Below, in pieces: positions 1 to 64,000 of a stretch of DNA of 64,000 bases. The notes under the pieces were generated by a model. The model worked only from the letters and a program-made list of their open reading frames with translations, had not been told where the DNA came from and ran no database searches. The stretch comes from an uncultured Gemmatimonadales bacterium (GTDB lineage: Bacteria; Gemmatimonadota; Gemmatimonadetes; Gemmatimonadales; GWC2-71-9). How positions within the stretch are numbered: position 1 is the first letter of the stretch; each line of letters begins with the position of its first letter. The position numbers and the translations under genes were made by a program. Location of the stretch: positions 1,632,001 to 1,696,000 of the forward strand of contig CAVZZO010000001.1 in assembly GCA_963779755.1 (NCBI GenBank), in the 5' to 3' direction.

Positions 1-357
1 GAGTCTCCGCTGGCCGGACACATCCGGAGCTGCGAGGCGTGCCGAACCCGGGCGGCCCTGCTGGTCCGTTCGGCGGAGCTGCTGGACCGGAGCCTCGCCG
101 CCGAGGCCGCTTCGCCGCCATTGCCACGGCGAAGCCGACTCCATCACTACGGGGCGATCCGGGTCGTCCTCCCGCTGGCGGCGGCGGCCGTGCTGGCGCT
201 CGTCTTCTTCGCCCCCGACCGGCGGCGGATGCCGATCCCCGCCGCTTCGGTGGCCGAGGCGCCTCCGGCGGTCCCCAGCGTTACCCCGCCGCCGGGGCAC
301 AGCGCGGCGGTCATGCAGACCGGCAACCCCGACATCGTCATCGTGTGGCTCTACTGA
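1..357 (+). CDS. Zinc-binding (ZAS/zf-HC2) membrane anti-sigma factor-like protein, 5'-truncated by the window edge
   Basis: Frame open from base 1: ...GHIRSCEACR (HxxxCxxC), then a TM helix (VVLPLAAAAVLALVFF); stop at 355-357. Confidence 0.7.
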   Translation, partial: ESPLAGHIRSCEACRTRAALLVRSAELLDRSLAAEAASPPLPRRSRLHHYGAIRVVLPLAAAAVLALVFFAPDRRRMPIPAASVAEAPPAVPSVTPPPGHSAAVMQTGNPDIVIVWLY

Positions 358-371
358 GCCGGGAGACCATC

Positions 372-1061
372 ATGCGACGCTTCGTACTCGCGATCCTGAC
401 CTGCCTCGCCGCCGCCACCTCGGCCTGTTCCCGGCACCCCTCGCTGGAGACCCGGACGTTCGCCCTGCATTACATCACCTGGGGCAAGGCGCAGGATCTG
501 ATCAAGCCCTACGTCTATGAGGACCGACCCGGCGCCGCTGGCGCCTTGAGCGGTACGGATGGCGCCATCACCGTGCGGGAAACGAAGGACAACCTCGACA
601 AGATTGCCCGGGTGCTGCAGGAGTACGATCATTCCGCGCCCAATGTGCGCCTGCATTTCCAGGTGATCCTTGCGGACGGCGCGGCCCCGATGGATTCCAG
701 CATAGCGCCGGTGGTGAGCCAGCTCAGGAACTTGTTCCGGTTTGACGGATACCGGCTGGTGACCGAGGCCCAGGCAACCGGAACAGAGAACAGCCACATC
801 TCCCAGCTGCTGGATGGCGGCAAGGCGCTGGGACCGATGTTACTCCTGGAAGTGCGAATCCTGAGCGTCCGCGGGGCGGCGGATAGTGGAGTGGCAGATT
901 TGTCGGTGGCGCTCAAGAACGCGAGCGGTCTCAACATGGGAGAACTGCAAACCCAGATCGGGGCTCGTATGGGGCAGACCGTCGTGCTGGGGAGCACTCA
1001 GTTCTACGGGCACCCTGGCACGGTGATCCTGACCGTCAGGCCGGAACTGGTGCAGGACTGA
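372..1061 (+). CDS. Lipoprotein with secretin N-domain-like region
   Basis: GGGAG RBS, ATG at 372, lipobox-like TSAC; ETRTFALHY...AITVRETKDNLDKIARVLQEYD resembles the secretin N (NolW-like) repeat. Confidence 0.6.
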   Translation: MRRFVLAILTCLAAATSACSRHPSLETRTFALHYITWGKAQDLIKPYVYEDRPGAAGALSGTDGAITVRETKDNLDKIARVLQEYDHSAPNVRLHFQVILADGAAPMDSSIAPVVSQLRNLFRFDGYRLVTEAQATGTENSHISQLLDGGKALGPMLLLEVRILSVRGAADSGVADLSVALKNASGLNMGELQTQIGARMGQTVVLGSTQFYGHPGTVILTVRPELVQD

Positions 1062-1086
1062 GAGAAAAGAACCTTTCTGTCAATCC

Positions 1087-2202
1087 TCAGTCCCTTTCTC
1101 TTACATCGGGATACTTCTCCCCCAGCGGGAAGCTGCTTCCTTTCATCTCCCCGGCCACCCAGGCGGCGACCCTCTGGCGCGCTTCGGCCGGCACATCCGC
1201 ATGCCGGTCGGCCTTGCCGCTCACGAACAGCTCGGCGTTGGTCTGCAGGATATGCGGCGGGTGCATCTCGAAGGCTTCCTGGTGCTCCTGCATGTAACGG
1301 AAGCCGCACTTCTCCACCACCCGCGCCAGTTCCGCGTCGGTGAGCGGCTGCACGCCCAGGAACTGCGCCACCTGGCGCACGACGGCGGGCAGGTCCTTCT
1401 TCATGTCTTCGAAGAAGACGAAGAGGACGTTGGACGCAGTTTGCGATCTGTCCCACCAGCCCTTCACGTGGTCGGTCCAGGTGCCCCACCACATGAGGTC
1501 GGGGGAGCAATACCATTCCTCGCAGGCGGCCAGGTCCGGCGCCATGGCGCCGGCGTTCGTCGCCACGAAGTCGATGCAGCTGGCGAAACAGCTCACCGGG
1601 TGCCGGGCGACATAGATGTAGCGCGCTTCGTCGCTCCAGGGGCAGATCTGCACCGGCAGATGGGTCTTGATGATGCGGCCGGGGCGTTCGGTGCCCACCG
1701 TGGGCGCTTCCTCCACCGGGACGCTCTTCCTCCCCTCGATCCAGGGCGCTACGGCATAGAGCGCGGTGCCGCTATCGACCAGGTTGCCACGGCCACGGTT
1801 CAGCACTTCGTACACCACATGCTGCATCCAGGTGGTGCCGCATTTCATCTGGGTGACGACGAAGATGTCCTCCGGCTTCGGCAGGTACGCCTCGGCCCGG
1901 GCGAAGGTCTCCTCGGTGCAGCTGCCCGTGGGACCCGACACTCCCTTGTGCTGGATCCGGGTGCGGCGGAAATCCATCCGGGCCAGCCTGCCGTTGAGCC
2001 ACAGGATGGGCGAGAGGAGCAGCGCGTGGGTCCGCAGCGAGCGTTTGAAGCGATCGCGCCCGGCGGGGGTCCGGCCATAATAGGCCAGTCCTGCCGTCTG
2101 CTCGTCCTCCCATTTGAGCACCCAGGTGAGATAGATCGCTTGCAGGATGTAGACCCCGAAGATCAGGCCGACGATGCCGAGGATCCACCAGAGGATGGAC
2201 AT
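1087..2202 (-). CDS. Membrane-anchored PAPS-dependent sulfotransferase (Sulfotransfer_1)
   Basis: KCGTTW 5'-PSB loop, RIIKTHLP, YIYVARHPVSCFAS 3'-PB motif, N-terminal TM helix; start set at MSILWW. Confidence 0.85.
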   Translation of the reverse strand: MSILWWILGIVGLIFGVYILQAIYLTWVLKWEDEQTAGLAYYGRTPAGRDRFKRSLRTHALLLSPILWLNGRLARMDFRRTRIQHKGVSGPTGSCTEETFARAEAYLPKPEDIFVVTQMKCGTTWMQHVVYEVLNRGRGNLVDSGTALYAVAPWIEGRKSVPVEEAPTVGTERPGRIIKTHLPVQICPWSDEARYIYVARHPVSCFASCIDFVATNAGAMAPDLAACEEWYCSPDLMWWGTWTDHVKGWWDRSQTASNVLFVFFEDMKKDLPAVVRQVAQFLGVQPLTDAELARVVEKCGFRYMQEHQEAFEMHPPHILQTNAELFVSGKADRHADVPAEARQRVAAWVAGEMKGSSFPLGEKYPDVRERD

Positions 2203-2310
2203 GGAGGGCGGTGCGCTCGAGTGTTGGGGAGCGGGAAATATAAGGGAGTAGACATCCCGGCCGAACCGGGATTCTATTTCTCGCTCCTCTTCAGTAGACG
2301 GCTCCCACCC

Positions 2311-3573
2311 ATGGAAGACCTCAACCCCTTTCGTATCGCCCAGGCCCAGTTCGCCCGGGCGGCGCGGTACCTCAAGGCCAGCGAGGGCCTGCTGGACAAT
2401 CTGGCCAGGCCGGAGCGTACCATCCGGCTGGAGTTTCCCGTCCGCATGGACGACGGCAGCATCCGGGTGTTTACCGGCTACCGGGTGCAGCACAACAACG
2501 CCCGGGGCCCGTTCAAGGGGGGTGTCCGCTACCATCCCGATGTGTCCGAAGACGAGGTCAAGGCGCTCTCCAGCTGGATGACCTGGAAGACCGCCGTCAT
2601 GGACATTCCCTTCGGCGGCGCCAAGGGGGGTGTCATCTGCGATCCCAAGACCCTCTCCACCGATGAGAAGCGGGGGATCACCCGCCGCTTCGTGACCGAA
2701 CTGGGGCCCAACATCGGCCCCATGATCGACATCCCGGCCCCCGACGTCTACACCGATGCGACCACCATGACGTGGATCTTCGATACCTACGACATGGTGC
2801 ATAAAGGGCAGAACAACCTACCGGTGGTGACGGGGAAACCGCTGGAGCTGGGCGGCTCGCACGGCCGCTCGACCGCCACGGCCCGGGGCTGCATCTTCTG
2901 CGTGGAAGAGGCCATCGGGCGCGGCCTGGTCAACGGGGTCACGGCGCTGGCCGGGGCGCGGGTTGCGGTGCAGGGGTTCGGCAATGCCGGCTCGTATGCC
3001 GCCATCATTGCCCACCAGGCCGGTGCGAAGATCGTCGCCGTCAGCGATTCCACCGGCGCCGTCGCCGCTCCCGGCGGTCTCGATCCGTCGCGCCTGCTGG
3101 AGCACAAGCAGCAGACCGGCAGCGTCACCGGATTTCCGGGCACCGGCGAGCTGGCGCCGGAAGACCTGTTGCTGGTGGACTGCGATGTGCTCATCCCGGC
3201 CGCGCTGGAGAACCAGATCACCGAAGAGAATGCCGAACGGATCCGGGCGAAGCTGGTGGCGGAGGCCGCCAACGGGCCTACCACGCCGGCCGCCGACCAG
3301 ATCCTCCACCGCCGCGGCATCCCGGTCGTGCCCGATATCCTGGCCAACGGCGGGGGGGTCACAGTGTCCTATTACGAGTGGGTGCAGAACATCCAGGACG
3401 AGCAATGGGACCAGGATACGGTGGACGCCAAGCTCCGCAAGAAGATGGTGAATGCCTTCCACAAGGTGTTCGACATCGCCCGGGAGAAGGAGATCGATCC
3501 CCGGACCGCCGCCTACGTGCTGGGTGTGGGACGGGTTGCAAGGGTGACCGAGATGCGCGGGCTGTGGCCGTAG
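2311..3573 (+). CDS. gdhA: Glu/Leu/Phe/Val dehydrogenase (glutamate dehydrogenase)
   Basis: RGPFKGGVRYHP, GGAKGG, DIPAPDV, VQGFGNAG, EAANGPTT motifs. Confidence 0.93.
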   Translation: MEDLNPFRIAQAQFARAARYLKASEGLLDNLARPERTIRLEFPVRMDDGSIRVFTGYRVQHNNARGPFKGGVRYHPDVSEDEVKALSSWMTWKTAVMDIPFGGAKGGVICDPKTLSTDEKRGITRRFVTELGPNIGPMIDIPAPDVYTDATTMTWIFDTYDMVHKGQNNLPVVTGKPLELGGSHGRSTATARGCIFCVEEAIGRGLVNGVTALAGARVAVQGFGNAGSYAAIIAHQAGAKIVAVSDSTGAVAAPGGLDPSRLLEHKQQTGSVTGFPGTGELAPEDLLLVDCDVLIPAALENQITEENAERIRAKLVAEAANGPTTPAADQILHRRGIPVVPDILANGGGVTVSYYEWVQNIQDEQWDQDTVDAKLRKKMVNAFHKVFDIAREKEIDPRTAAYVLGVGRVARVTEMRGLWP

Positions 3574-3627
3574 GGGCGAGGCATGGCCGTAGGCCGTAGG
3601 GGCGAGGCATGCGCCGCCCCTACGGCC
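3570..3627. repeat. GTAG-type REP-like palindrome plus a partial copy
   Basis: GGCCGTAGGGGCG-AGGCATGCGC-CGCCCCTACGGCC hairpin, preceded by a partial GTAGGGGCGAGGCATG that overlaps the gdhA stop. Confidence 0.7.
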
Positions 3628-3749
3628 CCCGCCCCAACGGCCGCCCGCCGGGCCCCGACCACGGCCCCGGGTCGCGACGGCCCCGACGCGCCCCTGCCGT
3701 GCTGTCGTCACGCCCCCTACATTACGAACACCCCCGGCCAGGACTCCCC

Positions 3750-5621
3750 ATGCGCCTGCTGCTCATCAATCCCCGGTTTGTCGAAAGCTTCTGGAGTTTC
3801 AAATGGGCCATGGATTCGGTCCTGGCCGGCCCCAGGACCGTGAACCCGCCCCTGGGGCTGGCGACGCTGGCCGCCCTCTGCCCGCCCGACTGGGAGGTCA
3901 GCATCGTCGATGAGAACATCGAGTCGGTGCCGCTGGCGCCGGAGGCGGACATGATCGGGGTCTGCGGCATGGGGGTGCAGTTTGAGCGCCAGGCGGAACT
4001 GCTGCGCTTCTACCGCAATGCGGGATACTACACCGTGGCCGGCGGCAGCTATGCCTCGCTCTGCCCCGAGGCCTACGAGGCGCTGGCCGATACGGTCGTG
4101 GCCGGCGAGGCGGAATACATCTGGCCCCGGTTCTGCCGCGACTATGCGGCGGGAACGCCCCAGGCCCGCTACCAGGAGACCGGCACGGTCGACCTCACCG
4201 ACTCCCCGGTGCCGCGGTTCGACCTGCTCCGGCGCGACAAGTACCAGGCCATGAGCCTGCAGTTCAGCCGGGGTTGCCCTTTCCGGTGCGAGTTCTGCGA
4301 CATCATCGTCATGTTCGGGCGGAAGCCCCGCACCAAGACCATGGCGCAAGTGGGCCGCGAGCTGGATGCGCTGCGCGCGCTGGGCGTCCACAACGCCTTC
4401 TTCGTGGACGACAACCTCATCGGTAACAAACGGGTGGCCAAGGAGTTTCTCGCCTTCCTGCGCGATTACCAGCGGGAGCACAACTACCGCTTCCATCTGG
4501 GCACCGAGGCGTCGCTCAACCTGGCCCAGGACCAGGAGCTGCTCGAGCTCTTCCCCGCCGCGGGCATGGAATGGGTCTTCATCGGCATCGAATCGCCCGA
4601 CGAAGATACCCTCAAGGAAGCCCAGAAGATGCAGAACACGCGGCAGGACATCATGACGTCGCTACGCACGGTCTACCGGCAGGGCATCGATATCCTGGCC
4701 GGCTTCATCGTCGGCTTCGACCACGATACGCCGGAGACCTTCGCGCGGCAGGAACGCTTCATCCTGCAGTCCGGGATCCAGTCCTCCATGGTGGGGCTCC
4801 TGACGGCGGCTCCCAAGACGCCGCTCTACACCCGGCTTGCCGCCGAAGGGCGGATCATCCACCAGGCCAACGACGCCGACAACACCAAACTGGGGACCAA
4901 CGTCCTGCCCAAGGGCATGACCTATGACGAACTGGTCTCGGGCTACCGCGGCCTGATGCAGCGGCTCTTTGCCGACCGGGGCATCGCCCTGCGCATCCGC
5001 AACAAGCTGCGTTACCTGGCGCCGGTCCGTGCGCCCTCCCGTTACTCGGCCCGGGAATCGCTCGCCATTCTGCGGCGCCTGCTGGTGCGCGGCATTCTGC
5101 CGGGTGGTCCCCTCCGGCTCGCCCGCTTTCTGCGCTCCATGCCCTGGGCCCGCCCCTCCCTGATCCCGCTGGCGGTGACGGACTGGATCGTGGGGCTCTC
5201 CATGCGCGACTATGTCGACCGCCATTTCCTGCCCGCCACCGAGGCGGGCCGGCAGCGGGTTCGCGGCTGGCTCCACCGGCTGGAGAAGGCGTTGCAGCGC
5301 TACCGCGAGGCGGGCGCGCTGGAGCTGTCGCTCTCGGAAGTGAAGAATGCCGCCACCGATCTGTCCCTGCGGCTCCGGGGGAAACTCGACCGCGGGTTCT
5401 TTACCCGGGCGGGGCGCCATCTGGAGGGGATGCTGCGGGAGACCCGCTCGGGGGTCACGCTGCGGATCGAAGAGCTGCAGGACGCCCAGATCGCCAACTT
5501 CCAGCGCCTGCTGCGCCGTCTCTCGCGCTACGGCGACCGGGTCCGGATCGTGCTCGACGAACACCTGCGCGACCGGGTGCAGGTCAACTCGTCGGTGTTT
5601 CTGCTGTCGTTCGAAGGCTAG
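3750..5621 (+). CDS. B12-binding radical SAM protein with DUF4070-like domain and C-terminal extension
   Basis: PPLGLATLAA B12-binding start, SRGCPFRCEFC (CxxxCxxC), FFVDDN, FIGIES. Confidence 0.9.
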   Translation: MRLLLINPRFVESFWSFKWAMDSVLAGPRTVNPPLGLATLAALCPPDWEVSIVDENIESVPLAPEADMIGVCGMGVQFERQAELLRFYRNAGYYTVAGGSYASLCPEAYEALADTVVAGEAEYIWPRFCRDYAAGTPQARYQETGTVDLTDSPVPRFDLLRRDKYQAMSLQFSRGCPFRCEFCDIIVMFGRKPRTKTMAQVGRELDALRALGVHNAFFVDDNLIGNKRVAKEFLAFLRDYQREHNYRFHLGTEASLNLAQDQELLELFPAAGMEWVFIGIESPDEDTLKEAQKMQNTRQDIMTSLRTVYRQGIDILAGFIVGFDHDTPETFARQERFILQSGIQSSMVGLLTAAPKTPLYTRLAAEGRIIHQANDADNTKLGTNVLPKGMTYDELVSGYRGLMQRLFADRGIALRIRNKLRYLAPVRAPSRYSARESLAILRRLLVRGILPGGPLRLARFLRSMPWARPSLIPLAVTDWIVGLSMRDYVDRHFLPATEAGRQRVRGWLHRLEKALQRYREAGALELSLSEVKNAATDLSLRLRGKLDRGFFTRAGRHLEGMLRETRSGVTLRIEELQDAQIANFQRLLRRLSRYGDRVRIVLDEHLRDRVQVNSSVFLLSFEG

Positions 5622-5700
5622 GACAAGGCGGCAGGGCGGCAGGTTGGCCCCTGCCGGACTGCAGTCAGGCTGGGCTGCCGCCGTACCGCCGTACCGACGC

Positions 5701-7536
5701 CTATCCCGCTCGCTCCCGCTCGGCCTGGGCCGCCGGCAGCTCGATCCAGAAGCGGCTGCCGCCCGCCGGATTGTCCTCGAACCCTGCCGCGCCCCCCATG
5801 CGCTCGACCCCCTTGCGCACGATGGCGAGCCCGATGCCCGTGCCGGGGTATTCTTCCCCATGCAGCCGCTCGAAGACCCGGAAGATCTGCTCCCGATACT
5901 GCGGCGCAATGCCGATGCCGTTGTCTTCGATCCAGAGCCGTACCCGGCTGCCCTCCGCCTCGCTCCATACCCGGATCCGCGGCCGGCGGCCGGGAGCGAC
6001 GAACTTCACGGCGTTGGAGAGCAGATTCTGCACCACGTGGAGCAGCGTCGTTTCGTGCGCCAGCACCGGGCCGCCGGCCAGGTCGATCTCCACCTGCGCC
6101 TCGCGCTCGTGCAGCTCGGTCCCCAGCTGGTCGAGGGCGGTCTGGACCAGCGGTGCCGGATCCAGCGGTTGCAGGCGGAGGTCGGAGCGGGCCACCCGGC
6201 TGTAGGACAGCAGGTCGCGAATCAGCTGGTCCATTCGCCGGGCCGCCTCGCTCACCCGGGACGCGTAGCGGCGCCCGGTGTCGTCCAGCCGCTCGCCATA
6301 GTCCTCCAGCAGCGCCTGGCTGAACCCCTCCATGGCGCGGAGCGGCGCGCGCAGGTCGTGGGAAATGGAATAGGCGAACGCCTCCAGTTCCTCGTTCCGT
6401 TCCTGCAGCTCGGTCGTGCGGTCCCGCACCCGCTCTTCCAGGCGCTCGGTCGCGCCGCGCACCTGGCGTACCATCTCGCCGAAGGAGCTCGCCAGCCGCC
6501 CCAGCTCGTCGTTCCGTACCTCCAGCGCGATCGGCTGGGCGTAGTTGCCGGCGGCGATCGCTTCGGCCGAGGCGGCGAGGTGCGACAGCGGGACGGTGAT
6601 CCGCCGGCTCAGGAACCAGCTCAGCACCAGCCCCACCAGGAGGATCCCGAGGCCGATGAGCAGCCCATAGCGCAGAAACTCGTGTGCCGGGCCGCTCACG
6701 GCCGACTGGGGAAACTCGACCAGGGCCGTCCAAGGGGTGCCCGGAACCGACCGGGCGTAGGCCAGCACCGGCCCGGAGCCGGCACGCTCGTAGTACTGAA
6801 TGCCGTTGGCCTGGGCGAGATTCACCGGTGGCGCCGGCACCCGCTCCCACAGGTCCGTCCAGGTGCCCTGGCCCACCACGCCGATATAGAGCCGGGCGCC
6901 GGGTCCGATCAGCTTGTTGGTGGTTTCCCGGCTCTTCGGCGACTGGGCAATGCGCCACCACTCCACCAAGTAGCCCCGGATCCGCCGGCTGCTGATGATC
7001 GGGGCCGCGATGGCGAACACCACCGAGTCGCCCTCGGAATCGAACGGCCCCATCACCATGCTGTCGGACCGGGTCAGCCGCCCCACCAGCTCGTCGGTCG
7101 CCTCGCCCCAGCGAGCCGTATCGCCCAGGGCCGCCAGACGCCGGCGCCGGGCGTCGAGCACCTGCACCTGGGCCAGCTGCTCGTTCTCACCCAGCCGGTC
7201 CCGCAGCATCCCGAGCACGTCCTCCCGGCCTTCGGGCGTCGGCAGCAGGACGAATTCCCGGATCTGGGCGGTATCAGCCATGCCGGTGATGTGGGTGGCA
7301 AGCCGGTCGCGGGACTGATGGAGCAGCTCCGCCAGCTGGTTGGTGGCGTTGGTGAGGCGGCCCTCGGCGGCCTGCCGGGCCGAGTGCTTGACGGTGCGAT
7401 AGGCGGCCCAGGAGTAGCTGGCAATCACCACTGCCAGCAGGCCGCCGATGAGTAACGGCAGCTTGACCGCGATGGAGACTCCGTGCCTGGAGAGCCGTCC
7501 TTCGCCGGAGGGGGGGCGGCGTGATGGATCGGTCAT
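5701..7536 (-). CDS. Membrane sensor histidine kinase (Cache-like, HAMP, HisKA, HATPase)
   Basis: Two TM helices, HAMP (DELGRLASSF), H-box SHDLRAPL, NLLSNAVKF, DNGIGI, GTGIGL. Confidence 0.92.
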   Translation of the reverse strand: MTDPSRRPPSGEGRLSRHGVSIAVKLPLLIGGLLAVVIASYSWAAYRTVKHSARQAAEGRLTNATNQLAELLHQSRDRLATHITGMADTAQIREFVLLPTPEGREDVLGMLRDRLGENEQLAQVQVLDARRRRLAALGDTARWGEATDELVGRLTRSDSMVMGPFDSEGDSVVFAIAAPIISSRRIRGYLVEWWRIAQSPKSRETTNKLIGPGARLYIGVVGQGTWTDLWERVPAPPVNLAQANGIQYYERAGSGPVLAYARSVPGTPWTALVEFPQSAVSGPAHEFLRYGLLIGLGILLVGLVLSWFLSRRITVPLSHLAASAEAIAAGNYAQPIALEVRNDELGRLASSFGEMVRQVRGATERLEERVRDRTTELQERNEELEAFAYSISHDLRAPLRAMEGFSQALLEDYGERLDDTGRRYASRVSEAARRMDQLIRDLLSYSRVARSDLRLQPLDPAPLVQTALDQLGTELHEREAQVEIDLAGGPVLAHETTLLHVVQNLLSNAVKFVAPGRRPRIRVWSEAEGSRVRLWIEDNGIGIAPQYREQIFRVFERLHGEEYPGTGIGLAIVRKGVERMGGAAGFEDNPAGGSRFWIELPAAQAERERAG

Positions 7537-7770
7537 GAGATTATCCGCGAGCGGCCTCTGGCAACCTAGTGCCGCCCGCGGCGAGGCTGCAAGACGGCCG
7601 CCGCTCAGCCGGGTTCCTATTCCTCGTGTGCCAGCAGTCCCGCCGGCGGCTGGTGCACGGCCCGCCATCCCGGTAGCAGCACCCCGCAAGGGTCACCGCG
7701 AGCAAGACGGAGAAGGGGCGCTGCATGCCTGACTCCTGATTCCTGATTCCTCTCCAGTATACTTCCCCCC

Positions 7771-9843
7771 ATGCCTTCCCACCTCCTGAACCAGTTCCTG
7801 CCCACCGCCGGCGATCCGCTGGACCAGCTCGTCGCTCTCTCCAACCTGGTAGGGCAGGATGTCCGGCTGGTGCAGCCCGGCGGCGGCAACAGTTCGGTCA
7901 AGCTCCGGGTGCAGGATGCGCTGGGGCGCGAAACCGACGCGCTTCTGGTGAAAGGCAGCGGCACCGACCTGCGGACCATCGGGCGCGCCGGGTTCTGCCG
8001 GCTTTCCCTGGACGCGCTGGCCGGCCTGCAGTCGCAGGACCAGATGAGCGACGCCGAGATGATGCGCTTCATGGCCGCCTGCATGCTCCACCGCGACGAT
8101 CCGGTCCCCAGCGTGGAAACGCCGCTCCATTCCCTCCTGCCGCACCGGGTGATCATCCACACCCACGATGTCGCCACCATGAGCCTGACCAACCTCGCGG
8201 ACCCGGTGGCCGAGCGGGTGGTGGCCGAGGCCTTCGAGGGCCGGATAGCATATGTGCCCTATGCCCGCCCCGGGTTTCCGCTGGCACGGCTGGTGGCTGG
8301 CATCCGCGACCGCATTCCGGCCGGCGCGATCGGCTGCACCCTGGCCCACCACGGTCTGGTCGTCTGGGGCGAGGACGCGGCGGCCTGTCTGGAGCGGATC
8401 CGTTCGGTGATGCTACAGGCCGAGGCCTATCTTGCGGCCCGCCGGCGCGGGGCGCTGCTGGGGAGTGCTCGTGCCCCTGTGCCGCCCCCCGACGAGCGCC
8501 GCCGCCGCGCCGAGCTGGTCCTCCCGGTTATTCGCGGGGCACTGAGCGCGGTCCATCCCGTGATTCTGCATCTGGATGAAGGCGAGGATATCGCCGCCCG
8601 GCTGGCAATGAGTCGCATGCCCGAGCTGGCCGGCCGCGGGATGGCGACGCCGGAGCATGTGCTGCGGGCCGGCCGCCTGCCGGTCTGGCTGGAGTTGGAC
8701 TGGTCGCGGTCCGAAGAGGACATCGAGCGCGCGGCCCGCGAGGGCATGGCGCAGGCCGCCACCGAGTACCTTGCCTACCACAATCGGCATGCCGCCGGCG
8801 AAGCGCCGCTGGACGACTGGGCCAAGGTGGTGCTGGTGCCCGGCATCGGCATGGTCACGGCCTTCCGCGATAAGACCAGCGCCATCACCGCCAATCTGTG
8901 CTATCGCGCCGTGCTCGAGTCCATCGAGAACGCCGAAGCGGTGGATGCCTTTCGGTTCCTCTCCGAGGCCGACGTCTTCGAGGTGGAGCACTGGCCCCTG
9001 GAGCGGCGCAAGGTGGAGGAGGCCATCGCGAAGGAACTGGCCACGAAGCTGCTGCCGCGCCGGGTGGTGGCGGTCATCGGCGGGGGCAGCGGCATCGGCC
9101 AGGCGGCGGCGCTGCGCTTCGCCGAGGCCGGGGCCCACGTGGTGGTGGGCGACCTCGATGCGGTGGCCGCCGAGCAGGTGGCGGCGGAGATCACCAGCCG
9201 GTTCCCGCACCGGGCAGTGGGCCTGCCGCTGGACGTGCGGGACGACGATTCCATCGCCGCGCTTCTGCGCCGGGCGGTGCTGGAGTACGGCGGTCTCGAT
9301 TGTCTGTTCTATACCGCGGGCCTGGCGCCCCGCATTGCCCCGGTCACCAGCCTCACCCGCGCCGATCTGCTGGAGCAGCTCGCGGTGCACTACCTGGGTG
9401 CCGTCGTTGCCATCGGCGCCGCCGGCCGGATCCTCCAGCGGCAGGGCCGCGGCGGATCCATCGTTGCCTCGGTCAGCAAGGCCGCCGTCTCGCCGGGGAA
9501 GAACGCGCTGGGCTACGGCGGCAGCAAGGCGGCCCTGCTGCATGCGCTGCGGGTGGCGGCGGTAGAGTTGGGGGCGCACGGCATCCGGGTGAACGCGGTG
9601 AATGCCGACCAGGTCGACACGCCGCTCTTCCGCCGATTCGTGAGCGAGCGCGCCCGGCTGCGCGGCGTGAGCGTGGAGGAACAGCTGGAGTCCTACCGCA
9701 GGCGGAACCTGATGGGCGTGTCGCTCATTCCCCCCGACGCCGTGGCCGATCTGGCGGTGCTCCTCGCGAGCGACCGGTTCCGGTATACCACCGGGGATTT
9801 TCTGACCGTGGACGGGGGGCTGCCGGATGCATTCCCGCGCTGA
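7771..9843 (+). CDS. Bifunctional class II aldolase/short-chain dehydrogenase (RhaD-like fusion)
   Basis: GGGNSSVK, PSVETPLH, HTH and HHG metal ligands; C-terminal SDR GGGSGIG, YGGSK. Confidence 0.88.
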   Translation: MPSHLLNQFLPTAGDPLDQLVALSNLVGQDVRLVQPGGGNSSVKLRVQDALGRETDALLVKGSGTDLRTIGRAGFCRLSLDALAGLQSQDQMSDAEMMRFMAACMLHRDDPVPSVETPLHSLLPHRVIIHTHDVATMSLTNLADPVAERVVAEAFEGRIAYVPYARPGFPLARLVAGIRDRIPAGAIGCTLAHHGLVVWGEDAAACLERIRSVMLQAEAYLAARRRGALLGSARAPVPPPDERRRRAELVLPVIRGALSAVHPVILHLDEGEDIAARLAMSRMPELAGRGMATPEHVLRAGRLPVWLELDWSRSEEDIERAAREGMAQAATEYLAYHNRHAAGEAPLDDWAKVVLVPGIGMVTAFRDKTSAITANLCYRAVLESIENAEAVDAFRFLSEADVFEVEHWPLERRKVEEAIAKELATKLLPRRVVAVIGGGSGIGQAAALRFAEAGAHVVVGDLDAVAAEQVAAEITSRFPHRAVGLPLDVRDDDSIAALLRRAVLEYGGLDCLFYTAGLAPRIAPVTSLTRADLLEQLAVHYLGAVVAIGAAGRILQRQGRGGSIVASVSKAAVSPGKNALGYGGSKAALLHALRVAAVELGAHGIRVNAVNADQVDTPLFRRFVSERARLRGVSVEEQLESYRRRNLMGVSLIPPDAVADLAVLLASDRFRYTTGDFLTVDGGLPDAFPR

Positions 9844-9882
9844 CGGGTGGAACTGTTTCCGCTTCCTGCACCAGAGGTCGCG

Positions 9883-10884
9883 ATGAAAACTCTCGCCGTG
9901 CTGTCCCTCGGTATGCTCGTCGCCGCGCCGGCGCGGGCTCAGCAGCCCTCTTACCGTGTTGCCCGCACCGTCGCCCTCGGCGGCGAGGCGCGCTGGGACT
10001 ACCTCACCGCCGATCCCGGGCGCCACCGGGTGTTCGTCTCCCACGGCACCGAGGTGATCGTGGTCGGCGCCGATACCGGCGAGGTGCAGGGGCGGATCGC
10101 CGACACGCCGGGGGTGCACGGGGTTGCCCTGGCGCCGGCGCTGGGCCGCGGCTTCACCAGCAATGGGCGCGACTCCAGCGTGACCATCTTCGACTACGGC
10201 TCGCTGGCGCCGCTGCAGCGCGTGACCGTTACCGGCCGCAATCCGGACGCCATCGTCTATGACCCGGTTTCGGGGAGGGTCTTCACCATGAACGGCGGCA
10301 GCGGCAACGCCACCGCCCTCGATGCGGCCACGGGCAAGGTGGTGGGGACGGTGCAGCTCGGCGGCAAGCCCGAGTTCGCGGTGGCCGACGGCCGGGGCCG
10401 GATCTTCGTGAACCTGGAAGACCGTGGCGCCCTGGTCTCCTTCGATACCCGCACCCTCGAGCCGGGGCCGACCTGGCCCCTCGGCAGCTGCGAGGAGCCG
10501 ACCGGCCTGGCGCTGGATCCGCGCCGCCGCCGGCTCTTCAGCGTCTGCGGGAACCGCATCATGGTCGTGGTGGACGCCGATAGCGGCACCGTGCTGGGCA
10601 CGGCCCCGATCGGGGCCGGCTCCGACGGGGCCCGCTTCGATTCCGGGACCGATCTCGCCATCAGCAGCAATGGAGAAGGCAGCCTCACGCTGGTCGACGG
10701 CCGCGGGCCCGATTTCTCCGTAGTGCAGACCGTGACCACCGCGCGCGGCGCCCGCACCCTGGCGCTGGACCAGGCCACACACGTCATCTACACCGCCACC
10801 GCGCAATACCCCGCCGCCGACAACACCGGCGGCCACCCCCGCCCGCTGCCGGGGACCTTCTCGCTGCTGATCGTGCGGCCTTAG
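9883..10884 (+). CDS. Secreted YncE/YVTN-like beta-propeller protein
   Basis: Signal peptide ARA/Q, WDYLTADP, GVHGVALAP, repeated blade motifs. Confidence 0.85.
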   Translation: MKTLAVLSLGMLVAAPARAQQPSYRVARTVALGGEARWDYLTADPGRHRVFVSHGTEVIVVGADTGEVQGRIADTPGVHGVALAPALGRGFTSNGRDSSVTIFDYGSLAPLQRVTVTGRNPDAIVYDPVSGRVFTMNGGSGNATALDAATGKVVGTVQLGGKPEFAVADGRGRIFVNLEDRGALVSFDTRTLEPGPTWPLGSCEEPTGLALDPRRRRLFSVCGNRIMVVVDADSGTVLGTAPIGAGSDGARFDSGTDLAISSNGEGSLTLVDGRGPDFSVVQTVTTARGARTLALDQATHVIYTATAQYPAADNTGGHPRPLPGTFSLLIVRP

Positions 10885-10971
10885 CCGGGGGGATCTGCGT
10901 CCGGCGCTGCGGCAACCTTTGTCCGCCGTGGACCGTCCAAGAGGAAGCCCTTCCTTGCAGAGGAGTTCCTC

Positions 10972-12417
10972 ATGCCACGTCGGCTCGTGCTCAGCCTGCT
11001 GGTGCTCGCTCTCATTCCGGCAGCGCTTCCGGCGCAGTCCTCCCGCGATACCGCCGCCGCCATCGCCCGGCTGCACCAGTTGATCCTCCAGCACGGGGCC
11101 GAAATCGGTCCGGCGGTCTGGTCGGGCTTCCGCCCCGATACCATCCCGACGTTGTACGTGATTCCGCAGCGCGCCAAGCTGCTGCTGCCCTGGACCGACG
11201 CGCTGCCGGACGGTCTTCAGCCGCTGCCGGGCTGGACCAACGCGGGGTGGACGGATACGCAATCGGTCTCCTTCCCGCCGGGTCGTATCGCCTTTCTCTC
11301 CGTCGCTCCGGGCGCCACGCCGGGGGAGATTCTGGGGCTGGCGCTGCATGAGGAGTTTCACCGTTTCGAGCGCAGCGTGGAGCAGGAGGGCAAGCGGTTC
11401 GGCGGCGGCGAAAACTCGCTGCTCACCGCTTCCTATCCCGTGTTCGACACCACCAACGAAGCGCTCTTCGCCCTGGAGGGCCGGCTGCTCCACGATGCGG
11501 TCCGCGCTTCCTCGCCCGATGCCGCGCGGCGGCTGGCCCGGAGCTTTCTCGATATCCGGGCTGAGCGCCGGGCCCGGCTGGATACCAGCCTGGTCGACTA
11601 CGAGGACATGAGCGAGATGAACGAAGGCCTGGCCCAGTATGCGCTCCTGCGGGGTCTCACCAGCCTCGGCCGTCAGGCGGGCGGGCCCTGGCCGGCGGCG
11701 GCCCGGCGGGAGATCGACCGCGAGACCGATCTGCTCGATAGTCTCCTTGCCCTGGGCCCCCGCTCGATACGGCGGCGCTTCTATGCTACCGGCTCCGCCA
11801 TCGCGCTCTGGCTCGATGCCCATGGGCCCCCGGCCTGGAAGGACCGGTTGGTGCGGGAGAACCTTACCCTGACCGAGGCTCTGGGCCGCGCGCTGGCCTC
11901 CGGGCGGGCGCGGCCGCTGGCGGCCGATTCGCTGGCTGCGCTTCGCCGTGTCGCGGCCGCCGCCGCCGCCCCGGCGGTACGGGCGCTGCGCGCCCGGCGG
12001 CAGGCGCAGGCGGACAGCCTCCGCGCCCGGCCCGGTCTGCCCCTGACGCTCGACCCCGGTTCGCAACCCGGCAACAGCTTCCAGTGGTGCGGCTTCGATC
12101 CGCAGAATCTGTTGCAGGCTCCCGGCGGCAAGCTGCTGCACATGCGCTTTCTCCGGGTGTGCAACGGGCCGGGCTTCGCGGCGCAGTTCGAGAGCGGTGT
12201 CGTCCAGGACGGGTTCGGCGGCGCCATCCATGCCGTGATCGGCGACAGCACCGCGCTCACCCTGAGCGCGGAGGGCCAGCCGGCCCCGCTGCCGGCCGAA
12301 GGCGCCTCGGCCCGGTTGAAGGACGTGAAGATCGCGAGCCCGGAGTTCTCCCTGGAGGCGCCCAGGGCGATGCTGTCACGGACCGGCGAGGAATTGGTGG
12401 TGGTACCCGGTCGGTGA
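10972..12417 (+). CDS. Secreted protein, putative zincin metallopeptidase
   Basis: Signal peptide; LALHEEFH (HExxH) and downstream NEGLAQY. Confidence 0.6.
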   Translation: MPRRLVLSLLVLALIPAALPAQSSRDTAAAIARLHQLILQHGAEIGPAVWSGFRPDTIPTLYVIPQRAKLLLPWTDALPDGLQPLPGWTNAGWTDTQSVSFPPGRIAFLSVAPGATPGEILGLALHEEFHRFERSVEQEGKRFGGGENSLLTASYPVFDTTNEALFALEGRLLHDAVRASSPDAARRLARSFLDIRAERRARLDTSLVDYEDMSEMNEGLAQYALLRGLTSLGRQAGGPWPAAARREIDRETDLLDSLLALGPRSIRRRFYATGSAIALWLDAHGPPAWKDRLVRENLTLTEALGRALASGRARPLAADSLAALRRVAAAAAAPAVRALRARRQAQADSLRARPGLPLTLDPGSQPGNSFQWCGFDPQNLLQAPGGKLLHMRFLRVCNGPGFAAQFESGVVQDGFGGAIHAVIGDSTALTLSAEGQPAPLPAEGASARLKDVKIASPEFSLEAPRAMLSRTGEELVVVPGR

Positions 12418-12419
12418 GG

Positions 12420-12540
12420 GGCAAACGGGAAGCGGGAACCGGGAAACGGGAAACGTACCGGCTGCTCCTCTCCGCCTTGCCTTTTCCCCTTTCCCTGTTC
12501 CCCTCTCCCTTCTCCCTTCTCCCTTCTCCCTTCTCCCTGT
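12420..12540. repeat. Heptamer repeat tract: GGGAAAC-like units followed by (TTCTCCC)n
   Basis: Purine-rich units then pyrimidine-rich TTCTCCC units, read directly from the sequence. Confidence 0.85.
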
Positions 12541-12567
12541 GTCCCGGCCGTTTAGGTTGGGGGGGGC

Positions 12568-13821
12568 ATGCGAACCTTTCGCCTCATCTTCCTCGGCGTA
12601 TTCATCGCCACCGCGCTCCTGGTCGCCGCGTTCCTGGTAAACGCGCGCCGGCCCGCGGTCGAAGTCCAGCGCGCCACCCCGGAACAGGTCACCGCCACCG
12701 GCAAGTGCGCCGGTTGCCATCGCGAGGAAACCGGCGCCATCGTGGTGGAGTTCGAGCGAAGCCGGCACGCGGCCACCGGAACCAACTGCCTCGACTGTCA
12801 CGGACCCCAGCAGGGCCAGGAAACCTACGAGCACCGCGGCTTTACGCTGGCGCGGCAGGTCACGGCGAAGAACTGTGCCTCCTGCCATCGCGAGGAGTAC
12901 CGGGAATTCCTGCGCAGCCGCCACGCCGCGCCGGCCTACGCGGCGGTGCTGGGCTCCACCCCCTTCAGTGAGCCGCAGATCGCAGCCGCCGAGGAGTACA
13001 ACCCCGGCGGGGTGCGGCGCCCGCCCAATGTGCTGGTGGCCATGGAAGGGAGCGCGGCGGTGCGGGCCGGCTGCCTTACCTGCCACTCGGTGGGCAGGCC
13101 CAATGCCGACGGGTCGATCGGCACCTGCACCGCCTGCCACGCCCGCCACATGACCTCGGTGGCGCTGGCCCGGCAGCCACGAACCTGCGGCCAGTGCCAC
13201 ATGGGCCCCGACCACAGCCAGCTCGAGATCTACGAGGAGTCGAAACACGGCGTCTTGTTCGAGGCGCAGCGGGAACACATGCGCCTCGACGCCGACCCCA
13301 AACATCTCACCCCGGACGATATGCCGGTGCCTACCTGCGCCACCTGTCACATGAGCGGGATGGGCGGCGCCGGCATGACACACGATGTGGGGCGCCGGTT
13401 GTCCTGGTATCTCTTCGCGGCGGTGTCGGAGCGACGGCCCACCTACCGCGAGGGCCGCGACCAGATGACCCGCATCTGCCTCACCTGTCATACCGAGCCG
13501 CAGGTGAAACAGGTCTTCGCCGCCGCCGAGTCGGTGGTGGTCGCCACCAACGCGCGCGTGCGCGAAGCGGGCGGCATCATGGATTCGCTGCGGGCGGCGG
13601 GCCTGCTCACTCCGGCCCCGATGGACCAGCCCATCGAGTTCACCTATTTCGACTACTGGCATTATTACGGGCGCACCGCCAAGCACGGCGCCTTCATGGG
13701 CGGCGCCGACTACGTCCAGTGGCACGGGAACTACGAGCTGACCCGCGGGCTGGTGGAGTTACGGGCGCAGGCCGCGGAGCTGCGCGACCGCGGCATGCAG
13801 GGTCGTGCGTCGCCCCGATAA
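12568..13821 (+). CDS. Octaheme cytochrome c, hydroxylamine oxidoreductase (HAO)-like family, N-terminal membrane anchor/signal
   Basis: 8 CxxCH motifs (CAGCH, CLDCH, CASCH, CLTCH, CTACH, CGQCH, CATCH, CLTCH); CGQCHMGPDHSQLEIYEESKHG signature. Confidence 0.85.
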   Translation: MRTFRLIFLGVFIATALLVAAFLVNARRPAVEVQRATPEQVTATGKCAGCHREETGAIVVEFERSRHAATGTNCLDCHGPQQGQETYEHRGFTLARQVTAKNCASCHREEYREFLRSRHAAPAYAAVLGSTPFSEPQIAAAEEYNPGGVRRPPNVLVAMEGSAAVRAGCLTCHSVGRPNADGSIGTCTACHARHMTSVALARQPRTCGQCHMGPDHSQLEIYEESKHGVLFEAQREHMRLDADPKHLTPDDMPVPTCATCHMSGMGGAGMTHDVGRRLSWYLFAAVSERRPTYREGRDQMTRICLTCHTEPQVKQVFAAAESVVVATNARVREAGGIMDSLRAAGLLTPAPMDQPIEFTYFDYWHYYGRTAKHGAFMGGADYVQWHGNYELTRGLVELRAQAAELRDRGMQGRASPR

Positions 13822-14608
13822 CGCGCTCCTGCTCGAGCTCTTCGCGACCGCGAACCTCGCCTTTCTTGCGCTGGATGTGGCGCTGGCGCACGAGGTGAAC
13901 CAGTTCCGGAACGGAGCCGAGTGGATCCCGGTAGTGGTGGCCGGGGCCGCGGCCCTGGCTCTCGCCGTCAACCTGCTGGCCCGGCGGCCCTTCGATCGTG
14001 GCGCGGGGCGATGGGTGGGCTGGCTTGCCGGGGGGGCGGTCATCGTGGTAGGAGTGGCCGGGCTGCTATGGCATCTGGAAAGCCACTTCTTCCAGGAGCG
14101 CACCCTGCGGAGCCTGGTCTACTCGGCCCCCTTTGTGGCGCCGCTCGCCTTTACCGGGGTCGGCTTCCTCCTCCTCCTCAACCGGCTGGTCCCCCCCGAC
14201 GCCCCCGCCTGGAGTCGCTGGGTCCTGGTGCTGGCCTGGGGGGGCTTTCTGGGTGACTTCCTGCTCGCCCTGGTGGATCACGCGCAGAACGGGTTCTTCT
14301 ATTCAGTCGAGTGGGTGGCCGTCGGCGCCGGGGCCCTGGCCGTGGGATACTTCCTGGTCCTGCTGCTGGCGCGCCCCACCCCCGGGTTGGTCCGGGGCGG
14401 CTTCGTCGTGCTCGCGATCCAGGTGCTGACCGGGGTGGCCGGATGGATCCTGCATGTCTGGCCGCTGCTCAGCGGGGGCGGAATGCTGCGTTACCGCGTG
14501 CTCTACGGGCCGCCGGTGTTCGCCCCGCTCCTGTTCGCGAATCTGGCGGTGCTGGGAGCGATCGGCCTGATGGGGAAGGGAGAACGGGGAATAGGGAACG
14601 GGGAATAG
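13805..14608 (+). CDS. Polytopic membrane protein, probable partner of the octaheme cytochrome
   Basis: About 8 hydrophobic helices, internal duplication (YSAPFVAPLAF / YGPPVFAPLLF), overlaps the upstream stop. Confidence 0.75.
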   Translation: MRRPDNALLLELFATANLAFLALDVALAHEVNQFRNGAEWIPVVVAGAAALALAVNLLARRPFDRGAGRWVGWLAGGAVIVVGVAGLLWHLESHFFQERTLRSLVYSAPFVAPLAFTGVGFLLLLNRLVPPDAPAWSRWVLVLAWGGFLGDFLLALVDHAQNGFFYSVEWVAVGAGALAVGYFLVLLLARPTPGLVRGGFVVLAIQVLTGVAGWILHVWPLLSGGGMLRYRVLYGPPVFAPLLFANLAVLGAIGLMGKGERGIGNGE

Positions 14609-14701
14609 GGAACGGGGAATAGGGAACGGGGAATAGGAAACGGGGAATAGGAAACGGGGAATAGGAAACGGGGAATAGGAAACGGGGAATAGGGAACGGG
14701 G
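14583..14701 (+). repeat. Tandem repeat, about 8.5 copies of AACGGGGAATAGG(G/A)
   Basis: 14-bp unit with no spacers; roughly complementary pyrimidine tract follows at ~14718-14750. Confidence 0.95.
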
Positions 14702-14751
14702 CGTCGGATGGCACGTCCGCTTTCCCGTTTCCCCTTTCCCGCTTCCCGCTG

Positions 14752-15180
14752 TTACGGCGTCGCCGCGCTCGTCGCCACCCCGCCCGCCTTGCTCGCGATC
14801 TGTTGCAGGATCTGTTTCGCCAGGTCCTTGTCCCAGGTCACGTCGGACTTCTTGGCGACCACCTCCACATGCGTCCCCGATCCCTGCTCTTTGAGGTTCA
14901 CCTCGATATCGCGGTCGCTGGTGGTGCCGTCCAGCTCGCGGCTCTCGATGTTGTCTTCCGTCTGGGTGGTCGTCTTCGTCTGGGTAATCCCCATGTCCTG
15001 GAACGTCTGCTGGGCGGCGGTGTAGGCATTGGTAACCGGCGCATTGATCTGCGCCTCGGCGCCGCGGTCGGAATAGTAGATGCCGGCGCCGGCGCCGGCG
15101 GCCGCGGCGGCCGCGACGCAGCCGCCGCTCGCCAGAGTAAGCAGAAGCACCCAGGGTGCCTGCAATCGTGAGCGTCGCAT
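14752..15180 (-). CDS. DUF3568-like lipoprotein
   Basis: Lipobox SGGC followed by VAAAAAAGAGAGIYY. Confidence 0.7.
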   Translation of the reverse strand: MRRSRLQAPWVLLLTLASGGCVAAAAAAGAGAGIYYSDRGAEAQINAPVTNAYTAAQQTFQDMGITQTKTTTQTEDNIESRELDGTTSDRDIEVNLKEQGSGTHVEVVAKKSDVTWDKDLAKQILQQIASKAGGVATSAATP

Positions 15181-15404
15181 GATGAGCTCTCCTCGAGAAA
15201 GTGGTCTCCGAGGATGAACAATGGTCTCCGGGGCGCACGCCGGATGCGGCGACCGTCACGAGTCCGGCGTGACCGGGGCTGCACGCCTGGAGTTGACCTC
15301 AGCCCAACTGGGCGCATCTTCCCGAATACGAACCGAGTAGGCGCATAGATGGACTCCACCCCAACGGCCGGCCCGCTGCCCACCCGTGTGACAGGAGCCT
15401 TCCC

Positions 15405-16958
15405 ATGAGCGAAGCACCTCCCTCCGGTCCCGATCTGGCGCGGGGCGTCGCCGCGGCCGACGTCGCGGACGGCGGCATGCTGGCCGGACACTTTGCGGGC
15501 GAGGCGGTGCTGCTCGCGCGCCGGGGAGAAGAGTGGTTCGCCGTCGGCGCCACCTGCACCCACTACGGGGGGCCGTTGGCCGAGGGCCTGATGGTGGGAG
15601 ACACGGTGCGCTGCCCCTGGCACCATGCCTGTTTCAGTCTCCGTACCGGCGCCATGCTCCGCGCGCCCGCGCTGGACGATCTGGCGCGCTATCGGGTCGA
15701 ACGGCGCGACGGAATCGTCCGGGTGACCGGGCGGGAGGAGGCCGCGCCGCCGGCGCCCCCGCTTCCTCCGGACCCGCCCCGGTCTGTCGTGATCGTCGGC
15801 GCCGGAGCGGCGGGAATCGCCGCCGCCGACGGGCTGCGACGGCTGGGCTACGGCGGGCCCGTGACTCTGGTGGATTCCGACCCCGACGCGCCCTGCGACC
15901 GTCCCAACCTCTCCAAGGACTACCTGGCCGGGAATGCACCGGAGGAGTGGATCACTCTGCGGGGCCCCGACTGGTTCGCGGATCGGGACATCGTCCTGCG
16001 CCGGGCTCGAGCTACCGGGCTGGAGCCGGAGGCCCACCGGTTGTGGCTGGACGATGGCCGCGCCCTGGAGTACGGGCGGCTGCTTCTCGCCACCGGGGCG
16101 GCGCCCCGGCGGCTGACCGTGCCGGTATCACCGGAAGCGCCGCTCTACTACCTGAGAACCGTGGCGGACGCCCGGGCATTGATCAGCCGGGCTGGCGAAA
16201 CCGGCCAGGCGGTCGTGGTCGGTGGGGGGTTCATCGGTCTGGAGACCGCCGCTTCACTCCGCGCCCGGGGGCTGGAGGTCGATCTGGTGACTCCAGAGGC
16301 CCGGCCGCTGGAGCGGGTGATGGGCCCCGGGCTCGCCGGGTTGATCGGGCAGGTGCACCAGGAGCACGGGGTGCGGTTCCATCCCGGCCGCTCGATCGCC
16401 GGCATCGAGCCGGACGGGGTGCTGCTGGACGACGGAACCCGGCTGCCCGCCGGGCTGATCGTGGCCGGTATCGGCGTGCTTCCCGAAACCAGCCTGGCCG
16501 CGGCGGCAGGGCTGGCCACGGAGAACGGCATCCTGGTGGACGGGCATCTCGCCACCAGCACCCCTGATGTCTTTGCGGCAGGCGATGTCGCCCGGTGGCC
16601 CGCCGGAAACGCCGGCGAGCGGGTCCGCATCGAGCACTGGGTGGTGGCCGAACGGCAGGGGCAGTGCGCCGCCCGCAACCTGCTGGGCCTGCGGGAGCGC
16701 TTTGCCGCGGCCCCCTTCTTCTGGAGTCAGCACTACGACCTGCAGATCTCCTATGTGGGGCACGCCCCCCACTGGGACGAGATCATTACGGAAGGACGCC
16801 TGGAAGAGCGGGACGCCATGGTCCGATTCCGGCAGGGCGGCCGCGACGCGGCGGTGGCCACCGTATTCCGCGACCGGGCCAGCCTGGAGGCGGAGCTACG
16901 GCTGGAGGGGGCCGGCCCGGCGGAAGCAGACGAGGGGGAGGGACGCCGTCCGGTCTAG
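15405..16958 (+). CDS. Rieske [2Fe-2S] / FAD-dependent ferredoxin reductase fusion (AIF-like)
   Basis: CTHYGG...CPWH Rieske motifs; GAGAAG, GGGFIG, FAAGD, PFFWS. Confidence 0.92.
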   Translation: MSEAPPSGPDLARGVAAADVADGGMLAGHFAGEAVLLARRGEEWFAVGATCTHYGGPLAEGLMVGDTVRCPWHHACFSLRTGAMLRAPALDDLARYRVERRDGIVRVTGREEAAPPAPPLPPDPPRSVVIVGAGAAGIAAADGLRRLGYGGPVTLVDSDPDAPCDRPNLSKDYLAGNAPEEWITLRGPDWFADRDIVLRRARATGLEPEAHRLWLDDGRALEYGRLLLATGAAPRRLTVPVSPEAPLYYLRTVADARALISRAGETGQAVVVGGGFIGLETAASLRARGLEVDLVTPEARPLERVMGPGLAGLIGQVHQEHGVRFHPGRSIAGIEPDGVLLDDGTRLPAGLIVAGIGVLPETSLAAAAGLATENGILVDGHLATSTPDVFAAGDVARWPAGNAGERVRIEHWVVAERQGQCAARNLLGLRERFAAAPFFWSQHYDLQISYVGHAPHWDEIITEGRLEERDAMVRFRQGGRDAAVATVFRDRASLEAELRLEGAGPAEADEGEGRRPV

Positions 16959-17012
16959 CGTCTTGCGCCTCACCAGTTTGCCGCCACTCCTTTAGATTGC
17001 AGCAGTCCCCTG

Positions 17013-19523
17013 ATGCCCGACACCTTCGCGACCCTGCAAGAGGCCCTCGCCGGCCGATACCTGATCGAGCGTGAGCTCGGCCAGGGTGGCATGGCCACGG
17101 TCTACCTGGCGCAGGATACCAAGCACGAGCGCCAGGTCGCGGTGAAGGTCCTCCATCCCGACCTGGCCGCCAGCCTCGGCGGCGAGCGCTTCCTGCGGGA
17201 AATCCGGGTCGCCGCCTCCCTGCAGCATCCCCACATTCTGGCCCTCTACGATTCGGGCGAAGCCGACGGGCTGCTCTACTATGTCATGCCCTTCGTGGAA
17301 GGGGAGTCGCTGCGCGATCGGATGAATCGGGAGCACGAGCTCCCCATCCCCGACGCCGTCCAGCTCACGCGGGAAGTAGCCGACGCCCTGGCCTACGCCC
17401 ACAGCCGGGGCATCATTCACCGGGACATCAAGCCGGAGAACATCATGCTCTCCGGCGGCCACGCCATGGTGGCGGACTTCGGCATTGCCCGCGCGGTCAC
17501 CCAGGCGGGTGAAGAGAAGCTCACCCAGACCGGCATGGCCATCGGGACGCCCGCCTACATGAGCCCCGAGCAGGCGGGCGGTGAGGAAGCCCTCGACGGC
17601 CGGGCCGACATCTACTCGCTCGGCTGCGTGCTCTACGAGATGATCTGCGGGACGCCGCCCTTCGTGGGGCCCTCCGCCATGGCCATCCTGGCGCGGCACT
17701 CGATGGAAGCGGTGCCCCGGCCGCATATCGTGCGGCAGAGTATTCCGGCCGAGCTCGAGGACATCATCCTCAAGGCGCTGGAAAAGATCCCGGCGGACCG
17801 CTACGCCACCGCCAGCCATTTCTCCCACGCTCTGGGCTTGCCCGATACCATGTCGGGGCCGCGCCGCGCCAGGGGGGGCACCCAGCCGGTCCGCGCCCGG
17901 GGCACCCGCCTGCCGCGCTGGATCTGGAGTCTGACGCTGATTCCGCTGGCGCTGCTCGCCTGGCTGGGATGGAGGGCCTGGAACAGCCGCGCCGGAGGGA
18001 GCCGGGCGGCGGGCGGTCCCGATCCGCGCCATATCGCGGTGCTGTACTTCGACGATGTCTCCCGGGGAGACTCGCTGCAGCATCTGGCCGACGGCTTTAC
18101 CGAGGCGCTGATCCACGAGCTGAGCCAGGTCAAGGATCTCCAGGTCATCTCCCGCAACGGCGTCCTCCCCTACCGCCACACCGCCGTGCCACCCGACAGC
18201 ATCGCGCGCGCGCTGGATGTGGGGAGCCTGGTGCAGGGCACCGTGGCCCAGTCGGGTAACCGGCTGCGAGTGACGGTGTCGCTGGTGAATGCCGCCACCG
18301 GCCGCGAAATCTCCAGCAGGACCATCGAGCGCCCGCGGGGCGACATCTTCGCCGTGCAGGACGCCCTGGCGCAGGAGGTCAGCCTCTTCCTTCGCAAGCA
18401 GCTGGGCGAGGAGATCGAGGTGCGGGAGAGCCGGGCCGGCACCCGCAATGCCGAAGCGTGGGAAACGGAACAGCGGGCCACCGAAGCGGTGGTTGAGGGA
18501 GAACAGCTCTTCGCCGGCGGCGATACGGCGGCGGCGGCGCGGGCCATGCGACGGGCCGACTCGCTCTACGGGCGGGCCGAATCGCTCGACAGCCGCTGGG
18601 CCGCGCCGGTGGTCGCCCGCGGCCAGCTGGCGTGGCGCCGCGCCCGCATGGCGCCCAACTTCGACCGTACCTCCATGCCGCAGTGGCTGGAGATCGCGCA
18701 GGACGATGCCGACCGCGCGCTGCAGCGGCATCCGCAGGATGCCGACGCGCTCGAGTTGCGGGGAACGGTGCGCTACTTCCGCTGGCTGGTGAATCTGGAG
18801 CCGGACCGTGCCCGGGCGGCCGCGTTGCACGACAGCGCCGAAGCCGATCTGCGCGCCGCCGTCGACGCCAACCCCGACCAGGCCCAGGCCTGGAGCACCC
18901 TCAGTCACCTGCTGCTCAACGAATCGCAGAACGCCGAGGCCAAACTCGCTGCCGAGAACGCCTATCGGGCCGATCCCTATCTTACCAGCGCCAACCTGAT
19001 TCTCTGGAGGTTGTTCCAGACGTCCTACGACCTGGGCGACCCGGTCGAATCCCGCCACTGGTGCGAGGAAGGGCAACGCCGGTTCCCCGGCGACGCCCGA
19101 TTCGTCGAATGCCGGCTCTGGCTCTATTCGCTCCAGGGCGCCACCCCCGACATCGGCGCCGCCTGGCGTCTGCTGGGCCAGTACGACTCCCTGACCCCGG
19201 CATCCCAGCGCGACCTGGCCCACCGCCGGGGCGAGATGCTGGTAGCTCTGGCGCTGGCCGCCGCCGGGCGCGCGGACAGCGCCCGCAGCGTGGCCCTCCG
19301 TGCCCGGGCCGACGCCTCCCTCGACCCGACCCGTGACCTCACGCTCTACGAAGCGATCGTCCGGACCCGCCTGGGAGAACTGGACGAGGCGATGCGCCTG
19401 CTCAGCACCTACCTGGCCGCCAACCCCCAGTTCCGGGCCTCGCTGGCCCAGGACGAGTCCTGGTATTTCCGTGATCTACGCGCCGATCCCCGCTATCGCT
19501 CGCTGGTCGGTTCGGTACGCTGA
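17013..19523 (+). CDS. Ser/Thr protein kinase with TM segment, TolB_N-like and TPR regions
   Basis: GQGGMATVY, VAVK, HRDIKPEN, DFGIA, GTPAYMSPE; IAVLYFDD domain. Confidence 0.93.
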   Translation: MPDTFATLQEALAGRYLIERELGQGGMATVYLAQDTKHERQVAVKVLHPDLAASLGGERFLREIRVAASLQHPHILALYDSGEADGLLYYVMPFVEGESLRDRMNREHELPIPDAVQLTREVADALAYAHSRGIIHRDIKPENIMLSGGHAMVADFGIARAVTQAGEEKLTQTGMAIGTPAYMSPEQAGGEEALDGRADIYSLGCVLYEMICGTPPFVGPSAMAILARHSMEAVPRPHIVRQSIPAELEDIILKALEKIPADRYATASHFSHALGLPDTMSGPRRARGGTQPVRARGTRLPRWIWSLTLIPLALLAWLGWRAWNSRAGGSRAAGGPDPRHIAVLYFDDVSRGDSLQHLADGFTEALIHELSQVKDLQVISRNGVLPYRHTAVPPDSIARALDVGSLVQGTVAQSGNRLRVTVSLVNAATGREISSRTIERPRGDIFAVQDALAQEVSLFLRKQLGEEIEVRESRAGTRNAEAWETEQRATEAVVEGEQLFAGGDTAAAARAMRRADSLYGRAESLDSRWAAPVVARGQLAWRRARMAPNFDRTSMPQWLEIAQDDADRALQRHPQDADALELRGTVRYFRWLVNLEPDRARAAALHDSAEADLRAAVDANPDQAQAWSTLSHLLLNESQNAEAKLAAENAYRADPYLTSANLILWRLFQTSYDLGDPVESRHWCEEGQRRFPGDARFVECRLWLYSLQGATPDIGAAWRLLGQYDSLTPASQRDLAHRRGEMLVALALAAAGRADSARSVALRARADASLDPTRDLTLYEAIVRTRLGELDEAMRLLSTYLAANPQFRASLAQDESWYFRDLRADPRYRSLVGSVR

Positions 19524-19638
19524 TACTGGCCCCAGGTTCCGGTCCCGCCTCGGCGCGTATCTTGCATCTTCCCGGCGATCGCCAATGTCGCCGGCCCCGT
19601 ACGGCCTGGATCCCCTGAATCGGAAGAAGGCTACTGCG

Positions 19639-20817
19639 ATGCGTCGTTCTCTGAGTGCCCTCGGCCTTCTGAGCCTGTTCCTCCTGGCCGCATGCCGCGA
19701 ATCTCCCATGCCCTTGAGCCCGGGCGGGCCGGTGGCCGACGCGGCATACATCCCGCGATGCCAGCTGGGCCCGATCATGGATTTCAGCGCCCAGTATTTT
19801 GATCATGCCGATTTTGCCCGGGCGCAAGCGCTGGCGCGCGGTCAGTGGCGGGCGGTCATCCATGAAGACATCGGGCTGGCGACCAGTCGCGGCTTCGATC
19901 TCCTGGCGCTCATCGCCGATGCCCGGGATGCTGGCCGGCAGGCCGGCAGCCCGCAGGCCGGCTCCAGCCTCGCCAATGCGGTGCTGACCTGCATGGATGT
20001 AGGGCCCGTGAGCCTGCCGGTAGACTTCTCCAGCTCGCTCAGTGTCGGAGGGTTCGAGGTCCGCGGTGGCGTCGCCGATCCCACTGCCGCCGTACTCTCC
20101 GCCGACAACTTCTCCGGCGTCGGACTCAAGACCGGAACCTGGCTCGGCGTGCTGGGAACCCGGACCCTGTTCTTCGGGCTCCCTGATCTCAACACCACGT
20201 ATGCGGAGTTGCTGGTGGGACAGCCGTTCACCTGGTCCACGATCCCCGCCCATCCTGCGCTCCCCCCTGGCCTGGTCGTGGGATTCTGCGTCCTCAATCC
20301 CGGAACCTTCCGGGTGGCGGAAGCTCACGCCAGCTCGCAGACGATCCTTGACCTGGAAGATGCGGGTTTCTTCCTCGGTAATTGCAGCGCCCCCAGCCCT
20401 TCCGGTCTCACGCCCAGCCAGTTGCGGCTGGCGCTGGGCGCCACCGCCGGGCCGGTAGGCGGGTCGGCCACCGGGTTCAGCGGCTTTGCCCCGGTCGATC
20501 CCGGCTCCATCAATCTGAGCTTTGTGCAACAGCCGTCCTCCGGCGCCGCCGGCAGCGCCATCGCCCCGCCGATTCAGGTGCTGGCCACGGGAGACGGTGC
20601 TACGCCATTCACCGGAGTGACGATCACCCTCGGGAGAGTCAACCGCGATAACCGGTTCATTGCCCTGAGTCCACCGGTTACCACCGGCAGCGACGGGCTG
20701 GCCACCTTCGCCAGCGTGGTACTCTCGCAGCCCGGCACATACACCCTCGTGGCAGCCGGGAGTGCCCCGGGGTATGCGTCGGTCCAGATCACGTCGGGCG
20801 CGTTTAGCATCCAGTGA
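19639..20817 (+). CDS. Lipoprotein with C-terminal Ig-like domain
   Basis: MRRSLSALG...LAAC lipobox; LSFVQQPS...DGLATF...PGTYTLVA Ig-like pattern. Confidence 0.65.
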   Translation: MRRSLSALGLLSLFLLAACRESPMPLSPGGPVADAAYIPRCQLGPIMDFSAQYFDHADFARAQALARGQWRAVIHEDIGLATSRGFDLLALIADARDAGRQAGSPQAGSSLANAVLTCMDVGPVSLPVDFSSSLSVGGFEVRGGVADPTAAVLSADNFSGVGLKTGTWLGVLGTRTLFFGLPDLNTTYAELLVGQPFTWSTIPAHPALPPGLVVGFCVLNPGTFRVAEAHASSQTILDLEDAGFFLGNCSAPSPSGLTPSQLRLALGATAGPVGGSATGFSGFAPVDPGSINLSFVQQPSSGAAGSAIAPPIQVLATGDGATPFTGVTITLGRVNRDNRFIALSPPVTTGSDGLATFASVVLSQPGTYTLVAAGSAPGYASVQITSGAFSIQ

Positions 20818-20879
20818 GTCCGGCGGGACTTGAGGACTGAATGCAGCGGCTTGTTGCACGGTTGTGACAGGTCCTGTAT

Positions 20880-21617
20880 TCAGTCCTCGACCCTTTCCAC
20901 GTAGGCCCGGAGCTCTTCGGCATTCACGACGGCATGGCCGCCCAGGTCGTTATTGAAATAGGCCCAGACTTCCCGTCCGCAGTCCAATTCCGCACGAATA
21001 CGTTCAGCTTCCTTCTGCAACTGGCCGGTCGGATAGCGCCCTGCGTAGAGGGCGCCGGCCCCATGATAGCGGAGGTAGAGCCAGTCGGCCGTCAGGCGCC
21101 AGGGATGGCTGGGCAGGCGATCGTGAATGCAGAGGGCGGCGCCATGGCGTTCCAGCACGCGGAACACCCGGGAACAGAGCCAGCTCGGCTCCCGGAACTC
21201 AACCGCGCAGCGATGGTGCCGGGCCGCCAGCGAAAGGAAGCGGTCGAGCCGTGGCGGATCGGCCCTCCAGTAGGGCGGCAGCTGGATCAGGACCGGCCCC
21301 AGGTGCTCCCCCAACCGGTCGGCGCGGCGGATGAAGCGCCGCCAGCCGCCCGACCCGCCGCCCAGTTTCATCAGGTGGGTGCAGAAGCGGTTGAGCTTGA
21401 GGGCATAGCGGAAGCCGGCCGGCGCCGCGGCGCGCCACTGGTCGAAGGTCCCCGCCTGGGGCAGCCGGTAGAAGGTGTTATTGAGCTCCACGGTATCGAA
21501 GCGCTCGGTGTACCGGGCGAACCAGCGCCGCTTCGGCAGCCCCGTGGGATAGAGCCGGCCCCGCCAGTGATTGTACTGATACCCTGAGGTGCCGATGTAC
21601 ACGCGGCCGGCGGTCAT
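20880..21617 (-). CDS. DUF72 (YecE-like) protein
   Basis: IGTSGYQY, VELNNTFY, QLPP, EFR, YLRYHG, YFNND; ATG overlaps the fpg-like stop. Confidence 0.9.
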   Translation of the reverse strand: MTAGRVYIGTSGYQYNHWRGRLYPTGLPKRRWFARYTERFDTVELNNTFYRLPQAGTFDQWRAAAPAGFRYALKLNRFCTHLMKLGGGSGGWRRFIRRADRLGEHLGPVLIQLPPYWRADPPRLDRFLSLAARHHRCAVEFREPSWLCSRVFRVLERHGAALCIHDRLPSHPWRLTADWLYLRYHGAGALYAGRYPTGQLQKEAERIRAELDCGREVWAYFNNDLGGHAVVNAEELRAYVERVED

Positions 21618-22408
21618 GCTCGCTTCCGCTGGCAACCGGGACAATACCAGGTGGTGCGGCCGCCCACGCTGGTCCGGGTCGCGGTGCCGCCGCAGCGGGG
21701 GCAGCGGTGATCGCCTTCCCGGTGCGGCAGGAGCCAGCGGCGGGGCAGCTCCGCCACCCTGCCGCCGTGGCGCGCGGCGGTGCGCAGCACCCGTCGCATG
21801 ACCCGGTGCAGCCGGCGGACCTCGGGGCCGGTGAGCAATCTGACGGCGGTGGCGGGATGAATCCCCGCCTGATAGAGAATCTCGTCGGCATAGAGATTTC
21901 CGATGCCGGCAATCCGCGACTGGTCCAGCAGTCGCGCCTTGATCGCCCCACGCGCTCCCAGGCGCCGGCGGAGGGCGCCGGCATCGAGCGCATGGTCCAG
22001 CGCATCGGGCCCCAGGTGCTGGCTCCGCACAAAATCCTCGACACCCTCCGTCCAGCCGATGCGTCCCAGGCGGCGGGGGCACCGGTAGGCCAGGGCGTGG
22101 CCGTTACCGAATTCGAGCAGCAATCCGGTATGAGGAGGGATGTCCTCCTGCGCACGATCGTAGTAGCGCAGCGTGCCCGTCATTCCGAAGTGCAGCGTCA
22201 GCCAGCCCTTGCCGCTCCGGGCGAAGAGATGTTTGCCGTGCCGGCGAGTCGCGGTGAGCTGCTCGTGGGCCAGGCGGCGCGACAGCGCCGCGGCCGAGAT
22301 GCCGCGCAGCAGCCGGCGGTCTCGCACCCGGGTATGGGCGATCGGTTGTCGCAGCGCGTGCCGCTGCAGGTAACGGCGGCAGGCCGCGACGTCGGGCAGT
22401 TCCGGCAC
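21614..22408 (-). CDS. Fpg/Nei-family DNA glycosylase/AP lyase
   Basis: N-terminal PELPD, RHGKHL, HFGMTG, H2TH GIGNLYADE, C-terminal CPRC...CPGCQ zinc finger. Confidence 0.92.
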   Translation of the reverse strand: MPELPDVAACRRYLQRHALRQPIAHTRVRDRRLLRGISAAALSRRLAHEQLTATRRHGKHLFARSGKGWLTLHFGMTGTLRYYDRAQEDIPPHTGLLLEFGNGHALAYRCPRRLGRIGWTEGVEDFVRSQHLGPDALDHALDAGALRRRLGARGAIKARLLDQSRIAGIGNLYADEILYQAGIHPATAVRLLTGPEVRRLHRVMRRVLRTAARHGGRVAELPRRWLLPHREGDHRCPRCGGTATRTSVGGRTTWYCPGCQRKRA

Positions 22409-22463
22409 CTCCGGCTCCTCGAGACGCGACCATGCTTGATGTCGTTGTCGGCCAGGCCCCTAC

Positions 22464-22479
22464 CGTGACATCGGTCACC
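22464..22479. promoter_or_regulatory. CRP/FNR-like palindrome between divergent fpg-like and ligD genes
   Basis: cGTGA-CATCGG-TCACc (GTGA-N6-TCAC). Confidence 0.35.
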
Positions 22480-22512
22480 GTGTAGGTTCATGGCTCCACG
22501 CTAGTGTGCCCT

Positions 22513-23145
22513 ATGGCTCGATCCGATGCTCTGCAGCGCTATCGGCGCAAACGGGATTTCCACCGCACGCCGGAACCTGCCGGCGGCCACCAGGGCGGCG
22601 GGACAGGCTCGCCGCGATTCGTCATCCAGAAACACGACGCCTCACGCCTGCATTATGACTTCCGCCTTGAAGCCGGCGGGGTGCTCAAGTCGTGGGCGGT
22701 ACCCAAGGGCCCCTCGACCGATCCGCGGGAGAAGCGGCTGGCCGTGCAGGTGGAGGATCACCCCCTGGATTATGCCGACTTCGAAGGCACCATTCCCGAG
22801 GGATCCTACGGCGCGGGAACCGTCATCGTATGGGACGCAGGCACCTACCGGAATCTGACCCGGGACGATGAAGGCCGGGAGATCCCTCTGGCGCGCGCGC
22901 TGCAACAGGGAACGGCCGAGGTCTGGCTCGAGGGCGAGAAGCTGCGGGGCGGCTATGCGCTGGTGCACAGCCGGATGGGAGGCAAGCGGGAGAACTGGCT
23001 GCTGATCAAGATGCGCGACGACGCAGCCGACGCGCGACGCAATCCGGTCAGCACGCAGCCGAAGAGCGTCAGAACGGGGCGGACGATCGCCCAGGTCCGG
23101 GCCGCCGCCGGCTCCAGAGGGGAGCCCTCCCACGGCCGCCGATGA
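22513..23145 (+). CDS. Stand-alone LigD 3'-phosphoesterase (PE) module
   Basis: YRRKRDFHRTPEP, FVIQKHDASRLHYDFRLE, SWAVPKGPS, EDHPLDY. Confidence 0.93.
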   Translation: MARSDALQRYRRKRDFHRTPEPAGGHQGGGTGSPRFVIQKHDASRLHYDFRLEAGGVLKSWAVPKGPSTDPREKRLAVQVEDHPLDYADFEGTIPEGSYGAGTVIVWDAGTYRNLTRDDEGREIPLARALQQGTAEVWLEGEKLRGGYALVHSRMGGKRENWLLIKMRDDAADARRNPVSTQPKSVRTGRTIAQVRAAAGSRGEPSHGRR

Positions 23146-24166
23146 CTGGACGTCGCGGCTTCCGTCGGGCCAGCGGGATCTGCTGCGGCGGGCTCCCCTG
23201 CCGTCCTGGACCGAGCCCATGCTGGCGACCCTCACCGACGAGCGGTTCAGCAGCCCGGACTGGGTCTTCGAGCGCAAGCTGGACGGCATCCGCTGCCTGG
23301 CCTTCCGGTCCTCCCGGGGCGTGCGGCTCCTCTCCCGCCGGAGGCAGGCGATGAACGCGACCTGGCCCGAACTGGTGGACGCGCTGGAGGCGCAGGACGG
23401 CGCCTTCCTGGCCGACGGCGAGATCGTCGCCTTCGCCGGGGGCCAGACCAGTTTCGCGCGGCTGCAGCAGCGCATGGGGCTGCACGATGCGGCCGCCGCG
23501 CGGCACAGCGGCGTGGCGGTCTTCCTGTACCTGTTCGATCTGCTGCATCTCAACGGCTACGATCTGACCGCACTCCCGCTGCGCAGGCGCAAACAGATCC
23601 TGAAACGGGCGCTGCGGTTCCGGGACCCATTGCGCTACACCACGCACCGGAATCGCGAGGGGGAGCGGCTGCTCAGCGCGGCCTGCCGGCGGGGATGGGA
23701 AGGCCTGATCGCCAAACGCGCCGATGCTCCATACCGGCACCGACGCTCCCGCGACTGGCTCAAGTTCAAGTGCGGCCGCCGGCAGGAACTGGTGGTCGGC
23801 GGCTACACCGATCCGCGCGGCGCCCGCATCGGGTTCGGCGCGCTGCTCCTGGGCTATTACGAAGGGGGGCGGCTTCGCTACGCGGGCAAGGTCGGCACCG
23901 GCTGGGATGACGCGGCCCTCCGGCAGCTGGCGGCGCGCCTGGAACGGCTGGAGCGTGAGTCTGCCCCGTTCGAGCCGGCCCCGCGCGAACCGGGCGTTCA
24001 CTGGGTGACACCGCGCCTGGTGGCGGAAATCGGATTCACCGAGTGGACCGCTGATGGCAAGCTCCGCCATCCGCGGTTCCTGGGCCTGCGGAGCGACAAG
24101 ACGGCGCGCGAGGTGCGGCGCGAGCGCCCCGATCCCCGTCCGCGATCCTCCGAGGAGACGGCATGA
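23132..24166 (+). CDS. ligD: ATP-dependent DNA ligase, LigD LIG module (start uncertain: ACG at 23132 or ATG at 23219)
   Basis: EPMLAT, motif I ERKLDGIR, DGEIV, FDLL, EGLIAK, WLKFK, OB fold VGTG...LRHPRF. Confidence 0.9.
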   Translation, partial: TAADDWTSRLPSGQRDLLRRAPLPSWTEPMLATLTDERFSSPDWVFERKLDGIRCLAFRSSRGVRLLSRRRQAMNATWPELVDALEAQDGAFLADGEIVAFAGGQTSFARLQQRMGLHDAAAARHSGVAVFLYLFDLLHLNGYDLTALPLRRRKQILKRALRFRDPLRYTTHRNREGERLLSAACRRGWEGLIAKRADAPYRHRRSRDWLKFKCGRRQELVVGGYTDPRGARIGFGALLLGYYEGGRLRYAGKVGTGWDDAALRQLAARLERLERESAPFEPAPREPGVHWVTPRLVAEIGFTEWTADGKLRHPRFLGLRSDKTAREVRRERPDPRPRSSEETA

Positions 24167-25071
24167 CCAGGCGGACGTTCGGTCAGTATCAGTTCGAGAG
24201 TACGCATGAAGACCGGGTGCTGTTCCCCGACTGCGGCATCACCAAGGGCGCGCTGATCGACTACTACTCGCGGATCGCGTCAACCATGGTGCCCCACCTG
24301 CGCGACCGCCCGCTCACCATGCACCGGTTCCCCGATGGGCTGGAAGGCGAGGACTTCTTCCAGAAGACGGCGCCCGACTATTTCCCGGACTGGGTCGCCC
24401 GGGTCCGGGTGGAGACGGCCGAGGGCGTACAGGACCAGGTACTCTGTCAGAACGCCGCCACCCTGGCCTACCTGGCCCAGCAGGGCTGCATCACGCCGCA
24501 TGTGTGGCTCAGCCGGCGCGACCGGCTGGACTGTCCCGACCAGATGGTGATCGACCTCGATCCCCCGGACGACGATTTCGAGCTGGTGCGCCGCGCCGCG
24601 TTCCGCTATCGCGAGCTGCTGGACGAGCTGAAGCTGCCGTCCTGCGTCAAGACCACCGGCTCGCGCGGCATCCACGTGCTGGTGCCGCTCGACCGCCGCA
24701 GCGGATTCGACGAGGTCCGGGCCTTTGCCCGCCGCATGGCGGACATCCTGGCGGCGCGCTTTCCCGAGGAGCTGACGACGGAGCAGCGCAAGAACAAGCG
24801 CGCGGGTCGGCTCTATCTCGATACCGGCCGCAACGCCTACGGGCAGACCGCGGTGGCCCCCTATGCCGTGCGGCCCCTGCCGCAGGCGCCGGTGGCCACC
24901 CCCATCACCTGGGACGAGTTGGGCCAGCACGACCTGCATTCCCGCACCTATACCATCAGGAACATTTTCCGTCGCCTGGGCCAGCGTGGCGATCCCTGGG
25001 GCGCCATCCGGCGGCACGGACGTTCGCTCTCCGCCGCGCGCCATCGGCTGGACCAGCTGCTGGTCCGGTGA
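24163..25071 (+). CDS. Stand-alone LigD primase-polymerase (POL) module
   Basis: RFPDG, FFQK, DLDP, KTTGSRGIHV, YLD...N...T.VAPY; ATGA overlap with the ligase. Confidence 0.93.
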   Translation: MTRRTFGQYQFESTHEDRVLFPDCGITKGALIDYYSRIASTMVPHLRDRPLTMHRFPDGLEGEDFFQKTAPDYFPDWVARVRVETAEGVQDQVLCQNAATLAYLAQQGCITPHVWLSRRDRLDCPDQMVIDLDPPDDDFELVRRAAFRYRELLDELKLPSCVKTTGSRGIHVLVPLDRRSGFDEVRAFARRMADILAARFPEELTTEQRKNKRAGRLYLDTGRNAYGQTAVAPYAVRPLPQAPVATPITWDELGQHDLHSRTYTIRNIFRRLGQRGDPWGAIRRHGRSLSAARHRLDQLLVR

Positions 25072-25802
25072 CCGTCCCCGATCGCACCGCCGTCGTTACC
25101 GGCGCGACCCGCGGCCTGGGCCGGGCCCTCGCCCTGGCCTTCGCCCGGCGGCGCTACGTGGTGTACGGTACCGCCCGGCACGAAGACGCCCTGCGGGAGC
25201 TGGCCGCGGGCGCCGCCGATCTGGGCCTGGACCTCCGGGTGCTGGCCGGCGATGTGTCGCAACCGGAGGATAATGCCCGGCTGGCCCAGCGCCTGCGGGA
25301 GGACGAGCGCCGGGTGGACGTGCTGGTGCACTGTGCCGGACTGCTGGGCGAGCGCGTGGAGCTGGCGGCGTATCCGCCCGAGATCTGGAACCGGGTGCTG
25401 GCCGTGAATCTGACCGGCCCGTTCGATCTCACCCGCCAGCTGGTGCCGCTGCTGCACCGCCGCAGCGTGGTGCAATTCGTCACCAGCGGGGTCAGCCTGA
25501 CCGCCCGCGAGCGGTGGGGCGCGTACAACGTCTCCAAGATCGCCCTCGACGGGCTGGCCCGGATCTGGGCCCGGGAACTGGAAGCGAGCGGCGTGCGGGT
25601 CTTTCTCATCGATCCGGGCCGGATGCGCACCGGGATGCGCGCGGCCGCCTATCCCGAGGAAGACCCGGCGCGTGTGCCCCTGCCCGAAGAGAAAACCGGC
25701 ATCTTTCTCCGCCTGGTGGAGGAAGGTACCCTGGCCCAGACGGGCCAGCGCTTCGAAGCGGGGCAGGAGGTCCATCCCGGGAGCGGTGCGCCGCCGGGGT
25801 AG
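25068..25802 (+). CDS. SDR-family oxidoreductase (YciK-like)
   Basis: TGATRGLG, YNVSK, DPGRMRTGMRAAAYPEED; GTGA overlap with the POL gene. Confidence 0.88.
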   Translation: MTVPDRTAVVTGATRGLGRALALAFARRRYVVYGTARHEDALRELAAGAADLGLDLRVLAGDVSQPEDNARLAQRLREDERRVDVLVHCAGLLGERVELAAYPPEIWNRVLAVNLTGPFDLTRQLVPLLHRRSVVQFVTSGVSLTARERWGAYNVSKIALDGLARIWARELEASGVRVFLIDPGRMRTGMRAAAYPEEDPARVPLPEEKTGIFLRLVEEGTLAQTGQRFEAGQEVHPGSGAPPG

Positions 25803-25876
25803 AGCGCTCCCGCACCGTCGGTTAGATTGCAGGACCAACGGGACCTCACGACTCAGCCAACGTTCGAGGTGCGATC

Positions 25877-26893
25877 ATGACGGAGCTTGCCGCCACCGCC
25901 CGCGCGCTCGTCGCCGCCGGCAAGGGCATCCTCGCCGCCGATGAAAGTTTCGGGACCATCGAAAAACGCTTCACCAGCATCGGCCTGCCCAGCACGGAAG
26001 AAAACCGGCGGGCCTACCGCGACGTGCTGTTCACCACCCCCGGCATCGAGCAATACATCAGCGGCGTCATTCTGTTCGACGAAACCATCCGCCAGCACAG
26101 CGCCGACGGAACCCGTTTTGTCGAGGTGCTCGACTCGGCCGGCATCATTCCCGGCATCAAGGTCGACAGCGGCGCCAAGCCGCTGGCCGGGTTTCCGGGT
26201 GAAAAGATCACCGAGGGGCTCGACGGCCTGCGCCAGCGGCTGGAGGAGTACCGGGACCTCGGCGCTCGGTTCGCCAAGTGGCGTGCCGTCATCAGCATCG
26301 ACGAGGGACTGCCCACCCGCTTCGCGCTCGATGCCAACGCCCACGCCCTGGCCCGCTATGCGGCGCTTTGCCAGGAGGCGGGCCTGGTTCCCATCGTCGA
26401 GCCGGAAGTGCTGATGGACGGCAGCCATTCGATCGAGCGCTGCGAACAGGTCACCGAGGCCACCCTCAAGACCACCTTCGCCCATCTCTTCGGCCATCGG
26501 GTGGTGCTGGAGGAGATGCTGCTCAAGCCCAACATGGTCATCTCCGGCAAGGGCGCCTCGCCGCGCGCCGGCGTCGAAGAAGTAGCCGCGGCGACGGTCC
26601 GCTGCCTGCGCCGCTCGGTGCCGGCCGCAGTGCCCGGTATCGTCTTTCTCTCCGGCGGCCAGAGCCCCGAAGAGGCCACCGCGCACCTCAATGCCATGAA
26701 CGCGCTGGGCCCGCTGCCCTGGGAGCTGAGCTTCAGCTACGGCCGCGCCCTGCAGGATGCCGCGCTCAAGACCTGGTCCGGCCAGCAGGCCAACGTTTCC
26801 CAGGCCCAGGATGCCTACCTCCACCGCTCTCGCCTGTGCAGCGCCGCCCGCAGCGGCGATTACAGCGAAGAGATGGAGCTTCAGCCCGTCTAG
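25877..26893 (+). CDS. Class I fructose-bisphosphate aldolase
   Basis: GKGILAADES, FAKWR, VPIVEPEV, LLKPNMV, FLSGGQS, SFSYGRALQ. Confidence 0.95.
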   Translation: MTELAATARALVAAGKGILAADESFGTIEKRFTSIGLPSTEENRRAYRDVLFTTPGIEQYISGVILFDETIRQHSADGTRFVEVLDSAGIIPGIKVDSGAKPLAGFPGEKITEGLDGLRQRLEEYRDLGARFAKWRAVISIDEGLPTRFALDANAHALARYAALCQEAGLVPIVEPEVLMDGSHSIERCEQVTEATLKTTFAHLFGHRVVLEEMLLKPNMVISGKGASPRAGVEEVAAATVRCLRRSVPAAVPGIVFLSGGQSPEEATAHLNAMNALGPLPWELSFSYGRALQDAALKTWSGQQANVSQAQDAYLHRSRLCSAARSGDYSEEMELQPV

Positions 26894-26934
26894 GCCATGA
26901 CCACAGCGAAAGAAAAAGAGAAATGAACCTTTCT

Positions 26935-27477
26935 CTATCCTTTCCGCCGTATCAGGCCTGAACGCAGAATAGAGTCGACCGGGGGCAGGGCCTGGCGGGC
27001 CGCATCGGGCAAGCCGTCTCCCGGTCCGACCGGCACGGCGCCGGCGCCCCCGTCCCCCACCACGATCCGCCCGACCATGCCGGCCGCTTCGTGCGGGCGG
27101 CAGAAGTAGTCGTACACGCCGGGCCGCGTCAGGGTTACCTCGAAACTCGCTCCCGGATTGATCAGATACCCCGAGTCCCATGGCTCCGTGCCCGGGGGGA
27201 TGCGCAGCGGATGGTGGTCATTCCGGGGGTGATAGGCGGTGGTCGTGTGGACATTCTGCCGCACTACCCAGCGTACCGTAGTGCCGGGTCGTATCCGCAG
27301 CCCGAGCGGGTCGAACCAGACGGTGCTCCCCTCGTCATCACTCCGCATCTCTACCAGCGCGATGGACAGGTACGGACGCAGCACCGGCAGCCAGCGGCCT
27401 GCGAGAACGAGGCCGCCGGCTGCCAGGAACTGCCGCCGGGTGAGCGCCCCGACGCTACTTGAGCTTCGCGGCTTCAT
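26935..27477 (-). CDS. Tat-exported cupredoxin (plastocyanin/halocyanin-like)
   Basis: TRRQFL Tat motif; type-1 Cu ligands H(TTT)...YFCRPHEAAGM. Confidence 0.85.
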   Translation of the reverse strand: MKPRSSSSVGALTRRQFLAAGGLVLAGRWLPVLRPYLSIALVEMRSDDEGSTVWFDPLGLRIRPGTTVRWVVRQNVHTTTAYHPRNDHHPLRIPPGTEPWDSGYLINPGASFEVTLTRPGVYDYFCRPHEAAGMVGRIVVGDGGAGAVPVGPGDGLPDAARQALPPVDSILRSGLIRRKG

Positions 27478-27868
27478 CCGCCGAGATATACCACACCACG
27501 AAGTGATAGTGCGGCTCCGCGACACCGGGGTGCCCGGCATTGAAGTAGACGTCCACATGGTCCGCTTGCTGGTGCGCCACGGCCAGGTCCCTGAAGTCCT
27601 TGTGGCCGTTCATCGCCGAGAGCGGGATCATGTAAATACTGCTCACCAGATGTCCCTGGTGGTCATAGGCCAGAAAGGGCCCGGCAGGCAGCGTCGCCGG
27701 GTCCACGTACAACGTGCCCATGCCCGGCAGGAAATCGGGCAACGCCACCAGGCTGCTCGCCGGCTTGTAGGGGGCCGGAGGCGGCGCCTGTTCCTGGGCG
27801 CTGAGGGAGGGTGCCACGAGGGCAATAATAAGTCCGGTGAGGACGGGGAGCAGCAGACGGCGCTTCAT
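27455..27868 (-). CDS. Secreted His-rich protein, putative metal-binding
   Basis: Signal peptide LSA/Q; DHVDVYFNAGHPGVAEPHYH; GGAGG RBS. Confidence 0.75.
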   Translation of the reverse strand: MKRRLLLPVLTGLIIALVAPSLSAQEQAPPPAPYKPASSLVALPDFLPGMGTLYVDPATLPAGPFLAYDHQGHLVSSIYMIPLSAMNGHKDFRDLAVAHQQADHVDVYFNAGHPGVAEPHYHFVVWYISADEAAKLK

Positions 27869-27933
27869 GGGGACCTCCAGCAGTTCAGGGTCAGCTTCCT
27901 GTCCAATGAGGGCTCGTTTGGTATGAATATGCT

Positions 27934-27970
27934 AGTTAAGATACTTTAGCAAGTCAGAACTATCTTAACT
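27934..27970. promoter_or_regulatory. Candidate operator in divergent promoter region
   Basis: Perfect inverted repeat AGTTAAGATA-N17-TATCTTAACT in an AT-rich spacer. Confidence 0.65.
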
Positions 27971-27982
27971 CAGAGGTAACCT

Positions 27983-28618
27983 GTGCCGCCTGTAGCGACG
28001 GGGACGAAGCACCAGATTGTTGAAGCGCTTATAGATCAAGAGCTTAGCGCAGCTGATCTGGCCGAGCAGTTGTCCATCAGCCCGGCGGCTGTGAGGCAAC
28101 ATCTGGCGGTCCTGGGAGGCCTCGGGATAGTCGAGCGGCGAAAAGTGGTGACTCGGCCGAGCCGGCCGACCTTCCTCTATCGCCTTTCCCCGGAGGCAAG
28201 GGCCGCCTTACCGAAGCGCTATGATCTGCTGCTGCGGCAGGTACTGGCGGTGGTGCGGGATCGCTATGGGCGAGACCAGCTCGAGTCGGTGATGGCGGCC
28301 TCGGCCGAACGCGTGGCTGGAGGCATCCGCGATCGTCTGGCCGGGGTCTCGGAGGATGAACGGTGGGAGCTGTTGCTGGAGTGGCTGGAAAGGGAATTCG
28401 CCTGGCATGCGGAGGCGCACCGGAGGGGCAAGCGCGCCGAGCTGGTCATCCATCAATGTCCCTTCCAGGAAGTGTCTGCCGGCGAGCCGGAGGTGTGCGG
28501 GATTTTCTTCCGCAGCCTGTTGCGCGCGGTGTATGGCGACGTACCCATCGAGCACGTGCCGCACGGCGTGCCACCGGTCTGCTGCAGGCTGATTCTCGAA
28601 GGGCAGGACTTGCGTTAG
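27983..28618 (+). CDS. ArsR/SufR-like wHTH transcriptional regulator with Cys-containing C-terminal domain
   Basis: LSAADLAEQLSISPAAVRQHL HTH; HQCPF-x10-C...CC. Confidence 0.85.
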   Translation: MPPVATGTKHQIVEALIDQELSAADLAEQLSISPAAVRQHLAVLGGLGIVERRKVVTRPSRPTFLYRLSPEARAALPKRYDLLLRQVLAVVRDRYGRDQLESVMAASAERVAGGIRDRLAGVSEDERWELLLEWLEREFAWHAEAHRRGKRAELVIHQCPFQEVSAGEPEVCGIFFRSLLRAVYGDVPIEHVPHGVPPVCCRLILEGQDLR

Positions 28619-28636
28619 CCACAGTCTGCGGGCGCG

Positions 28637-29296
28637 TCACACCATCAGTTCCAGCGCCTCTCCTGCCGCGCGGCTCTGGGCCAGCAGCCCGGCCACCTCG
28701 TCGTCGGTCGTCTGGGCGAAGTCCCGGTACCAGAGGCCGACCGCCAGCGGGTCCCGCACCCGATAGAGCCAGATCACGGCGTCCACCTCGGGCTGCAGGT
28801 GCTCCACCAGCGCATGCGAACACGCCGGCACCGCGAAGATGACCCGGACCGGCCGCTGCGCCCGGATACTGCGGACCGCCGCCATGGCGGCCGCCGGCGA
28901 GCTGCTGCCGTCGTCGGCCAGGATCACCGAGGAGCCGGCCAGCGGCAGCGGGAGATTGTCCCGGCGCATCCGCCGTTCGTCCCGCAGCACTTCCCGCCGC
29001 TCCAGCTCCACCAGGCGGTCCAGGTACTCCCGCTCCATCCCCAGACGCGCCACCGTGCCCTCGTGCAGCACCGTCGCGTCCCGGGCCACGGCGCCCAGCC
29101 ACACGGCCGGATTGCCGGGCAGGCCCAGGTCGCGGACCACCAGCACGTCGAGCGGGGCCTGCAGTACGCCGGCGATCTCGGTTGCCACCCGCACGGCGCC
29201 TCGGGAGACGGCCAGCACGGCAGGTTGCTGGTCCCGGTAGAACCCGAGACGGGCGCCCAGCCGCCGGCCGGCTTCGCTGCGGTCGAGGAAGATCAT
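28637..29296 (-). CDS. Phosphoribosyltransferase-like protein
   Basis: FLDRSEAGRRL, SRGAV, VILADDG, AVGLWYRDFAQTTDDEV. Confidence 0.88.
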   Translation of the reverse strand: MIFLDRSEAGRRLGARLGFYRDQQPAVLAVSRGAVRVATEIAGVLQAPLDVLVVRDLGLPGNPAVWLGAVARDATVLHEGTVARLGMEREYLDRLVELERREVLRDERRMRRDNLPLPLAGSSVILADDGSSSPAAAMAAVRSIRAQRPVRVIFAVPACSHALVEHLQPEVDAVIWLYRVRDPLAVGLWYRDFAQTTDDEVAGLLAQSRAAGEALELMV

Positions 29297-29325
29297 GGCT
29301 GACTCCAGTGTGGTCCGGAGACAGC

Positions 29326-31512
29326 TTACGGCCGCGCAGGTGAAGAAGGCCTGAAGATGGGGGGAAGCCCGCCCTCACCTCGTCGCTCTCCCGTCTCTTC
29401 CCTCGCTTCTCCCAGCAGAATCCTCCCGTCCGCCGCCACCGCCCCGTCGGCGAAGGCCAGCAGCGGGTTGACGTCCAGCTCGGCGATGTCGGGGTATTCG
29501 ATCGCCAGCTGAGAGATCCGCAGCAGGACGTCCTCCAGGGCCGCCAGGTCGGACGGCGGGTCGCCGCGGACCCCTTCCAGCATCCGGAAGCCGCGGATCC
29601 CGCGCACCATGTCCCGGGCATCGGCCCGTTGCATGGGGGCCAGCCGGAAGGTGACGTCGCCCAGCACCTCGACCAGCACGCCGCCCAGGCCGAACATCAC
29701 CATGGGGCCGAAGGAGGGATCGCGCGAGAGGCCGGCGATCATCTCGCGGCCGCCGCGCACCATCTGCTGGACCAGGATGCCGGTGACCGAGGCTTCGGGG
29801 GCTCGCCGGGCTACCGCGGCCATGATCTCCCCGTAGGCGCCACGCACCTCCTGGGCATTGCCGAGGTCTACGCGGACTCCGCCCACGTCGGTTTTGTGCA
29901 CGATTTCCGGAGAGACGATCTTGAGCACCACCGGGTAGCCCAGGCGCTCGGCGGCCTGGACCGCCGCATCGGCGCCGGTGACCAGCACGATTGGCGCCGT
30001 CCGGATGCCGCAGGCCTCGAGCAGCGCCAGGGTCTCATCCTCCGGCAGCTTGCGCACCCCGTTCCGGCGGGCCCGCCCCAGGATGGCGGCGATCTTCTCC
30101 CGGTCCATGTCCAGCGTGACCCGCTCCTGCGCGGGACGCTCGCACCATTCCCGGTACCGGCACATCGAGGATAACGCCCGCGCCGCCGATTCGGGGAAGA
30201 TATAGGCGGGGATGCGCACCTCATGCAGCTCCGCCTTCCCCTGGGGGAGGCCTTCGCGCCCCATCAGCACCGCCATGATGGGCTTCTCCGGCCGGTCGGC
30301 CGCCGCCCGCGCGATCGCCTCCGCCACATCGGCTTGGCGGATGCCCAGTGGCGGAACGAAGATCGCCACCACGCTGTCCACGCCGGGATCGCTCAGCAGC
30401 CCGTCCAGGGCCGCCCGGTAGTTGGCCGGAGTGGCGGAGGCAATCATGTCCAGCGGATTTCGTACCGAGGCTTCGGCCGGAAAGAGCGTGCGCAGGCGGT
30501 CGGCGGTGGCGGGATCGAGCTCGGTGACCTCGAGCCCCGCCGCCTCCAGCGCGTCGGCGGCCAGAATGCCGGGGCCGCCGGAGTTGGTGAGCACGGCGGT
30601 ACGCCGGGAGCCCGGCATGGGCTGGCCGCTGAAGGCCATGGCCAGATCGAACAACTCCTCCACCGACCCGGCCCGGAGCACGCCCGCCTGCGCCAGCAGG
30701 GCGTCCACGGCGGCATCGCTCGCCGCCAGGGCGCCGGTATGGGAGCTGGCGGCCCGGGCGCCCACCCGCGAGCGGCCGGATTTCACGGCGATAATCGGCT
30801 TGTGTTTCGTAATGCGGCCGGCGATTTCCAGGAAGCGGCGCGGATTGCCGAAGTTCTCGACGTACATGAGGATGACGCCGACGGCGGGATCGTCCTCCCA
30901 GGCCAGCAGGATGTCGTTGCCGCTGGTGTTGGCCTTGTTCCCCATGGAGACGAACTGCGCGATGCCGATGCCGTACTCCTGGGCGTAGTCCAGGACGCTC
31001 AGCCCCATGGCGCCGGACTGGGTCATGAAGCCGACCCGCCCAAAAGGCGGCATACTGGGAGCGAAGGTGGCGTTCATGGAGACCGCCGGATCGGCATTCA
31101 GCACCCCCATGCAGTTGGGGCCGATCATGCGCATGCCGTACCGCGTGACGATCTCCACCAGCTCCCGCTCCCGGGCGATGCCTTCGCCCCCAACCTCGCG
31201 GAAGCCGGCCGAGATGACCACCAGCCCCTTGACCCCCGCCCGGCCGCATTCGTCCGCCACCGTGGCGACGTACTGCTTGGGGACGGCCACCACCGCGAGG
31301 TCGGGCGGCTCCGGCAGGGCCGACACCGAGGGATAGGCGCGGATCGAGTTGACCGATCCGGCGGAGGGATTGACGGGGTAGACCGGCCCGCTGAAGCCGT
31401 AGCGCACCAGGTTGGAGACGATCTCGTGGCCGATGGTATTGGCGGACCGCGACGCGCCCACCACCACAATACTGCGTGGGCGCAGAATGGGAAGCAGCGA
31501 AGAGTTGGGCAT
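29326..31512 (-). CDS. ADP-forming acyl-CoA (acetate--CoA) ligase
   Basis: VVGAS, GPNCMG, QSGA, SHTGALA, NPLD, ATP-grasp HKTDVGGV, ELDVNPL. Confidence 0.92.
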   Translation of the reverse strand: MPNSSLLPILRPRSIVVVGASRSANTIGHEIVSNLVRYGFSGPVYPVNPSAGSVNSIRAYPSVSALPEPPDLAVVAVPKQYVATVADECGRAGVKGLVVISAGFREVGGEGIARERELVEIVTRYGMRMIGPNCMGVLNADPAVSMNATFAPSMPPFGRVGFMTQSGAMGLSVLDYAQEYGIGIAQFVSMGNKANTSGNDILLAWEDDPAVGVILMYVENFGNPRRFLEIAGRITKHKPIIAVKSGRSRVGARAASSHTGALAASDAAVDALLAQAGVLRAGSVEELFDLAMAFSGQPMPGSRRTAVLTNSGGPGILAADALEAAGLEVTELDPATADRLRTLFPAEASVRNPLDMIASATPANYRAALDGLLSDPGVDSVVAIFVPPLGIRQADVAEAIARAAADRPEKPIMAVLMGREGLPQGKAELHEVRIPAYIFPESAARALSSMCRYREWCERPAQERVTLDMDREKIAAILGRARRNGVRKLPEDETLALLEACGIRTAPIVLVTGADAAVQAAERLGYPVVLKIVSPEIVHKTDVGGVRVDLGNAQEVRGAYGEIMAAVARRAPEASVTGILVQQMVRGGREMIAGLSRDPSFGPMVMFGLGGVLVEVLGDVTFRLAPMQRADARDMVRGIRGFRMLEGVRGDPPSDLAALEDVLLRISQLAIEYPDIAELDVNPLLAFADGAVAADGRILLGEAREETGERRGEGGLPPIFRPSSPARP

Positions 31513-31614
31513 GCGGGGAAGATAAACAGCCGGAATCAGGGGATCAGGAAAGAGGGATGAAGGGTGCGTGAGGGCCGTCACCTGTCGAGGCCCGCTCTCG
31601 CCCTATGCTGACGG

Positions 31615-32652
31615 ATGGGATTACACGCGGTGGGACAATGGCTACGCCGGGGGCGGAACCGTCCGGCGGTCTGGCTGGCGCTCCTCCTCCTGGTGGTGAC
31701 CGGTGGGCTGAGCGTCCGGAGCTGCGCCTCGGCTCCCCGGATCTGGCAGCCCCCGGCGCGCGAAACCCTGCCCGCCGACAGCGTGGCGGAGGTGGCAGTG
31801 GTCATGCACCGGGTGGACTACCGCGCGCTCGATTCGGCGGTGCTTCACATCCGCCTGCTCACCGGGCACCTGCACCCGACCGGCAACGCGCCCCCCAGCT
31901 TCGACGACCCGCGTTCCTTCCGGATCGTCATGGACACCGCGGTGGTTCTGGTGGATACGGCCAGCCTGGGGGCCCTGCTCAACGGGTACGTCTTCGCCTA
32001 CCGGGGCTCACCCCTGCGCCAGCTCAGTGTTTCGGTGGAGGGTCGCCGGCTGCAGCTCCGCGGGGCGTTGCACAAGCTGGTGGACATTCCCTTCGAGATT
32101 TCGGCCGCCGTCACGCTGCTCCCCTCCGGTGAGATCCGGCTGCATCCCGTCTCGATCGACGTGTTCAAGCTGGGGGTGGACGGGCTGCTGGACTTCTTCG
32201 GGGTGCAGCTGGATGAGCTGGTCAAGGGCGGGGCGAGCCGAGGTGTCGTGCTGCGGGACAATGATTTCTATCTCGATGCGGCGGCCCTGCTCCCGCCCCC
32301 CCGGGCCGAAGGCCGGGTCCGGGCGCTGCGGCTGGAGCCGGGCGCGCTGCGGCTGGTATTCGGCCCCGATACGGCGCGCCCGGGTCCGCCTGTCGCTTCG
32401 AGCCTGGTGCCGCCGGAGGTGGCATTGGGTTTCCGGGGCGCGCAGCTGCGGTTCGGGAAACTGACCATGCGGCATACCGACATGCGGATCATGGATGCCG
32501 ATACCACCGACGGGTTCGATTTCGACCTCAACCACTATCGCGTGCAGCTGGTGCCGGGCTATACCAGGACCCGGTGGGATGACGGCCTGGTGGTATATAT
32601 GCGGGACTACGGGGATGCGCTGAAAGAAGAGACGAAAAGCGGAAAGGACTGA
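31615..32652 (+). CDS. Hypothetical membrane-anchored beta-rich protein
   Basis: N-terminal TM/signal segment, codon usage typical of the region, fills the gap between neighbouring genes. Confidence 0.65.
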   Translation: MGLHAVGQWLRRGRNRPAVWLALLLLVVTGGLSVRSCASAPRIWQPPARETLPADSVAEVAVVMHRVDYRALDSAVLHIRLLTGHLHPTGNAPPSFDDPRSFRIVMDTAVVLVDTASLGALLNGYVFAYRGSPLRQLSVSVEGRRLQLRGALHKLVDIPFEISAAVTLLPSGEIRLHPVSIDVFKLGVDGLLDFFGVQLDELVKGGASRGVVLRDNDFYLDAAALLPPPRAEGRVRALRLEPGALRLVFGPDTARPGPPVASSLVPPEVALGFRGAQLRFGKLTMRHTDMRIMDADTTDGFDFDLNHYRVQLVPGYTRTRWDDGLVVYMRDYGDALKEETKSGKD

Positions 32653-32693
32653 GCACTGGGGCCGGGTTCCGTCCCTTCACGTCCCCGGTTTTC

Positions 32694-34598
32694 TCATCGG
32701 ACTCGGAGCAGGGCCAGATCCGTCCGCTGCACCGACAGCGGGGCGCCCCCCGCCCCGGTGTAGGAAATGCGCACGGCGCCGCGCGCCGGGATCTGGATAT
32801 AGCGGGCATCCAGGTCGGTCAGGTGCATGGTCGAGACTGCCCCGGCCGGCGAGACGGTGACGTCGGCCAGCAGGGAGGGTGAGAAGAAGCTGCGCAGGTT
32901 CCACATCGGATCCTGGATGTCCGCACTCGCGCCGGGCAGTTCATCGGCGTACCAGGACAGCAGCCAGTCGCCCACCACCTTGTTGGGAGGATCGCTGGTG
33001 CCGCGCAGCGCGTTGGAAACCTGGGTAAAGGTCCGCCGCTCCGGCAGGCGGGAGAACCGCGCCAGGGCCGTGTCCAGCGGCTGCCCCGACTCGACCGCCC
33101 GGGAGATCAGGGCCGCCACCATCTGGCAGGCCATGGGGTAGTCCACACTGCTCCCGATCTCCTGCATCCGGGTCCGGTCCATCGCCAGTCCGCAGCGGGA
33201 GCGCACCACGGTCCCCGCCGGGGTCAGGATCCCGGGAGTATGGCTGAGGTTCGCGGTCAGCGGGTGGGGCAGCCCCTGCTCGGCCCAGAGATGGCGCATG
33301 AGGTCGGCATAGCCCTCGACCGTCCAGCTGCGCCAGGTATCCCGGCGGGGGCCGGGCGTGGTGAATCCGAAGTCTTCCAGGTGCGCCGTTTCGTGGGCCG
33401 CGGTCGAGAGCAGGCGCGCCTGCTGGACCGACGACGCCCGGAAGAGAGCGCCGCCGTCCAGCCATACCAGATTGGCCGTGATCCGGCGCCGGGAGCAGGA
33501 GGATCCAACCTCCCAGCCCGGATAGGCGAAGCCGCGCGCCCGGCTGCCGCTGCTGTCGCTGATCAGCACCGGGATGAGCTGCTTCGGCTCGCGGCCCGGC
33601 AGGACCTGATCGAAGAAGGGAGCCACCAGGGTGTCGTAGTCCGACAGGAACTCCAGCAGGCGCTGCCGTACCGCCATCGAATCGCGACGGGCCCGCCGCA
33701 GCGTGGGCCGGTCGAACAGCACCACCAGGTGTCGCGAGATGCCTACCACGTGCCAGTATTCGCTCCGCCGGTCCTGCCCGTGCAGACCCAGGAAGGCGCC
33801 CCGGTCCGTCCGTCCGGTGGCGACCTGGACCGAATCGCCCAGGAAGGAGGGGAAGGGGCAGGCCAGCGATTCTGACGCGAGGCCGGACGACGAGGAGGGG
33901 AGCGCGAATTCCGGGGTGGCCGCCAGCCACTGCAGTGCGTCCCGGCCGGTCGACTCCGGCCTCAGGCCGGCCCGGGGGGTGCGCCGGGGCAGGTTCTCCT
34001 CGTGCTGCAAAGCCCGGGCGCGGCGCAGCCGGCCCGAGACCGGCAGGATGCTGACCCGCCCCGCCACGCTGCCGGCATCCCCTGGGGTGAGGGACTGGTC
34101 GTGGTCCCAGGTGAACGGCATGGCCAGATAGAAGCCGGAGTCGGGCAACTCCACGGCGCAGCCGCGGGCCACGGCCGCGGTGGCAATGGCGTGTTCGCCC
34201 GGCTGGAGCGTCAGCCGGTAGGGAACCGACTGGGCCGGCAGCGAGAACGTGGTCCGCTGCCGGCCCCGCCTGACCTCGATCTCATAGGAAATCCCTTCGC
34301 GCAGGCAGGGGCGGAACAGCGCTTCCGGCACGACCAGGCGCAGGTGGGTCGGGGTGGACTCCAGCATATGCGCCGGGAGGCCGCCGATGCGCACGTGCAC
34401 GCCCTCGAGATCGATACCCTGCAGCCGGAGCGGCCGGTCGGGATCCAGTACGCTGTCGCTCGGGGCGACCCGCAGGGCCACCGGTCCCACCAATCCCTCG
34501 TCCGCGCGGCACGCGATCGCCGCCACCACCGCCGCCGCGAGGAGCGGCAGGTGGCGCGACGTCCGGAGGGCCTGGCGGAGCAGGTAGCGCGCGATCAT
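32694..34598 (-). CDS. Lipoprotein with IPT/TIG-like domain and zincin metallopeptidase motif
   Basis: AIAC lipobox; VRIGG..A....STPTHLRLVVP; AAHETAH...WTVEGYAD. Confidence 0.65.
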   Translation of the reverse strand: MIARYLLRQALRTSRHLPLLAAAVVAAIACRADEGLVGPVALRVAPSDSVLDPDRPLRLQGIDLEGVHVRIGGLPAHMLESTPTHLRLVVPEALFRPCLREGISYEIEVRRGRQRTTFSLPAQSVPYRLTLQPGEHAIATAAVARGCAVELPDSGFYLAMPFTWDHDQSLTPGDAGSVAGRVSILPVSGRLRRARALQHEENLPRRTPRAGLRPESTGRDALQWLAATPEFALPSSSSGLASESLACPFPSFLGDSVQVATGRTDRGAFLGLHGQDRRSEYWHVVGISRHLVVLFDRPTLRRARRDSMAVRQRLLEFLSDYDTLVAPFFDQVLPGREPKQLIPVLISDSSGSRARGFAYPGWEVGSSCSRRRITANLVWLDGGALFRASSVQQARLLSTAAHETAHLEDFGFTTPGPRRDTWRSWTVEGYADLMRHLWAEQGLPHPLTANLSHTPGILTPAGTVVRSRCGLAMDRTRMQEIGSSVDYPMACQMVAALISRAVESGQPLDTALARFSRLPERRTFTQVSNALRGTSDPPNKVVGDWLLSWYADELPGASADIQDPMWNLRSFFSPSLLADVTVSPAGAVSTMHLTDLDARYIQIPARGAVRISYTGAGGAPLSVQRTDLALLRVR

Positions 34599-34632
34599 CG
34601 AGTTGCCTGAGCGAGAAACTGCCCATAGTGCG

Positions 34633-34648
34633 TGCAAGAGTGATACCG
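34633..34648 (-). promoter_or_regulatory. Putative sigma-54 promoter
   Basis: Minus strand CGGTAT-CACTC-TTGCA, GG-N10-GC spacing, ~35 bp upstream of the ATG at 34598. Confidence 0.55.
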
Positions 34649-34661
34649 CTCACCTTTCCTC

Positions 34662-34677
34662 TGTGATCTGGCGCACA
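34662..34677. promoter_or_regulatory. CRP-like site
   Basis: TGTGA-TCTGGC-GCACA (9/10 match to TGTGA-N6-TCACA). Confidence 0.5.
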
Positions 34678-34856
34678 GTCGGCTGAGGAGCGGCTTAACG
34701 CGAGGACACTATTGGGTTTTGCGGATAATCGAGAGGACAGGATGGGGGGGGCGGGCCGGTCCCGAAATGGCGTTTCGCGCCTGGATCATGGATCTTTCAC
34801 CCAGACTGTGCCATGCTCGAATGCCGGAAGTACCCTGCTTCGGGAGGAGGCAGCCA

Positions 34857-35354
34857 ATGACACGCACCGCCATGAGCGTCCTCTTCGGGCTGGGGCTGCT
34901 CGCCGCCTGCGGCCAGGCGCCGGGAGCGGTGCCGGTCCTGGGTGACGTTGGGGCTCTGCAGGGTGAGTGGTATGGGGAGTACCAGAGCGCGGCGACTGGC
35001 CGGTCGGGCAGTATCTCGTTCACTCTGCGTGCGGGGACAGACACCGCCCAGGGCGATGTGGTCATGACACCACAGGGATGGGACCATCCGGTGCAACCGG
35101 CCGGCCAGCCCGGGATCCCGTCCGCTCAGCGCACCCGGCGCCGGATCCTGAGCATCACCTTTGTCCGCGCCTCCGGGGGGACGGTCACGGGGCGCCTGGA
35201 TGCCTACATCGATCCGCAGTGTGGCTGCGACGTGATGACTACGTTCGAGGGGGGCCTCCGCGGCGATACCCTGGCAGGAACGTTCCGTTCGCACCACGTG
35301 CAGGGGGGCGCGACCCGAAGCGGTGAGTGGTGGGTGGTACGGAAAAAGGACTGA
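34857..35354 (+). CDS. Hypothetical lipoprotein
   Basis: GGAGG RBS, LAAC lipobox, CGC motif. Confidence 0.75.
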   Translation: MTRTAMSVLFGLGLLAACGQAPGAVPVLGDVGALQGEWYGEYQSAATGRSGSISFTLRAGTDTAQGDVVMTPQGWDHPVQPAGQPGIPSAQRTRRRILSITFVRASGGTVTGRLDAYIDPQCGCDVMTTFEGGLRGDTLAGTFRSHHVQGGATRSGEWWVVRKKD

Positions 35355-35404
35355 GGTGAAAGGACCGTGGGGCGTCGGCGGTCGCACATTCACTCAGTCA
35401 GTCC

Positions 35405-35842
35405 TCAGTCCTCGGTCCTTTCCAGCCATCCTTCGGGATAGACAGTGGACATCCCCGCCGCGGCGGCCAGCAGCTCCTGGGCGGCGCGGGCGTAGGGGAC
35501 CAGGCGAGCCAGGCTGCCGCGCTGCAGCCGCAGCTTGCCCGTCAAGATGCTCATGACCGCCGGCGTATGCCCGGAGAGGAGCCGGTGCCATTCCCTTGCG
35601 CTGCCGGCCAGCACGAAGTCGGCGCCGGTTTCATCCTCCGGCGTGGCCACCCTCGCCACCCGACAGACGCCATGCCAGAGGTCCAGGAAGACCGCCCGCT
35701 GGCGTGGCTCCGGGCCGGGCGCCGTCATCACCAGCAGGATGCTGCCCTCCCAGGTCGCGGCGGAAACCCGGTACGCCTCGCTCTCGCCCAGCAGGGCGGC
35801 CCAGGCGGTGGCCCACAGCTCGGTGAACGCTTCGATCTCCAT
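35405..35842 (-). CDS. SCP2 sterol/lipid-binding domain protein
   Basis: FLDLWHGVCR, ADFVLAG...W, ILTGKLRLQRG. Confidence 0.8.
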   Translation of the reverse strand: MEIEAFTELWATAWAALLGESEAYRVSAATWEGSILLVMTAPGPEPRQRAVFLDLWHGVCRVARVATPEDETGADFVLAGSAREWHRLLSGHTPAVMSILTGKLRLQRGSLARLVPYARAAQELLAAAAGMSTVYPEGWLERTED

Positions 35843-36268
35843 GATGCTCCCGGCCCTCCCAGGCCGTTTCGCGACCGGGCGAAGCTAGTGGCATCCGGCC
35901 GGCTGCGCCAGCCGTCGGCAACTGCCGTCGGAGCCAAGTGTTAGGCCCGCGCATGTGTATCGTATTGTGACACGTGCAATATGTGGCGTGTGCCACAGGG
36001 GATGTGGCTGTGATGTCTAGGCCCGCGGCGGTAGTACTCTTGATGTGGTCAGGGTGACCCCCGTCACTGTGCTTGGGCTGGCGGGTCATCATCTTGACCC
36101 CCGCACGAATGGTCGCCGTGCGCCCAGATTCGGTGCCGGTCGCAGGGAGCAGCGAGCAGTGTTGAAGAATCCGACAGCTTCGGCGTCGTGGAGCGAGACC
36201 CCGGGCCCGGCGGGCCGGACCGCGAACGAAGCTCACGCCCGTGTCCCCACTCTTTGGAGGTCTCACAG

Positions 36269-36937
36269 ATGTCGCTTCTCACCCCCAACGCCGGCAAGCT
36301 GGCGGCGCTGAGTCTGGTAGCGGCGGTCGGACTCGCGGGATGCTCCCGCGTGACGCCCGATCAGCTCCAGACGCAGCTCACGCAGGTCCGCAGTGAGATG
36401 GCGTCCGGCGATAGCGCCCTGTCGCAGCGGATCGCGTCCAACGACCAGCGCATCACCGATCTCTCCACCCGGATGGATTCCCTGCAGCGCGATCTGGAAG
36501 CGCTGCGAACCGAGTTCCATGCCAGCATCCAGCAGATGCAGAGCGCGCTGCGCTTCAACGTGCCGGTGCATTTCGCCTTCGATGACGCTACCGTCCGCGA
36601 AGAGGACCAGCCGGTGCTGAGCCGCTTTGCCAACGTGGTGCAGAAGTACTTCGGCAGCGACGCCGTGATCACCGTGGAAGGCTTCGCCGATCCTGCCGGC
36701 AGCGCCCGCTACAATATCGAGCTGGGGCTGAATCGCGCCGAGTCGGTCAAGGATTACCTGGTCAACCAGGGAGGCCTGGCCGGGGCGAAGATCAACACCG
36801 TGAGCTACGGAGAGGCCCGCAACCGGCAGGTCACGCCGGGAGCCCATGGCCCCGGTGATACCGGCGTCGAGAACCGGCGGGTTGCGCTGGTAATCGATTA
36901 CGCCGGCAATGCCCCCTCGACGACGGCGAGCCGCTGA
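36269..36937 (+). CDS. OmpA-family peptidoglycan-binding lipoprotein with N-terminal coiled coil
   Basis: GGAGG RBS, LAGC lipobox, VHFAFD, EGFAD..G...YN..LGLNRA, ENRRV. Confidence 0.9.
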   Translation: MSLLTPNAGKLAALSLVAAVGLAGCSRVTPDQLQTQLTQVRSEMASGDSALSQRIASNDQRITDLSTRMDSLQRDLEALRTEFHASIQQMQSALRFNVPVHFAFDDATVREEDQPVLSRFANVVQKYFGSDAVITVEGFADPAGSARYNIELGLNRAESVKDYLVNQGGLAGAKINTVSYGEARNRQVTPGAHGPGDTGVENRRVALVIDYAGNAPSTTASR

Positions 36938-36957
36938 ACTTTCAGGGGGGGATACAT

Positions 36958-36985
36958 AAAGGCCTCCGCATCCGCGGAGGCCTTT
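36958..36985. terminator. Bidirectional intrinsic terminator
   Basis: AAAGGCCTCCGC-ATCC-GCGGAGGCCTTT between convergent genes. Confidence 0.85.
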
Positions 36986-37000
36986 GTCTTCTCAGGAGGG

Positions 37001-37231
37001 TTACGCCTGGTCGGCCGGTTTGCAGATCCGGAGCTTGGGACTTCCAGGCATCCCCACGAAGGTGAGCCCCAGCCGGGCGATATCTTCGGTTGTCAGGCTG
37101 CTCAGGGTTTCCTGATCCAGGAACCCGCTGCGGCGCGCGCACGGCTCACAGATCCCGTGGGACACGGTAGATCCGGGAGGGCCTCCCTCGATAGTGACGC
37201 CACACCAGGCGCAGCGCAGAAGCAACGACAT
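37001..37231 (-). CDS. Small zinc-finger-like protein (76 aa)
   Basis: MSLLLRCAWCG...SHGICEPC. Confidence 0.65.
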   Translation of the reverse strand: MSLLLRCAWCGVTIEGGPPGSTVSHGICEPCARRSGFLDQETLSSLTTEDIARLGLTFVGMPGSPKLRICKPADQA

Positions 37232-37325
37232 TCGATTCCTGTGGCTAGTTTTCCGGTGTCTCCCGGGGGAAATCGGCCCCATTCCGGGGTGTGAGTGCCT
37301 TCTCTCCGCTAAAAGGGCATTTCGC

Positions 37326-37760
37326 ATGCCACGGTTGGCTTCGCTGAGCCGAAAACGGGCTGGGCTGCTGGTAACTGGAGCGCTCCTTCTCGCCCTGGGA
37401 GCGGTAGCGGGTCTGGTGCCGCACCCCCGTGGTGCGCCCGTGGGACGGCTGCTCGATCCGGCCGGCGGGATCTGGGCCGTGGCGGCGCAGGATGACGGTG
37501 GCCGCCACGGACTGGGAGGCACGCCGCACCGGCGTGCCTGGGTGCTGGCCGCCGGCGCCGGAGGGCTCGCCTGGGCGGCGTTGCTGGGCTGGCGCGCGGC
37601 GGTGTCGCCGCTGGTGCGTCTCGACCATCTGCTGGCAGCCATGCTGCACCTTCCCCCTTATGTGCTGCTCCTGGCCACGGTCCTCTCCGGTACCATGCTG
37701 GCGACGGGCGGAGCGATGCTGGGCCAGGGCCTTCGCGGGGTGAGAGGGCCGCATGTCTGA
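37326..37760 (+). CDS. Small membrane protein
   Basis: Three hydrophobic segments; overlaps the start of the downstream kinase. Confidence 0.5.
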   Translation: MPRLASLSRKRAGLLVTGALLLALGAVAGLVPHPRGAPVGRLLDPAGGIWAVAAQDDGGRHGLGGTPHRRAWVLAAGAGGLAWAALLGWRAAVSPLVRLDHLLAAMLHLPPYVLLLATVLSGTMLATGGAMLGQGLRGVRGPHV

Positions 37761-40350
37761 TCTTCCCGCCCGCGTCGCGGCGTATCGCGCGCTGGCGCAC
37801 GCGGCAGCCGAGGCCTTCGTGATCGCCGATGTCGAGCGGCGGGTCACGTTTCTCAATCCCGCGGCCGAGCGGTTATTCGGGCCTGCCGATCTGGTGACTG
37901 GCCGCGCGCTGAGCGAACTCATGGCGGACCCTTCGGCGCCTGATCTCTGTGCCGAACTGGACCGGCTGGCGGACGACCCCGGTGCCGACGGCCGGGTACT
38001 GGGAGTCCTGGCGCTCGGCGCGGACGGACACGGCATCCCGGCGGAAGTGACGGTGGCACGCTGGGAGGAGCACGGCCGGGTGCTGTTCGGCCTGATTGTC
38101 CGGGATATCAGCGAGCGGCACCGGACCCAGATGCGGCTCGAGCGATACCGCGAGATCGTCCAGCACCTGCCCTTGGGGCTCACCATCTGGCGGCTGCAGG
38201 ATCTCTCGGATGGCGACACGCTCCGGTTGCTGGACGTGAACGAGGGGAACGCCGAGACGCTCGGCGTGGACCTGATCCCGCTTATCGGGCACCTCCTGCT
38301 CGAGTGCCTCCCCGGCCTGGCCGGCACCGGGCTGCCCGAGGCCCTGGCGGAGGTGGTCCGCAGCGGCACGGCCCGGGTCTTCGAAGACCGCCGCTATCAG
38401 GACGAGCGGGTAGCCGCGGGAATCTTCGCCTTCCGTGCTTTCCCGCTGCCGGACCGCTCGCTCGGACTGGTGGTGGAGAACGTGACCCCGCGCAAGCGGG
38501 TGGAGGATGCCTTGCGGGAGGCTGAGCGGCGCTACCGCGTGCTGGTGGACGCGATGTGGGCGGTGGTGTGGCGCGCCGATCCCGATACCCTGGCGTTCAC
38601 CTTCGTCAGCCGCCGCGCGGAAGTCCTGCTGGGGTTTCCGGTCTCGAACTGGCTCAGCGACCCCGGCTTCTGGGCGGCGCGGCTGCACCCGGACGATCGG
38701 GAGACGGTGCTCGCGACCCGCCGGGCGGCGGTGGCCTCCGGGCAGCAGAGTGAGCTGGAGTACCGGCTGATCGCGGCCGACGACCGGGTCCTCTGGATTC
38801 TCGAGCGGCTGACGCCGCCCGCGACGGGTGAGGGCACCGGCGAGGTGATCGGGATCTTTCTGGATGTGACGGAGCGGAAGGATGCCGAGGCACGGGTGCG
38901 CGAGAGCGAACGGCGGCTGGCGGAAGCGCAGCGGCTGGCCCGGCTGGGCAGCTGGGAGTGGGATGTTCTGGAGAACCGCCTGACCTGGTCGGAGGAGATG
39001 ACCCGGATCTACGGCCTCGAGGCAGGCGTGGGGCCGGGATCCGTCGAGGGATTCCTCCAGTTGGTGCATCCCGAGGATCGCGCGCGCGCGGAACAGATCG
39101 TAGGGGAGTCCCTCGAGCGGCGGGCGCCGTTCGCCTTCATGCACCGCATCGCGCGGCCCGACGGCGGAGTCCGCTGGCTGCAGGCGCGGGGAGAACCGGT
39201 GCTGGACAGCGACGGGTCCGTGCGGCGGCTGGTTGGGACGGCCCAGGATGTGACCGAACGGCGCGAGGCCGACGAGGTGCTGCGCGCCAGCCAGGAGCGA
39301 TTCCGCATCCTGGTGGACGGCGTCCGCGACTACGCCATCCTGCTGGTCACTCCGCACGGGCTGGTATCCAGCTGGAACGCGGGCGCGGAGCGGATTCTGG
39401 GCTATCGCGCCGAAGACATCCTCGGCAGCCACTTCAGCCGGTTCTACCCGGCGGATGAGCGTGCCAGCGGCAAGGCGCAGGACGAGCTGCAGGTCGCCCT
39501 TCTGACCGGCCGCTATGAAGAGGAAGGTCGGCGCGTGCGGCGGGACGGCTCCGCCTTCCTGGCGCGGGTAACCATCACGCCGCTGCTGGATGCGGCGGGG
39601 CGCCTGCAGGGCTTCGCCAAGGTGGTGCACGATATCACCGAACAGAAGGCCAGCGAAGAGAAGCTGGCGAGCAGCCACCGCCAGCTGCGCGAGCTGAGCC
39701 GGCGGCTCGAAGCCCTGCGGGAGCAGGAGCGAGGCCGCATGGCGCGCGAAATCCACGACGAGCTGGGCCAGGCCCTGACCGCCATCAAGCTCGATCTCAC
39801 CTCGATCAGCCGGCGACTGCGCGAGGATTCCGGCGACCTGCGGAGCCGGATTGCCAACACCATGCAGCTGGTGGACGGGACGATCGACACGGTCCGGCGC
39901 GTCTCGCAGGAGCTGCGCCCCGGGGTGCTGGACGATCTCGGCCTGGTCCCCGCGCTGGAATGGCTCTGTCAGGATTTCGAGCAGCGTACCGGTATCAGCT
40001 GCCGTCCCACGCTCCCGGCGCGGGAGATCGGGGTGGATGCGGATCGTGCAACCCATATCTTTCGGATCGCGCAGGAGGCGCTCACCAATGTCGTGCGCCA
40101 CGCGGAGGCCCGGTCGGTGACCCTGGCTCTACGGCAGGGCGCGGAGGGAAAGCTGCACATGGTCATTCAGGACGATGGGCGGGGTATGGCTCCTCCGGCG
40201 CCGGGAGCGGCGCTCTCGCTCGGATTGCTGGGTATGCGGGAGCGGGCCGCCGCGTGCGGCGGCGAGTTGCGGGTCGTCAGTCCCGGGGGTGGCGGCACCC
40301 TGATCGAATTCCAGATGCCGCTGCCCATGTCCGAGGGACGGCCGGCATGA
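37753..40350 (+). CDS. Cytoplasmic multi-PAS histidine kinase (HisKA_3)
   Basis: About five PAS/PAC domains; AREIHDELGQ, QEALTNVVRH, DDGRG, GLLGMRER. Confidence 0.93.
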   Translation: MSDLPARVAAYRALAHAAAEAFVIADVERRVTFLNPAAERLFGPADLVTGRALSELMADPSAPDLCAELDRLADDPGADGRVLGVLALGADGHGIPAEVTVARWEEHGRVLFGLIVRDISERHRTQMRLERYREIVQHLPLGLTIWRLQDLSDGDTLRLLDVNEGNAETLGVDLIPLIGHLLLECLPGLAGTGLPEALAEVVRSGTARVFEDRRYQDERVAAGIFAFRAFPLPDRSLGLVVENVTPRKRVEDALREAERRYRVLVDAMWAVVWRADPDTLAFTFVSRRAEVLLGFPVSNWLSDPGFWAARLHPDDRETVLATRRAAVASGQQSELEYRLIAADDRVLWILERLTPPATGEGTGEVIGIFLDVTERKDAEARVRESERRLAEAQRLARLGSWEWDVLENRLTWSEEMTRIYGLEAGVGPGSVEGFLQLVHPEDRARAEQIVGESLERRAPFAFMHRIARPDGGVRWLQARGEPVLDSDGSVRRLVGTAQDVTERREADEVLRASQERFRILVDGVRDYAILLVTPHGLVSSWNAGAERILGYRAEDILGSHFSRFYPADERASGKAQDELQVALLTGRYEEEGRRVRRDGSAFLARVTITPLLDAAGRLQGFAKVVHDITEQKASEEKLASSHRQLRELSRRLEALREQERGRMAREIHDELGQALTAIKLDLTSISRRLREDSGDLRSRIANTMQLVDGTIDTVRRVSQELRPGVLDDLGLVPALEWLCQDFEQRTGISCRPTLPAREIGVDADRATHIFRIAQEALTNVVRHAEARSVTLALRQGAEGKLHMVIQDDGRGMAPPAPGAALSLGLLGMRERAAACGGELRVVSPGGGGTLIEFQMPLPMSEGRPA

Positions 40351-40979
40351 TCCGCCTGATCCTGGCGGACGATCATCCGCTGATCCGGACCGGCCTGCGG
40401 ACCATCCTGCAGGAGGAGCCCGAGCTCCGGCTGGTGGGCGAGGCCGACAGCGGCACCGGCCTGCTGGAGTTGCTGCCGCGGGTCGAGGCCGACGTGCTGC
40501 TGCTCGACATCAGCATGCCCGGGCCGGGATTCGCCGAATTGATGCGACAGGTTCGGACCGGCTGGCCCGGGCTCCGGGTGCTGGTGCTGAGCGTACAGCC
40601 GGAAGACCAGTACGCGGTGAGCGCGCTGCGGGCCGGCGCGGCCGGCTATCTCTCCAAGGAGCAGTCGCCGGAACGGCTCATTGCCGCCATCCGCCGGGTC
40701 CATGCCGGCGGCCGCTTCGTGAGCCCGACGCTGGTCGAACGGCTGGCGGAAGAGCTCTCTCCCGACCGTATCCGGCCGCCGCACCTGACCCTCTCCGAAC
40801 GGGAGCACCAGGTGCTCACTCTGATGGGCGGCGGCCGGACCACCCGGCAGATTGCCCAGGAACTGGGGCTGAGCCCCAAGACGGTGAGCACGTTCCGGCA
40901 GCGCATCCGGCAGAAACTTCGGCTCACCTCCGATGCCGAGCTCATCCGCTATGCGCTGGAGCATCATCTGACCGCGTAG
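40347..40979 (+). CDS. NarL/LuxR-family response regulator
   Basis: LADDH, LLDISMP, LSERE...KTVST HTH; ATGA overlap with the kinase. Confidence 0.93.
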   Translation: MIRLILADDHPLIRTGLRTILQEEPELRLVGEADSGTGLLELLPRVEADVLLLDISMPGPGFAELMRQVRTGWPGLRVLVLSVQPEDQYAVSALRAGAAGYLSKEQSPERLIAAIRRVHAGGRFVSPTLVERLAEELSPDRIRPPHLTLSEREHQVLTLMGGGRTTRQIAQELGLSPKTVSTFRQRIRQKLRLTSDAELIRYALEHHLTA

Positions 40980-41073
40980 GCCGTTCTGCCTACGCTCTGG
41001 TGGGTGGGCGACTTACGCCGGGGCCGCTACCCTGCCGATAGCATGGCGGCCCGGGCCAGGGCATGTTATCAAG

Positions 41074-41481
41074 GTGGAATCCTGGAGCGAGACTCTCCCC
41101 CGGACGGTGCGAACCCTCATCGTCGACGACTCCAGCATCGTGCGCCGCCGTCTGGCCATCATGCTGGAAGAGATGGGGCAGGTAACGATCATCGGCCAGG
41201 CGCCCAACATGGCCGAGGCGCTGGGGCTGATTCCCTCGCTGCGGCCCGATGCCGTCATCGTCGATCTGCGCATGCCCGACGGCGACGGGATTCACCTGGT
41301 AGAGGCCCTGAAGCAGCTGGACAACCCCCCCCTGGTGGGCGTGCTGACCAACTATCCCTATGATCAGTACCGGAAACGCTGTCTTCAGGCCGGCGCTGAC
41401 TTCTTCTTCGACAAGACCACCGAGTTCGCCCGGGTGCCCGAGACGCTGCACCGGCTGTCTGGGGGTCTGCGGGCGCCCTGA
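41074..41481 (+). CDS. Single-domain response regulator
   Basis: IVDDS, VDLRMPDGDG, GADFFFDK. Confidence 0.85.
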   Translation: MESWSETLPRTVRTLIVDDSSIVRRRLAIMLEEMGQVTIIGQAPNMAEALGLIPSLRPDAVIVDLRMPDGDGIHLVEALKQLDNPPLVGVLTNYPYDQYRKRCLQAGADFFFDKTTEFARVPETLHRLSGGLRAP

Positions 41482-41549
41482 CTACCGTGCCGTCCCTGCA
41501 CACCACCGCTCGCCCCTCCGGGGCTGAGCCTGGACCCCTGTTGCCCGAC

Positions 41550-41996
41550 ATGGACCCTTCCGCTTCCGCCTGCGACCTCCTGCTGGTCGAGGACAACCCC
41601 TGGGACGAAGAGCTCATTCTGCGCTCGCTCGAGCGCGGCGGTCTGGCGGTGCGCACCAGCGTGGTACGCCACGGCGAGGAGGCGCTCGATTTTCTCCATG
41701 GCCGCGGCCGCCATGCGGGCCGGGCCGGTCTGCGGCTGCCCCGCGCGATCCTGCTCGATCTCAAGCTGCCGGGCCCGAATGGCCACGCCATTGTCCGGGC
41801 GGTGCGCAGCGACCCGCGGTTGCGCCACCTGCCGGTCGTCATGTTGACCTCCTCGCAGCAGGATCGCGACGTCGGCGAAGCCTACGCCGAGGGCGTGAAC
41901 AGCTATATCGTCAAGCCGGTGGATTTCGAACGGTTCCTGCAGGTGGTGTTCGACGCCGCCCGCTACTGGGTGCACCTCAATGAACCTCCCGGATAG
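41550..41996 (+). CDS. Single-domain response regulator (Rcp1-like)
   Basis: LLVEDN, LLDLKLP, VVMLTSS, NSYIVKPVDF...YW. Confidence 0.88.
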   Translation: MDPSASACDLLLVEDNPWDEELILRSLERGGLAVRTSVVRHGEEALDFLHGRGRHAGRAGLRLPRAILLDLKLPGPNGHAIVRAVRSDPRLRHLPVVMLTSSQQDRDVGEAYAEGVNSYIVKPVDFERFLQVVFDAARYWVHLNEPPG

Positions 41997-43440
41997 CCCT
42001 GTCTCTTCCCTCAATCTGCTGCTGCTGGAGGACCGGCCCGAGGACGCCGAGCTGATCGAGCGCGAGCTGTCCCGGTCCGGCAGGACCCCCGTGATCCGGC
42101 GGGTGGCCGGCCGCGACGCGTTTCTGGCCGCGCTCGATCGTCCACCCGATGCGGTCCTGGCCGATTTCCGAATTCCCGGCTTCGATGGGCTGGAGGCGCT
42201 GCGATTGCTGCGCGAGCGCTACCCCCGGGTGCCCTTCCTGCTCGTCTCCGGCGCCATTTCGGACGAGGTCGCCGCCGCCTGCATGCGCGGGGGGGCCGAT
42301 GACTACCTCCTCAAGGACCGGCTCTCCCGCCTGCCGACGGCGCTCTACGGGGCTCTCGAGCGCCGCCAGGCCGAGGCGCGCTACCGGCTGCTGTTCGAGA
42401 GCGTGCCGCTGGCCACCTGGGTGTTTGATCTCGAGTCGCTCCGGTTTCTGGCGGTCAATCCTGCCGCCGTGGCGCTCTACGGCTGGTCGGCGGACGAGTT
42501 TGCCGGGCTCACCCTGCGGGAGATCCGGCCTCCGGCCGAGCTGCCCCGTTTGGAGCAGGCCATCCGGGCGTTGCGCGAGGGCACCGAAACCACCGGGCCC
42601 TGGCTGCATTGCCGCAAGGACGGGCGGGTGCTGGAAGTGGAGGTAACCTCGCGCCGGCTGCCGTTCGAGGGTCGTGAGGCCGTGCTGTCGGTGGTCCACG
42701 ACGCGACCAGCCGGCGCCGGCTGGAGCGGCAGCTGGGTGAATCGCAGAAGATGGAGGCGCTGGGACGGCTGGCCGGCGGCATTGCCCACGATTTCAACAA
42801 CGTGCTGGCCGCTATTTCGGGCCTCGCCGCCATCGGCCTGGAGACGGCGCAGGGCGAAGCGGCGGAGATGTTCGACGAGATCAACGGCACGATCCGCCGG
42901 ACCGCGGGGCTCATTCGCCAGCTGCTCACCTTCTCCCGGCGGCAACCCGCGGCGCCCCGGCTTCTCTCACTCAACGCGGTGATTCAGGAGCGTGAGCTGA
43001 TGATCCGGCGGCTCCTGGGCAGGGGGATCACGCTCGAGACCCGCCTGGCGCCGGAGCTGAGTCAGATACGGGCCGACCCGTCGCAGCTGGAGCAGGTACT
43101 GCTGAATCTTGTCATCAACGCGCGCGATGCGATGCCTGCCGGCGGGTGTCTGCTGATCGAAACCCGGGAGACGGGCGGGGCCGAGGGCCGCCCGCCCGAC
43201 GGGCCGGCCCGGGCTGCCGTCCTGCGGGTGAGCGATACCGGCGACGGGATGAGCGAGGAGGTGAGGGGCCGGCTGTTCGAGCCCTTCTTCACCACCAAGG
43301 AAACCGGCACGGGCCTGGGACTCGCCTCGGTCTATGGCGTGGTCAGCCAGGCCGGCGGCCGGATCAGCGTGTCGAGCGCGGAGGGCCGCGGATCGGTGTT
43401 CGAGATCAGCCTGCCGGTCAGCGGGAGCGAAGAGGCCTGA
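41980..43440 (+). CDS. Hybrid REC-PAS-histidine kinase
   Basis: N-terminal REC, PAS, GIAHDFNN, NLVINARDAM, DTGDGM, GTGLGL. Confidence 0.92.
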   Translation: MNLPDSPVSSLNLLLLEDRPEDAELIERELSRSGRTPVIRRVAGRDAFLAALDRPPDAVLADFRIPGFDGLEALRLLRERYPRVPFLLVSGAISDEVAAACMRGGADDYLLKDRLSRLPTALYGALERRQAEARYRLLFESVPLATWVFDLESLRFLAVNPAAVALYGWSADEFAGLTLREIRPPAELPRLEQAIRALREGTETTGPWLHCRKDGRVLEVEVTSRRLPFEGREAVLSVVHDATSRRRLERQLGESQKMEALGRLAGGIAHDFNNVLAAISGLAAIGLETAQGEAAEMFDEINGTIRRTAGLIRQLLTFSRRQPAAPRLLSLNAVIQERELMIRRLLGRGITLETRLAPELSQIRADPSQLEQVLLNLVINARDAMPAGGCLLIETRETGGAEGRPPDGPARAAVLRVSDTGDGMSEEVRGRLFEPFFTTKETGTGLGLASVYGVVSQAGGRISVSSAEGRGSVFEISLPVSGSEEA

Positions 43441-44542
43441 CCGCGGGCCACTGCTGGGTGACGCAGTGCAGCGCCCCCAGCCCCCAGACCAGTTCGGTAC
43501 AGTCGATGCCCACCACCCGGCGGGTGGGGAAGAGATCCTGTAATATCCGGTGCGCCGCATGGTCGCCGGAGCGGTCGTAGGTGGGCAGCAGGACGACGCC
43601 GTTGGCGATATAGAAATTGGCGTAGCTCGCCGGCAGGCGCTCGCCCTCGCAGAAGACCGGCGCCGGCATGGGCAGCGTGACCACCCGCAGCGGCCGGCCG
43701 TCCTGGTCGGTCATGCGCCGCAACCGGGCGAGATTCTCCTGCAGGGGGCCAAAATTGGCGTCGTCCGGGTCCTCCTCCACCACGGTGACGACCGTCCGAG
43801 CGTCGGTGAACCGGGCCAGGTCGTCCACGTGCCCGTCGGTATCGTCGCCCGCGATGCCGTCGCCCAGCCACAGGATATGCCGCACGCCCAGCCATTCGCG
43901 AAGCGCGGCTTCGATCCCGGTTCGATCGAGCTCGGGGTTGCGGTTGGGGTTCAGGAGGCACGACTCGGTCGTGAGCAGCGTCCCCTCGCCGTTCACGTCG
44001 ATCGACCCCCCTTCGAGAATCATCCCGGGATGATACACCGGCAGGCCCAGCTCGCTACCGATACGACTGGGAATGACGTCGTCCAGATCATAGGGGGGAT
44101 ACTTCCCACCCCAGGCGTTGTAGCCCCAGTCGAGGATGGCCTGCTCCGGGCCGCCCGGGCCCCGGCGCTGCACGAAGATGGGGCCATGGTCGCGGCACCA
44201 GGCGTCGTTGGTGGGATTGGCGTGCAGGTGTACCCGGCCCGGCGGCAGGCGGCATGCGGCCAGGCGGCGCCGGATGTCCTGCTCCATGTCCGGGCCGGTC
44301 ACATTGATGTGTACTTCTTCATGCAGGGCCAGAACCGCGGTAAGCTGGGTAAAGATCTCCGGAATGCGCTCGAAGTGCCCCGGCCAGGACGCCTGCTTAT
44401 GCGGCCAGCTGAGCCAGGTGCCCCGGTGGGGGGCCCACTCGGGCGGCATACGGAACTGCGGGAACCGGGAAGAGGGAAGGGGGAAAGGACTGGGGCCCCT
44501 TTCCCCCTTCCCTTCGGCCGTTTCCCGGTTTTCAATCCCCAT
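43418..44542 (-). CDS. aguA: Agmatine deiminase
   Basis: RMPPEW, WCRDHGP, LEGGSI, DTDGHVD, SYANF, GALHCVTQQ; start uncertain (44542 or ~44449). Confidence 0.92.
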   Translation of the reverse strand: MGIENRETAEGKGERGPSPFPLPSSRFPQFRMPPEWAPHRGTWLSWPHKQASWPGHFERIPEIFTQLTAVLALHEEVHINVTGPDMEQDIRRRLAACRLPPGRVHLHANPTNDAWCRDHGPIFVQRRGPGGPEQAILDWGYNAWGGKYPPYDLDDVIPSRIGSELGLPVYHPGMILEGGSIDVNGEGTLLTTESCLLNPNRNPELDRTGIEAALREWLGVRHILWLGDGIAGDDTDGHVDDLARFTDARTVVTVVEEDPDDANFGPLQENLARLRRMTDQDGRPLRVVTLPMPAPVFCEGERLPASYANFYIANGVVLLPTYDRSGDHAAHRILQDLFPTRRVVGIDCTELVWGLGALHCVTQQWPAVRPLRSR

Positions 44543-45413
44543 CCACATACCTGCGCGTGATATCCCCGTAGGCTTCGATCCGCCGGTCGCGCAGGAATGG
44601 CCAGTGGGTCCGCGCGGTATCGATGAGCCCGAGGTCGCAGGGCACCACGAGCACCGTTTCGTCCTCTCCCGCTTCGGCCAGGACCCGGCCGTAGGGATCG
44701 GCGACGAAACTGTGGCCCCAGAAATCGATACCGCCGCCGGCGGCGCCTTCGTGGCCCACGCGGTTCACTGCGGCCACGAAGACGCCGTTGGCGATGGCGT
44801 GGCTGCGCTGCATCGTCTGCCAGGCGGACATCTGGGCGGCGCCGTATTCGGCCTTCTCCGCCGGCAGCCAGCCGATGGCGGTGGGGTAGAAGAGAATGCC
44901 GGCGCCCTGCATGGCCGTGAGCCGCGCGCCTTCGGGGTACCACTGGTCCCAGCAGACCAGCGCGCCCAGGCGGCCCGCCCGGGTTTGCCAGGCGCGGAAC
45001 CCGAGGTCGCCCGGCGTGAAATAGAACTTCTCGTAGTAGAGCGGGTCGTCCGGAATGTGCATCTTCCGGTACTTGCCCAGGTAGCGGCCGTCGGCGTCGA
45101 GGATGGCGGCGGTGTTGTGATAGAGGCCTTCCGCCCGGCGCTCGAACAGCGAGGCGATGATCACCACGCCCAGCTCGGCAGCCAGCCGGCCCAGCCGCTC
45201 GGTACCGGGCCCGGGAATCGGCTCGGCCAGGGCGAAGTTGGCGTGATCCTCCGTCTGGCAGAAATACTGCGTGCGGAACAACTCCTGCAGGCACACCACC
45301 GTGGCGCCGCGCCCGGCGGCCTCCCGCACGCCTGCTTCCGCCCGCGCGAAGTTCGCCCCGGCATCGGGCGTGCAGCGTGACTGCACCAGACCGACGTGAA
45401 CCGTTTCTGCCAT
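44532..45413 (-). CDS. aguB: N-carbamoylputrescine amidase (carbon-nitrogen hydrolase)
   Basis: LQELF, YRKMHIP, VCWDQWYPE (E-K-C triad); adjacent to aguA. Confidence 0.9.
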   Translation of the reverse strand: MAETVHVGLVQSRCTPDAGANFARAEAGVREAAGRGATVVCLQELFRTQYFCQTEDHANFALAEPIPGPGTERLGRLAAELGVVIIASLFERRAEGLYHNTAAILDADGRYLGKYRKMHIPDDPLYYEKFYFTPGDLGFRAWQTRAGRLGALVCWDQWYPEGARLTAMQGAGILFYPTAIGWLPAEKAEYGAAQMSAWQTMQRSHAIANGVFVAAVNRVGHEGAAGGGIDFWGHSFVADPYGRVLAEAGEDETVLVVPCDLGLIDTARTHWPFLRDRRIEAYGDITRRYVDGD

Positions 45414-45642
45414 GGGCCAGAATGTAATCTCAGGCCGGCGCTTGCGCTCCGGTCGGGAAGTGATCATGCTCCGGCGCATTCCAGTCGCGCCGCAGCGGAT
45501 TTTCCCGAGCGAGGATCAGTTCCGGAACGGGAACTATGCCAGGCCCCCGACAGGCACCCGTCAGGTATTCTTTCGCTGGCGATGATGCCTCTGGGTAATC
45601 TGCGGATCACTCTTTCTTTGCTTCGAGAAGCCTGGAGGATCT

Positions 45643-46719
45643 CTGCGTCGTTCCCTGACCGTCCTGACCGTCCTGAGCCTGCTGTCGCCGGCGGCATCGC
45701 TCAGTGCCCAGGAAGTGACCTGGCGCAACCTGGGTGTCTTCTACGGCGACAACACCGAGTTCTTCACCCCGTTCCGCCGGGGTGAAACCATCCTCGGCGC
45801 CCAGGCCTGGAGCTACCTCCAGGTCGAAACCGGGGCGCACACCCGGGTGCTGGCCGGCGTCTTCGCGGATCACCGCGACGGCAGCCCGGATTTTCTCGAT
45901 CCGGTCAAACCGGTGCTCTCGTTCCGGTACCACACGCCCACCTCCACCGCCACTCTGGGGATGCTGGAGACAGGAGACCGCCATGGCTATCTCGAGCCGC
46001 TGGAAGTCACCACCCTCGAGTTTACCCGTCCGGTGGAATACGGCGGGCAGTGGATCGTCCGCCGGCCCTGGATCGATGCCGATCTCTTTCTCGACTGGCA
46101 GCACCTGAACACGCCCACCAGCCGGGAAATCTTCAACTGGGGGGGGGTGATCCGTGGCCATCCGGCGCGGCCGCTCACGCTCGAATTCCAGCTGCACGGG
46201 CTGCATCACGGCGGGCAACTCTACAATGCCGGCGTCCCGGTCACCAACAATGTGGTGGCGGCTTACGGCGCCACCCTGGCCGACCATCTGCCCGTCGTCG
46301 GCAGCGCCAGCTTCTCGGCCTTCTACCTGACCAGCCGGGGGTACATCGACCCCGGTCAGCCGGGCACCCGGCCCGACCGGGGCCACGGGACCTATCTGCG
46401 CGCGTCGGTGACGCCGTTCGGATGGGTGGAACTGTTCGGGATCTACTGGGCAGGGCGCGATTTCCACAGCGACGAGGGCGACCCCAACTACAACTCCATC
46501 GGCGTGGATACGGCCTTCTACCGCAGCCGCCGCCGGTACAAGGAAATCGGTCTCATCCGCCGGACCACCATCGACCGGACCGTGCAGCTCGACGCCGAGT
46601 TCCGGCTCCACCGGGTGGACCAGGAGGAGAGTATCGCGTTTCTGGGTACGAAGTGGGAGTACAGCTACCGGGTGGTGGTGAGAGTGCCGGTCACGATAGG
46701 AGTGAGGGAAAAGGACTGA
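45643..46719 (+). CDS. Exported protein, probable outer-membrane beta-barrel; probable CTG start
   Basis: Frame extends upstream of 45715 into a signal peptide (M)RRSLTVLTVLSLLSPAASLSA/QE after GGAGG; amphipathic beta-strands. Confidence 0.65.
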   Translation: MRRSLTVLTVLSLLSPAASLSAQEVTWRNLGVFYGDNTEFFTPFRRGETILGAQAWSYLQVETGAHTRVLAGVFADHRDGSPDFLDPVKPVLSFRYHTPTSTATLGMLETGDRHGYLEPLEVTTLEFTRPVEYGGQWIVRRPWIDADLFLDWQHLNTPTSREIFNWGGVIRGHPARPLTLEFQLHGLHHGGQLYNAGVPVTNNVVAAYGATLADHLPVVGSASFSAFYLTSRGYIDPGQPGTRPDRGHGTYLRASVTPFGWVELFGIYWAGRDFHSDEGDPNYNSIGVDTAFYRSRRRYKEIGLIRRTTIDRTVQLDAEFRLHRVDQEESIAFLGTKWEYSYRVVVRVPVTIGVREKD

Positions 46720-46744
46720 GACGAAAGCCCGGGGTCCTTTTCTC

Positions 46745-48664
46745 TCACTCCTTTTCTCTCAGTCCGATTTCCCCCTCGCCCTTTTCCGCTCCCCACAGCA
46801 CCACCTGCGCCTCGCCCTGTTCCGCGGTATCGAACCCGCGCTCGGACTTGGCCACGGTGATGACGGGGTAATGCCAGCGGTCGGCCCGCGGGTTTGCCTT
46901 GATGGCGAGCGGTGCCAGCAGGCTCAGCTCCGACGCGAAACTGGCGCCGGGCCAGAGATCGCCGGGCCAGTGATAGCGCACCCGGCACTCGCCGGTCGGG
47001 GTAAAGCGGTAGGTCTTCCGCAGCTGCCCGCCCCCGGGCAGGCTGCCCCGCAGTCGCAGCACGACGCCGTCGTCTTCCCGCCCGATCTCCGCCTCCATCG
47101 CATGAGTCGCACCGAGCCACAACACCTCGGCGTGAGCCTGGGCGTAGGTCGTCGCATCGGTACCGTCGGCCAGCACGCGATCCACGAAAAGCGCGCGCCC
47201 CGCGTCGTCGAAGGGGGGCAGGTCCTCGGTGCGCAGGCTGTTCTCCAGGTCGTGAATGCTGGCGGTGCCGCCCTGCCGCGCCGCGTGCAGCGCCTCGGCC
47301 GGCATGTGGTAGGATTCCAGCCGCCGAGTCAGGACATCGGCATAGTTGAGGCCGGTGCGGAAGAGCGTGTATTCCTCCAGCGCGCCGCCCCGTGCCGGGC
47401 TGACCAGGGCGGAGAAGTGCGCCGAATGGAGCCAGATCTCCTCGTGGCCGTCGAGATCCAGGTCGATCCACTCCGCCACCAGCGGCTCCCCCTCGCGCAG
47501 CCCCGCCTCGGCCCGGGCCAGATTACGCCAGATGGCCTCCCGCAGGTGCCGCAGATAGAGCCCCCCGAAGACGCCGTGCCAGTAGGCGTCGTTGCACTGG
47601 GCGCGGCCAATCGCCTCGCGCACCTCGGGCGGATCGCCCCGTTCGCGTGCCAGCCGCGAGAGGGCCAGCATCTTCTTGTTCATCCGGTTGGACTCGGGGT
47701 ACTTCACGAAGAAGTTGCGCCAGTGCGCGCCACGCACCAGGGCACCTTCCGGCCCCGCCATCCGCTCGCCCAGTTCGCGCTCCAGTGCCACCAGCCGGAC
47801 GGCCGCCCGCGGCGGCAACGACCAGGTCTCCATTTCCCGGTAGGACGCGGTGGGCAGGTAGGCCAGCCCCGCGCTGGGCAGTTCATGCAGCGCCTCGTCC
47901 AGCCGAGCCATGCGCACCTCGCCGCCATCGATCAGGCCGGCCATGGTGTCCAGGAAGTGGTCCAGCCATCCCTCGTCGTACACCCAGCGGCGGGTGCCGG
48001 GCCAGCCGCCGAATTTCTCGCCATCGTCGGCCAGGACCGCCAGCCCGTGTCCCTGCTCCCGCAACTCGCGCAGGTAATCGGCGGTTTCCGACGGCGGCCG
48101 GAAGGGGATGAGATACCGCAGCCGCTCGTCGATGGCGAAGAGTCCCAGGCTCTTGCCGTCGCTTTCCGTGCGCCAGGGGCGGTGCAACTCTCCCGGCGTA
48201 AAGCCACTGACCAGGAAGTGACGATCGTCCACCAGCGCATACCCGACCCCGGCTTCGGCCAGATCGGCGGCCAATTCGGGCTCCCACACCCGTTCCGTCA
48301 GCCACAGACCGGTGGCCTCCACCCCGAAACGGGCGGCGAGCCGCTCCCGCATCCAGCCGATCTGTTCCCGCCGGTCTTGCCGGGGCAGCGAGGCCAGCAC
48401 CGGCTCGTGATAGCCCGCCAGGAGCAGCTCCAGCCGTCCATCGGCCGCCAGGCGGCCGATCTGGTCGAGATACGCCGGCTCATGCGCCTCCAGCCAGTCG
48501 AGCAGTGGGCCGGAGACGTGCAGCAGCAGCGGGAAGAGGCCGCGCTGCTCGACCCGCTCGAGAAAGGGCCGGTAGACGTCGCGCAGGTGTTCCTCGAAGA
48601 CGTGGTCGAAATTGCCGACCGGCTGATGGAGATGCAGTCCCAGGGCGAAGCGAATCGGGTCCAT
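46745..48664 (-). CDS. GH57 alpha-amylase/4-alpha-glucanotransferase
   Basis: HLHQP, WLTERVW, DDGEKFG, QCNDAYWHGVFGG. Confidence 0.9.
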   Translation of the reverse strand: MDPIRFALGLHLHQPVGNFDHVFEEHLRDVYRPFLERVEQRGLFPLLLHVSGPLLDWLEAHEPAYLDQIGRLAADGRLELLLAGYHEPVLASLPRQDRREQIGWMRERLAARFGVEATGLWLTERVWEPELAADLAEAGVGYALVDDRHFLVSGFTPGELHRPWRTESDGKSLGLFAIDERLRYLIPFRPPSETADYLRELREQGHGLAVLADDGEKFGGWPGTRRWVYDEGWLDHFLDTMAGLIDGGEVRMARLDEALHELPSAGLAYLPTASYREMETWSLPPRAAVRLVALERELGERMAGPEGALVRGAHWRNFFVKYPESNRMNKKMLALSRLARERGDPPEVREAIGRAQCNDAYWHGVFGGLYLRHLREAIWRNLARAEAGLREGEPLVAEWIDLDLDGHEEIWLHSAHFSALVSPARGGALEEYTLFRTGLNYADVLTRRLESYHMPAEALHAARQGGTASIHDLENSLRTEDLPPFDDAGRALFVDRVLADGTDATTYAQAHAEVLWLGATHAMEAEIGREDDGVVLRLRGSLPGGGQLRKTYRFTPTGECRVRYHWPGDLWPGASFASELSLLAPLAIKANPRADRWHYPVITVAKSERGFDTAEQGEAQVVLWGAEKGEGEIGLREKE

Positions 48665-48686
48665 GAGTCGGGGAAGGAGGCTCGGG

Positions 48687-50663
48687 TCAGTCGGCAAAGC
48701 CCAGGCGCCGGCCGAGCGAGGCCAGCCGGGGACTGGTGCCGCGCAGCGGAGCGAACTGGAGTTGCGCTTCCAGTGGAACCGGCAGATCGAGCGCCTCCAG
48801 CAGGTCGAGGGCGCTCCGGGCACGGCTGAGGCCCGCCGCGGCGCTATCCCGCAGCAGCAGGGTGATCGCTTCCACCAGGGCTCCGGGCGCGATGCCGCGC
48901 AGGTCGGCCTCGCCGCTGGCGAGCCGGGCACGTTCCGCCGGGGAGAGGGCGCGTTCGGTAAGCTGGCGCAGCCGCCAGGTGGCGAGCAGGTCGCGGTGCC
49001 GGTCCCACAGTTCCGCGGTTCCGAACATCCAGCGGGCCGGCTCGGCCGGGGGCTCGGCGGTCACCGTAAAGGCAAACTCGTGGCCATGGACCCATTCGGA
49101 GGTGACCCGGAACACGTCGCGCCGGCCGGTGCGCCGTTCCTGCACCATGATCCGAGTGAATCCGTCGGCCAGCGGTGCCTCCTCCACGCAGTAGGCCGCG
49201 GGCAGGCCTTCGGTGGGTGGCGCGCCGCTGGCCCGGAGGGCCGCGCACCCCGCGGCGATCCGGACCATGGGCGGCAGCTCGGGCTGGACCTGCTCGCGGA
49301 AGAGCAGGCGGCCATTCCCGATTTCGGCGTCGTTGCTCCGGGCCGTCTCCAGCCGCCGGAGCAGGCCCTCTTCCAGCCGCGCGCGGTCGGCTCCCGCCAG
49401 CTCCAGCAGTCGGGCGGCGTAGGCCAGCACCTGCCGGCTTTCCAGTCCGCCGATATCGTCGAAGAACCAGGCGCAGCTGGTGAACAGCCGCAGGGCGTTG
49501 TGTTCCAGCTCCAGAAGCCGGTGCCGCTCCATGCTGCCGGTGTCTCCCGCCACGCCTGGCTCGGCGGCCGGATCGAATGCCTCCCGCGACGCCCAGGGAT
49601 CGGGGAACACCGCCCGGCCATCGCGCTCGAAGATCCGGTGCGCTTCTGCCGCGAGCCAGTCCACGGCGTCCCGCAGTCCCGCGCGCCAGGCCTGCTGGCT
49701 GGGCCGGTGGGGCGCCGCCTTGCAGCCGCAGTCGGCTCGCCAGCGGTCGATGCCGTGGGTGCAGCTCCAGCTGGAGGGGGCGCGGAGCTCCACCGGGCCG
49801 CCGGAGGGAAGGCGGGAGAGGGCGCTGGTGAAGTTGGCCATGGCCAGGCCGGGGCTCGCCTCGATATGGCTGACCAGCCACGCCAGGGCCATCTCGCCGA
49901 AGACGTGATGATGCCCGAAGGTCTCGCCGTCGGCCGCCATGGCCACCAGCCGGGGCGCCGCGCTGCGGCAGCAGGCGATCCGCGCCGACCAGGCTCGCGC
50001 ATCGCGCAGCAGGGTACCGAACGCCACGTCGTGCGCCAGCGGCCCGTCGTAGGCGAAGAGCGCGATGGCCCGGCCCGCGGCCGTGGTGTAGGTGCCGGGC
50101 AGCCCCGTGGCCGATGCACCGGCCACCTGGTGAGGCGCCAGCACGGTATAGCGGATGCCGGCGGCCGCCAGCACATCCAGCGTTTCATCGTCTACCGCCG
50201 TCTCGGGCAGCCACATGCCTTCCGGGTCGCGGCCGAAGCGCCGCCGGAAGTCCCGGATGCCCCAGCGGACTTCGGTCTCCTTGTCGCGCCGGGAACAGAG
50301 CGGCAGGATGACGTGATGAAAAGGGTGGGCCAGGGCGTTGCCGAAGCCGGTGCGCTCCCGGCTGGTGCGGTCGGCCTGCAGGACGGCCTGGTAGGTGGCG
50401 GGCGCGTGTCGCTCCAGCCAGGCCAGCAGCGTCGGCCCGGCATCGAAGCTGAGCCACTCGAGGGTGTTCACCACCCGGAGAATGCGTCCCTCGCCGTCCA
50501 GCAGCCGTGCCGCCGTGACCGGCCGGTAGCATTCCCGCTCGATGCGCTCATTCCAGTCGTGCCAGGGGGTAGCCGAGGCCTCCGCCTCGACCTCGTCGAG
50601 CCAGGGGCTCTCGCGGGGCGGCTGGTAGAAGTGGCCGTGAATGACGACCAGCGTATCGCTCAT
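48687..50663 (-). CDS. GH57 glycoside hydrolase (DUF3536-type)
   Basis: HGHFYQPPRE, WLPETA, DGETFGHH, SWSC.HG..RW...CGC, FTSCAWFF. Confidence 0.9.
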   Translation of the reverse strand: MSDTLVVIHGHFYQPPRESPWLDEVEAEASATPWHDWNERIERECYRPVTAARLLDGEGRILRVVNTLEWLSFDAGPTLLAWLERHAPATYQAVLQADRTSRERTGFGNALAHPFHHVILPLCSRRDKETEVRWGIRDFRRRFGRDPEGMWLPETAVDDETLDVLAAAGIRYTVLAPHQVAGASATGLPGTYTTAAGRAIALFAYDGPLAHDVAFGTLLRDARAWSARIACCRSAAPRLVAMAADGETFGHHHVFGEMALAWLVSHIEASPGLAMANFTSALSRLPSGGPVELRAPSSWSCTHGIDRWRADCGCKAAPHRPSQQAWRAGLRDAVDWLAAEAHRIFERDGRAVFPDPWASREAFDPAAEPGVAGDTGSMERHRLLELEHNALRLFTSCAWFFDDIGGLESRQVLAYAARLLELAGADRARLEEGLLRRLETARSNDAEIGNGRLLFREQVQPELPPMVRIAAGCAALRASGAPPTEGLPAAYCVEEAPLADGFTRIMVQERRTGRRDVFRVTSEWVHGHEFAFTVTAEPPAEPARWMFGTAELWDRHRDLLATWRLRQLTERALSPAERARLASGEADLRGIAPGALVEAITLLLRDSAAAGLSRARSALDLLEALDLPVPLEAQLQFAPLRGTSPRLASLGRRLGFAD

Positions 50664-52141
50664 GCCACCGGCGGAGCCTTAAGCATGCGCTGATAGACCT
50701 CGAGATACCGGGCCGCCGACCGCCCCCAGCTGAAGTCGCGGCTCATGGCCTCGCGCATGATGCGCTGCCACGAGGGCGGATCGAAGTAGTGGTCCATCAC
50801 GTGCCGGCCTACCCGCAGCAGATCCTCCGACGAGTACTCGTCAAACAGGTAGCCGGTGACGCCGTCCTCGATGGTGTCGGCGAGGCCGCCGACCCGGCGG
50901 GCCAGCGGGACCGCCCCGTAGCGCTGGGCCCGGAGCTGGGCCAGCCCGCAGGGCTCGTAGAGCGAAGGCATGAGATAGACGTCGGCGCCGGCCATCAGCC
51001 GGTGTTCCATGCGTTCGCTGAAGCCCAGGTGCACGCCGATGCGGTCGGGCCAGCGGGCCGCGTATTCCTGCAGGGCCTGTTCGAAGCGCGCCTCGCCCGT
51101 GCCGAGGAAGACGAACTGCGCTTCCAGCATGAACATGGTATAGGTGCCGACGATGAGCTGCAGACCCTTCTGCGAGGTGAGCCGCGCCGTCATGGCGAAG
51201 AGCGGCATGCGGGCCCGCTGCGGCAGCCCGAAGGCGCGCTGCAGCGCCACCTTGCAGCGCTTCTTGCCGCTCAGCTCGTCCACCGAGTAGCGCGCGGTGA
51301 TGCTGCGGTCGGTGGCCGGGTTCCATTCGTCGGCGTTGATGCCGTTGACGATGCCGACCAGCCGGTCGCGCAGCGACAGGAAGACGTCGTGCAGGCCGAA
51401 GCCGCCCTTGACGGTCCGCAGCTCGTGGGCGTGGGTGGGGCTCACCGTGGTTACTGCATCGGCAAAGGTGAGGCCGCCCTTCAGGTAGTTGACCTTTCCC
51501 CACCATTCCAGCTGCTGATAGTTGTAGAGCGACCAGGGCAGCCCGATGGCGGCCATGGTCTCCGGCGGAAAGTGTCCCTGGAACCCCGCGTTGTGGACCG
51601 ACAGCACGCTGCGGGTGGTGGCGCTGAACTCCCGCAGCTGGTCCAGCGTGCGAAGGTACACCAGCGACAGCGCGGTATGCCAGTCGTGCGCGTGCAGAAT
51701 ACAGGGGCCGCGCACCAGCCGGGGCAGGGCAGTCACCGCCGCCCGGCAGAAGAGCGCGAAGCGCCAGGCGTTGTCGCCGTAGTCGCTGCCCCCCTCCCCG
51801 TAGAGGCCGGGCCGGTCGAAGCAGGGATGGTCCAGGACAAAAACGGCGGGCCTGGCGGACGCACCGGGCACGCGGTAGAGCCGCACGTCTTCCGGCCCGT
51901 TGCCCATGGGGATGCTGAAGGGCTGGCCCACCGGCTCGAGCCGGCGCGCGGTCCGGACGGAGCGATGCATGGGAAGGAGCACCGTCACCGGAATGCCGCT
52001 CGAGGCCTGGTACTCCGCCAGCCCCTGGACCGCTTCGGCCAGGCCGCCGGAGCGGGCGAGATCGTTGTATTCCGAGGAGAGGTGCACGACCGAAACCGGA
52101 CGGCTGTCGTGCGTCAGCGGGGAAGGGGCGGACCGCGGCAT
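50660..52141 (-). CDS. glgA: Glycogen/starch synthase (GT5)
   Basis: RSGGL, HAHDWH, VHN..FQG, QKG, PSLYEPCGL. Confidence 0.92.
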   Translation of the reverse strand: MPRSAPSPLTHDSRPVSVVHLSSEYNDLARSGGLAEAVQGLAEYQASSGIPVTVLLPMHRSVRTARRLEPVGQPFSIPMGNGPEDVRLYRVPGASARPAVFVLDHPCFDRPGLYGEGGSDYGDNAWRFALFCRAAVTALPRLVRGPCILHAHDWHTALSLVYLRTLDQLREFSATTRSVLSVHNAGFQGHFPPETMAAIGLPWSLYNYQQLEWWGKVNYLKGGLTFADAVTTVSPTHAHELRTVKGGFGLHDVFLSLRDRLVGIVNGINADEWNPATDRSITARYSVDELSGKKRCKVALQRAFGLPQRARMPLFAMTARLTSQKGLQLIVGTYTMFMLEAQFVFLGTGEARFEQALQEYAARWPDRIGVHLGFSERMEHRLMAGADVYLMPSLYEPCGLAQLRAQRYGAVPLARRVGGLADTIEDGVTGYLFDEYSSEDLLRVGRHVMDHYFDPPSWQRIMREAMSRDFSWGRSAARYLEVYQRMLKAPPVA

Positions 52142-52176
52142 GCGGGAAAGGTAATGCAGCTTCGACGAATGCGATC

Positions 52177-52208
52177 GCGGAGGGGTCGGGCATGCCCGAC
52201 CTCTCCGC
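52177..52208. repeat. REP-like palindrome, related to the 3596-3623 element
   Basis: GCGGAGGGGTCGGGCA-TGCCCGACCTCTCCGC with the same GGCATGC centre. Confidence 0.55.
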
Positions 52209-52244
52209 TACCGGTTGCCTGTCCGGTTCCGCCTCCGCCCGCTG

Positions 52245-54401
52245 CTACGCCGTCGGCGGATCGTCCTCCCCCTGGTACCCCTCGATGGCCGGCAGGTAGT
52301 AGCGCCGCACGTATTCCTGCACCATGCGGCGGCCGGTGAACCGGGAGACCGCCACCTGGATCGCGTGCCGCATGTGTTCCACCCAGCCGACGGGGATGCC
52401 CCGCTGGTCCCGGGTGTAGTAGAGGGGGATCACCTTCTCTTCCAGCAGATCATACAGGTGTCCGGCGTCGGAATGTTCGGGATCTTCGCCGGCGGTGGCA
52501 TGGGGGATGGCCCAGCCGTTGGTACCGTCGTAGCCCTCGTACCACCAGCCGTCCAGGGTGCTGAGATGCGGCACCCCGTTCAGGGCGGCCTTCATCCCGC
52601 TGGTACCGCTGGCTTCGAGCGGTACCCGCGGCAGGTTGAGCCAGCAGTCCACTCCCTGGACCAGAACGTGGGCCAGGTGCATTTCATAATCTTCGAGAAA
52701 TGCCACCCGGCCTTCGAGCGCGGGGTCGCGGGTGAAGTGATACACGTTCTGCAGCACTTCCTTGCCGGGCTGATCGGCCGGGTGGGCCTTGCCGGCGTAG
52801 ACGATCTGCACCGGCCGCCAGGGGTTCACCAGCAGCCGCCGCAGGCGGTCCAGGTCGAGGAACGGCAGGTTGGCCCGCTTATAGGTGGCGAACCGCCGGG
52901 CGAAGCCGATGGTGAGGGCGCCCGGGTCCAGCAGCGTGCCCGCGCCCACCACGTGCGCGGCCTCCTTCCACTGGCTGGCCCAGCGGCGGCGGGCATCTTC
53001 CCGCACGGTGTCCAGCAGAATCCGCTTGAGGTGCAGGTGGGCATGCCACAAGGCGGCGGCATCCAGGCCCAGCAGTCCCTCCCATAACTCCGGCTGATCC
53101 AGCCGCCGGTCCCAGTCGCCGCCCAGGTGGCTCTCCAGCTGCTGCATGATCGGCTGGCCCATCCAGGTGCCGACATGCACCCCGTTGGTGATGTGCCCGA
53201 TGGGCATCTGGTCGGTGTCCCGCTCCGGCCAGAGATCACGCCACAAGGTCCGGCTCACCTCGCCGTGCTTGGCGGAGACCGCGTTGACGGCCCGGGAGAG
53301 CCGCATGGCGAGCACCGTCATGTGGAACCGGCCGCCGTCGCGCACCGGATGCTCGCCCAGGCCGAAGAACGCGTCGCGCGTGATGCCCAGCTCGTCCCAG
53401 AAGGGACCGATACAGGCCTGGATCTGTTCGATGGAGAAGGTGTCGTGCCCGGCCGGTACCGGCGTGTGGGTGGTGAAGATGCTGGCGTCGCGTACCCGCC
53501 GGGCCGCCTCCTCGTAGCTCGCGCCCGCGGCGACATGCTCCCGCAGCCGTTCCACCAGCATGAAGGCCGCGTGCCCCTCGTTGGCGTGCCAGGCTCCGGG
53601 GTCCACTCCGCAGGCGCGCAATACCCGCACCCCGCCGACGCCCAGCACCCATTCCTGCCGCAGCCGCAGGTCTACTCCGCCTCCGTAGAGCCGGGTGGAC
53701 AGGTCGCGATCCTGCGGATCGTTCTCCTCCAGGTCGGTGTCGAGCAGATAGAGCGGCACCCGCCCCACCATCATGCGCCACGCGCGGAGATACACCGTGC
53801 GATCGTGGATCCGTACCGACGTGAGGTAGGGCACGCCGCCGGGGCCGGCCACCGGCACCAGGGGCATGATGTCGAAGTCGAACGGCTCGTCGCGATCCTC
53901 CTGCCATCCGTCCAGCCGCAGGTGCTGGTCGAAATACCCCTTGGTATACATGAGCCCCACGCCCACCAGCGGCACGCCCAGGTCCGAGGCCGACTTGCAG
54001 TGATCGCCGGCCAGCACGCCCAGCCCGCCGCTGTAGATCGGCACCGAGTTGTGCAACCCGAATTCGGCACAGAAATAGGCAATGGGCCGGCCGTTCACCG
54101 CCGGCCAGGTCGTCTGGAACCAGGTGTGTTCCGCGGTGGACTCCTGCGCCAGCCAGCCCATCAGATGGTCGTAGTGGCGAAGGAATTCCGCATCCTGGGC
54201 GCAGGCGGCCAGCCGGCTGGGGTCGACCCGCCGCAACAGGTCGATGGGATTGTGCCGCGTCAGGTGCCACAGGGGTTCATCGATGTGGCGGAACAGCGCC
54301 CGGGCCTCGGGGTTCCAGCTCCAGCTCAGGTTGGTGGCGAGATCGGCCAGGCCATCGATGCGGGCCGGCAGGAACGGGATCTTGCTGCGCAGTGCGTTCA
54401 T
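52245..54401 (-). CDS. glgP: Alpha-glucan phosphorylase
   Basis: YSGGLG, NEGH, FARRFATYKR, EASGTSGMKA (PLP lysine). Confidence 0.95.
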   Translation of the reverse strand: MNALRSKIPFLPARIDGLADLATNLSWSWNPEARALFRHIDEPLWHLTRHNPIDLLRRVDPSRLAACAQDAEFLRHYDHLMGWLAQESTAEHTWFQTTWPAVNGRPIAYFCAEFGLHNSVPIYSGGLGVLAGDHCKSASDLGVPLVGVGLMYTKGYFDQHLRLDGWQEDRDEPFDFDIMPLVPVAGPGGVPYLTSVRIHDRTVYLRAWRMMVGRVPLYLLDTDLEENDPQDRDLSTRLYGGGVDLRLRQEWVLGVGGVRVLRACGVDPGAWHANEGHAAFMLVERLREHVAAGASYEEAARRVRDASIFTTHTPVPAGHDTFSIEQIQACIGPFWDELGITRDAFFGLGEHPVRDGGRFHMTVLAMRLSRAVNAVSAKHGEVSRTLWRDLWPERDTDQMPIGHITNGVHVGTWMGQPIMQQLESHLGGDWDRRLDQPELWEGLLGLDAAALWHAHLHLKRILLDTVREDARRRWASQWKEAAHVVGAGTLLDPGALTIGFARRFATYKRANLPFLDLDRLRRLLVNPWRPVQIVYAGKAHPADQPGKEVLQNVYHFTRDPALEGRVAFLEDYEMHLAHVLVQGVDCWLNLPRVPLEASGTSGMKAALNGVPHLSTLDGWWYEGYDGTNGWAIPHATAGEDPEHSDAGHLYDLLEEKVIPLYYTRDQRGIPVGWVEHMRHAIQVAVSRFTGRRMVQEYVRRYYLPAIEGYQGEDDPPTA

Positions 54402-54417
54402 GGGCGCGGGGTTGGGG

Positions 54418-56097
<1,680 letters not shown>

Positions 56098-56209
56098 GGG
56101 CGGGAAAGTATAAGGACCGAAGCGAAGCAGGGGAACCACGGGGGGCAGTCTGAGGGGCACGCCAGCGGGCGTGCCCCATCGGACCTGCGGACCGGCAAGC
56201 GCCGGCCGT

Positions 56210-56593
56210 TTACTTCACGTGCTTGTTGACCAGGCTGGTCATCTCGAACATGGTGACCTTGCTGCGGCCGCCGAACACGACCTTGAGGTTTTCGTCGGCG
56301 TTGATCATCCGCTTGTTGACCTTGTCCTGCAGGCCCTTCCGCTTGATGTAGGCCCAGAGCTTCTTGGTGAGCTCTGTCCGCGGCAGGGGATTGCTGCCCA
56401 CCACGGCCGACAGCGCGGCATCGGGCTGCACCGGCTTCATGAATGCCGCATTGGGCTTGCGGGCAGACTTCTTCTTCGCCGCCTTCTTGGTGGTCTTCTT
56501 GGCCGCGCGCTTGGTGGCGCGCTTCCGGGTGGCGGACTTCTTGGTGGACTTCCGGGCGGACTTCTTCGCGGCCTTCTTCTTCTTGGCTGCCAT
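56210..56593 (-). CDS. SWIB/MDM2-domain protein with histone H1-like basic N-terminus
   Basis: Lys/Ala/Arg-rich tail followed by AFMKP...PRTELTKKLWAYIK...LQD...MFEMT. Confidence 0.9.
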   Translation of the reverse strand: MAAKKKKAAKKSARKSTKKSATRKRATKRAAKKTTKKAAKKKSARKPNAAFMKPVQPDAALSAVVGSNPLPRTELTKKLWAYIKRKGLQDKVNKRMINADENLKVVFGGRSKVTMFEMTSLVNKHVK

Positions 56594-56808
56594 CACGCTC
56601 TCCCGGTTTGGAGTGATTCAGACCGACATGTCCCTCGGTACCGCCTCTACCACGGGCACCAAATTACTACTTCCCCCGAGCGGCGCCAATAGGGAAACCT
56701 GCTAATTTCCCTCTGAGAGGCCCTGGCCGCCGCCCGCCGCGCCCCCGGAAACGGCGCTGCCGGACGCCGGCGACACCCGTTCACCCCCCCCTGCGCGGGA
56801 GCCCCGCC

Positions 56809-58047
56809 ATGTCGTTTCGCTCTACGCTACCCTGGTTCGCCGCGCTCCTGCTCCTCACTTCGGGCGCGTCCGCTCCTCCCTCCTGCGGGGCCGACAACGC
56901 CGGCCTGGTGCTGCCCCGGGGCTTCTGCGCCGTGCTGGTGGGCGAGCAGCTGGGCTCGGTGCGCCACCTGGCCGTCGCGCCCAATGGCGACATTTTCGCC
57001 TCCGTCTCCGGCGCCCATGGCGGGGTGCTGGCGCTGCGGGATACCAACGGCGACGGGCGCGCCGATGTCACCCGCCGCTTTGGTCCGGGCGGCGGCACCG
57101 GCATCGCACTGAGCGGCGATCATCTCTACTTCGCCACCGATGACGCGGTCTACCGCTGGCCCTGGAAGGCGGGCTCGCTGGAGCCGGCCGGCCCCCGGGA
57201 GACGATCGTGCACGACCTCCCGGCGGGGGGCGACCACAGCGCCAAGAGCATCGCGCTGGGGCCGGACGGTGCGCTGTATGTGAACGTCGGATCGGCCACC
57301 AACAGCTGCCAGCGGCAGAACCGCGCCAACCGCTCGCCCGGCATCGAGCCCTGCACCGAGCTGGAAACACGCGCCGGCATCTGGCGTTTCGACGCCAACC
57401 GGACGGGCCAGACCCAGGCGGACGGCGTGCACTGGGCCACGGGCATGCGCAACACCGTCGCGCTGGCCTGGGATTCCGGCTCGAGTGCGCTCTACGGCGC
57501 CATCCACGGCCGCGACCAGCTGGGACAGAACTGGGGCTACAGTGACGAGGACAACGCCGAGAAGCCCGCGGAGGAGTTCGTCCGGATCGGCCGCGGCAGC
57601 GATATCGGCTGGCCCTACTGCTACTATGATCCGAAGACCGGGACCAAGGTGCTGGCGCCGGAATACGGCGGCAACGGCCGCGACGTGGGGCGGTGCGCCG
57701 GAAAGCAGCCGCCGCTGATCGGCTTCCCCGGCCATTGGGCGCCCGACGGGCTGGTCTTCTACCACGGCCGCCAGTTTCCCGCCTCCTACCGGAACGGCGC
57801 CTTCATCGCCTTCCACGGCAGCTGGAACCGCGCCCCCTTGCCTCAGGCGGGCTACCGTGTGGTATTCGTACCATTCGATCAGGGCCAGCCGGCCGGCCGC
57901 TACCGCACCTTCGCGACGGGGCAGGCCGGCCCCACATCCATCCGGCCCACCGGACTGGCCGTGGGCCCGGACGGTTCGCTCTATCTCGCGGCCGACGGCA
58001 ACCACCGCATCTGGCGGATTCTCTATCAGCCCGGGGAGGGCTCATGA
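56809..58047 (+). CDS. Exported sorbosone/PQQ-dependent sugar dehydrogenase-family beta-propeller
   Basis: Signal peptide, DTNGDGRAD, GMRN, GWPYCY, HWAP, AFHGSWNR, RPTGLAVGPDGSL. Confidence 0.88.
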   Translation: MSFRSTLPWFAALLLLTSGASAPPSCGADNAGLVLPRGFCAVLVGEQLGSVRHLAVAPNGDIFASVSGAHGGVLALRDTNGDGRADVTRRFGPGGGTGIALSGDHLYFATDDAVYRWPWKAGSLEPAGPRETIVHDLPAGGDHSAKSIALGPDGALYVNVGSATNSCQRQNRANRSPGIEPCTELETRAGIWRFDANRTGQTQADGVHWATGMRNTVALAWDSGSSALYGAIHGRDQLGQNWGYSDEDNAEKPAEEFVRIGRGSDIGWPYCYYDPKTGTKVLAPEYGGNGRDVGRCAGKQPPLIGFPGHWAPDGLVFYHGRQFPASYRNGAFIAFHGSWNRAPLPQAGYRVVFVPFDQGQPAGRYRTFATGQAGPTSIRPTGLAVGPDGSLYLAADGNHRIWRILYQPGEGS

Positions 58048-58610
58048 AACCAGGATCAATTGCTGCCGCGGCCCTGTGCTGCGCGGCGCTCACCACGCCC
58101 GCCGCGGGGCAGGGCACCCCGCTTCAGGCCGGCGCACCGGCGCCGGACTTCGCGCTCCAGGGGGCCACGCAGTCGGGCGTGCTGCCCGATTCGGTCCGGC
58201 TCAGCGACTTTGCGGGGAAGACCGTGGTTCTCGCCTTTTTCTACCAGGCGCGGACCAAGGGCTGAACGGTACAAATGGAGGCGTACCGTGATCAGTACGC
58301 CACGCTCTTCAACGGCGGCCACGATGTGGTCCTGCTCGCCCTCAGCACCGATCCGGCCGACACCCTCGCGGCGTGGGCCGCGGATGAGCATTTCCCCTTC
58401 CGGCTCCTCAGCGATGCCGGCGGGCAGGTGGGGGCGCGCTACGGTGTGTACCTGGAGAAGGGCGGAGTGGACAGCCGGGTGATTTTCGTGATCGGGCCCG
58501 ACGGCAAGATCGCGTTCCGCCAGGCTCCCTTCCGCGAGCTCGATCCCTCCGCCTATCGCATGCTGGCCGCCGCGGTGGACAGCGTGTCCGGAGCCGGCCC
58601 GGAGCGCTGA
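58044..58610 (+). CDS. Exported peroxiredoxin (BCP/AhpC-TSA-like), probable selenoprotein with in-frame TGA at 58263-58265
   Basis: GAPAPDFAL...LSDFAGKTVVLAFFYQARTKG*TVQMEAYRD...SRVIFVIGPDGKI in one frame; TGA lies at the peroxidatic Cys position. Confidence 0.85.
58266..58289 (+). promoter_or_regulatory. SECIS-like hairpin
   Basis: ACGGTAC-AAATGGAGGC-GTACCGT immediately 3' of the UGA. Confidence 0.55.
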
Positions 58611-58627
58611 CCGGCAGGAGGCCGTGC

Positions 58628-59203
58628 ATGCAGCAGATCAAGGGCAATGTACTGCGGGCCCGCATGGATTTTGTCCGGGAGCACTTCGGCGACCAGGGCA
58701 TGGAGCGGGTGCTCGCCTTGTTGAGCCCCGACGACCGGCAGGCACTGCGCTCGGTGCTCACCATCAAATGGTATCCCTTCGCCCTGGGCCAGCGGCTGGA
58801 TGCCGCCATCGTCCAGGGCCCCGGGCAGGGCCGGCCCGAGCTGTTCGAGCGGCTGGGCGAGGCCTCCGCCAGCCGCAATCTGCAGACCCTGCACAAGGGA
58901 TTCCTCTGCCCCGGCGATCCGCAGGCCTTTCTGGCCAAGGCTCCGGTGATCTACGATCTCTACTACGAGACCGGCAACCGGACCTACCAGCGCAGCGGTG
59001 AGCGGGAAGGGGTGCTCACCACCCACGATGCGGAAACCTTCAGCGCGCCGGACTGTCTTACCGTGATCGGCTGGTACCGGCGGGCGCTGGAGCTCTGCGG
59101 CGCTCGCGAGGTGTCGATCACCGAAGAGGAATGCCGCGCCAGCGGCGGCACCGTCTGCCGCTATCGCGTTCGCTGGGCCGGCGTCGAGGGCCCGCCGGCC
59201 TGA
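58628..59203 (+). CDS. TIGR02265/DUF2378-like protein with V4R-like C-terminus
   Basis: IKG..L, WYP, EECRASGGTVCRYRVRW; AGGAGG RBS. Confidence 0.7.
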   Translation: MQQIKGNVLRARMDFVREHFGDQGMERVLALLSPDDRQALRSVLTIKWYPFALGQRLDAAIVQGPGQGRPELFERLGEASASRNLQTLHKGFLCPGDPQAFLAKAPVIYDLYYETGNRTYQRSGEREGVLTTHDAETFSAPDCLTVIGWYRRALELCGAREVSITEEECRASGGTVCRYRVRWAGVEGPPA

Positions 59204-59267
59204 CCGCGCCGGTTAACGCCGCGGCCGGCGCCGCGTCGGTCCGGATGACTCTCTCGGTGAGGCATCC

Positions 59268-59633
59268 ATGCGTTCGTTTCTGCTGATCCTCCGGCGTCCC
59301 GCCTGGCTTCTGGCTGCGGCGCTGCTGCTTCCCTTGCCGCTCACGGCCCAGGCGACTCAGGGCCGGGTGGTCCGCCCTGCGGCTCCCCGAACCCTGCAGG
59401 CTCCTGCCGGCCGCATCCAGCGGCGCGAGCTCCGCGCCGACCGGCGTGACCTGCGCCTGGACCGGCACCACCTCCGCCTCGACTACCGTGGGGTGCGGCG
59501 CTGCCGGCTGGATGGCCGACCGGTTCTTGTGACGCGGGCCCACCGGCACCTCCGGCTCGACCGCAGGGACCTGCGACAGGACCGGCGCGACCTGCGCCAG
59601 GACCGGCGCCGCTGGCGCAGTCCGGTGATCTGA
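59268..59633 (+). CDS. Small secreted Arg-rich protein with DRRDLR heptad repeats
   Basis: Signal peptide; repeated (L/Q/A)DRRDLR units. Confidence 0.6.
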   Translation: MRSFLLILRRPAWLLAAALLLPLPLTAQATQGRVVRPAAPRTLQAPAGRIQRRELRADRRDLRLDRHHLRLDYRGVRRCRLDGRPVLVTRAHRHLRLDRRDLRQDRRDLRQDRRRWRSPVI

Positions 59634-59639
59634 CCTGCC

Positions 59640-59730
59640 GTGAGCGGTAAGCGGTAAACGGGCTCGCCCCGGCTTTCCCGAGCGAGCCCGTTCCCCTTTT
59701 CCTGTTCGCGTTTCCCCGTTTACCGCTCAC
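59640..59730. terminator. Nested inverted repeats / terminator between convergent genes
   Basis: ACGGGCTCGC...GCGAGCCCGT followed by a T-rich tract; outer GTGAGCGGTAA/TTACCGCTCAC includes the thrC stop. Confidence 0.6.
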
Positions 59731-61009
59731 CGCTCTCCAGTTCCGCCGCCAGCGCCTCCAGGTCTGCCGGAATGCGCCGGGGCGGGTTGGCGCCCGGCGG
59801 CAGCGGCTCGCGCTGCCGGTGATACTCCACCAGGATTTCCGGATCCTTCAGCACGTGGCCGGTGAGGATCGCGACCACCCGCTCCTCGCGGCCGATCACC
59901 CCCTCCTCGCGCAGGCGCCGGACACCGGCCACGCTGGCCGCGCTCGCCGGCTCGCACCCGGTCCCGGAGCGGTCGATCACGGCCTTCGCTTCCAGAATGC
60001 GGGCATCGCTGACGGCGGTCACCACGCCGTGGGTCTCTTCGATGGCACGACGGGCGCGGTCCCAGGAGGCGGGATCGCCGATGCGAATGGCGCTCGCCAC
60101 CGTCTCGGCGCGGACCCGGTGGCGCTGGGTAAAGCCCTCGGCGAAGCCCCGCGCGAACGGAGCCGCCCCGGCGGCCTGGATGGCCGCCAGCCGGGGCAGC
60201 CGCTCGATCAGGCCCAGGTCGCGCGCCTCGCGCAGCGCCTTGCCGAAGGCCGAGGTGTTTCCCAGGTTGCCCGCGGGCAGCGCGATCCAGTCCGGCGGTT
60301 TCCAGTCGAGCTGCTGCAGCAGCTCGAAGATGATCGTCTTCTGCCCCTCCACCCGCCAGGGGTTCACCGAGTTGAGCAGGGTGATACCCAGCCGGTCCTC
60401 CGCGGCCTGCACCAGCGCGAGACAGGCATCGAAATCCCCCGCCACCTGGAAGGTACGGGCGCCGTAGGCCAGGGCCTGCCCCAGCTTGCCCAGCGCGATC
60501 TTCCCCTCGGGGACGAGCACCAGGGCCGGCAGCCCGGCGAGCGCGGCATAGGCGGCCAGCGAGGCCGCCGTGTTACCGGTGGAGGCGCACGCCACCGCCC
60601 GCGCTCCCGTGCGCTTCGCCTGCGTCATGCCCACCGTCATGCCCCGGTCCTTGAAGGATCCGGTGGGATTCATCCCCTCATGCTTGAGCTGGAGGGCGTC
60701 CACGCCGGCCCACTCGGCGACGGAGGCTCGCTCGACCAGCGGTGTGTTGCCCTCGGGCCAGGTCACCGGGTCCGCCGCCCCTGGCATGACCAAGTCGCCG
60801 AAGCGCCAGACCCCCGAACCGCCGGCGATGCGACCCAGCGCCTGCCGGAGCGCCGCTCCCCGGTGTTCCGGGCGGCGGTGGTGCAGGGCCAGCAGGCCGC
60901 CGCAGTCGCAGCGGGTGCGGGGGTCGAGCTCGCTCAGCACGTCACCGCAGGCCTGGCAGACCTGCCAGCTCCGCTCGCCGGCCGGCCCGGTCCAGTCGTC
61001 GCGCGTCAT
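59720..61009 (-). CDS. thrC: Threonine synthase
   Basis: EGNTPL, NPTGSFKDRG, CASTGNT, EGQKT, GNLGN, EPASAA. Confidence 0.95.
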   Translation of the reverse strand: MTRDDWTGPAGERSWQVCQACGDVLSELDPRTRCDCGGLLALHHRRPEHRGAALRQALGRIAGGSGVWRFGDLVMPGAADPVTWPEGNTPLVERASVAEWAGVDALQLKHEGMNPTGSFKDRGMTVGMTQAKRTGARAVACASTGNTAASLAAYAALAGLPALVLVPEGKIALGKLGQALAYGARTFQVAGDFDACLALVQAAEDRLGITLLNSVNPWRVEGQKTIIFELLQQLDWKPPDWIALPAGNLGNTSAFGKALREARDLGLIERLPRLAAIQAAGAAPFARGFAEGFTQRHRVRAETVASAIRIGDPASWDRARRAIEETHGVVTAVSDARILEAKAVIDRSGTGCEPASAASVAGVRRLREEGVIGREERVVAILTGHVLKDPEILVEYHRQREPLPPGANPPRRIPADLEALAAELESGER

Positions 61010-61950
61010 TGGGCCAGATCTTCCACCCGGGCGCCCCGGGTGTCGACCCGGGCGATACGGGTGCGACAGCGCAGCCCGGCGCTGCCGTAGGCCTGGCGCA
61101 GCGCGAGCGCCACCCGCTCCGCGCCCGCGGGATCGCGAGCCAGGGCGAAACTGGTTGGGCCGCTGCCGGAGATGGAGCAGCCCAGGGCGCCCGCCGCCAG
61201 CGCCGCCGCCTTGGCCTCGCGGAAGCCCGGCAGCAGCGGAGCCCGGACCGGCTCGGCGATACGATCGTCGATGGCGCGGCCCAGCAACGCGAGATCACCC
61301 GCCGCCAGGGCGGCCACGATGGCGCCCACCTGGGCGGCCTGGTGCAGGGCGGTATCCCGGTCGATCACGGCCGGCAACACGGCGCGGGCCGCGCTGGTGC
61401 GCAGGGCCTGGTCGGGGTGCGCCAGCACAATCAGGAGATCGGGGGGGACCGGCAACGGGATGAGCTCGGGAGGATCCATGCTCCGGATCAGCACGATGCC
61501 GCCCAACAGGCTGGGCGCCAGGTTATCCAGATGGCGGCCGGCCAGCCGTTCCTCGGCCTCCAGGCCACAGGCGAGGATCGCGCCAGCGTCGAGCGGATCG
61601 CCCAGCAGGCGGTTGACCGCGACCGCCGCGGCGATTGCGCTGGCCGCGCTGCCGCCCTGGCCGCCGGCCAGGGGCAGGCCCTTCTCCACGGAGAGGCGCA
61701 GCCCCACCCCCTCGCGGCCGGCCCGCCGCAGGACGGCGGCGGCGGCCAGGCCGGCGGCGTTGCGGCCGGGATCGCTGGGGAGGGCGGGACCGCCCGGATC
61801 GGCGATGGTGATCCCCGGCTGGTCCGTGGAGCCGGCGATGACGCGATCGCCGGCCCCGGTGAGCGCCAGCCCCAGGATATCGAGTCCGGGACCCAGGTTC
61901 CCTACCGAGCCGGGCGCCCAGGCCCGGCAACTGTGAAACGGGAGCGGCAT
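61006..61950 (-). CDS. thrB: Homoserine kinase
   Basis: GNLGPGLD, GHMP motif PLAGGQGGSAA, HLDNLAP, ISGSGPT; overlaps thrC start. Confidence 0.92.
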   Translation of the reverse strand: MPLPFHSCRAWAPGSVGNLGPGLDILGLALTGAGDRVIAGSTDQPGITIADPGGPALPSDPGRNAAGLAAAAVLRRAGREGVGLRLSVEKGLPLAGGQGGSAASAIAAAVAVNRLLGDPLDAGAILACGLEAEERLAGRHLDNLAPSLLGGIVLIRSMDPPELIPLPVPPDLLIVLAHPDQALRTSAARAVLPAVIDRDTALHQAAQVGAIVAALAAGDLALLGRAIDDRIAEPVRAPLLPGFREAKAAALAAGALGCSISGSGPTSFALARDPAGAERVALALRQAYGSAGLRCRTRIARVDTRGARVEDLAQ

Positions 61951-62046
61951 GGTCGGATGGCCGGTGCGCGGGACGGGTGACGTTAGGTACCCGCCTGATT
62001 AAAGTCCATAGGCCGTTGCCCCTCTCTTCCTGGTGGAAGCCATGGC

Positions 62047-62568
62047 ATGCTGACCCTTCTGAAGCTGCTGCAGTCGATGGTGCGCGCCCTCCATTCGGAG
62101 GGGACGCCGGGGCAAGTGGCGGCGGGCATCGCTCTGGGAGCGGCGCTGGGCCTTACCCCGCTGCTGGCGCTCCACAATCTGGTCATCCTCGCGCTCATCG
62201 TGTTGCTGAACGTCTCCTTTCCCGGCGGGATGCTGGGCTGGCTGGTGTTCACCCCGCTGGGATTTCTGCTGGACCCGCTCTTCGACCGGATCGGCCAGCT
62301 GCTCCTGCTGCAGACGCCGGCCCTGCGGCCCTTCTGGACCGGGCTGACCAACACCCCGATCCTGCCCTACACCGATTTCAACAATACCGTCGTGCTGGGC
62401 AGCTTCGTCACCTGGCTGGTGCTGGTCGTTCCCATCTTCTTCCTGGCCCGGCTGGGGGTGGCGCGCTACCGGACGACGCTGGGCGAGCGGGTGCGCGCCT
62501 CCCGCTTCTACCGGGCGGTGGCGGCGTCGAAGGCCTATAACATCTACCGCTGGTTCCGGCCCGGATGA
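62047..62568 (+). CDS. TIGR03546-family membrane protein
   Basis: LHSEGTPGQVA, DPLFDRIG, FNNTVVLGS. Confidence 0.85.
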   Translation: MLTLLKLLQSMVRALHSEGTPGQVAAGIALGAALGLTPLLALHNLVILALIVLLNVSFPGGMLGWLVFTPLGFLLDPLFDRIGQLLLLQTPALRPFWTGLTNTPILPYTDFNNTVVLGSFVTWLVLVVPIFFLARLGVARYRTTLGERVRASRFYRAVAASKAYNIYRWFRPG

Positions 62569-64000
62569 GCCGCCTGCGTGTCTTCCGCTGGCGGGCAGTG
62601 GGGCCGCTGCTGGTGATTCTGGCGCTGCTGGGTGTCCTCTGGCTCATCTTCGGCGACCTCCTGCTGCAGCAGACGGCCGAGGATGCGGGCAGCGATCTCC
62701 TGGGGACGCAGGTGGATGTGGCCGGCCTGCATCTGCGGGAGAGCCGGTCGACCCTGGATATCGGCCGGCTGCAGATCGCCGATCCGTTCGACTCGCTGCG
62801 CAACCTGGTGGAGACGGGGGCCATTCGCCTCGAGCTGGACCCGGCGGCGCTGCTGGAGAAGAAACTGGTGGTAAACCGGCTCGAATTGCATGGGCTGCGC
62901 TTCGGCACCCGGCGGGCGACGGCGGCGCGGCACGTCTCCGGGAGCGGGTTCGCGCCCCGGCTGGTCTCCCAGATGCAGGAGTGGTCCCGCCAGTTCGATC
63001 TGCCGCTGCTCCAGCTGACCCCGCTGGACACCATCCGGCAGCTCGCGCTGCACCCCGAGCAGCTCACTACCGTGCGGCGCGCGGAAGCGCTGGCCGGTAC
63101 GGTGGACTCCACCCAGCGGGCGTTCCGCGATACCCTGGCGGCGATCGATCCGCAGCGGACCATCGACTCGGCCCAGGCGCTCATCCGGCGGCTCCAGGGA
63201 GCGACGCCGGCGTCGCTGGGCGTGCAGGGGATCCGGCAGGCGGTGACCTCGGTGAAGAACACGCTGGACGAGGTCAACCGGCTGGAGGCCCAGGTGCAGA
63301 GCCTGCAGCGCAACGCCGACGCGGGCGTCGGGGCCATCCAATCCGGCCTCAATGGCGTGCGGCAGGGGCTCGACGCCGATTACGCCTTTGCCCGGGGGCT
63401 GTTGCAGCTGCCCAGCTTCCGGGCGCCGGAGATCGGGTCGGCGCTCTTCGGCAGGGTGAGCGTCGATCGCTTTCAGCAAGTCACCTACTGGGCCGAACTG
63501 GCGCAGCACTACCTGCCGCCCGGCCTGCAGCCGCGGGTGCGGCCGGCCTCGAATCACCTGCGCCGGGGGGGCACCACCGTGACCTTCCCGAAGGCGGAGG
63601 CCTATCCCGCCTTCCTGCTGCGGCAGGGTGCGCTCGACCTTACCCTGGGCGAAGGCAAGGCGGCCAGCAGGTTCACGCTCAGCGTGCAGGGCGTCACCAC
63701 GCAGCCTGCGGTCTACGGACGGCCCGCGGTCATCCGGAGCCGGGGAGCAATCGGCGGCGCCACCCCGGTCCAGCTGGGGCTGGATGCGGTGCTGGATCAC
63801 ACCGGAGGAGTGCCCAGCGATTCGCTGCGACTGGACGTGGCCGGTGTGCCGCTGCCCGGGTTCCGTCTGCCGGGGCTTCCCTTCCGGGCGCGCCCCGGGC
63901 CCGGCAGGAGCAGCCTCGCATTCCGTCTGCAGGGCGACCGGCTGGACGGACAGCTTACGTTACGCGCAAACCAGATTGCCTGGGAAGCCGATTCGGGGCA
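62565..64000 (+). CDS. TIGR03545-family protein, 3'-truncated by the window edge
   Basis: ATGA overlap with the TIGR03546 gene; MSRLRVFRWRA TM anchor, LQIADPFDSLRNLVE; frame appears open to the window end. Confidence 0.8.
   Translation, partial: MSRLRVFRWRAVGPLLVILALLGVLWLIFGDLLLQQTAEDAGSDLLGTQVDVAGLHLRESRSTLDIGRLQIADPFDSLRNLVETGAIRLELDPAALLEKKLVVNRLELHGLRFGTRRATAARHVSGSGFAPRLVSQMQEWSRQFDLPLLQLTPLDTIRQLALHPEQLTTVRRAEALAGTVDSTQRAFRDTLAAIDPQRTIDSAQALIRRLQGATPASLGVQGIRQAVTSVKNTLDEVNRLEAQVQSLQRNADAGVGAIQSGLNGVRQGLDADYAFARGLLQLPSFRAPEIGSALFGRVSVDRFQQVTYWAELAQHYLPPGLQPRVRPASNHLRRGGTTVTFPKAEAYPAFLLRQGALDLTLGEGKAASRFTLSVQGVTTQPAVYGRPAVIRSRGAIGGATPVQLGLDAVLDHTGGVPSDSLRLDVAGVPLPGFRLPGLPFRARPGPGRSSLAFRLQGDRLDGQLTLRANQIAWEADSG

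Follow-up and report, generated by a model that had tools for sequence, protein, structure and literature searches.

Organization of the locus

The window analyzed here is a 64,000-nucleotide stretch of DNA from an uncultured Gemmatimonadales bacterium, and all positions refer to it unless a contig is named. On its forward strand, positions 58044-58610 form a single reading frame with one internal TGA (58263-58265, codon 74), and readthrough of this codon gives a protein of 188 aa; the joining of two listed ORFs through the TGA, proposed in an earlier note on this DNA, was therefore correct. In the ORF list the frame is cut into a piece that ends at 58265 and a 111-aa piece (58275-58610), which gene callers start at an internal ATG (Met78, 58275-58277). 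In the protein collection, too, the gene is represented by its 111-aa C-terminal piece, and relatives appear as N-terminal pieces of 83 aa, two of the four being named hypothetical. As these records illustrate, the suggestion that standard pipelines would miss the gene is right for general gene callers, but probably not for selenoprotein-specific searches.

The AhpC-TSA profile (PF00578) matched residues 30-158, across the TGA (E-value 1.2e-27; 96.8 bits vs a cut-off of 26). None of the NCBIfam models matched the 188-aa protein at its cut-off, the top one being PrxU (NF040737), with 78.5 bits vs 270. The AF2 model of the protein (mean pLDDT 90.5, low at the termini alone) has a thioredoxin-like peroxiredoxin (Prx) fold, and 1-Cys AhpE is the nearest solved structure both by sequence (E-value 1e-13, ~33% identity) and by fold (TM 0.72 on the query). 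On the basis of these profile, sequence and fold matches, 58044-58610 is assigned as an AhpE/BCP-like Sec-peroxiredoxin gene with the AhpC-TSA/Redoxin fold.

The active site reads Y67-Q-A-R-T71-K-G-U74. Homolog alignment and retention of the TGA place Sec74 at the peroxidatic position; in the alignment, Thr71 (58254-58256) belongs to the TxxU motif and Tyr67 (58242-58244) occupies the Pro position of PxxxTxxC. Arg145 (58476-58478) lines up with the region around the catalytic Arg of AhpE and does not vary among the 61 family members aligned; it is probably the catalytic arginine. The only Cys residues other than position 74 are residues 12 and 13, inside an N-terminal hydrophobic stretch. Thus, the retained distal Arg, the lack of another Cys in the mature part and the replacement of Pro by Tyr were all described accurately in the earlier note, and the last of these, a passing remark there, is the most informative feature. 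Two other arginines, Arg70 (58250-58253 region) and Arg82, are invariant in 120 of 120 full-length records, Sec and Cys forms alike, and the position of Arg70 is Phe or Asp in other peroxiredoxins.

A glucose/sorbosone-dehydrogenase-like gene lies upstream (56809-58047, forward strand; ORF list and profile match) and overlaps the peroxiredoxin start by 4 nt, and the two genes are likely co-transcribed in this genome. A promoter scan found no promoter. The idea of a conserved operon was discarded, as this neighbor is present at only 18 of 155 loci. Also nearby are a TIGR02265/DUF2378-like gene (58628-59203, forward strand), a gene for a 121-aa signal-bearing Arg/Asp-repeat protein without a family match (59268-59633, forward strand) and, on the reverse strand (56210-56596), a gene for a SWIB/MDM2 domain protein with a histone-like Lys/Ala-rich N-terminus.

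Decoding of TGA as Sec

The earlier note had linked its reading to the presence of Sec machinery and had named a UGA-reading tRNA-Cys as an alternative. The genome contains selA (526 bits), selB (325 bits), the tRNA-Sec gene selC (69.7 bits) and a selD gene with an in-frame TGA of its own, all above cut-off; its only tRNA with a UCA anticodon is tRNA-Sec, and its only tRNA-Cys reads GCA. Homologs, proposed in the same place for inspection, have TGA or Cys at the catalytic column: the codon was TGA in 107 and TGC in 3 of the first 110 loci, and 117 of 119 full-length homolog protein records have Cys (the remaining two, Trp or Leu). The relatives are Gemmatimonadota wherever a phylum is given, and 221 of the 251 sampled genomes of this phylum had a match at 1e-22 (a tally that includes one unpublished genome, G170, used for no other result).

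The TGA form is also coupled to selA. Among the 176 genomes tested for selA, 132 carry the TGA form, and 130 of these had the gene (the other two genomes are 94-95% complete); selA was not found in 29 of the 31 genomes whose only close match (E < 1e-35) has no TGA; 13 genomes with no match or a distant paralogue only were excluded from this contrast. In genus g40, one genome has both the Sec form and selA, and in nine genomes without the TGA no selA was found.

Some database records have Trp at the catalytic column, and a hairpin such as that downstream of the TGA is not unusual by itself; both observations could be taken to mean that the TGA is a nonsense mutation or a sequencing error, or that UGA encodes Cys or Trp in these organisms. 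However, the TGA is kept in well over 100 genes and is coupled to selA, genes here (including the peroxiredoxin gene itself) end in TGA, the UCA anticodon occurs on tRNA-Sec only, and one of the Trp records clusters with the 83-aa N-terminal fragments, as expected of a gene caller that used another code. Such explanations are already largely refuted and appear extremely improbable. Because the machinery is present and the TGA is conserved and coupled to selA, and because the hairpin is conserved at synonymous sites (see below), these sequence comparisons indicate that the TGA is almost certainly read as Sec in this gene.

SECIS element

The hairpin (58280-58301, forward strand) was identified by folding and conservation. 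It has a 7-bp stem (58280-58286 paired with 58295-58301) and an 8-nt loop (58287-58294) with G at position 2, and the loop begins 21 nt past the UGA. The stem and the loop G were as previously described, but the hairpin does not follow the UGA directly, being separated from it by 14 nt. The description of this element as an atypical SECIS also did not hold. The bSECIS model, as given in Fig. 2 and section 5 of PMC13188914, specifies a loop of 3-9 nt, a stem of 4-16 bp, a G in loop positions 1-2, a distance of 16-37 nt from the UGA and an MFE <= -7.5, and the hairpin falls within all four constraints (8 nt, 7 bp, G at position 2 and 21 nt), with -11.8 kcal/mol. It is therefore a typical bacterial SECIS element.

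The stability of the hairpin was ruled out as evidence for recoding, as it was no better than that of shuffled sequences (z = -0.69; 40 of 200 shuffles fold equally well), and in the genome 990 of 39,989 open-flanked TGAs have a hairpin of at least 6 bp with a G-led loop. The element is significant because it is conserved, not because it is stable. Its inner 6 bp are paired in 138 of 138 distinct TGA genes vs 2 of 17 Cys genes, and synonymous codons that are otherwise rare occur in the hairpin region (CGT in 133 of 138 TGA genes, background 9%; GAT in 135 of 138, background 32%). The outermost (foot) pair covaries across TGA genes (GC in 71, CG in 29, UA in 6 and AU in 4; unpaired in 27), although kin in the sample are not independent, so that the shuffle control overstates this. 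The loop varies only in GU/GG or in one later base, the G at position 2 being followed by U here and by G in 5 of 138 relatives. Thus, both stem covariation and hairpin conservation, which had been suggested as informative, were observed, with the hairpin lost in most Cys genes. A further bias affects a codon of the spacer ahead of the stem, that for Gln at +3 (58272-58274): CAA is used there by 116 of 138 Sec genes, vs a background of 11% and a single one of 17 Cys genes.

Proline at position -7 in Sec and Cys forms

Sec and Cys forms differ in the residue at position -7. In the pooled DNA loci, 160 Sec genes lack Pro and 9 have it, vs 40 Cys genes with Pro and none without (about five of the Cys rows are more distantly related paralogues, and no row was obtained for one locus). 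Because the initial sample had been ordered by similarity to the query, which bears Tyr, 54 lower-scoring genomes were added. Sec forms of this Gemmatimonadota family mostly have Phe or Tyr at -7, i.e., the motif [FY]xxxTxxU. At the protein level (119 records), Pro is present in 115 of 117 Cys forms, and two record clusters combine Cys with Tyr or Phe. In a small control, the same DNA pattern with Cys was used on viral contigs; 9 of 35 loci were peroxiredoxins, and all 9 have Pro.

Eight of the nine Sec-Pro genes fall in one clade with Cys-Pro genes, and Sec therefore tolerates Pro. The relationship is asymmetric in that Cys is almost always paired with Pro. We lean toward the view that Pro is tied to sulfur chemistry. 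The choice of Pro codon was considered as a trace of recent origin from TTC or TAC and was uninformative (CCC in 9 and CCG in 8 genes vs background 38% and 53%, respectively).

With Tyr67, this protein lacks the strict PxxxTxxC/U motif; the Thr at -3 and the distal Arg are present. In PMC3322552, PXXXTXXC is termed absolutely conserved, and PrxL, in which the conserved residues are missing, showed no detectable peroxidase activity. It could be argued from this, from the lack of a resolving Cys and from the extra invariant R70 in the active-site loop that the Sec protein is real but, without Pro, serves mainly as an envelope thiol/selenol oxidoreductase or a peroxide sensor and not as a peroxidase. 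This is quite improbable, however, considering that Thr and Arg are kept, that the fold matches AhpE and that close Cys orthologues have the full PxxxT/SxxC, so that the family behaves as a peroxiredoxin. The protein is predicted to work like a Prx even though it falls outside the strict motif, since its Cys orthologues carry the motif, and it probably has peroxidase activity.

Phylogenetic analysis and direction of change

Trees were built from 146 columns by quick and FastTree methods after the motif and SECIS positions (-7 and 0 to +13) had been masked. In the masked trees, Cys-Pro rows were scattered at many places among Sec rows. The tree of 142 genome-labelled rows had 12 Sec/Cys and 11 Pro changes, with eight independent pairs, of which 6.6 changed the same way and none the opposite way (sign test, median p 0.016). 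In the 283-row tree, there were 25 Sec/Cys and 23 Pro changes, with only five well-supported pairs (median p 0.125). The AU test rejected a single Cys clade (p 9e-5; 62 rows, a subset chosen after the first tree had been seen).

The alignment is short, many forks are open, and the two forms coexist in some genomes (as tandem copies in genus g61). It is conceivable, then, that the coupling of Pro and Cys is a tree artefact, in which a single ancient Cys-Pro paralogue was disseminated by transfer or by conversion of the active-site segment and no repeated change took place. We regard this as unlikely: the masked trees follow taxonomy and unite the Cys-Pro with the Sec-Tyr genes of genus g53 (clade support 95), the AU test rejects Cys monophyly, and in genera g40, g53 and g26 the Cys forms occur where selA is missing.

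One 22-nt element is common to all Sec genes, and a single Sec origin with repeated Sec-to-Cys loss is therefore favored over repeated gain; this direction, which we infer on a weak root, is the more likely one. Previously counted conversion events for Prx were zero Sec-to-Cys and five Cys-to-Sec (PMC1794560, Table 1), whereas the Gemmatimonadota family suggests repeated Sec-to-Cys change.

Other Sec-peroxiredoxins

When metagenomes and viral contigs were scanned for the motif, with the Gemmatimonadota family excluded, at least 129 loci were obtained, at least 121 of them TGA-peroxiredoxins. Among the 121 matches listed, the -7 residue is Pro in 95 and another residue in 26, and the idea that Sec-peroxiredoxins generally lose Pro was therefore rejected. 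A second family, in which most proteins carry a signal peptide and a Cys lies ~99 residues downstream, accounts for most of the 26 listed; its named records come from Acidobacteriota, and loci L230, L272 and at least about 25 others of L202-L322 are members, with Val or Ile for Pro. Among the matches listed, 22 of 27 TGA loci of this family lack Pro, which is present in 54 of 57 Cys records (of 120 records, 15 were unparsed). A further 48 records have Trp at the catalytic column, all without Pro, and this Trp is probably a UGA misread by gene callers. None of the NCBIfam models scored above cut-off with this family. In the joint tree (FastTree, many open forks), the two non-Pro groups are separated by Pro-bearing lineages. 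Sec thus permits Pro loss, which occurred at least twice, but does not require it.

The nascent chain can influence termination, and the -7 residue might be chosen for translation, such that a non-Pro aromatic residue in the ribosome tunnel favors Sec insertion over termination while Cys forms keep the catalytic Pro. The Sec-specific synonymous bias near the UGA and outside the stem (CAA at +3, 116 of 138 vs 11%) indeed suggests that translation constrains this region. Yet the nine Sec-Pro genes keep an intact hairpin, 95 of the 121 other Sec-peroxiredoxins among the matches listed have Pro, and the second family uses Val or Ile rather than aromatic residues, all of which make a translational role of the -7 residue rather doubtful. 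A role of Pro in sulfur chemistry remains the preferred explanation.

Probable export and the possible electron donor

A probable cleavable signal peptide covers about residues 1-22 (58044-58109), with a predicted cleavage point, and contains the only two Cys. It was recognized by a hydrophobicity heuristic and by low pLDDT (55-58 over residues 1-20 of the AF2 model); with the same heuristic, an N-terminal hydrophobic stretch was detected in 112 of 120 full-length family records. These are the two observations that speak for the export claimed in the earlier note, and they suggest that the protein is very probably exported to the envelope.

Cys is absent downstream of Sec in 109 of 110 loci, consistent with the proposed enzyme with one Sec and no resolving Cys, and an outside partner is therefore needed to resolve the oxidised enzyme. 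Convergent ccdA-like and signal-bearing WCxxC tlpA-like genes were found downstream at 55 of the 131 Sec loci having a 1.5-kb flank and at none of the 17 Cys loci; the pair lies on the strand opposite to the peroxiredoxin gene and is absent from 76 of the 131 Sec loci, and kin among these loci are not independent. In this genome the pair is located elsewhere, not adjacent to the gene (56% and 48% identity). A related system is PprX of Caulobacter crescentus, an exported BCP/PrxQ-like peroxiredoxin which, according to PMC3322552, is reduced by TlpA and a DsbD-family transporter (ScsB to TlpA to PprX), similar to the line proposed here. PprX has Cys, PXXXTXXC and a resolving Cys, whereas our protein has Sec and no second Cys, and the neighboring transporter is of CcdA type. 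By analogy with PprX and from the gene neighborhood in relatives, TlpA/CcdA is a somewhat favored candidate for the electron donor.

Comparison with known selenoproteins

Sec-peroxiredoxins are a known selenoprotein family (PMC13188914, PMC9312934 and PMC1088965), and peroxiredoxins of the envelope have also been described. As summarized in Table 1 of PMC13188914, the 'Prx' Sec family (PF00578/COG1225; PrxU of Eubacterium acidaminophilum) shares with the present protein the AhpC-TSA assignment, Sec at the peroxidatic position, TxxU and a SECIS just 3' of the UGA. The motif reported there for 'Prx' is a highly conserved PxxxTxxU, vs mostly [FY]xxxTxxU in the Gemmatimonadota family; our protein also differs from 'Prx'/PrxU in its probable signal peptide and in scoring below the PrxU cut-off (78.5 vs 270 bits). 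AhpE, the best sequence and fold match, likewise has a single catalytic residue, but it contains Cys and Pro and, according to PMC8113037, is recycled by mycothiol/mycoredoxin, in contrast to Sec and Tyr here. A parallel is found in MsrB: according to PMC1278935, residues conserved in the Cys enzymes do not occur in the Sec enzyme, which can do without them, and they rescue its Cys mutant. However, MsrB has another fold, and its case concerns three residues and one vertebrate Sec lineage, as opposed to one residue and many natural bacterial switches.

The Gemmatimonadota genes may be catalogued in BSepDB as 'Prx', because its input list, in the supplement, includes Gemmatimonadota genomes. The accessible main texts of PMC13326102 and PMC12013277 do not mention this phylum, and a literature search, which did not extend to subscription journals and BSepDB, found no paper that deals with this Gemmatimonadota family, with the loss of Pro from Sec-peroxiredoxins or with the coupling of Pro to Cys. 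As a case of recoding the gene is ordinary; of use to a specialist is the repeated pairing of Cys with Pro and of Sec with Phe or Tyr.

A model for Pro in selenium- and sulfur-based peroxiredoxins

Our explanation as a whole, that the locus is one Sec-peroxiredoxin gene, that its product is exported and that Pro is dispensable with Sec, is likely to be correct. Judging from conservation, SelB bound to the hairpin 14 nt past the UGA would deliver Sec-tRNA and thereby allow synthesis of the 188-aa protein, which the signal peptide would take to the envelope. By family resemblance, Sec74 together with Thr71 and Arg145 would reduce peroxides and be converted to selenenic acid. Recycling of Sec74 would fall to an external dithiol, for which a periplasmic WCxxC protein of TlpA type, itself supplied by CcdA, is the most likely candidate. 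The Pro of PxxxTxxC would be needed with a sulfur catalyst and dispensable with selenium, although both the direction and the chemical cause are presumed. Lineages without Sec decoding hold Cys together with Pro.

A broader scenario is credible, if somewhat short of probable. It posits that an exported Sec ancestor across much of Gemmatimonadota swapped Pro for Phe or Tyr, and that each loss of Sec decoding led to Cys and to Pro regained by a two-base change, about ten times; the Acidobacteriota-like family would have behaved likewise with Val or Ile. The 'invariant' Pro would then serve sulfur chemistry only, and the whole would represent a replicated single-residue epistatic switch served by CcdA-TlpA.

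The choice between selenium and sulfur in enzymes is an open question, usually tested by artificial Sec-to-Cys swaps. Here, natural pairs differ by two residues (Sec with Tyr or Phe vs Cys with Pro), and both intermediates exist; four point variants of the 166-aa domain would directly test this question. The data also point to a selenium-based envelope peroxide defence in a common environmental phylum, in a gene that general annotation holds as two fragments.

Additional peroxiredoxin genes and related observations

A scan of the whole genome for selenoproteins by coding potential recovered the present gene as well as another peroxiredoxin; since SelD escaped it, the scan is incomplete. Matches to molybdopterin oxidoreductase in this genome had no stop inside the matched stretches. 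A second TGA-peroxiredoxin gene lies outside the window (G000:C1:1839393-1839761, forward strand); it keeps Pro and has no evident signal peptide and a weaker hairpin. Two identical tRNA-Sec genes were found in an 8.2-kb stretch that two contig ends have in common at 99.4% (G000:C3:1-8222 and C4:1-8209), which is probably an assembly overlap. On the reverse strand of G000:C3:598700-600458, a ccdA-like gene and a tlpA-like gene (the latter at 599281-599703) are followed by a peroxiredoxin-like gene with Ala for the catalytic Cys in the matched stretch. Distant Gemmatimonadota paralogues with Ser or Gly for the catalytic Cys are present at L144, L146 and L149, and loci L183, L373 and L386 of genus g61 contain tandem Sec and Cys copies, with Pro in both.
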